Virus record (IMG/VR): IMGVR_UViG_3300044715_000401
Location: 1 to 32,191 of that record
Source: a virus
Taxonomy: Duplodnaviria; Caudoviricetes
Direction: 5' to 3' (one strand)
DNA: 32,191 nt
In this document: in pieces, positions 1 to 32,191 of the stretch
How positions within the stretch are numbered: the first letter of the stretch is position 1
Layout: each line of letters begins with the position of its first letter
The notes under the pieces: generated by a model
The model's database searches: none
What the model was told of the DNA's origin: nothing
Seen by the model: only the letters and a program-made list of their open reading frames with translations
Translations under genes and position numbers: made by a program

Positions 1-2
1 AC

Positions 3-548
3 AACTTAACGGACCCTGATGGGTATCCATTGGTCATCGAGAACGGATGCTACTATCTGCGTGTCACGGACTGCTGCACATCTGAGCAGAGGATCAGCAC
101 GAACTTCATCAACTACTCGACAAGCGGATGGGATTGCTCGTTTTGGGTGGAGGGCAACAACGATGGCTTCGCCTTCGGGTTCTTCTTCAGTGACCCAAGC
201 ACTGCCACTACCTTCAAATTGGTCCAACGCTTGCGAGTTCTTCAGTTCAATCCAGTCTACCCGGCAGTGAGTGAGGAGTATCTGTTCAGCAATGGAGGAC
301 GTAGTAGGAGCTTTGCTCAGAGCAGTAAGATTCGCACTGCATGGTTCGACTACGTGGATGAATTGACACATGATGTCATACGCTTGCAGATTCTCAGCGA
401 TGACCTAATCATCAATGGTTCGCAATACTTCTGCGAGGCTGAAGATTACGAGCCTGAATGGGGGCAGAATGGACGATATAATCTTGCACAGAGCAGAGTG
501 AATTTGATTGATGTGAACGAACCAACACTATACAATAAATCGTGCTAA
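3..548 (+). CDS. Virion/tail-associated protein, 5'-truncated
   Basis: Frame is open from position 3 (NLTDPDGYPLVIENG...), so the gene starts outside the window. If the genome is circularly permuted it follows the tail-tip genes at the window end. Confidence 0.55.
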   Translation, partial: NLTDPDGYPLVIENGCYYLRVTDCCTSEQRISTNFINYSTSGWDCSFWVEGNNDGFAFGFFFSDPSTATTFKLVQRLRVLQFNPVYPAVSEEYLFSNGGRSRSFAQSSKIRTAWFDYVDELTHDVIRLQILSDDLIINGSQYFCEAEDYEPEWGQNGRYNLAQSRVNLIDVNEPTLYNKSC

Positions 549-1396
549 GAGGAATAATTACAATGGCTCTGAAGCATCCGTTGTACGGCAGATACGCCTA
601 CAACTTAGCTCTGAGCATCAAGTCAGCAGACCCTACGCAGCAGGTGTGCGTGATTGCCGATGATGTCGGTATCAGCCATCTGCACGAAGGTCAGCGAATG
701 ATATTCGATAAGATCATCAAACCTCCTGCCGATTGCTATATGCGAGACGGCAAGACAGTCCCACTGGTCTGCAAGTTCTATCTCAACGAGCTGACACCAT
801 ACGAGCAGACGTTGTTCGTTGATGCAGACATGATATTCAGTCCGTTGGCTAAGTTCAACGAGTTCTGGGAGCAGATGCAAGGCGTGGAGTGGACGATGGC
901 GAACAGAGGGAAGAATGACCCAGACAAGGGCATATCAGAGTGGGTGAATGCTGATAAGCTGAAGGAAGCCTACGATGATATCACGCAGTGGGTGGACCTA
1001 TCCAGCGAGTGGATTTGCTGGAAGAAATCCGACCTATCTGATAGTATATTTGTAAGTGCAAGGAACTACTACGATGAGAATAAGCTCACCACTCGCTCAT
1101 TCGCAGGAGACAAACCTGATGAACCATTCTTCAATCTTGCGCTGAACAAAGTGAGACATCTGCCTCATGCGATGCCATATCAACCTACCTACTGGCAACC
1201 AGCAGTCAAGCGAGTGCTTGGCTCGGTAGAGATTAAGAAACAATACTACGCCTATTCCGTAGGTGGTAGAATGATGACCAAGCAGCAGCAGAATATCTAT
1301 GAAGAATTCTGCAAGAACGCATCCTATCGGATGAATATGCCGACCCTCAAGGTAACACACAAGATGAATCAACTACCCGAAAGAACTGTAATCTAA
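542..1396 (+). CDS. GT-A fold glycosyltransferase (GT8-like / nucleotide-diphospho-sugar transferase)
   Basis: N-terminal YGRYAYNLALSIK, DxD motif in TLFVDADMIF, and late DEPFFNLAL motif. Stop overlaps the portal start (TAATG). Confidence 0.75.
   Translation: MLRGIITMALKHPLYGRYAYNLALSIKSADPTQQVCVIADDVGISHLHEGQRMIFDKIIKPPADCYMRDGKTVPLVCKFYLNELTPYEQTLFVDADMIFSPLAKFNEFWEQMQGVEWTMANRGKNDPDKGISEWVNADKLKEAYDDITQWVDLSSEWICWKKSDLSDSIFVSARNYYDENKLTTRSFAGDKPDEPFFNLALNKVRHLPHAMPYQPTYWQPAVKRVLGSVEIKKQYYAYSVGGRMMTKQQQNIYEEFCKNASYRMNMPTLKVTHKMNQLPERTVI
1045..1052 (+). promoter_or_regulatory. TATATTTG -7-type promoter element, internal to the glycosyltransferase gene
   Basis: GTATATTTGTA, the same as copies at 4006, 18038, 22867 and 24423. 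Could drive the portal gene. Confidence 0.4.
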
Positions 1397-3078
1397 TGCC
1401 AGCAATCTCCCCATCATTCCTTGAACCGTACCTGATGCAAGGTCTTCGTCATGAGGACTACGATGATGCCGTAGAAATGTACGAAGAGCTGGAGACCCAT
1501 GCAGATGGTGAGTATCCCGGTGAGCTGATTGACCAGCGAAGACCTGCCGAGAGTGATGAGATAAAGCACTACCGCAAGAAAATCTTCGTGCCGATCACGA
1601 AGCCAGTCTTCACGAAGGTCTACAACTCACTCATGAAAATTCGTAAGAGTCAGGATTGGATGATTTCATTCCCGAATGAACTGCCTGCGGTGATTGCTGA
1701 AGACGAGAGTCCTGAGAAGTATCTGATGTATAAGATGCCTCGCAATGGTAGTATCACCAATTGGATGTTCAGCGTGTGCTTTAAGCAGTATCTCATCGAT
1801 GCGAATGCTGCGGTGCTGACTCTGCCGACTAACTGGGAGAAGCAAGACAATCAATACTACGAGCCTTATCCGATGATATTCAATTCAGAGGATGTGCTGG
1901 ATTACAAGGAAGGATTGTACTATGTGCTTAAGGAACACGATGAAGATTTGTATTGGGTCATTCAGCCTGATATCATTCAGAAGTTTGAGGTCAAAGATTA
2001 CGCAGTGCGTGAGGTGTTTCAGATGGTCAATACGCTTGGGTATATTCCAGTGCGCCATCTGTACGGCATGATAATCGAGAACTACAAGGAGCGTGCGTTG
2101 TATGAGTCACGCATCAGCGGTATCGTGCCGAAGATGAACGAGGCTCTCCGTGAGTACAGTGACTTGCAGGCTGAGATCGTGCAGCATATACACTCGACAA
2201 TGTGGTCGATGCAGCCTCAACAGTGTGGACGATGCAAGGGTCTTGGTGAGATTCCAAAGGAGAACTCAGCACCTATCAAGTGTCCGTCATGCTCAGGCAA
2301 GGGACTGTTGCCACTCAATCCGTTTGAGCATCTTGTCCTGCCAGCACCAAGACCGGGAGACCCTGCGATACCTACTCCTCCGATTGGCTATGTGACCAAG
2401 CAGACAGACATCGCCAAGCTTCAGGAGGAGCGCATTCGCCAGCATATCTATGATGCTCTGAGTGCTATCAACATGGAGTACCTTGCTGATACACCGCTGA
2501 GTCAGTCAGGTGTTGCCAAGCAGGTGGACCGTGAGGAATTATATTCATTCGTGCATAGCATCGCAGAGGACGTTGTTCGTATCATGGACGAAATCATCTA
2601 CGATATCTGTGCTTGGAGGTACTCAGGAGTGACCAATGACATCCGTGTGCTGCTGCCATACATACCAGTGCCTGAGAGGTTCGATATGCTATCGGGCAAG
2701 GTGCTTGTAGACGAGCTGACATCAATGGTGAATGCAAAGGTTGACCCGGCTATCATCAACGCTGCGCAGATAGAACTCGCAGGAAAGAAGTTCAACGATT
2801 CAGATGTGAAGGACTTAGTGGTACTCAAGCTCAAGCTTGACCCATTCGCAGGAGTGCCGGAGGAGAATATCAGTCTGCAACGGATGTACAACGCTATCGA
2901 CCAGAACGACCTCATAATACACGCTAATATCAATAAATTCGTGACCAGAGCTTTGGAAGAGGTGCAGGACTTTGCCAATCTCAGCTACGCTGATCAGATG
3001 GCAGTCATGCTGCGATACGCTCAGGAGCGTAGGGTCCTGCCTGCTCCTGCCCCGACTCCTGCTGATGCTGGATTGTAA
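1396..3078 (+). CDS. Portal protein with inserted DnaJ-type zinc finger
   Basis: 560 aa, first gene of the head module. SQSGVAKQVDREELY resembles portal SG.A motifs. Contains CGRCKGLG...CPSCSGKG. Confidence 0.8.
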   Translation: MPAISPSFLEPYLMQGLRHEDYDDAVEMYEELETHADGEYPGELIDQRRPAESDEIKHYRKKIFVPITKPVFTKVYNSLMKIRKSQDWMISFPNELPAVIAEDESPEKYLMYKMPRNGSITNWMFSVCFKQYLIDANAAVLTLPTNWEKQDNQYYEPYPMIFNSEDVLDYKEGLYYVLKEHDEDLYWVIQPDIIQKFEVKDYAVREVFQMVNTLGYIPVRHLYGMIIENYKERALYESRISGIVPKMNEALREYSDLQAEIVQHIHSTMWSMQPQQCGRCKGLGEIPKENSAPIKCPSCSGKGLLPLNPFEHLVLPAPRPGDPAIPTPPIGYVTKQTDIAKLQEERIRQHIYDALSAINMEYLADTPLSQSGVAKQVDREELYSFVHSIAEDVVRIMDEIIYDICAWRYSGVTNDIRVLLPYIPVPERFDMLSGKVLVDELTSMVNAKVDPAIINAAQIELAGKKFNDSDVKDLVVLKLKLDPFAGVPEENISLQRMYNAIDQNDLIIHANINKFVTRALEEVQDFANLSYADQMAVMLRYAQERRVLPAPAPTPADAGL

Positions 3079-4004
3079 TGGCTACCCAAGCACAAATCAT
3101 AGAGAAAATCACTGAGCTGATTGAGATGCGTGTATCTCAATGGAATGAGCGTATGCCTCAGATTCAACGGCAGTCCTATGATGTGGTGCTGAATCTTACT
3201 GCTGACCTCGATACCGATGCGGATGGTAAGATTAAGCCAACTGCTAAGAACATTAAGACAATATCACGCATAAAGGACGAACTGAACCGGGTCATCTTTG
3301 ATAAGAAGTATCAAGACGACCTCGACCTATTGCTGGAGGACTACAATGAACTAACCAAACTTCAGAACCAATACTTCACGGCAACGGTAGGCAAGTTCAA
3401 AGTGCCAAGCGTGATGGAGCAGATTCAGTCGCTGGCTAAGGAAGCCGTAGTCGACCAGCTTGGTCAGGATGCGATAGGAGTGAATTTCGTGGACCCGGTG
3501 CGAGACATACTCGTCAAGAACGTGACAACTGGCGGAAGCCGTGCAGAGTTCATCGAGCAGGCGAGACAGTTCATGCTCGATACGGATGCTGGAGATGGCA
3601 GATTAGTGAGGTATACTAAGCAGATTGTCACTGACTCACTGAACCAATACTCAGCCAACTACAACGCAGTTCTGACGGATGATCTTGGCTTGGTATGGTA
3701 CAAATATGACGGAAGCCTGCAAGATACAAGCCGACCTATCTGCGATGCGCTGATACAAGCCAAGCGTAGCAAGTGCATGGAATATATCCACCGCAGCCAG
3801 TTTGACGATATCGTCAATGGTTATGTATGTGGGGAGCGAGTGCCAATCTATGAGAAGACCGGACTGCCACAAGGCATGATACCAGGCACGAATGCTGCTA
3901 ATTTCCGCATCAATCGGGGAGGATACAACTGCAATCACCAATTGTATCCGGTCAGTGCAGCCGTAGTGCCTAAAGAATTGCGTGACGAATTCGCTAATAA
4001 GTGA
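3078..4004 (+). CDS. Minor head / head morphogenesis protein (SPP1 gp7, Mu gpF-like)
   Basis: Follows the portal. Motifs YDGSLQDTSRPIC and RGGYNCNHQLYPV. Confidence 0.75.
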   Translation: MATQAQIIEKITELIEMRVSQWNERMPQIQRQSYDVVLNLTADLDTDADGKIKPTAKNIKTISRIKDELNRVIFDKKYQDDLDLLLEDYNELTKLQNQYFTATVGKFKVPSVMEQIQSLAKEAVVDQLGQDAIGVNFVDPVRDILVKNVTTGGSRAEFIEQARQFMLDTDAGDGRLVRYTKQIVTDSLNQYSANYNAVLTDDLGLVWYKYDGSLQDTSRPICDALIQAKRSKCMEYIHRSQFDDIVNGYVCGERVPIYEKTGLPQGMIPGTNAANFRINRGGYNCNHQLYPVSAAVVPKELRDEFANK

Positions 4005-4006
4005 TG

Positions 4007-4014
4007 TATATTTG
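4007..4014 (+). promoter_or_regulatory. TATATTTG -7-type promoter element
   Basis: Matches Bacteroidetes TAnnTTTG. Intergenic, 6 nt before ATG 4021. Confidence 0.65.
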
Positions 4015-4020
4015 TAAAGT

Positions 4021-4233
4021 ATGGATCAGAAATTTTGTAAAGTAATGCGTGACGGAAAGGAATGGTTTCAGTTCCCATCTGTCAATGAAAATGAAGTCAG
4101 GATTATGCTGATGAAGCAAGGCATCGATGGTGTCTGCGACATCCTGCCAGTCAACTCCGAAGTGAAAGTCATCAAGGAGACTGTCATCGATATGAGTAAA
4201 ACCAAGCCGAGAAAATCGGAAAAACAAATATGA
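4021..4233 (+). CDS. Hypothetical protein
   Basis: 70 aa ORF filling the gap, with ATGA overlap into the next gene. Confidence 0.6.
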   Translation: MDQKFCKVMRDGKEWFQFPSVNENEVRIMLMKQGIDGVCDILPVNSEVKVIKETVIDMSKTKPRKSEKQI

Positions 4234-5108
4234 ATTTAGCTGAATTTATCCAATCAATTGCTGACCGTGTAGGTATTGACAATGCTGACGAATCATTGAA
4301 GTCAGTGGTCACAAATCCTGCGCTATCGAGCGTGCAAGTTCCTTCAACTATTGCATCTGCTATGCAGAGCAAACTGATGACTGAGGACGAAGCCAAGTAC
4401 AATCCAGTGGTGAAGAAACACTTCACTGCAACTGCTTTGTCGACCATTGACACAAAAATCAAAGACGTACTTGAATCGTATGAGTTCGATGACGAAACCA
4501 AGTCAGCAATTCTTGGTGAGCAATCTACTTACAACCGTATTCCGCTATTGGCGAAGGCTATATCGGATGCGAGAGAGAGAGCAATCACTGCGACTGGAGG
4601 CGAGAAGAAAGCGTTGGTTGACAAAATCAACGAACTCTCCTCACTCTACAATGCAGAGAAAGAAGCTCGCAAGAAGGATGTCGAGACAGTCAATAGCCAG
4701 TGGCAATCTCAGTTGACCGACAAGGAACTGCAAGGGATGTTCGGAAGTTACAACTATGCGCTCGACCTCGATAAGGATGTAACCGTAGCCACTGCACGGA
4801 ACTTGTGGGAGAAGAAACTCAGAGAGAAAGGAGGCAAGTACCAATACACTGCTGACGGCTTGAAGCTTGTCAATGCAGAAGCACCTGACCTTCCATTCAC
4901 AATCGACAACAAACAAATAGATATCAAGACATTTACGGAGTCCGTGCTGGCAGAGGCGAAGTTGCTAAAGGTGAACAACCAAGCACCTGCGCCCACGCCT
5001 GCCGGAGTGCCAATACAAACACCACTACCGAATAAACCTATTGCACCTGCTGCCAAGTCACAAGTGAGTAAAGCTCTTGCGGACTTCCGTGCAGGTTCTC
5101 AATCATAA
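4230..5108 (+). CDS. Capsid scaffolding protein
   Basis: Directly upstream of the major capsid gene. Helical/coiled-coil body with a Pro-rich linker and short C-terminal helix. Confidence 0.65.
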   Translation: MNLAEFIQSIADRVGIDNADESLKSVVTNPALSSVQVPSTIASAMQSKLMTEDEAKYNPVVKKHFTATALSTIDTKIKDVLESYEFDDETKSAILGEQSTYNRIPLLAKAISDARERAITATGGEKKALVDKINELSSLYNAEKEARKKDVETVNSQWQSQLTDKELQGMFGSYNYALDLDKDVTVATARNLWEKKLREKGGKYQYTADGLKLVNAEAPDLPFTIDNKQIDIKTFTESVLAEAKLLKVNNQAPAPTPAGVPIQTPLPNKPIAPAAKSQVSKALADFRAGSQS

Positions 5109-5126
5109 GCAATCGTTCATCGTGAT

Positions 5127-5197
5127 AGGGCGCAAGCCAAGATAGTACAAAGGTCTTCGGACAACAAAAGCAGGGCGAAAGCCAATACAAATAGTAC
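5127..5197 (+). promoter_or_regulatory. Putative structured RNA element in the capsid gene leader (GNRA / UUCG / GNRA hairpins)
   Basis: GGC-GCAA-GCC (5129-5138), GTC-TTCG-GAC (5153-5162) and GGC-GAAA-GCC (5174-5183). The unit AGGGCGMAAGCCAA..ATAGTAC occurs twice. Confidence 0.6.
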
Positions 5198-5229
5198 CAA
5201 ACTTAACTCTTCAAATATCTCATAATAAA

Positions 5230-6357
5230 ATGGCAAACGGATATTGCGAAGCCCTGCTCTTGCACTTAGATAGCATCGCTGGGCAAAATTATCCCGGACA
5301 AAAAGTAACTATTCCGGGTTTCTTAAATATGTTGGTGACTTCACCTGATCGTCCTACTCCTTTGCAGGATGGATACGTTGGTGGACACTATCGTCAAGTC
5401 AACGTGAAGTATATGCCACGCACTGTTGTTGCGCAGGTATCTACCAGTGACTCTTGCGGAATCGACCTGCAACCTGCTTACAAAGAGACAACTGTCAGCG
5501 TGAACAACGTGGCACAGACTGGTCTATGGATTGCTGATGACACTGTTCGTCAATATTGCGAAGATGCTTCTCGCACTGTTGCAGTTGGTCAGCCTGCTAC
5601 GCAGATGATGACTGAACACCTGCGTGGAATCCTTCATGCGATGAACGGAATCTATCAGAAGATGGAGAACGTTCTGACCACTGCTATGGCTTCTTCATTC
5701 GGTAATCACGTTGCTACTGGTACTGCTACTGCCGTAACAGTAAACATCGAGCAGGACGGAAACCTGAATGATCTCGGCACTGGCTTGACTAAGCTCTTGA
5801 CAGATGCTGCTGCAAACGAATTCTGCGGAACTCCAATGTTCGTTGGCGCACTTGGTTCACTCATGCACGCTTACTCCATTCAGAAGAATCAGAACGCACT
5901 TGCACAAGCTATTGGTTTCGACCCATCAGCTCTTGCAGCTAACTTCCAATTCTTCGCTTCCGGTCAGACTGGTAGCACTTGGGGAGCGCAGCACGTAGGT
6001 ATGTTCGCTCCGGGTAGCGTTCACCTCGTTGAGCGTCAAGACAACGTGGGAAGCTTCGCAGGTCAGCGTGGCACTTCGTTCTTCACCACAATCGTTGACC
6101 CACGCACTCAGTGCTGGACTCCGAATGGTCTTGGCAACATTGCATTCGACCTTCAAGTGAAGTATATCGATTGTCCTGAAGATGCGAACAACCTGCCCAG
6201 CGGTTACCTGAACACTGAGTCTTTGACTGGTCGTGGATACGCTCTCTACATCAAGAAGCGTTATGGTTTGTTCACAACTCCAAAGGATGCGTTCGATGGC
6301 GGTGACCGTCTTGCTGGTAGCAACGGATCTCTGCGTTATGCAATGACTAATTCCTAA
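5230..6357 (+). CDS. Major capsid protein
   Basis: 375 aa, follows the scaffold, has an A-rich leader and is followed by a strong hairpin. Confidence 0.8.
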   Translation: MANGYCEALLLHLDSIAGQNYPGQKVTIPGFLNMLVTSPDRPTPLQDGYVGGHYRQVNVKYMPRTVVAQVSTSDSCGIDLQPAYKETTVSVNNVAQTGLWIADDTVRQYCEDASRTVAVGQPATQMMTEHLRGILHAMNGIYQKMENVLTTAMASSFGNHVATGTATAVTVNIEQDGNLNDLGTGLTKLLTDAAANEFCGTPMFVGALGSLMHAYSIQKNQNALAQAIGFDPSALAANFQFFASGQTGSTWGAQHVGMFAPGSVHLVERQDNVGSFAGQRGTSFFTTIVDPRTQCWTPNGLGNIAFDLQVKYIDCPEDANNLPSGYLNTESLTGRGYALYIKKRYGLFTTPKDAFDGGDRLAGSNGSLRYAMTNS

Positions 6358-6363
6358 TTGAAT

Positions 6364-6412
6364 GGTGTTGTTGACCGGGCAGGACTTGACTGTACCTGCC
6401 CGGTAACACACC
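6364..6412 (+). terminator. Long hairpin after the capsid gene (terminator or mRNA-stabilising stem)
   Basis: ACCGGGCAGG (6374-6383) pairs with CCTGCCCGGT (6395-6404), extended by GGTG/CACC. No U-tract. Confidence 0.6.
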
Positions 6413-6425
6413 TAACTCATCAACT

Positions 6426-7427
6426 ATGGCTCACTGCTTAGACAACTATATTGGTTTGCGTGGATGCGGTAGCACCACACCTCCATCGGGTTTGTATGTG
6501 AACGACCTGCCGGGAATGAGCTTGGAGAATCTGGTCACGTTGACCAATACTGACGAGCCTACCTACTCAGACATTTGGACTATGGTGCAGACTCGTGCGC
6601 AGCAGAGGTTCAGTCTTGATGTTCGTGAAGCTATGGGCAAGCATTACAAGTTGAACAGTCTAATGCAAGGAATCAACGTAGGTAATGATGTAGGGAGTCT
6701 TGCAGCGAGTACACCTGCACAATATGCAGGATTCACGATTGAGTTGATAGACCAGAATTATGAGTTTGTGCCTTCTCCATTTGCGAGTATTCACGTGCAG
6801 CAGATAGTATTTTTTGCTGACCAGATCTATAATGGGGCGCAATTTGATATTGTTGATCTTGATAGTGGGTTGACATTGATGAATAAAACTACTGATTTGC
6901 AATCAGGCAAGAATGTAATTGAAATCAATACAACATTTCACAATCTATATGTTAATCCATCTTGGCGAATAGCAGTTCTTGTCAATGTGGGAACTGTGAC
7001 AAATCTGCTCGATTTGGTTCTACCATACAATCGATCTATGATGTCATGTTGTGATGTGCGATTGCAAGGATTCACAAGTGATGGCGAAGTGTCAACAGGT
7101 TCATTCTCCAACAACACCTACGGCATGAGTGGTATTTTCAGTATCGTCTGCAATTGGGATGCCATGATATGTCAGAATAAGACCTTGTTCAGCCGTGCAT
7201 ATTGGTACTTGCTGGGCATCGAAGTCCTGACTGAGCAATTGTATAGCAGCAAACTCAACCAGTTCACGACAGTCAACTTGCAACGATTGAATGAACTCAG
7301 GGCAGAGTATCAAGTCGAGTACAGTAAGTCATTGGAGCAGGTTGCAGGTGGATTGAAGCTATCGTGCGACTGTTGTATCGAGTGCAATGAATCAGTTCAA
7401 CTGCGTGAAGCAACACAATTCTATTGA
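6426..7427 (+). CDS. Putative head-tail adaptor / head completion protein
   Basis: First gene after the capsid gene. Helical ends flank a beta-rich middle, with Cys clusters. Assignment is by position. Confidence 0.5.
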   Translation: MAHCLDNYIGLRGCGSTTPPSGLYVNDLPGMSLENLVTLTNTDEPTYSDIWTMVQTRAQQRFSLDVREAMGKHYKLNSLMQGINVGNDVGSLAASTPAQYAGFTIELIDQNYEFVPSPFASIHVQQIVFFADQIYNGAQFDIVDLDSGLTLMNKTTDLQSGKNVIEINTTFHNLYVNPSWRIAVLVNVGTVTNLLDLVLPYNRSMMSCCDVRLQGFTSDGEVSTGSFSNNTYGMSGIFSIVCNWDAMICQNKTLFSRAYWYLLGIEVLTEQLYSSKLNQFTTVNLQRLNELRAEYQVEYSKSLEQVAGGLKLSCDCCIECNESVQLREATQFY

Positions 7428-7428
7428 T

Positions 7429-7479
7429 ATGAGAAACAAATGTGGATGCAAAGGTGGTAGGCGTGGAGGCAAGAAATGA
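7429..7479 (+). CDS. 16-aa basic Cys micropeptide (MRNKCGCKGGRRGGKK)
   Basis: Fills the intergenic gap exactly. Starts 1 nt after the upstream stop, with ATGA overlap into the next gene. Confidence 0.5.
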   Translation: MRNKCGCKGGRRGGKK

Positions 7480-7919
7480 GTGCCACGTACACTATTGACA
7501 TCAAGGAATTAAAAGACCTGACGGATTCTCTGCTCAGCTTGGAGGAGACTGATTCATTGTTGCGTGAGATATCAACCACGCTTCTCGCTGAGATGCGTGA
7601 CCGGATTCATGAGAGGGGAATCAAGTCAGACGGAACGCAGATAGGTACTTATTCAAATTCATATCTTGAGTACCGTATCGAGCAGGGCAAGGGAAGTGCA
7701 AGCAATGTGACATTGTTCTTCACTGGGCAGATGCAGAATGATTTCAACGTAGCTCCAATTGGAGATAATGCCTATGGATTAGGATATAGCAATAGATTGA
7801 ATTTCGACAAGGCTAACTGGGCAGAAGACCGTTTCGGTATTATCTTCGAACCTACTGAGCAAGAGTTCCAACAGATTGAAGATGTCGCTGCTGAGTTCAT
7901 CACAAACACACTAAAGTAA
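7476..7919 (+). CDS. Putative neck / tail-completion protein (Mu gpG / HK97 gp10-like)
   Basis: Position and size (147 aa) fit, and LFFTGQMQNDF resembles the L..TG.L motif of this group. Confidence 0.55.
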   Translation: MSATYTIDIKELKDLTDSLLSLEETDSLLREISTTLLAEMRDRIHERGIKSDGTQIGTYSNSYLEYRIEQGKGSASNVTLFFTGQMQNDFNVAPIGDNAYGLGYSNRLNFDKANWAEDRFGIIFEPTEQEFQQIEDVAAEFITNTLK

Positions 7920-8512
7920 TGCCATACCTCAACGAGATTGTAGACATAGTCAACACCACTCTTGCGACTGGTAAGTTGAAGACTTACAACCGCAAGCTCT
8001 TCGGTGTATCTGAGTTACTGCCTCGTAATTTTAACAACGCACAAGACACAATCCCTGCACTGGTGACCAACTTCGGCAGCACGATGTTCAGTGGATTCGA
8101 TGACAAGTTCGACATAGTAATCTATCACCGCTGCCTCAGTACAACTATCGAGGAGGGTGCAGTGCTTTTCGGAGATGGACTCAACACGGCAAGAGAAGTG
8201 GCTGAGATGCGGATGCTTGTCTTTGGCAATAGAAAGAAGCTATCACTACAACCACAACAACTGAGTTTCCTGCTATCGTCAGGCGTTCAGCAGCAGCTTG
8301 CATCCTCGCAGATTAGCAACTATGCAGGTCTTTTCGGTTGTATCATTGAAGCGAACACAACGAATTACGATGGCGTTGGTATATTCACCAGCGAATACAA
8401 GCTTGCAGCAAGTAGGTATCCGGTTCATCCGGAGCATATATACTTGGCTCTCGACTACACGATAACGACCGATTACGATATCACGTGCATCAACGATTGC
8501 TCTAACTGTTAA
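7919..8512 (+). CDS. Putative tail terminator protein
   Basis: Immediately upstream of the tail tube gene. Cys-rich C-terminus (CINDCSNC). Confidence 0.45.
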   Translation: MPYLNEIVDIVNTTLATGKLKTYNRKLFGVSELLPRNFNNAQDTIPALVTNFGSTMFSGFDDKFDIVIYHRCLSTTIEEGAVLFGDGLNTAREVAEMRMLVFGNRKKLSLQPQQLSFLLSSGVQQQLASSQISNYAGLFGCIIEANTTNYDGVGIFTSEYKLAASRYPVHPEHIYLALDYTITTDYDITCINDCSNC

Positions 8513-8524
8513 AACTAAGAAAAA

Positions 8525-9082
8525 ATGTCAGTATATTATCCAGCGAGTAATTGCGGAGGAGGGGCAATTCCGCAATACTCATGTAATCCTTGCCCAGAGT
8601 ATGAATACTCACGTATTCGCTCGATAGCTTTCGTCAAGAACACATTCAGCTTCACCGATCCATCGGACCCGACCGAATGGAACACTGGTCTTGGCAACGG
8701 TGACATCATCGTGATCTGGGCAACCAGCGGAACGTATGACGGTGGAACTATCGAGGAGCTTGTTGGCTTTGGCGATGCAGAAACTCAGAACGGTGGTTCT
8801 ACGCACATCTTAACCTACAAAGACCCTAACTCGACTGCGAATTGTAACTTCTACAACGCCATCAAGAACTCCTCTGACTACACTGTGTGGTTCAGGACTT
8901 CAAGCAAGATTTGGGGTGCAGGCGCACCAGTGACTATCACGCCCAAGATCCCAGTGGCTGATGACCTCAAGGCGGTGTTGACGTATGAAGTGCAATTGAA
9001 GTGGCAGAACTCAAGCCTGCCATGTCCTTACGATACTCCTGACGGCATATTTGACCAGTGCTACGTGCCAATCGTTCCTTGA
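8525..9082 (+). CDS. Major tail (tube) protein
   Basis: 185 aa beta-rich protein ending the neck module and followed by a terminator-like hairpin. Confidence 0.65.
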   Translation: MSVYYPASNCGGGAIPQYSCNPCPEYEYSRIRSIAFVKNTFSFTDPSDPTEWNTGLGNGDIIVIWATSGTYDGGTIEELVGFGDAETQNGGSTHILTYKDPNSTANCNFYNAIKNSSDYTVWFRTSSKIWGAGAPVTITPKIPVADDLKAVLTYEVQLKWQNSSLPCPYDTPDGIFDQCYVPIVP

Positions 9083-9093
9083 TGAGTTATATT

Positions 9094-9123
9094 TGGGGAG
9101 CGTAACACCTCCCCACTTATTTG
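9094..9123 (+). terminator. Rho-independent terminator candidate
   Basis: TGGGGAG (9094-9100) / CTCCCCA (9109-9115) stem followed by CTTATTTG. Confidence 0.55.
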
Positions 9124-9126
9124 ATT

Positions 9127-9333
9127 ATGTCACCACAACAGAAACAACAAGTAGTCACGAGCCTGCATCAGTGGTTCACGCTGATATTCCTCCCGGTTAT
9201 TGCACTTTTGCTTGGCGATATGTATCGAGACTTCAAGCAGACCAGAGATAAGGTCATCACGCACAGTGAGAAGATTCAAGAACACGATAGGCGAATAAAC
9301 AACATAGAAGGAAAGTTCTATGCTCGTAAGTAG
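9127..9333 (+). CDS. Putative holin (single TM helix plus coiled coil)
   Basis: Hydrophobic WFTLIFLPVIALLLG, then a charged coiled coil. Overlaps the endolysin start. ATG 9127 preferred over TTG 9121. Confidence 0.55.
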   Translation: MSPQQKQQVVTSLHQWFTLIFLPVIALLLGDMYRDFKQTRDKVITHSEKIQEHDRRINNIEGKFYARK

Positions 9334-9805
9334 TGCAAAACTGATACAATTGTATGGTGATCCCACTGTCGCAACGCAGGACTGGGAACACAAGAACATG
9401 ACCTACTATCGAGTGCCGGGTTTCATCAAAGAGAAGAACCAATTTTTACCAAATGTCATCTATATGCACCGCAAGTTCGTGCAGGTTGTGGATGTTTGGT
9501 TCACGGCACTGACATTTGCGGACTTGATTCAAGAAATACGCACCTATGACGGATGCTGGGTGGTCAGGAAGAAGCGAGGAGGAACTACACTAAGCATTCA
9601 TTCGTTTGGTATGGCGATTGATTTCAATGCCAGCCACAATCCTTTCAAGCATACACGCCAACAAGCAATCGACAAAGGTCTCAAGCCGTTCAGCGAGAAG
9701 TTCATTCAAGCCAGTCGGCAGTACGTGGATTGCGGAGCTGACTGGAAGAGTCCAGTAGACCTTATGCACTTTCAAATCAAAATAGAAGATTCTTATGGAG
9801 TTTAA
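9320..9805 (+). CDS. Endolysin, M15-family zinc peptidase
   Basis: SxHxxGxAxD motif (SIHSFGMAID) and C-terminal DLMHFQ. Confidence 0.88.
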   Translation: MLVSSAKLIQLYGDPTVATQDWEHKNMTYYRVPGFIKEKNQFLPNVIYMHRKFVQVVDVWFTALTFADLIQEIRTYDGCWVVRKKRGGTTLSIHSFGMAIDFNASHNPFKHTRQQAIDKGLKPFSEKFIQASRQYVDCGADWKSPVDLMHFQIKIEDSYGV

Positions 9806-11045
9806 TCTCGACCAAGCACGATTGTTCTATCGTGACACGCTACCTGCAACTAAGCCTGATAGCCTCATAACCAATCGTGACTTGCTGATACTTGACAATG
9901 GCGATAGCTATGTATGGCAATCAACCGGATGGGTCAAGGTGACCAATCCTCTGAAGGGAGCGCAGGGTCCTGCTGGTCCAGTTGGTCCGCAAGGTCCTGC
10001 TGGCAGTGGCGGTGGGATAGGTAGTATCGGAGGAGTGAGATATGTCACTACATGGGCAGAATTGCAGTCTGCGTGGCTATCGTTAGGTAGTGTGCGTAGC
10101 ATTCACCTTTCTGCGAACATTACCATGCAGGACACACTAACGATTCCTGCTGCGTACAATAATATACTTGAGTTGGACGGTCATGGCTTCACACTGACAA
10201 TCCCAACCAATGTAGCCAATGGATTCTTCAGGTCCTACAATAGCCTATCAGAAGCCAATGCAGGCATAGACTGTCAACTGCGATTCAAGAACGTGACTTT
10301 CTTAGGATCGGGCAGAACATCGAATGCTATCAACGTGCAGGCAACGTATGGCTCTTCATTCGAAGGATGTAGGTTCTACAACTTCGCTACCGCAATCAAG
10401 TGCGGATGGATGATGGGTACGCTGGTGCATCAGTGCTATTTCTGGGAGAACAACATCAGCATAGATTTCGACTACGCTCGATTCACCGGAGGAAGCAACT
10501 CAGCAAGCCAGTGCAATCATAGCAAGGTCACCGAGTGCAAGTTCAGACACTCAGCAGGTCAGTTCGCAGCCATTCGTGCTATCGCAGTCAGTGGCTTGCA
10601 GATACTCCACAACATCTTCGAAGGGGTGCAGGCAGGACCGCAGTACGAGGTATTCTTTGATGACAATGCAAGCAATGTGGTCAAGGAGGTCTTCATCTAC
10701 GGCAACCACGTAGAGCAGCAGCCAAGCATCGCAGCGTTCCACGTAAGACTGAAGGACGGATACGCTCACGTGGGTGGAATCTACTCGCAGTACGATTGTA
10801 CGCTCATCAGCTTCGATGCGAGTGCCTACGGCAAGATGATTGTCGACACAATACCATACCTGACTTCAGGCACTAAGTTCAATAACATCAACACGGCAGG
10901 ACGCTGGCAATTCATCAATCCACCTGCCACGTTCCTCATCACGGATGCGAGTAGATGGCTGAGTGTGTTGCCTATCAACATAAGCATCAACGGCTATGAT
11001 ACTAATGGTCAGAAACAATACTTGCAAGGAGTCAGCGTGAAATGA
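9795..11045 (+). CDS. Right-handed beta-helix (pectate-lyase-like) protein with short collagen-like repeat; possible tailspike/depolymerase
   Basis: Gly-X-Y run GAQGPAGPVGPQGPAG. Beta-helix-like repeats FEGCRFYNF, VHQCYFWEN, VTECKFRH, ILHNIFEG, IYGNHVE. Confidence 0.7.
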   Translation: MEFNLDQARLFYRDTLPATKPDSLITNRDLLILDNGDSYVWQSTGWVKVTNPLKGAQGPAGPVGPQGPAGSGGGIGSIGGVRYVTTWAELQSAWLSLGSVRSIHLSANITMQDTLTIPAAYNNILELDGHGFTLTIPTNVANGFFRSYNSLSEANAGIDCQLRFKNVTFLGSGRTSNAINVQATYGSSFEGCRFYNFATAIKCGWMMGTLVHQCYFWENNISIDFDYARFTGGSNSASQCNHSKVTECKFRHSAGQFAAIRAIAVSGLQILHNIFEGVQAGPQYEVFFDDNASNVVKEVFIYGNHVEQQPSIAAFHVRLKDGYAHVGGIYSQYDCTLISFDASAYGKMIVDTIPYLTSGTKFNNINTAGRWQFINPPATFLITDASRWLSVLPINISINGYDTNGQKQYLQGVSVK

Positions 11046-11518
11046 TAATCATCATCCCTCAGAACTCGCACTACTCAAACGGATGGAGTCTTGGTAGTAC
11101 GCATTGGTGCAGGACATCAATGAGCTTTATGGTCAACTTCAGTGCATCGTGCTTGGAGTTGCCCGGAGTGTTTGAGTGTGATGGAGACTTCAACAAGCTC
11201 TTCGGCTGGTCGTATGGGTGGCATCACCGCAATAGCATCCGCATTGGCTGGAAAGCAGTTGATAACAAGATACGCCTTGCTATGTATACCTATGAGGACG
11301 GAAAGCGATACATCAAAGGATTTTCGTGGGCAAATGTAGAGGTGATGAATCAGGTCTCTATCAACTATGACCCGGTTACTGGTGTCATCGAGTTCAAGCT
11401 GAACGAAAAGTCAGCATACATGATGTACTCCAAGAAGCCATCCATAGGATACAACCTGATGCCATACTTCGGAGGACAATGCACTGCGCCTGCAACAATG
11501 CAAATACAACTACTATGA
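11042..11518 (+). CDS. Hypothetical beta-sandwich protein (possibly lectin-like)
   Basis: Aromatic-rich 158 aa ORF (DFNKLFGWSYGWHHRNSIRIGW) with ATGA overlaps at both ends. Confidence 0.55.
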   Translation: MIIIIPQNSHYSNGWSLGSTHWCRTSMSFMVNFSASCLELPGVFECDGDFNKLFGWSYGWHHRNSIRIGWKAVDNKIRLAMYTYEDGKRYIKGFSWANVEVMNQVSINYDPVTGVIEFKLNEKSAYMMYSKKPSIGYNLMPYFGGQCTAPATMQIQLL

Positions 11519-11760
11519 TTAAGTGGAGCAACTACTGGAAGCCTACAACCAAGACCATGAGAGCAGTCGGTGATACGCTACTTGGAGTCGGTACGCTGGC
11601 ATCAAGCTACGGGATCATGGAGGGCGAGAAGGACATTGCCATGCTATGTCTTGGCAGTGGCGTGGTAGGTAAATTCTTAACTAATTTTACCAAAGATGAA
11701 GGTAGAACTCCTCCTGCTGACTCTGGCGATATGTCTGACGATAATCTACCACAATCGTGA
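11515..11760 (+). CDS. Small membrane protein, second holin candidate
   Basis: ATG 11515 overlaps the upstream stop. Two moderately hydrophobic segments (AVGDTLLGVGTLA; IAMLCLGSGVVGKFL). Confidence 0.5.
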   Translation: MIKWSNYWKPTTKTMRAVGDTLLGVGTLASSYGIMEGEKDIAMLCLGSGVVGKFLTNFTKDEGRTPPADSGDMSDDNLPQS

Positions 11761-11882
11761 TACTCGTCATCTTGATACCAGTTCTCATCAGCATTGTACC
11801 TGCGTGTGCGTGGATAGCACACAAGTCAAAACCGAAGAATAGATATGTTCAGTCAGAATCAAGAGGAGAAGTACATCCTTGA
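11757..11882 (+). CDS. Small membrane peptide, 41 aa (MILVILIPVLISIVPACAWIAHKSKPKNRY...)
   Basis: GTGA overlap with the upstream stop and a strongly hydrophobic N-terminus. Below the ORF-track cutoff. Confidence 0.35.
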   Translation: MILVILIPVLISIVPACAWIAHKSKPKNRYVQSESRGEVHP

Positions 11883-12417
11883 ATATTTCAAAAACAAGGT
11901 AGGTCGCTTCCTTGATATTGGTGCTTATGATGGTAAAGCACTCAGCAATACCTATGCACTCGTTCAACGTGGATGGACTGGAGTAATGATCGAAGGCTCT
12001 CCGAGTGTGTACGAATTGCTATGTGAGAACGTACCCAGCAATGATATCACCAAGCTCAACATGATAGTAAGCATGGACAACGATGCTGATGTGGTTTTCT
12101 ACGATAATCTGCAAGCGACTGCCACGATGAACTTGGAGAACGTGCGTAAGTGGGAGAAGGAAACACCGTTCACTACGATACAACGCAGATCTACGCACTA
12201 CGAGAAAATGCTTGAGACTACCGGGACTGAGTTCGATTTTGTGTCAATTGATGTCGAAGGAGGTAGTGTTGAGTTGTTCTTCGGTTTGTTCCCGATCCTG
12301 ACTACTGTGCAGTGCTGGTGTGTCGAGCATGATAACAATGACCAAGCTATTCGGAAGCTATGCAGTGGGTGGAAAGTATTGTATTTCAATGCTGAAAATA
12401 TCATTATTGGGCGATGA
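11845..12417 (+). CDS. FkbM-family SAM-dependent methyltransferase
   Basis: FSQNQEE start, FLDIGAYDG...SNT and FDFVSIDVEG motifs. Confidence 0.88.
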   Translation: MFSQNQEEKYILEYFKNKVGRFLDIGAYDGKALSNTYALVQRGWTGVMIEGSPSVYELLCENVPSNDITKLNMIVSMDNDADVVFYDNLQATATMNLENVRKWEKETPFTTIQRRSTHYEKMLETTGTEFDFVSIDVEGGSVELFFGLFPILTTVQCWCVEHDNNDQAIRKLCSGWKVLYFNAENIIIGR

Positions 12418-12439
12418 ACGGTTGTAACTTAGTAGTAGC

Positions 12440-12703
12440 ATGGACCAGCTACTACACCTCACAATACTCATCACGGATGAGGACGAATTGACCGGGCAAG
12501 ACAAGACCTATCGTAGGCGAGCCGTAGTGCCGTATGAATCGATAGGATACATCTGTGAGGGGGTAGATAAGAAAACGATTGAACTGGTCTTGATTGATGG
12601 CGAGATACTGGTATCAGACGAAAAGCTCGATATCATTAGCGAGCAATGGCAGGCTTGGCAGAATGATACTCGTAGATACTTCTTTCAATCGTTGAATAAT
12701 TAA
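12440..12703 (+). CDS. Hypothetical protein
   Basis: 87 aa with TAATG overlap into the next gene. Preceded by a variant promoter-like TAACTTAG (12425-12432). Confidence 0.6.
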   Translation: MDQLLHLTILITDEDELTGQDKTYRRRAVVPYESIGYICEGVDKKTIELVLIDGEILVSDEKLDIISEQWQAWQNDTRRYFFQSLNN

Positions 12704-13686
12704 TGAGCAAGGTAACCAAGTCAGATGTTGTTCGTGATTTTCTGAGAAACTATGCGAACAAAGAGCAAATAACAAGAGTCAGGCAGATGGCTCGTATCAT
12801 CTTAGACTCAGAGGTAGGTCATCTTTTTAATGACATCGAAGACGTGCGTGGAATCTTGCGTAATGTCATCAATCGACCTGAGGAGATGGACTTGTCACAT
12901 TTTGACAACTCTATCCAAGATAATATGCCACGAATAGAGATTGACAATTCACCATATGTCATCAAGGGTAAAGACATTCTGATACTATCTGACTTACAGT
13001 TCCCCTATTATGATAAAGATGCTTTTCGCATAGCAGTCAAGTACGCCAAGCAGCAATACAAGAATCTTGATAAGATATTTATCAACGGAGATTGGTTTGA
13101 TTTTTATCAGGCAAGTGACTATATGAAAGACCCTCGTCTCATGAGGGTCAAGGATGAGTTAGATGGTGGGTGTGATCTTATCAAGATGCTACAAGACGAG
13201 TTCGGTGTTGAGATAGTGCTGAAGTTTGGCAACCATGAGGAGAGGTTCGACAACTACATACTTAAGCGAGCAGGCGAAATGAAGGGCATACCTGAGTTTG
13301 AACTGCAAGCCTGCATACTCAAGCGAGTGGAGGACGGTCTCACCATCGTCAAGGACAAGCGCATAGTCAAGATTGGCAACTTGAATGTCTTGCATGGTCA
13401 CGAGTTTCGAAGAGGTATGTCATCGCCAGTCAATCCTGCTCGTGGACTTTGGACCAGAGCCATGACATCTGCTCTGCAAGGCGATTGTCATCAGCCAAGC
13501 ACGCATTATGAGAAAACGCTTGATGGAAGGATCTACGTGACTTATAGTACCGGGTGCTTGTGCCAGCTTAATGCGACATATATGCCATACAACAAGTGGC
13601 TGCATGGTTTCGCACGTTGTCAAGTCGAGGAATCTGGAGAATTTTGGCTTCAGAATCGCATAATTACCAACGGGAAGGTATTCTGA
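12703..13686 (+). CDS. Calcineurin-like metallophosphoesterase with N-terminal extension
   Basis: Motifs SDLQ, GDWFD, GNHE, HGH and GDCH. Confidence 0.85.
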   Translation: MSKVTKSDVVRDFLRNYANKEQITRVRQMARIILDSEVGHLFNDIEDVRGILRNVINRPEEMDLSHFDNSIQDNMPRIEIDNSPYVIKGKDILILSDLQFPYYDKDAFRIAVKYAKQQYKNLDKIFINGDWFDFYQASDYMKDPRLMRVKDELDGGCDLIKMLQDEFGVEIVLKFGNHEERFDNYILKRAGEMKGIPEFELQACILKRVEDGLTIVKDKRIVKIGNLNVLHGHEFRRGMSSPVNPARGLWTRAMTSALQGDCHQPSTHYEKTLDGRIYVTYSTGCLCQLNATYMPYNKWLHGFARCQVEESGEFWLQNRIITNGKVF

Positions 13687-13696
13687 ACTGCAAATA

Positions 13697-13782
13697 TTGC
13701 TACTGATAATCAATCAGTTAGCAAAATAGTTGTGCTTTTGTGCTTTTCAATGTTGCTAATTACAAAAGTTGATGTATATTTG
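13697..13782 (+). promoter_or_regulatory. Early promoter region (-33 TTG / -7 TATATTTG) with upstream inverted repeat and IHF-like site
   Basis: TTG 13753-13755, 19-nt spacer, TATATTTG 13775-13782. AATCAATCAGTTA (13708-13720) fits WATCAANNNNTTR inside an imperfect palindrome (13697-13724). Confidence 0.7.
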
Positions 13783-13810
13783 CTCCATCAAACAACAACA
13801 ACTAACAACT

Positions 13811-14131
13811 ATGGCAACTTTAAAAGACATCAACACGGCAGGTTTTAATCTTATCGAAGAGACTAAGGTATTCGATGGTTCACATTATCACTTATTGATT
13901 GTGCGCTTTGAGCATAATGGTAGGTTATATGCTTACTCTATCCACAGAGAAAATAAAACAACCACGCACAACCTTGGTAGTTACATACAATGTGCATCAC
14001 GTACACAATGGGAGGCAGATAACGGTTTTGCATCTACACGTAAGGTTAAGAACTACCAAGATGTATCAAAGTTCGAAGATGCAGTAAAGCGCATACAGAA
14101 GATGTATGATGCATACCACAACAACAACTAA
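13811..14131 (+). CDS. Hypothetical early protein
   Basis: ATG 13811 follows a CAA-rich leader downstream of the promoter. Confidence 0.65.
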   Translation: MATLKDINTAGFNLIEETKVFDGSHYHLLIVRFEHNGRLYAYSIHRENKTTTHNLGSYIQCASRTQWEADNGFASTRKVKNYQDVSKFEDAVKRIQKMYDAYHNNN

Positions 14132-14198
14132 AAATTCTTATCGGGGAGCAGCATCCGACCAACTGCATCTTAGTTCAACAACATAAACAACAACAACT

Positions 14199-14396
14199 AT
14201 GGAAACTCAAATCTACAACAACAACGAAGCATTCGTAACTGCTTGCAATGCAAACTCAGTAGCACCTACAACTGTGACCTATGAAGGTCAAGAGGTGCAA
14301 GGCGCACTGGTGCGTGATGACAATGGTCAAGTGACTATCATGCTTGTGTGTGATCAGGCTGCGTGGGAAAATTCAGAATACAAAAACAGATACTAA
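14199..14396 (+). CDS. Hypothetical early protein
   Basis: 65 aa with CAA-rich leader ending ACAACTATG. Confidence 0.65.
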   Translation: METQIYNNNEAFVTACNANSVAPTTVTYEGQEVQGALVRDDNGQVTIMLVCDQAAWENSEYKNRY

Positions 14397-14635
14397 TGAA
14401 ACAACACGAATTAAAACAATTGCGGTCAGACCTCAAGTTCGGTGATGTCACAACAATCGCCAACGAAGTAGGATGTAGCACTGCAACCGTGCAGGCAGCA
14501 CTGCGAGGCACTGCGATGACAGATACGGCGAAGATGGTTATTGCCCATGCGCAGAAGCTTGTTCAGCAACGTGCTGAACGTATCGAATATCTGAAAAGTG
14601 TCATCAAACCACTATACAAGCGCACCGATGATTAA
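14396..14635 (+). CDS. Helix-turn-helix DNA-binding protein
   Basis: VTTIANEVGCSTATVQAALRG is a classic HTH pattern. TAATG overlap gives start 14396. Confidence 0.75.
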   Translation: MKQHELKQLRSDLKFGDVTTIANEVGCSTATVQAALRGTAMTDTAKMVIAHAQKLVQQRAERIEYLKSVIKPLYKRTDD

Positions 14636-14753
14636 AATGCTCGTCACCAATAGCTTCACCCAGTACCTGCGCTGGTGTGAACTGCTCGAATCGGACTGTA
14701 CTAACATATATGTAACCGCCAATGGAACACTCCTCTTTAGTTTTGACCTCTAA
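14628..14753 (+). CDS. Hypothetical protein, 41 aa
   Basis: MIKMLVTNSFTQYLRWCELL..., fills the gap and overlaps both neighbours. Confidence 0.4.
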   Translation: MIKMLVTNSFTQYLRWCELLESDCTNIYVTANGTLLFSFDL

Positions 14754-14901
14754 GCACTTGACGATGCTTGCCAGCATCATCCGCACCGAGTTCGATGTTA
14801 CTCAGGACGATGACTATGCAGATGAATTGATAGACCTGGCTGCTGCGCTTGAACTATACGAGCTGGCACATGAAATGATAAAAGATTTCAAATTTAGATA
14901 A
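14722..14901 (+). CDS. Hypothetical acidic helical protein, 59 aa
   Basis: MEHSSLVLTSKHLTMLASIIRTEFDVTQDDDYADELIDLAAAL..., ends just before the ERF leader. Confidence 0.55.
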   Translation: MEHSSLVLTSKHLTMLASIIRTEFDVTQDDDYADELIDLAAALELYELAHEMIKDFKFR

Positions 14902-14907
14902 ACAACT

Positions 14908-15492
14908 ATGACAACAACAACAAGCCAAGCCACTGGCATCATGTGGCACACGGACTCGCTATGGCAGTCCGAGCAGCAGGACAAAATGATTCCTGCGCTC
15001 TTAAAATTCCACAAGTCAGAACTGCGAATCTCAAAGGACCGCACCGTTCCGGTAGGAGGAAATCGCACCCGAAGCTACACTACGCTTGATGAAATACTGA
15101 GCAAGATCAAGCCAGTTCTGACCGACTGCGGACTTGTCCTGCATCAGTACCTTGCAGGTGGAGAGGTAGTCACTATGCTCACGCACGAGAGTGGGCAGTT
15201 CATAGCCAGCAAGGTAGCATTCGTGCCGATGACTGGTAATAATACCAACAACCTCCAAAACGCTGGAGGAGGCTTAACGTACCTCAAGAGGTACTGTATC
15301 TCAGCACTGCTCTGCATTAACGCAGAAGATGACGATGATGGCGCAACAAGCACTGGTACGGTACTGACACCCCTTAAGGACGAGCAGATTCCGACAATCA
15401 AGAAAGCCATCAATGAAGGCTATACGATTGACCAAATCAAACAGAAGTATTCGCTAACAACAAAACAACTTGAACTCATAAGCAATGACTAA
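14908..15492 (+). CDS. erf: ERF-family single-strand annealing recombinase
   Basis: YTTLDEILSKIKPVL and GGGLTYLKRYCISALLCINAEDDDDG match the ERF signature G...TY.KRY...DDD. Confidence 0.9.
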   Translation: MTTTTSQATGIMWHTDSLWQSEQQDKMIPALLKFHKSELRISKDRTVPVGGNRTRSYTTLDEILSKIKPVLTDCGLVLHQYLAGGEVVTMLTHESGQFIASKVAFVPMTGNNTNNLQNAGGGLTYLKRYCISALLCINAEDDDDGATSTGTVLTPLKDEQIPTIKKAINEGYTIDQIKQKYSLTTKQLELISND

Positions 15493-15979
15493 TCACCCAT
15501 TGGATATCACAGACCAAGTGATGCTTGGTTCCTATGACATCACTAAGGAATTAATCAAGCAGCACGCAGACCAGTTGCTTGAACTCATCGACAATGGTCA
15601 CACAGATGCAATCAGCATCGCTATCCAAGCCAAGTACCTCACGGAGGTGCTGGAGGCTACAAAAGAGCGCATACGTGAACTTGTCTGCGATGAGTTGCAC
15701 AAGTATTCCAAAGGAGAAGAATGCATCAAGCACGGTGCTTTATTCGCCCTCAAGGAAGCCGGAGTCAGCTATGACTACTCAGGCTGCGGAGACCCTACTT
15801 GGAATGATTTTAATGATACACTTATATTCCTAAAAGAAAAGATGAAGGAGCGTGAGAAGTTTCTACGGAGCATCAAAGAACCAATGACAATCGTTGATCA
15901 GTCTACTGGCGAGATAATCACTATCAACGCACCTATCAAACGCAGCACATCAACCTACTCTATCTCATGGAAAAAGTAA
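15485..15979 (+). CDS. Hypothetical protein in the recombination module
   Basis: 164 aa, overlaps erf. Helical with EAGVSYDYSGCGD. Confidence 0.65.
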   Translation: MTNHPLDITDQVMLGSYDITKELIKQHADQLLELIDNGHTDAISIAIQAKYLTEVLEATKERIRELVCDELHKYSKGEECIKHGALFALKEAGVSYDYSGCGDPTWNDFNDTLIFLKEKMKEREKFLRSIKEPMTIVDQSTGEIITINAPIKRSTSTYSISWKK

Positions 15980-16332
15980 CATTTGAGAATATCACCAATA
16001 GACAGTTTGCACTATTCATGTTCATCACTCTATCCCAGCAAGCCGAAGGCTGGGCGTACTTTCTCAAGGACAATCTTAAGATGGAGTCTAAGATGATTCT
16101 CAACCGCTACCTAAACGGTGCAAGGTCTCTCAACAACCATATCAAGGACCTCTATGACATGGACGAACTGAGCGAACACTCCGCAGTCTGGGGAGACCTG
16201 CTAAAACTCATGTTCGAACTGCCACTTGAGAAAAAACAACTACTGTACGCAGGTATGGTTGAATTCATAAATGGAAACATACAGATAAGCGATGAACCAA
16301 CTCAAGCAATCACTCATCCACTACCGGGATGA
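15967..16332 (+). CDS. Hypothetical protein
   Basis: 121 aa in a chain of overlapping genes. Confidence 0.6.
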   Translation: MEKVTFENITNRQFALFMFITLSQQAEGWAYFLKDNLKMESKMILNRYLNGARSLNNHIKDLYDMDELSEHSAVWGDLLKLMFELPLEKKQLLYAGMVEFINGNIQISDEPTQAITHPLPG

Positions 16333-16579
16333 CCTATTCGATAGGTATCTTGACCTCTACCAGCGCATCCAAGATTGGCGCAACGGCAAGTACCAATTCA
16401 AGACTCAGCATCTATACAATCGTGCGCATGACTATGGCAGGCTCAAGCGAGATTTCATACATTTGTTGGAAGCTGAACTCGATGTCATATCTTCGAAGCT
16501 TCGCAAGCTTGACGATGAGATCTGCCCAGTGCCATCAAACCTACCAAGCATCTATCAGCAACTGCGTGAACCAGTATGA
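16292..16579 (+). CDS. Hypothetical protein
   Basis: 95 aa with ATGA overlap into the next gene. Confidence 0.55.
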   Translation: MNQLKQSLIHYRDDLFDRYLDLYQRIQDWRNGKYQFKTQHLYNRAHDYGRLKRDFIHLLEAELDVISSKLRKLDDEICPVPSNLPSIYQQLREPV

Positions 16580-17019
16580 CCCTACAAGAACTCACTCAAG
16601 CAGTCCACGAGCTAAAGATGTCTAAGTACCCGCACTGCGCCAAGTTGCCTGAATACTTTCCCACTATACCATTCGTAGCGAACTCAGCAAACTCGCTGAC
16701 TCGCTCGATAGAAGCATACATACGAGTCACTGGAGGCTACGCAGACCGTATCAACAACACTGGAATCTATGATGCTAAGACTGGCAAGTGGCGTAAGTCG
16801 GGAACTCGCAAGGGCATCGCAGACATCATGGCAACCAAGAAAATCCAGTACGATGACCGTATATTCGCAGTTCCGGTAGCAATCGAGGTCAAGTGGGGCA
16901 AGGATAGACTCTCAGAAGACCAACTGAAAATAAAAGCCGAATACGAAGCAGCGGGTGGTGTCTATCTCGTTGCACGGAATTGGGAGCAATTCATTCAAGA
17001 CTATAATAATATCAAATGA
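16576..17019 (+). CDS. VRR-NUC / PD-(D/E)xK nuclease (putative Holliday junction resolvase)
   Basis: KGIADI ... AIEVK ... RLSEDQ ... AAGGVYLVAR. Confidence 0.85.
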   Translation: MTLQELTQAVHELKMSKYPHCAKLPEYFPTIPFVANSANSLTRSIEAYIRVTGGYADRINNTGIYDAKTGKWRKSGTRKGIADIMATKKIQYDDRIFAVPVAIEVKWGKDRLSEDQLKIKAEYEAAGGVYLVARNWEQFIQDYNNIK

Positions 17020-17342
17020 CACAAAAACTGACCTACATCTCCATCGGAGTCCTCGCACTCTTGTGCGTATGGCTGGCTCTCAAGCCACCACGAATCGAGT
17101 ACACACCTGCTCCAAGCAATGACTCGCTCATCGCTCGCATCGAGCAGTACGAACAACTCAGCCAGTCCTATGACTTGCAAATCCATTCACTGCGTGACTC
17201 ACTTGAATTCCTCTACAAAGAGATTGACCTGAGTCGCAACCGTATCAAAACTCTAAAACGAATCAACCATGAAAAAACTGCTGCTATCAGCAAGTATAGT
17301 TCTGACGAGCTTATCAAGCTACTCACAGACCGCTACAAATGA
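17016..17342 (+). CDS. Membrane-anchored coiled-coil protein (i-spanin-like)
   Basis: N-terminal TM segment (YISIGVLALLCVWLAL) followed by a coiled coil. Confidence 0.5.
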   Translation: MTQKLTYISIGVLALLCVWLALKPPRIEYTPAPSNDSLIARIEQYEQLSQSYDLQIHSLRDSLEFLYKEIDLSRNRIKTLKRINHEKTAAISKYSSDELIKLLTDRYK

Positions 17343-17688
17343 CTCACTCGTCTACCTGCCCAAGCGACTTGTCACACTGCTCGTACAAGACCTGATCACT
17401 GCCGACTCAGATAGGGAGCAACTGCAACTATGCGAGGACCTCAACGACCAACAAGCTGCTGCGCTGGAGGTCTCTGAGTCACTGCGTGGCAGACTTGATG
17501 CCAAGATAAAAGCAAAGGATGAACACATCACTGCACTGGAGCAACTCAGCGATGAGCAGGAGCAGTCAATCATCAAACTAACTAAGCAACTCAACAAGAA
17601 AACAAAAGCCAAGAGACTATGGACCACAGTCGCAATCACGGCAGTATTGGGAGGAATCTTCAATCACCTGAGCTGGAAATATCTGTAA
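17269..17688 (+). CDS. Signal-peptide, coiled-coil protein with C-terminal TM segment (spanin-like partner)
   Basis: MKKLLLSASIVLTSLSSYSQ signal, C-terminal LWTTVAITAVLGGIF. Overlaps the previous gene by 74 nt. Confidence 0.5.
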   Translation: MKKLLLSASIVLTSLSSYSQTATNDSLVYLPKRLVTLLVQDLITADSDREQLQLCEDLNDQQAAALEVSESLRGRLDAKIKAKDEHITALEQLSDEQEQSIIKLTKQLNKKTKAKRLWTTVAITAVLGGIFNHLSWKYL

Positions 17689-17861
17689 GCCATTACAAGC
17701 AAGGCAAGATTGAAGCTATCGAATACATACAAGCCAACTCACTGGACTTCTGCGAGGGAAATATCATCAAGTATGTCACTCGATACAAGCATAAAGGAAG
17801 ACCGAAGGAAGACTTGGAGAAGGCACGATACTACCTGAATAGACTCCTTGAGCGATACTGA
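17619..17861 (+). CDS. DUF3310 family protein
   Basis: HYKQGKIEAIEYI...FCEGNIIKYVTRYKHKG...EDLEKARYYL signature. Start uncertain. Confidence 0.85.
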   Translation: MDHSRNHGSIGRNLQSPELEISVSHYKQGKIEAIEYIQANSLDFCEGNIIKYVTRYKHKGRPKEDLEKARYYLNRLLERY

Positions 17862-17888
17862 CAATTCTAATCGGATTCACAACAAACT

Positions 17889-18032
17889 ATGATCAACATC
17901 AACTATGACCTGCTAAACTGCTTCCTGCGCTGCCGTCAGGTCAACGGCATTCCCACCGCAGTCGACATTCTCACACGCATCGCTAAGACCAAGACCACGA
18001 CCTTCGTGCCACCCGGCTGGAAATGGCGATGA
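17889..18032 (+). CDS. Hypothetical protein, 47 aa
   Basis: ACAACAAACTATG leader, MININYDLLNCFLRCRQ...GWKWR. Confidence 0.5.
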   Translation: MININYDLLNCFLRCRQVNGIPTAVDILTRIAKTKTTTFVPPGWKWR

Positions 18033-18038
18033 TTGTTG

Positions 18039-18046
18039 TATATTTG
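18039..18046 (+). promoter_or_regulatory. TATATTTG -7-type promoter element for the primase-helicase gene
   Basis: Intergenic match about 100 nt upstream of ATG 18148. Confidence 0.65.
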
Positions 18047-18051
18047 TATAA

Positions 18052-18145
18052 GTAAGTAGTAGCCCATACTTACATATATTCCGAAAACATTTATCACCCA
18101 AGTGGGAGGAGAGGGGCTACTCTTCACCTGCTTGGGTTCTTTATT
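18052..18145 (+). promoter_or_regulatory. Two-hairpin kissing-loop RNA leader
   Basis: Hairpin 1 (18052-18073) has loop GTAGCCCA. Hairpin 2 (18096-18137) has apex GGGCTAC, complementary to GTAGCCC. U-rich tail follows. Confidence 0.7.
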
Positions 18146-18147
18146 CT

Positions 18148-20529
18148 ATGACCAAACTATCCATATTCGCCACAGTAACGCAAACAAACGTAGGCAAGGA
18201 AATATCAATGCTCGATGCATTTGAACGCATACGCACCAATCCAAAGCAACGTGAACTCATACAAGAGATTCGGGGCATAAAAGACAAGAAGCAACAAGAC
18301 CTACTCAAGAAACGCCTACCAGTCTATACATGGTCAGGAATATTCTCTCAACGCAACGCAGCATCTATCCAAGAGCATTCAGGACTCATATGCCTTGACT
18401 TCGATGAGGAGAAACTTGAGAACATCATGCGAAAGCCTGAGTTCATACTTTGCTGCTTCCTATCACCACGTGGAACCGGATACAAGGTGATTATACGCAT
18501 ACCTCCAAGCATTGAAGAACATGGTGAATACTTTGATTCACTCAAGGACTACTTCGACTTGCCTACATTGGATATCAAAGCTAAGGACATCAGCCGTGCT
18601 TGCTTTGATTCATATGATCCCAATATCTACATCAATCTCAATGCACAGGTATTTCTTAGCAAGTCAGTCATAACACATATCGTTGACAAGAAACAAGAAA
18701 CCACATCACTGGCATTCACCTGCGAGGACCCCGATAGAATTATGAGGTATGTCCTCAAAGGCATCGAGAAGTCAGCAAGCTTCCGTGATGGGCGCAATAA
18801 CTTCATCCATCTGTTAGCATCGGACCTTAATCGCTTCGGCATACCTGAATCACAAGCCTATCAGTTCTGCTGCCAGTACCAAGAGAAGGACTTCACCACA
18901 AACGAGATAGAAACAACAGTCAGGAGTGCATACAAACGCATAAACGAGTTCGACACCAAGCGTATGATAGATAAAGAGCCTATCCACTACGCTCGCACAC
19001 AACTACACCAAAGCAAACCATCATACGAGATACAGAAGGACCTTGAAACGAAGTACGGCATCAATCCAGCCAAAGCTAATCACATAATAGACGAGGCTTC
19101 CAAGAACGCAGATGACATCTTCTGGACCGAATACAAGCGTGACGGTAAACCATATTTCAAGATTGACAAGCAGCTCTTGAGAGACTTCTATGTGAAGAAC
19201 GGAATACACCGATACAAACTCAACAACCAAACGTGGATGATTGTGCAGGTCCTCAACGGTATTGTCAAAGAGATAACTATCGACAACATCAGAGACATAA
19301 TCCGAGAGCATTTCGAGAAACTTCCAAAGGAAATCGATGGGACTCGCAAGTCAATAATTCAGCAAGCCATCGAAGACCAACTCGATGCCAACTACCTCAA
19401 ACCTGAGAAGATTGCGTGGCTGCCATACCTCGACATAAATTGGCAGAAAGATGACCGTAGAACTGCGTACTTCTACTTCCAAAACAAAGCACTTGAAATC
19501 ACCGGGCAATCCCTCAAGGAAATTGAATACATCAACCTGCCCAACTGTATATGGCAGGATCAAATCATTCCAAGAGACTTTCATACCGTCACCGACTTAG
19601 ATTTCAATCATAACGAGTTCCTGCAATTCATAGACCTCATAGGGTGCGCTGGGCAGGACTGCGACAACTTTCAAATGCTCTGCAATACCATAGGCTATAT
19701 TCTACATTCGTACAAGGACCCATCTAATCCGAAGGCAATCATTCTTACCGATGAAGTCATCAGCGACAATCCTGAAGGAGGGATCGGTAAAGGCGTATTC
19801 ATCAAAGGCATAGCACACATCAAGAACCTCATCACATTTGACGGCAAGAACTGGTCATGGAATAAGTCATTCCTATTCCAACGTATACAACTATCAACTC
19901 AAGTGATGGTATGGGAGGACGTAAGTAAGTCATTTAATTTTGAGAAGCTATTCTCAATCATCACCGAAGGAGTCGAGGTCGAAAAGAAAAACAAAGACAC
20001 CTTCAAAATAGAATATCCCGATTCGCCAAAGGTCATGCTCACCAGCAACTATGTGGTTAATGGGCAAGGAGCAAGCCATGATAGGCGCAGGCATGAGATA
20101 GAACTCAAGCAGTTCTTCTCACCGAAGTACACACCAAGAGACCACTTCGGTCATAATCTGTACGATGATTGGGATCAGTACCAGTGGCAACTGTTCGATA
20201 ATTTCATGATGTCCTGCGTTCATGACTACCTGCGTGACGGATTGGTACGCACCAAACCAAATAATCTAAACTTTAAAAAGCTATTGAATACCGTGCCTGA
20301 AGAGTTCATCAACTGGTACAATGACTTCATCCCGGTGCATGAATTGTTAAAATGCAGCGAAAAAACTGACGAATTCAAGGCAGCGTTCCCAGATCATTAC
20401 AAGATTTCAGTCAAGCAGTTCACCAAGTGGTTGGCTGAGGTTTCCAAATACAATGGGCAGGAATTAGAAAAAAAGCACCTCAGTTCGGGTACTTGGGTCA
20501 GAATTACGGTAAAAAGTGAAGGAAACTGA
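18148..20529 (+). CDS. Primase-helicase (VirE-N/BT4734-like primase, PriCT-like domain, SF3-type helicase)
   Basis: SGLICLDFD, FLSPRGTGYKV, DISRACFDSYDP (VirE-N); DGRNNF (PriCT); Walker A EGGIGKG, VWED and MLTSN (helicase). Confidence 0.85.
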   Translation: MTKLSIFATVTQTNVGKEISMLDAFERIRTNPKQRELIQEIRGIKDKKQQDLLKKRLPVYTWSGIFSQRNAASIQEHSGLICLDFDEEKLENIMRKPEFILCCFLSPRGTGYKVIIRIPPSIEEHGEYFDSLKDYFDLPTLDIKAKDISRACFDSYDPNIYINLNAQVFLSKSVITHIVDKKQETTSLAFTCEDPDRIMRYVLKGIEKSASFRDGRNNFIHLLASDLNRFGIPESQAYQFCCQYQEKDFTTNEIETTVRSAYKRINEFDTKRMIDKEPIHYARTQLHQSKPSYEIQKDLETKYGINPAKANHIIDEASKNADDIFWTEYKRDGKPYFKIDKQLLRDFYVKNGIHRYKLNNQTWMIVQVLNGIVKEITIDNIRDIIREHFEKLPKEIDGTRKSIIQQAIEDQLDANYLKPEKIAWLPYLDINWQKDDRRTAYFYFQNKALEITGQSLKEIEYINLPNCIWQDQIIPRDFHTVTDLDFNHNEFLQFIDLIGCAGQDCDNFQMLCNTIGYILHSYKDPSNPKAIILTDEVISDNPEGGIGKGVFIKGIAHIKNLITFDGKNWSWNKSFLFQRIQLSTQVMVWEDVSKSFNFEKLFSIITEGVEVEKKNKDTFKIEYPDSPKVMLTSNYVVNGQGASHDRRRHEIELKQFFSPKYTPRDHFGHNLYDDWDQYQWQLFDNFMMSCVHDYLRDGLVRTKPNNLNFKKLLNTVPEEFINWYNDFIPVHELLKCSEKTDEFKAAFPDHYKISVKQFTKWLAEVSKYNGQELEKKHLSSGTWVRITVKSEGN

Positions 20530-20790
20530 CACGAAATGAAGGAACTTTTTTTTTTGCTTCACTATTCAAAGCAATGATTATCAGTATAGTTATAATGGTT
20601 AGTGAAGGAGTGAAGGAAGGGTTTTATCTTTTTCTTTTATTTTTATTATGTTTTTACGAAACCCTTTTTTCCGTGAAGTTGGAAAAGTTTCCTTCACTCC
20701 TTCATACTTATTCTTTATCAATCACTTATGTGATTGTGTTCCTTCATTTTATTTCATTCTTCTTCACTGATGAAGAATTAATGAAGTTTC
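20516..20790. repeat. Putative replication origin: TGAAG(GA) iterons in nested inverted orientation, AT-rich
   Basis: TGAAGGAGTGAAGGAA (20603-20618) has a perfect inverse at 20689-20704. AAATGAAGGAAC (20534-20545) has a perfect inverse at 20738-20749. T-rich core. Confidence 0.7.
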
Positions 20791-20851
20791 TACTAAGTGC
20801 TTGGACCAATCGAATCGTTTACGATATTTAACGGCTTAACTAATTTCAAAC

Positions 20852-21091
20852 ATGGATCAGAAGGATAACTCAGGCGCACTGTTCGCCAACAAGAAGAAAC
20901 AACAAGAAACACACCCGGACTATACTGGCAAGTGCATGGTCAACGGTGAAGCGATGGAACTCAGTGCATGGGTTAAGACATCGAAGGCTGGCGAGAAATA
21001 CTTGTCAGTCGCTTTTAAAAAGCCGTACAACGCCAATACAAGCCCTCAGGCGAACGTTCTACACGTTGGCGGTAGTGACCTACCATTCTAA
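20852..21091 (+). CDS. Small SSB-like protein (DUF736-like)
   Basis: NSGALF...HPDYTG...LSAW...GEKYLS pattern and the SSB-type C-terminal tail DLPF. Confidence 0.75.
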
Positions 21092-21152
21092 GACGAAAGT
21101 GTCTTAAAACGCTCCGTAAAGCGAAATTCGTTCATAGTTAGTTTGTTGTCTG

Positions 21153-21185
21153 AAGGGGAGGAGTTGTTGCCTCCCCTTATTTATC
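21153..21185 (+). terminator. Rho-independent terminator
   Basis: AAGGGGAGG (21153-21161) / CCTCCCCTT (21170-21178) followed by ATTTAT. Confidence 0.7.
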
Positions 21186-21194
21186 TTAAACACA

Positions 21195-21362
21195 ATGAAA
21201 TACGAGATCTACAAGGATAAACAAGGACTCTGGCGGTGGCGTGTCATCGCTCGCAATGGTCGAATCATAGCAGAGTCGGGCGAAGGATATACACGCAAGA
21301 CCAGATGCTTGGATGGATTGCACTGTTTAATTGAAGGGATATGGACCGGAGAATTAGCGTAA
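21195..21362 (+). CDS. YegP / DUF1508 family protein, 55 aa
   Basis: MKYEIYKDKQGLWRWRVIARNGRIIAESGEGY matches the family signature. Missed by the ORF track. Confidence 0.85.
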   Translation: MKYEIYKDKQGLWRWRVIARNGRIIAESGEGYTRKTRCLDGLHCLIEGIWTGELA

Positions 21363-21997
21363 TCCACCCCAGCTTCGGAAGGTCCGAGCAGGCACTATTC
21401 TGCCACAATGCTTGGGTCATGGCTGAGACGAACTACGATGAGATTGAGTGGATCATCAGCCTATCTTCGAACGACCCGGATGTCGATGACTACTACCGGG
21501 TCTTCGACAATGAGCCAGTGACAATCATCGTGGGCGATTCGATCAACATGGTGCAGGCGAGCAACGCTGCTGCCGAGCGTAGTCATGGCGATATCTTGGT
21601 GCTGGTGTCTGATGATATGTTTCCAACGCTTGGCTGGGATACCAAACTCATTGAACGCTTCGATGACTATGGCGATGAGCCAGTGGTGTTGCAGGTCTTC
21701 GATGGTATCCGCAGTGACATCGTGACTCTACCAATTATGAACCGACTGGCGTATGAGAAGCTTGGGTACTTATATCATCCTGCCTACATCTCGATGTTCG
21801 CAGACAATGACCTCGCTGAGACCGCACGAAAGCACGGATTCTACCGAGTGGATAAGAACTTGGAGTTTGACCATAGGCACTACACGGTAGGCAAGAGCAA
21901 ACTTGACAAGACCTACCAGAAGGAGAATAGCAAGATTGCGTGGGATCATGGGCAACGAGTGTTTGAACATCGCAAGCGCAATGGCTTCCCCATCTAA
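21341..21997 (+). CDS. GT2-like glycosyltransferase
   Basis: ISVIHPSFGR N-terminus, ASNAAA..GDILVLVSDDM, and GYLYHPAY..MFADND. Confidence 0.85.
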   Translation: MDRRISVIHPSFGRSEQALFCHNAWVMAETNYDEIEWIISLSSNDPDVDDYYRVFDNEPVTIIVGDSINMVQASNAAAERSHGDILVLVSDDMFPTLGWDTKLIERFDDYGDEPVVLQVFDGIRSDIVTLPIMNRLAYEKLGYLYHPAYISMFADNDLAETARKHGFYRVDKNLEFDHRHYTVGKSKLDKTYQKENSKIAWDHGQRVFEHRKRNGFPI

Positions 21998-22559
21998 GGC
22001 ACTCTGGACTATCTTCATCCTGACCATCAATGGCAGGGAGAAATTCCTGCAACGGCTAAGAGGATTGCTTGACCCACAACTTACGCATCTCGTTGATGTG
22101 GTGGTGTTGAAGGATAATCGTGAGTTCTCGATTGGCGAGAAGCGACAGTATGCAGTTGACAACTGTACCACGAAATACATTGCGTTCATTGATGATGACG
22201 ATATCATTGCAGGTAGTTATGTTGACAAGATTCTATACTGGTTGAAGCGTGATGCTTATGGTGTTGGCTTCAGAGGAATCATCACCACGAATGGAATGAT
22301 ACCCTACGAGTTCATCCATAAGGCAGGACTGACTTATTCAGAGAAGCCAGTGAGGTATGATGGTGCGATGAGATACACAAGACCACTGAATCATCTCAAC
22401 CCAGTGATGACGAGTATCGCAAAGGAGATTGGATACAAGCCTATCAGCATGGGCGAGGACCGAGACTATTCAATGCGATTGGCTGAGTCAGGACTGGTCA
22501 AGGATGATTGCCTTGTGAATGATTATCTTTACTTCTACCAATACATAAGCAAGAAGTAA
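21981..22559 (+). CDS. GT2-like glycosyltransferase
   Basis: WTIFILTINGR, SIGEKRQ, YIAFIDDDD and GEDRDY motifs. ATG 21981 is more plausible than 21903. Confidence 0.85.
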   Translation: MASPSKALWTIFILTINGREKFLQRLRGLLDPQLTHLVDVVVLKDNREFSIGEKRQYAVDNCTTKYIAFIDDDDIIAGSYVDKILYWLKRDAYGVGFRGIITTNGMIPYEFIHKAGLTYSEKPVRYDGAMRYTRPLNHLNPVMTSIAKEIGYKPISMGEDRDYSMRLAESGLVKDDCLVNDYLYFYQYISKK

Positions 22560-22867
22560 TGGCAACATACGATGACTACCCTCAAGCTATAAGCGATGAG
22601 GCTGAACGAGGAATCCGATTGAACGCTGAGATCAACAACCGATGCGCTACGCAGGTCGGCAAGATACGAGCGCAGCAACTGGCGAACCGGGAGACTATCA
22701 CAACGGAGACGGTGAAGCGTATGTACTCATACTTGAGCAGAGCAGCCGAATACTATGAGCCGGGCGATACTACTGCGTGCGGAACGATATCATACTTGCT
22801 TTGGGGCGGCGAGCCTGCGCTACGATGGGCAGAGAGGGTGCTGCGTGAAGAAGGCGAAATAGAATAG
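22559..22867 (+). CDS. Phage protein, possibly head-morphogenesis associated
   Basis: ATQVGKIRAQQLA..TVKRMYSYLSR..ISYLLWGG resembles a domain I associate with phage head modules. Function unknown. Confidence 0.6.
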   Translation: MATYDDYPQAISDEAERGIRLNAEINNRCATQVGKIRAQQLANRETITTETVKRMYSYLSRAAEYYEPGDTTACGTISYLLWGGEPALRWAERVLREEGEIE

Positions 22868-22875
22868 TATATTTG
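22868..22875 (+). promoter_or_regulatory. TATATTTG -7-type promoter element for the terminase operon
   Basis: Intergenic, 4 nt before ATG 22880. Confidence 0.65.
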
Positions 22876-22879
22876 TAGT

Positions 22880-23011
22880 ATGCCATTCAAATCAAAAGCA
22901 CAGCGAGCGTTTCTATACGCAAGTAATCCGAAGGTCGCAAAGGAGTTCGCTAAGAAGACATCGCCAAAGCAGATGAAGTCTCTGCCTGCTAAAGTCAAGA
23001 AGAAGAAATGA
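22880..23011 (+). CDS. Small basic protein, 43 aa (MPFKSKAQRAFLYASNP...)
   Basis: Follows the promoter element, Lys-rich, ATGA overlap into the next gene. Confidence 0.7.
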   Translation: MPFKSKAQRAFLYASNPKVAKEFAKKTSPKQMKSLPAKVKKKK

Positions 23012-23205
23012 AGCTGAAGGAAAAGATAGAACGAGTGCTGAACGAGTACGATGAGTACCAGATGAGGCGAGACTTGGCTGAACTCAGTCCTGGCGAGCGA
23101 CTCAAGATGCTGGCTACACTTGCTGAGTACATTACTCCCAAGATGAATCGTCAGGAGATCAAGCCGGATGACGGTACTATTAATATCAGGATTGTCCGTG
23201 ACTGA
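23008..23205 (+). CDS. Putative terminase small subunit (short)
   Basis: Directly upstream of and overlapping the large terminase. Helical ERLKMLATLAEYITPK followed by a terminal beta strand (INIRIVR). Confidence 0.55.
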   Translation: MKLKEKIERVLNEYDEYQMRRDLAELSPGERLKMLATLAEYITPKMNRQEIKPDDGTINIRIVRD

Positions 23206-24421
23206 TATCGAGGTCAAGCTCAAGCGACTGCATAGTGGGCAAGAGAAGGTGCTTGGAGATGCGAGTCGCTACAACGTGCTGAAGATTGGCAGGCGATGGG
23301 GTAAGACCACGCTTGCGGTGAATGAACTGCTTCCTCAGGTTGCGCTTGACGGCAAGCCGTGTGCGTACTATGCTCCCACGTATAAGGACCTGCATGATGT
23401 ATGGCTTGAACTCAAGTACACGCTCAAGCCAATCATCGAGACGAAGAACGAACAGACCAAGCAGATGCGTCTGATCACTGGTGGCATTATCGACTTCTGG
23501 TCGATGGACGAACCGGACTCAGGGCGAGGTCGCAAGTATGCGAGGGTAGTCATCGATGAGGCTGAGAAGGCGAAGAAGTTCAGGGAGGCGTGGACGCAGA
23601 CAATCATGGCTACACTGCTGGACTTCAAGGGCGATGCGTGGATTCTCAGCACACCGAAGTTCGGCAGGACATTTTTCAAGGAACTGTTCGCAAAGGATGA
23701 TACGAGTTGGTCATCGTTCAACTTATCAACTTACGATAATCCGCATATCAGTCATGAAGAGGTTGACCATCTGCGTGAGCAGTTGGATGAGCTGACCTTC
23801 CGGTGCGAGATACTGGCGGAAGATGTTGACCTTGCGAACAATCCATTCGCTTATGCTTTCGATGAAGCCAAGCACGTGACATCGGTCAACTTCGACCAGC
23901 TCCATCATCTGTATCTGAGCTTCGACTTCAACGTGGACCCGATCACCTGCATCGCAGTTCAACACATCAATGGTTGCATCAACGTGGTGCAGGAGTTCGC
24001 ATTACGGAACTCTGATATCTATCAACTCTGCGACAGTATCATCGCAGCGTTCCCGAAGGCGAGCTTCATCGTCACTGGCGATGCGACTGGGGCGAATCGG
24101 TCAGCGTTGACAAGTGGCAACACCGGGTACTATGATGTGGTATCTACTCGCTTGCATCTTGGTAGGGCGCAGATGCGCCAGCCATCGGTGAATCCGAGTA
24201 TCAGGGATACGAGGGTCTTGGTCAACTCGCTACTTCAGAACTATGCCGTGCGGATTGATTCCTCCTGCAAGGGATTAATAACAGACCTCAAGTACGTGGA
24301 GGTGGACGAGGATGGTGATATCATCAAGGACCGAAGCACTGACCTGCGAAAGGCTGACTTGCTGGACTGTTGGCGGTATTACTGTCATAGTTTTCATCGA
24401 GATTGGATTCGCTTTTTGTGA
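23198..24421 (+). CDS. terL: Terminase large subunit
   Basis: LHSGQ, Walker A GRRWGKT, Walker B VVIDEA, LSTP, nuclease SFDFNVDP and DLLDCWRY. GTG 23198 is the likely start. Confidence 0.93.
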   Translation: MTDIEVKLKRLHSGQEKVLGDASRYNVLKIGRRWGKTTLAVNELLPQVALDGKPCAYYAPTYKDLHDVWLELKYTLKPIIETKNEQTKQMRLITGGIIDFWSMDEPDSGRGRKYARVVIDEAEKAKKFREAWTQTIMATLLDFKGDAWILSTPKFGRTFFKELFAKDDTSWSSFNLSTYDNPHISHEEVDHLREQLDELTFRCEILAEDVDLANNPFAYAFDEAKHVTSVNFDQLHHLYLSFDFNVDPITCIAVQHINGCINVVQEFALRNSDIYQLCDSIIAAFPKASFIVTGDATGANRSALTSGNTGYYDVVSTRLHLGRAQMRQPSVNPSIRDTRVLVNSLLQNYAVRIDSSCKGLITDLKYVEVDEDGDIIKDRSTDLRKADLLDCWRYYCHSFHRDWIRFL

Positions 24422-24423
24422 TG

Positions 24424-24431
24424 TATATTTG
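24424..24431 (+). promoter_or_regulatory. TATATTTG -7-type promoter element for the tail operon
   Basis: Intergenic, 5 nt before ATG 24437. Confidence 0.65.
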
Positions 24432-24436
24432 TAATC

Positions 24437-25090
24437 ATGGCAACGAGCTACAACTGCACAATCAAGATTCCAATCATTAGCACTTGGACTAACTCAGGAT
24501 ACTACTTGTGGAAGCAAATTACCTCAGGTTCTGGCAGTGGTTATAGTAGTCTGACTGCACTGCTCGATGACATAGTAGTCACGCTTGACACTACCTACTC
24601 AGCGACTACTACATACACGCAACAGTTGATAGGCACATACATATACATCACGGTGAGGATTCGTGATATGGGCATCGACCCTGCGGTGAGTGCTGATGAC
24701 TTGGTTGCGTTGAGTCTGCTGGATGATGACGGTGGAACCTTCACTGGTGCATTCGAAGCCGTTGAGGTATGTAACGATTGCAGGGATGTCAACATAGCCA
24801 ACTGCGATGAGAATTTTGATTTGAGTGGTCTCAACGCAGAGAGTCCCTATAAGCTTGTGTTCACCGATAACCAAAGCAACGTGCAGTATACATACTTCGA
24901 TTCGACAAACGAAGAGGGAATCATCACGATTGACACAACGAACTTTCCCGATGGCGTATTCAATCCGTACTCAACATATACAGTGAGCATCTATGATAAT
25001 GCAGGCAATCCAATGGTCTTGTCAATGGATGCGGTAGAGTATGATTGCTACCGTCTCACGTTCACACCTAACACAGTAGTATTCGACTAA
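24437..25090 (+). CDS. Putative virion structural protein
   Basis: 217 aa, Thr/Asp-rich and beta-rich, first gene of the tail operon. Confidence 0.5.
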   Translation: MATSYNCTIKIPIISTWTNSGYYLWKQITSGSGSGYSSLTALLDDIVVTLDTTYSATTTYTQQLIGTYIYITVRIRDMGIDPAVSADDLVALSLLDDDGGTFTGAFEAVEVCNDCRDVNIANCDENFDLSGLNAESPYKLVFTDNQSNVQYTYFDSTNEEGIITIDTTNFPDGVFNPYSTYTVSIYDNAGNPMVLSMDAVEYDCYRLTFTPNTVVFD

Positions 25091-25371
25091 TGATGGACAC
25101 ACTCATATTCTTAATCATCAACTCGCTATTCATTAACGGACTCAAGATTGCGATGGAGGAAGGCATGATACTTGAATGGCTTGGTAAGTGGGGAGAGAAG
25201 TGGCTTGGCTACTTATGGATGCCATTAGGCGGATGTGTTACGTGCATGGCTTCGGTGTACTCGATACCATACTGGATTACATTCGACTGGAACATAGCGA
25301 TGCTCATCATGTATATCCCTGCATTGGCTGCGGTGAATACAATCATATACAACAAGTTCTTCAGTGAGTGA
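25090..25371 (+). CDS. Small membrane protein with CxxC (DUF1360-like)
   Basis: Three hydrophobic segments and PLGGCVTCMASVY. Confidence 0.55.
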   Translation: MMDTLIFLIINSLFINGLKIAMEEGMILEWLGKWGEKWLGYLWMPLGGCVTCMASVYSIPYWITFDWNIAMLIMYIPALAAVNTIIYNKFFSE

Positions 25372-25609
25372 ACTCAACGCATACCTCGTAGGCATCGGGT
25401 ACTATCCGCTGGGGCGTTGTGCCTGCAAGGGCAAGCCGTTCAGGTGGAAGAACCGTCAGGGTCACGAGGTGAAGCACTATAAGGATAACAACTGGCAGCT
25501 CATTGTCGGTGGAATAGTAAGATATGGAAAAATTGAAACTGCGATTGACGAGATTAAAGACTACTATCAGCAACTGGTGGGCGAAGCTCATCACGAAGCT
25601 GGGGCATAA
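25364..25609 (+). CDS. Hypothetical protein
   Basis: 81 aa bridging two genes, contains GRCACKG. Confidence 0.5.
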   Translation: MSELNAYLVGIGYYPLGRCACKGKPFRWKNRQGHEVKHYKDNNWQLIVGGIVRYGKIETAIDEIKDYYQQLVGEAHHEAGA

Positions 25610-26192
25610 ACCTATATGGCAACTGGAGGAGGGTCATGTCATTGAGCCTGCGTTCATCAGTGGAGGAGTGCAATACTATCGTCTGAAGGATTACTTCAAC
25701 ACCTTCTCGATGCGTGGACTGATGGCGTTGCAGGTGTACGAGGAGTGGAACATGAGATTCCAGCGTGAGCATCTGGTAGCTTTCATCGAATCGATGGAGA
25801 AGGTCACCAATGACCCGAAGAGTATTAAGATTGGCGAGATCATCAAGTTGGTTGCGATGATGAAAGAAAGGATGGAGTGGATAGTGCCAACGAGTGAAAT
25901 CATATATAAATTTGCATCAGTAGCGTTCTTCGACAAGAATGAATCACCGTATAGCTATGATCCTGAATATTGCAAGGAGAAGATAGCTCGCTGGAAGGAG
26001 GCAGCAGACATTAGCGATTTTTTTATCGTGATGCAGCTCAAGGATATGCTGCCCTTGCCAACGCTATCAGAGCAAGATTTGCGGATCTGTTTGACGGTAA
26101 TCGACAAGATGGAGGAACTCCAATTGAACAAAGTGCTGGGCAAAAACTCGCCAAGCAAAACGAAGATGGATTCATCCAGCGTACCCTCTTGA
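25524..26192 (+). CDS. Putative tail assembly chaperone (gpG-like)
   Basis: Contains an in-frame slippery heptamer T TTT TTT (26018-26024) with an open -1 frame. Confidence 0.65.
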   Translation: MEKLKLRLTRLKTTISNWWAKLITKLGHKPIWQLEEGHVIEPAFISGGVQYYRLKDYFNTFSMRGLMALQVYEEWNMRFQREHLVAFIESMEKVTNDPKSIKIGEIIKLVAMMKERMEWIVPTSEIIYKFASVAFFDKNESPYSYDPEYCKEKIARWKEAADISDFFIVMQLKDMLPLPTLSEQDLRICLTVIDKMEELQLNKVLGKNSPSKTKMDSSSVPS

Positions 26193-26278
26193 ATCAGCGG
26201 TACGGAGTGAATTGCACGAAGCTCACACTGTGGGAATACTTACTATTGATAGAACACACCTCTAAAACTAAGGACTGA
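26024..26278 (+). CDS. -1 frameshift extension of the tail chaperone (gpGT-like C-terminus, 84 aa)
   Basis: The -1 frame has TAG at 26012-26014, then is open (YRDAAQGY...KLTLWEYLLLIEHTSKTKD) to TGA 26276-26278, which overlaps the next ATG. Confidence 0.7.
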   Translation, partial: YRDAAQGYAALANAIRARFADLFDGNRQDGGTPIEQSAGQKLAKQNEDGFIQRTLLNQRYGVNCTKLTLWEYLLLIEHTSKTKD

Positions 26279-26586
26279 TGGGATTAAGAATAATATACAA
26301 TGATGCAACTCAACAACAAAATACATTAATACAATGTGTATTTACTGTTGAAGATATTGATACTGGCAGTACTGTCAATGGTTATTTTTTCTATTTTGAT
26401 GTTCAAAACTTCTCTTGTGTATTCGACAATGAATATCTTGGCATGGTAGAGTTGATGTTTGGACCGAATAAATTTCAGATAACAGACAGTTATATTGAGT
26501 TCATCGATGGGAGTGGTAATCCAGTAGCTGATCCGAAGTCTCTTGCTGACTATATAATTGGTGATGTATCTCAATATTCTGCATGA
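26278..26586 (+). CDS. Hypothetical tail-associated protein, paralog 1
   Basis: 102 aa, AT-rich, similar to the next gene. Confidence 0.65.
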   Translation: MGLRIIYNDATQQQNTLIQCVFTVEDIDTGSTVNGYFFYFDVQNFSCVFDNEYLGMVELMFGPNKFQITDSYIEFIDGSGNPVADPKSLADYIIGDVSQYSA

Positions 26587-26891
26587 TGGCTAAGTACATA
26601 CAATACGTTTCGACAAGCAACTTGCTGGGGGCAACAATACTCGTATCAAATTTCATCATAGAAGATGATAACGGAGCTTTGAACAATTTTAATTTCACCT
26701 TTGATGCTCGTAAATTTGCTGCGTTTCATCAAGGTAGGTCAATTGATTTTGGCGAGTTGATGTTCAACCATAACAAACTACAAATAACAGATGAATATGC
26801 TGAATGGAGAGATCCGAATGGCGATCCATATATCAATTTAAGTGATTTAATTGATGCAGTAGTTGGTGATGTAGCAACCTTCATTCCCTGA
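26583..26891 (+). CDS. Hypothetical tail-associated protein, paralog 2
   Basis: 102 aa, shares ELMF..NK.QITD.Y.E..D..G.P and GDV with paralog 1. Confidence 0.65.
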   Translation: MMAKYIQYVSTSNLLGATILVSNFIIEDDNGALNNFNFTFDARKFAAFHQGRSIDFGELMFNHNKLQITDEYAEWRDPNGDPYINLSDLIDAVVGDVATFIP

Positions 26892-29233
26892 TGCCAACCT
26901 ATACCATAGTCGACTTCTCCTCCACTACCGTCAAGGTGACGGTGGACTTGGATGAATATGTCTATAAGAAAACATACTGCTCGACTGCGGTCTTTGGTGA
27001 CTATTTGTACTTCTATGCTCATCAGGTTGAGCAGAACTACTTCAGGCAGCAATGGGCGATTGACTACAATGATTGCACGAATCCAGCGACTGCGAGTGCA
27101 GCAGCTTTGAAGACTGCGGTTGATGCTATCCTCAACAACTATGCAGTGCCTACTGGTGGGTATGTGCCGTACGTTGGTGCGACTGGCAATGTTGACTTGG
27201 GTGCGAATGGTCTGATCACAGACTTCGTCAGCTTCGACCTGACACCAGTTGCAGCACCGGGTGCAGGTCAGATAGCATATCAAGGGAATACTGGTGCATT
27301 GAGCTATCTGTTCAACAATAGCAACGTGATGTGTAGCATTGGTCAGACTATGCACGCTTATGTCAAAAATGGCGAAGCGGTAACTATCACCAAAGGTCAA
27401 GCGGTGTTCTTGTTCAGTGCTTCGGGCAACAAGGCGACCGTGAAGCTTGCGAATAATACGAGCGATGCTACGAGTGCTAAGACCTTCGGATTGGCTGCTG
27501 AAGACATTGGTGCTAATCAGAATGGAATGGTGATCTGTCAAGGCGTTATTGATGGGTTGAATACCTCAATGTTCACCGCAGGAGATATTTTGTACTTGGG
27601 CAACACGGCAGGATCATATACGAATGTCAAGCCGTATGCACCGAATCACTTAGTTTACATTGGAATCGTAGAGAGGGCGAATGCTGGCAATGGTCAGATA
27701 TATGTGCGTGTGCAGAATGGGTATGAGATGGACGAGATTCATGATGTCGACCTCATCACTACTCCTCCGGTAGCGAACAACGTGCTTACATACAATGGTA
27801 CTCTATGGGTAGCGAGCAACGTAGCGTTGGCATCGATGTCGAACCTTGCTGCCAATAGTATCATAGGCAACAATACTGGCTCACCAGCGACACCGATTGC
27901 GTTGACAGTGACTCAAGCCACTGCGATGCTTAACACCTTCACAAGCTCATTGAAGGGTCTTGCGCCTGCCAGTGGTGGTGGTACTACGAATTTCTTGAGA
28001 GCAGATGGCACATGGGCAGCACCGGGTGGAGGTGGTGGAGGTATCACATCGCTGAACGCTCTGACTGGCGCAACGCAGACCTTTGCAACTGGTACTACTG
28101 GTACGAATTTTAATATCAGCAGTGCAGGAACTACACACACTTTCAATATACCTGATGCTTCGGCTTCTGCTCGTGGTTTGGTCACTACCAATACACAGAC
28201 ATTCGCTGGTGCTAAGACATTCAGTTCTGCGCCTACATTCAGCACGATGACTGCGGGCAGTGTGTTGTTTGCCGGTACGAGTGGTGTGCTGACTCAGGAC
28301 AACGCTCAGTTGTTCTTCAATGATACGAATGATACGCTTGGTATAGGAACGGCTTCGCCTTCTTCAAAGGTTCATATAGTTGTGGGTACTTTAGTTGCAA
28401 GTACAAAGCAATATGGATTGCACGTTACTGCAACCATGCCGACCACATATAGTTATTTACCGCAGGGTGTATTTTTTGATATTACGTCAGCAGGTTCACA
28501 ATCAAACACGAGCTACCCTCAGCGTGGTGTTCAATGTACTTTAAATGCAGGTTATACTGGTAGCGCATCTACCGCAGCGTTGGTTGCAAGTAATCTTGCA
28601 GTGGGAACAGCAGGCAGTATTGTTGTTGATGGAACTCCATTAGGGAACTCAGCTTTTACGTATGCTTCAATAGGAAATACAACTGGCTACAATTACGGAG
28701 CAGCAGGATTTGCAAGATTTGGTAATGTAAGTATTGGTGGTGTATTTCGCTCAGGTTCAACAACCATATCTCAAAATAAAAATGGAGCAAAATATATCGG
28801 ATGTTTTGGTGTAGCTCGTAATGATACCGCATCAGGAAGTGTATCCTGCGGTGGGTACTTCGGATTGAACACAACAGACCCGACATTTGCGAACTGTGCG
28901 TTGATGGCTGATAATTCAGATGCAGCCTATGACATATTCGTTGCAAGGGATAATGGCTCTGTCAAATGGAGTATTGCAGATGGAGGAAATACCACATGGG
29001 CAGATGCCGTCAACATGGTCTTCAATACCACAACTGGAACAAAGATTGGCACGGCAACAACGCAGAAAATTGGATTTTGGAACGCTGCACCAATAGTACA
29101 ACCTACTACTGCCGTAGCAGCAGCAACGAGAGTAGGTGGTGGTGGTACTACATTAACAGACACGGACACCTTTGATGGGTATACACTCGCAAAAGTTGTG
29201 CGTGCATTACGTAACTCAGGACTATTAGCATAA
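26891..29233 (+). CDS. Tail fibre / receptor-binding protein
   Basis: 780 aa, Gly/Thr/Ala/Ser-rich mosaic with fibre-type motifs YVPYVGATGNVDLG, GTTNFLRADGTWA, QTFAGAKTF and LGIGTASP. Confidence 0.8.
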   Translation: MPTYTIVDFSSTTVKVTVDLDEYVYKKTYCSTAVFGDYLYFYAHQVEQNYFRQQWAIDYNDCTNPATASAAALKTAVDAILNNYAVPTGGYVPYVGATGNVDLGANGLITDFVSFDLTPVAAPGAGQIAYQGNTGALSYLFNNSNVMCSIGQTMHAYVKNGEAVTITKGQAVFLFSASGNKATVKLANNTSDATSAKTFGLAAEDIGANQNGMVICQGVIDGLNTSMFTAGDILYLGNTAGSYTNVKPYAPNHLVYIGIVERANAGNGQIYVRVQNGYEMDEIHDVDLITTPPVANNVLTYNGTLWVASNVALASMSNLAANSIIGNNTGSPATPIALTVTQATAMLNTFTSSLKGLAPASGGGTTNFLRADGTWAAPGGGGGGITSLNALTGATQTFATGTTGTNFNISSAGTTHTFNIPDASASARGLVTTNTQTFAGAKTFSSAPTFSTMTAGSVLFAGTSGVLTQDNAQLFFNDTNDTLGIGTASPSSKVHIVVGTLVASTKQYGLHVTATMPTTYSYLPQGVFFDITSAGSQSNTSYPQRGVQCTLNAGYTGSASTAALVASNLAVGTAGSIVVDGTPLGNSAFTYASIGNTTGYNYGAAGFARFGNVSIGGVFRSGSTTISQNKNGAKYIGCFGVARNDTASGSVSCGGYFGLNTTDPTFANCALMADNSDAAYDIFVARDNGSVKWSIADGGNTTWADAVNMVFNTTTGTKIGTATTQKIGFWNAAPIVQPTTAVAAATRVGGGGTTLTDTDTFDGYTLAKVVRALRNSGLLA

Positions 29234-29556
29234 TGACACTACAAGACAACGAAAGAGCAATACAACCAATTCAGACTTGGGTGAACGGTGAGGTCAAGAC
29301 GATGACTGTACTGCGGATTGACAACTACTTTCAATATGATTTCCTCATGAATCCCGGCATGGTTCACTATTGCCTATGCGGATACGAGGAGATTCCGCAG
29401 ACTGACTATGACGGCAATCCCATTACGGTCATCAACAAGCCTACGTTCGTCGATGGAAACATCCAACTCACATGGGAACTTGTCAACCAGTGGGGAGAAG
29501 ATGATACTATCATATTCAACTACGTGATAAATGAATTAAATTTGATACTGATATGA
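29233..29556 (+). CDS. Tail-fibre-associated protein
   Basis: 107 aa, coupled to the fibre gene by TAATG. Confidence 0.6.
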   Translation: MTLQDNERAIQPIQTWVNGEVKTMTVLRIDNYFQYDFLMNPGMVHYCLCGYEEIPQTDYDGNPITVINKPTFVDGNIQLTWELVNQWGEDDTIIFNYVINELNLILI

Positions 29557-29720
29557 GCGACAAGATTAAGGATTTGAAGGCTGAAGTTTATGACATACTG
29601 GCTCATATCGAGCAGTTGCAATTGCAGATTCAGGAATTGCAGAAGATGATGCAGGATAAGAACAAGCAGATTCAAGAGTTGTATGCCAAAGCCGAAGCAG
29701 TCAACAGTAGCAGTCTTTAG
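29553..29720 (+). CDS. Small coiled-coil protein, 55 aa
   Basis: MSDKIKDLKAEVYDILAHIEQLQLQIQELQK heptad pattern, ATGA overlap. Confidence 0.65.
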   Translation: MSDKIKDLKAEVYDILAHIEQLQLQIQELQKMMQDKNKQIQELYAKAEAVNSSSL

Positions 29721-29823
29721 GCGCAAGCCAAGCCGGAAGCGACCCGGAATACATAGCAAGAAGCGCAGCAGTGCGCTCAAGTCAAGTAAGAACTACCGAA
29801 AACGGTACAAAGGTCAGGGATAA
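29683..29823 (+). CDS. Small highly basic protein, 46 aa
   Basis: MPKPKQSTVAVFRRKPSRKRPGIHSKKRSSALKSSKNYRKRYKGQG. Stop abuts the tape measure ATG. Confidence 0.65.
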   Translation: MPKPKQSTVAVFRRKPSRKRPGIHSKKRSSALKSSKNYRKRYKGQG

Positions 29824-31845
29824 ATGGCGCAAACGGCTGAAATCAAAGTCATAGTCAGTTCGGACAGTAGCGAGCTTCAGAAGACCAACGATGAGTTGGA
29901 GACTACTGGCGTGATTGCTGGCGATGTCAACAAGAAATTCAAGGACCTTGAAGCTACCAATAAAAGCACCGAGAAGGGATTTGTAAGTCTGAAGACCCGA
30001 TTGCGTGAAGCGAAGGAGGAATTGCAGAGAACAGAGGAGAGATTTGGTGCATTTAGCAAGGAGGCAAATGCAGCAAGAGTACGTGCAGGTGCGCTTGCCG
30101 ATGAGATGGCTGACTTGAATCGTCAGGTGAGTTTATTGAATCCTGAAGATAGAATCAAAGCGTTCACTAATCTTGGGCAGGGAGTAGTAGGTGCGTTCAG
30201 TGTTGCAACTGGAGCAGTTCAGGCATTTGGTGCTGAGAACGAAAGAGTAGAAGCGATTGCAAGGAAGCTGCAAGGTGCATTGAATATTATTCAAGGTATT
30301 CAGTCTATCATCGGACTGAAGGAAGCATATCAAGATTTGAAGGTAGTGCTTGGATTGACAACCACTGCACAACAGACATTGGCAGTAGCGAATGAGGCAG
30401 AGGCAGCTTCGGCACAGACTGCAGCGGTAGCCAACAGAGGACTGGCTGCTTCGTTAGGTCCTATTGTATTAATAGTGGGTGCATTAGCTGCTGCATACTA
30501 TTTGCTTGCCGACTCGCAGGACGATGCTGCTGCAAGTCTTGATGATTTGAACGCAGCCTATGATGAACTGAAGAAGAACCAAGAGCTTGCATTGGCAATT
30601 GCGAAAGAACAAGGAGCGAGTGAACTTGAACAACTTGAGCTACGCAAGCAGAATAATAAATTGTACCAAGATACTCTTGCAAACATATTAAAAGTAGCCA
30701 AAGAAGAGAAAGATAGGAAAGGCATACAGAGCCAGATAAATGACCTGAAACGAGAGGAAAAGTTGCTCGCAGTGCAGATTGGAACTGCAACGGAGAATGC
30801 AACGCAGGCAGAACTTGAAAGGCTACAAAAGATAAGAGAAGAAAGAGATAAGAATCAAGCTGGACTCAAAGCTCAATTTGAGGCAGAATTTGCAGCGCAA
30901 AGTGCAGCAGTTGATAAGCAGTTGGCACTTCAAAATTTACAAACGAAAAACTTTATCCAGAATAGTAAAGATAGAAGAGATCAGGATATTATCAATGAAG
31001 TAGAAGCGACTAAACAAAAAATAGCAATTGCTGAAGATTTTGGCAAGGATACCCAAGAATTATATGCAAAGCTTGCTTTATTATTCAAGGAGTTAAAACA
31101 AAATGAAGTTAATGATGCAGAAGAAGCTGATGCTGAAAAATTACAATCTGCACAGTTCTTTGTATCCCAAACTGCTGGATTGAATCAAGCATTGTTTGAT
31201 TTCGGTCAAGCATTAACTGCAAGGGAGTTGCGTGAACTCGATAATCAACTCAATAGTAAGTTAATTAGTGAAGAAGAGTACAATCAAAAAGTAGCAGCGT
31301 TAAAAAGACAAGAGGCAGTAAGACAAAAGAACTTCGCAATCTTTGATGCTACACTTTCACTGGGTCAAGGTATTCTCAATGCTCTCACAACAAAGCCAGC
31401 AGAATTGATTCCTTTTGCGGTTGCATTCGCCAGTGCTATCGGAGGTTTGAACCTTGCCAAGATTATCGCTACGCCATTACCTCGATTCAAGGAAGGTTCG
31501 CTCAATATCGGAGGTGGAAACCTCGATGCTGATGGTGGGATGCACGCAATCGTCCACAGAGGTGAGGCAATCATCCCGGCTGACCGGAACAAGTCATACC
31601 ATCCAACATTAGAGGCTATCTACAACAAGCAAATCAGTCCTGCTGAGATTAACTCGTATGTACTGAATAGACTTGCAGGCAAGTCAGGCATTGGGCGTGA
31701 TACAGTTGTGGCGAGCGTTGACACCTACGGACTAAGCCGTGCCTTGAGCAAGAACAAATCCGTGCAGATTGAGAATGCACAGACGGTAGGCAAAGCCATC
31801 GCCAGCGAGCTTGCAAGAGGCTATAATAGGAGGCAGATAGTATGA
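29824..31845 (+). CDS. Tape measure protein
   Basis: 673 aa, Ala/Glu/Gln-rich helical protein with hydrophobic segments and a C-terminal RFKEG...IVHRGEAII motif. Confidence 0.88.
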   Translation: MAQTAEIKVIVSSDSSELQKTNDELETTGVIAGDVNKKFKDLEATNKSTEKGFVSLKTRLREAKEELQRTEERFGAFSKEANAARVRAGALADEMADLNRQVSLLNPEDRIKAFTNLGQGVVGAFSVATGAVQAFGAENERVEAIARKLQGALNIIQGIQSIIGLKEAYQDLKVVLGLTTTAQQTLAVANEAEAASAQTAAVANRGLAASLGPIVLIVGALAAAYYLLADSQDDAAASLDDLNAAYDELKKNQELALAIAKEQGASELEQLELRKQNNKLYQDTLANILKVAKEEKDRKGIQSQINDLKREEKLLAVQIGTATENATQAELERLQKIREERDKNQAGLKAQFEAEFAAQSAAVDKQLALQNLQTKNFIQNSKDRRDQDIINEVEATKQKIAIAEDFGKDTQELYAKLALLFKELKQNEVNDAEEADAEKLQSAQFFVSQTAGLNQALFDFGQALTARELRELDNQLNSKLISEEEYNQKVAALKRQEAVRQKNFAIFDATLSLGQGILNALTTKPAELIPFAVAFASAIGGLNLAKIIATPLPRFKEGSLNIGGGNLDADGGMHAIVHRGEAIIPADRNKSYHPTLEAIYNKQISPAEINSYVLNRLAGKSGIGRDTVVASVDTYGLSRALSKNKSVQIENAQTVGKAIASELARGYNRRQIV

Positions 31846-32191
31846 TGAGATTCAAGTTAGATGGCAACCTTGTTGACGCTCCTAAGAATTGGCAGGAGGT
31901 CAATACTACTATCAAGAGAGATCCTAACATCAATCTCTTTCTTCTCTATCAGGAGTACAATCTTGAGTTCGCAGATAGTGGTCATGCATATCTATCTAAT
32001 CTGAGTGTCAACGATAGCTTCTGCACGCAGGTGTCGGTGACAATTGAGGTCGAATGTGATCAGAAATGGAGTTTGATATTTCAGGGATTCATATTCTTGA
32101 GCGATTGCGAGTTCAACGAGAGAGCTTGCACGGTGAATTGCAAGGTCAATGACAAGAGTTTCTTCAGTAAGATAAACAACAACAAGAGTAT
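31842..32191 (+). CDS. Tail-tip / distal tail protein, 3'-truncated
   Basis: ATGA overlap with the tape measure gene. MMRFKLDGNLVDAPKNWQEV... stays open to the window end. Confidence 0.6.
   Translation, partial: MMRFKLDGNLVDAPKNWQEVNTTIKRDPNINLFLLYQEYNLEFADSGHAYLSNLSVNDSFCTQVSVTIEVECDQKWSLIFQGFIFLSDCEFNERACTVNCKVNDKSFFSKINNNKS

Follow-up and report, generated by a model that had tools for sequence, protein, structure and literature searches.

The window, that is, the whole stretch of 32,191 nucleotides analysed here, is an entire linear virus record estimated to be 83% complete, and genes for a portal protein, a terminase, an ERF recombinase, and an endolysin are present. A Bacteroidota host is suggested by the promoter words and by Bacteroidota records found among the relatives. 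Also noted in this small phage were genes for an FkbM-type methyltransferase and for two glycosyltransferases (window 11845-12417 and 21341-22559). The gene behind the leader described below encodes a primase-helicase with domain matches to PF08800 (E 2e-13) and PF19263 (E 1.4e-7), and it also matched the primase/helicase phrog_18375 (E 2.8e-22) (Table 1). The 47-codon ORF on the other side of the leader was detected by tblastn in 20 of 310 loci. In 10 of these the leader lies between the ORF and the primase, and in the other 10 there is no leader and the ORF abuts or overlaps the primase ATG. This ORF is conserved and tied to the primase clade of the window phage; no Pfam family and no usable Atlas match were found for it, and a pattern search for the small ORF returned only the 7 contigs already known.

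Table 1. Features of the primase-helicase leader and its flanking genes (window positions).
Feature	Position	Strand	Description
47-codon ORF	17889..18032	+	Directly 5' of the leader; ends PGWKWR; no function assigned
Bacteroidota-type -7 promoter box TATATTTG	18039..18046	+	Fits TAnnTTTG
Hairpin 1	18052..18073	+	7-bp stem GTAAGTA/TACTTAC, loop GTAGCCCA; 5' end of predicted transcript
5' kissing segment	18059..18065	+	Complementary to 18114-18120
Linker	18074..18095	+	A/U-rich, contains ACATT; unpaired in full-length fold
Hairpin 2	18096..18137	+	Bulged terminator-like stem; apical loop GGGCTA(C), 18114-18120, is the kissing partner
U-rich tail TTCTTTATT	about 18137..18147	+	Predicted termination site; runs into start-codon region
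Primase-helicase (793 aa)	18148..20529	+	BT4734-like_N/VirE_N domain plus DUF5906; gene behind the leader

The leader of the primase-helicase gene comprises about 97 bases, and the tips of its two predicted hairpins are complementary. The positions of the box, both hairpins, the tail, and the ATG at 18148 in the first-pass annotation were all correct on recheck. The Bacteroidetes -7 consensus TAnnTTTG has its G at -5, as described in PMC6847099, so transcription would start at about 18051, at an A located one base 5' of hairpin 1. The word TATATTTG occurs seven times on the + strand of the window and never on the - strand, and six of the seven copies are intergenic or just 5' of a first ATG. 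Five other boxes lie ahead of genes (window 4007, 9088, 13775, 22868, and 24424); three of them are preceded by GATG, and the full kissing leader was seen at none.

Hairpin 2 has a predicted energy of -27.2 kcal/mol, and the kissing duplex was predicted at -11.5 kcal/mol. The first-pass annotation had proposed 7-8 bp of loop-loop pairing. The complementarity is exact, but the apical loop of hairpin 2 is predicted to contain only 6 nt (GGGCTA, 18114-18119) and only six pairs are free, because C18120 and T18121 close hairpin 2 and A18058 closes hairpin 1; the seventh and eighth pairs compete with these closing pairs and need fraying. The basal stem of hairpin 2 (CCCAAG/CTTGGG) is directly followed by the tail, which gives the G+C-rich stem and U-tract of an intrinsic terminator. 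Six U were present in the first 8 nt past the last G-C pair, and the tail is interrupted. Hairpin 2 was not reported by a generic terminator scan, whose rule requires an uninterrupted stem. The predicted folding energy of the 141-nt region is -39.7 kcal/mol (z = -3.05), and none of 200 shuffled sequences was as stable.

We compared the leader with those of its close relatives, a set of seven sequences with three loop-code alleles (TAGCCC/GGGCTA, TAGCCG/CGGCTA, and TGACAG/CTGTCA). All 119 cells of 17 pairs were paired and 10 pairs had changed on both sides, a covariation that represents only three independent alleles; the basal stem of hairpin 2 was excluded from this count since two rows were misaligned there. 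The six core kissing pairs were intact in all seven relatives, four of them with double changes, and hairpin 1 kept all seven of its pairs, four of which had changed on both sides. Sliding the partner lowered pairing to 26-48%. At two columns G-U substitutes for A-U or G-C, as RNA allows. Comparison of the window with one relative, L004, revealed no differences at the 64 positions of the two hairpins, while differences were present in 15 of the 52 remaining leader columns and at 149 of the 400 third codon positions of the primase, indicating purifying selection on the hairpins. Another relative, L002, differs from the window at 28/118 leader positions and at 58/1200 positions of the coding sequence, which suggests that its leader is an imported allele. 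Taken at the sequence level, the window locus adds evidence of leader gain or loss and of allele exchange at a single gene junction.

To extend the comparison to distant phages, the 310 loci were reduced to 240 with a primase N-terminus and 200 nt upstream (70 were left out), which formed 142 clusters. A -7 box was present in 34 clusters, and both a box and a hairpin were present in 20, picked without regard to loop matching. At least six Watson-Crick pairs between a cluster's own 5' segment and its own loop were found in 13 of 20 clusters, compared with 25 of 380 swaps, and 0 of 10000 permutations reached this result. When the three clusters of the window lineage were removed, 10 of 17 own matches remained against 18 of 272 swaps (0/20000 permutations). 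The loop-loop covariation that the first-pass annotation had named as a check was found both in close relatives and among distant clusters. Among U-tailed hairpins located before any ATG in the loci, a match of at least 6 was present in 18 of 20 with an upstream -7 box, a count in which the window lineage and no fewer than two doubtful entries (L066 and L117) are included, and in 12 of 71 without the box (Fisher p 2.5e-9). By these comparisons, the match is kept with different letters in many unrelated phages.

We further examined 23 elements, a set chosen for having the match and whose counts retain the mis-parsed L130 and L023 with an over-extended hairpin 2. A U-tract (5 or more U in 8 nt) was present in 20 of 23, and an ATG lay 10-20 nt 3' of hairpin 2 in 20 of 23. 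The kiss stops short of the hairpin 2 stem in 19/23, and the kissing segment is located at +6 to +11 of the predicted start in 14/23. Loop and stem letters turn over fully between lineages, and no conserved nucleotides of the ligand-binding kind were found across them. Only a short linker word recurs: linkers are 78% A/U across the elements examined, and ACATT was found in 8 of 23 linkers against a shuffle mean of 1.1, in lineages that are not fully independent. Because hairpin 1 has only 3-5 bp in several members, the essential feature is the 5' segment matching the terminator loop. The recurrent ACATT word, the fixed position near the predicted start, and a recurrent internal loop under a short upper helix would also be expected if the kiss formed a sequence-independent 3D shape that is read by a protein (a host elongation factor, a nuclease, or a phage antiterminator) or that protects the short RNA, with the protein or decay setting the output. 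We consider this distinctly unlikely: a candidate factor was not found, a crude test showed no enrichment of AGTA/GAA (loop E) words (2/17 vs 12/75), and the downstream proteins belong to unrelated families, which makes autoregulation unlikely.

The majority of primase relatives do not carry the element, a box and hairpin being present in just 20 of the 142 clusters. When 48 hand-picked rows were placed on a quick tree, 7 changes of the leader label were required (at least 5; mean 16.3 after shuffling), and the leader is therefore clustered but patchy on the tree. Four sequencing runs, probably of DNA, contained a relative as contigs. L012 and L238 have identical leaders (116/116), whereas their primase genes are about 60% alike; L012 has a primase of a leaderless clade and yet the L238 leader. 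An identical leader before differing primases indicates that the leader works with different proteins. On this sequence evidence, gain, loss, or exchange of the leader occurs independently of the primase.

Replication genes are not the only ones preceded by the element. In a generic scan, 15 of 27 primase leaders and 19 of 193 other cases had a match; five of these 19 had the full anatomy by eye, and two precede NUMOD4-HNH endonucleases. A model built from the close relatives gave seven matches, namely the window, its reverse strand, the HNH leader of L080 (E 0.002), three primase leaders (E ~0.2), and one unrelated place. A scan for the hairpin 2 pattern returned 13 stretches, namely the seven known relatives and six chance matches, and blastn of the leader against phage records gave just four short chance matches. 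That the element adjoins a primase-helicase gene might suggest that it acts as single-stranded DNA, as an origin or a priming site, or that the match is incidental. Both are highly improbable: the element has a definite orientation, with a promoter box on one side and a U-tract on the other, it tolerates G-U substitutions, and copies precede non-replication genes, while chance is excluded by the permutation tests.

Three cultured phage genomes were scanned, and a match of at least 7 was found in 3 of 7 box-linked U-tailed hairpins at -20 kcal/mol or below. The leader architecture was present in two of the three, Cellulophaga phage phi19:3 and Flavobacterium phage elemoA. One copy in phi19:3 heads gp007 (DUF6291) and a replication gene, and another precedes YopX; the elemoA copy heads gp20, a replication protein, and the primase/helicase. 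The phi19:3 copies are located near 4100 on the minus strand and near 23520 on the plus strand of KC821608.1, and the elemoA copy near 10300 on the minus strand of MT497017.1. In phi46:1, the genome scan gave no convincing element and the primase leader showed no clear kiss. The primase leader of Maribacter phage Panino likewise had no clear kiss; a long bulged U-tailed hairpin lies before its primase operon (L334:100-205), by eye without a clear loop partner. elemoE was rejected as a carrier, having no gap ahead of the primase, and the H14 match was rejected as a leader as it sits within a long gene.

Other arrangements were observed upstream of primase genes. L098, L099, L102, L122, and L193 have another promoter-proximal type of leader upstream of the primase ATG, in which the 5' arm is G-rich and is accompanied by an AAAAGG/CCTTT inner pairing and a U-tail, possibly another uncatalogued RNA. 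In a leader variant from L036 (1357-1500), the kissing segment belongs to an inner portion of hairpin 2 that is topped by a GCAA-capped extension; L027, with a primase almost identical to the L036 one, has a different leader. In L033, L040, L044, L057, and many marine loci, the gap before the primase is A/T-rich and contains inverted GTCA/TGAC or GTCG/CGAC words in repeated copies, a pattern reminiscent of origin or protein-binding arrays.

We give an even chance to the following mechanism: the leader would act as a terminator close to the promoter, and the kiss would tune its read-through, rationing transcription into the primase-helicase gene. Hairpin 1 would fold first after initiation and capture the loop of hairpin 2 as this leaves the polymerase, before the 3' arm emerges. 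The kiss would then tether the 5' arm, and the basal stem would close more slowly as the polymerase moves over the U-tract, so that a fixed fraction of transcripts would read through and the remainder would end as an RNA of about 95 nt. As to the sign of the effect, we lean somewhat toward the kiss favouring read-through, because a hairpin of -27 kcal/mol hardly needs extra stabilising. In the read-through mRNA, hairpin 2 would end 10-11 nt 5' of the AUG and may damp initiation too. Since shape alone would count and not the loop letters, the leader would behave as a portable dosage cassette.

Folding was sampled every 6 nt of transcript length, and nested pairing of the two segments was the most stable fold at transcript end 18123 alone. 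A classical antiterminator was not found among nested folds, in which about 14 kcal/mol would be needed to open the basal 3' arm. Because no nested fold opens hairpin 2 and the segment pairing is brief, a kinetically tuned terminator is preferred. Hairpin 2 was not longer than control hairpins (median 14 vs 16 bp, p 0.7), and linker length did not track stem lengths (Spearman p 0.12 and 0.25), contrary to two predictions that follow from the tethering idea. The first-pass annotation had called the leader a cis-regulatory switch for primase dose. It is conserved, covarying, and placed before the primase-helicase gene, as such an RNA would be; no regulatory input was found, and the leader may therefore be a fixed leak and not a switch.

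The first-pass annotation had also left open whether hairpin 2 acts as a terminator or crowds the start codon. A kiss-locked hairpin 2 might crowd the start, which lacks a Shine-Dalgarno sequence, and lower initiation, with termination playing a minor part. The short distance between hairpin 2 and the ATG is consistent with this, as is the persistence of hairpin 2 in read-through folds, and start-codon structure is described as tuning initiation in Flavobacterium (PMC6847099). We consider such translational control unlikely, since the U-tract kept in most elements would not be needed, the nucleotides from -10 to -2 are unpaired in the predicted fold, and the kiss, some 30 nt away from the AUG, leaves the basal stem unchanged. 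The U-tract and the link to the promoter box favour termination over a translational switch.

The terminated RNA of about 95 nt might instead act in trans on nascent leaders of the same code, as IsrK or P4 CI RNA does, resulting in feedback on primase dose or code-specific superinfection interference. Several observations fit this: there are three alleles at one gene junction, the L002 leader differs far more than the coding sequence, allele C shows no cross-pairing to A or B (2-3 bp), two elements with distinct loop codes occur together in L179, and IsrK provides a precedent (PMC4825925). However, alleles A and B still cross-pair over 5-6 bp, rough geometry permits an intramolecular kiss (available/needed 1.56) that would occupy both loops, and drift with compensation plus recombination would likewise give many codes. 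Trans action is thus rather unlikely. A broader proposal, which we hold only tentatively, is that Bacteroidota phages have a portable, protein-free class of attenuator in which the loop code is a swappable address of 6-8 nt for the released short RNA; this RNA would feed back on, or interfere with, elements of the same code.

These results point to a structural class of leader RNA that is widespread in phages and has been passed over by sequence-based catalogues because its fold is conserved and its letters are not. If the kiss sets termination, the class would represent attenuation without a ligand, leader peptide, or antisense gene; it would ration replication proteins and endonucleases, and it would offer a tunable, orthogonal part for Bacteroidota genetics. 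The copies in the cultured phages phi19:3 and elemoA make the class directly testable.

The first-pass annotation did not recognise the leader as a named family, and the Rfam search agreed, giving no match in the window or 20 related loci apart from tRNAs. The c4/P4 CI models of Rfam found nothing at the gathering score, only an irrelevant match at E 2.9. In the literature searched, a scope that most subscription papers fell outside, there was no description of a kissing-loop leader, and the passages covered of PMC5737381 and PMC2864571 contained no matching motif. 

The analogy drawn in the first-pass annotation, the IncI1/IncB repZ leader pseudoknot, is alike in its long-range pairing within a replication-gene leader. 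As described in PMC8053102, the IncI system requires a leader peptide and an antisense RNA. The phage leader has no AUG leader peptide: 18051-18147 contains no ATG, only a GTG and a TTG inside hairpin 2. It also lacks a conserved antisense promoter, as a minus-strand -7-like box inside the primase gene and facing the leader (18185-18192) has counterparts in 2/23 elements vs 20/210 in the background and is missing in L002 and L238. Its partner loop is supplied by a terminator-like hairpin, and there is no Shine-Dalgarno sequence to expose. In the folds, the kiss does not invade the hairpin 2 stem, unlike the repZ pseudoknot that opens a start-site hairpin. The analogy is therefore not supported in its defining parts.

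P4 CI RNA with seqA-seqC, and c4 (antisense RNA RF01695, as listed in PMC2864571), resemble the leader in having complementary phage-leader segments and premature termination before replication genes, as described in PMC4825925. Those systems have two targets flanking a processed RNA, whereas the phage leader has one complementary pair, both partners being hairpin loops of a unit of about 95 nt. IsrK of Gifsy-1, described in the same paper, is alike in its promoter-proximal terminator and in yielding a short RNA and a read-through mRNA; it differs in that the phage leader has no leader ORF for translational coupling, belongs to another host phylum, and gave no sequence match. By this comparison with the published descriptions, P4 CI and IsrK are functional analogues only.

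The nearest candidates were reported by Fremin 2023 (PMC10690425), whose main text does not contain the word "kissing". The unnamed RNA candidates DNAVirus_4940, _773, and _8401 lie upstream of VirE_N genes and are alike in sitting within 25 nt of them, and the supplement lists four further unnamed candidates upstream of NUMOD4 genes. DNAVirus_4940 and _773 are 85 and 67 nt long and come mainly from freshwater phage contigs; RNIE called no terminator in them, while the phage leader has a terminator-like hairpin. Compared by table description only, these VirE_N and NUMOD4 candidates may belong to the same class. The leader is a real and conserved element of a class that is uncatalogued, these candidates having been compared by description only, and it appears to work like an attenuator without the defining parts of the known ones.
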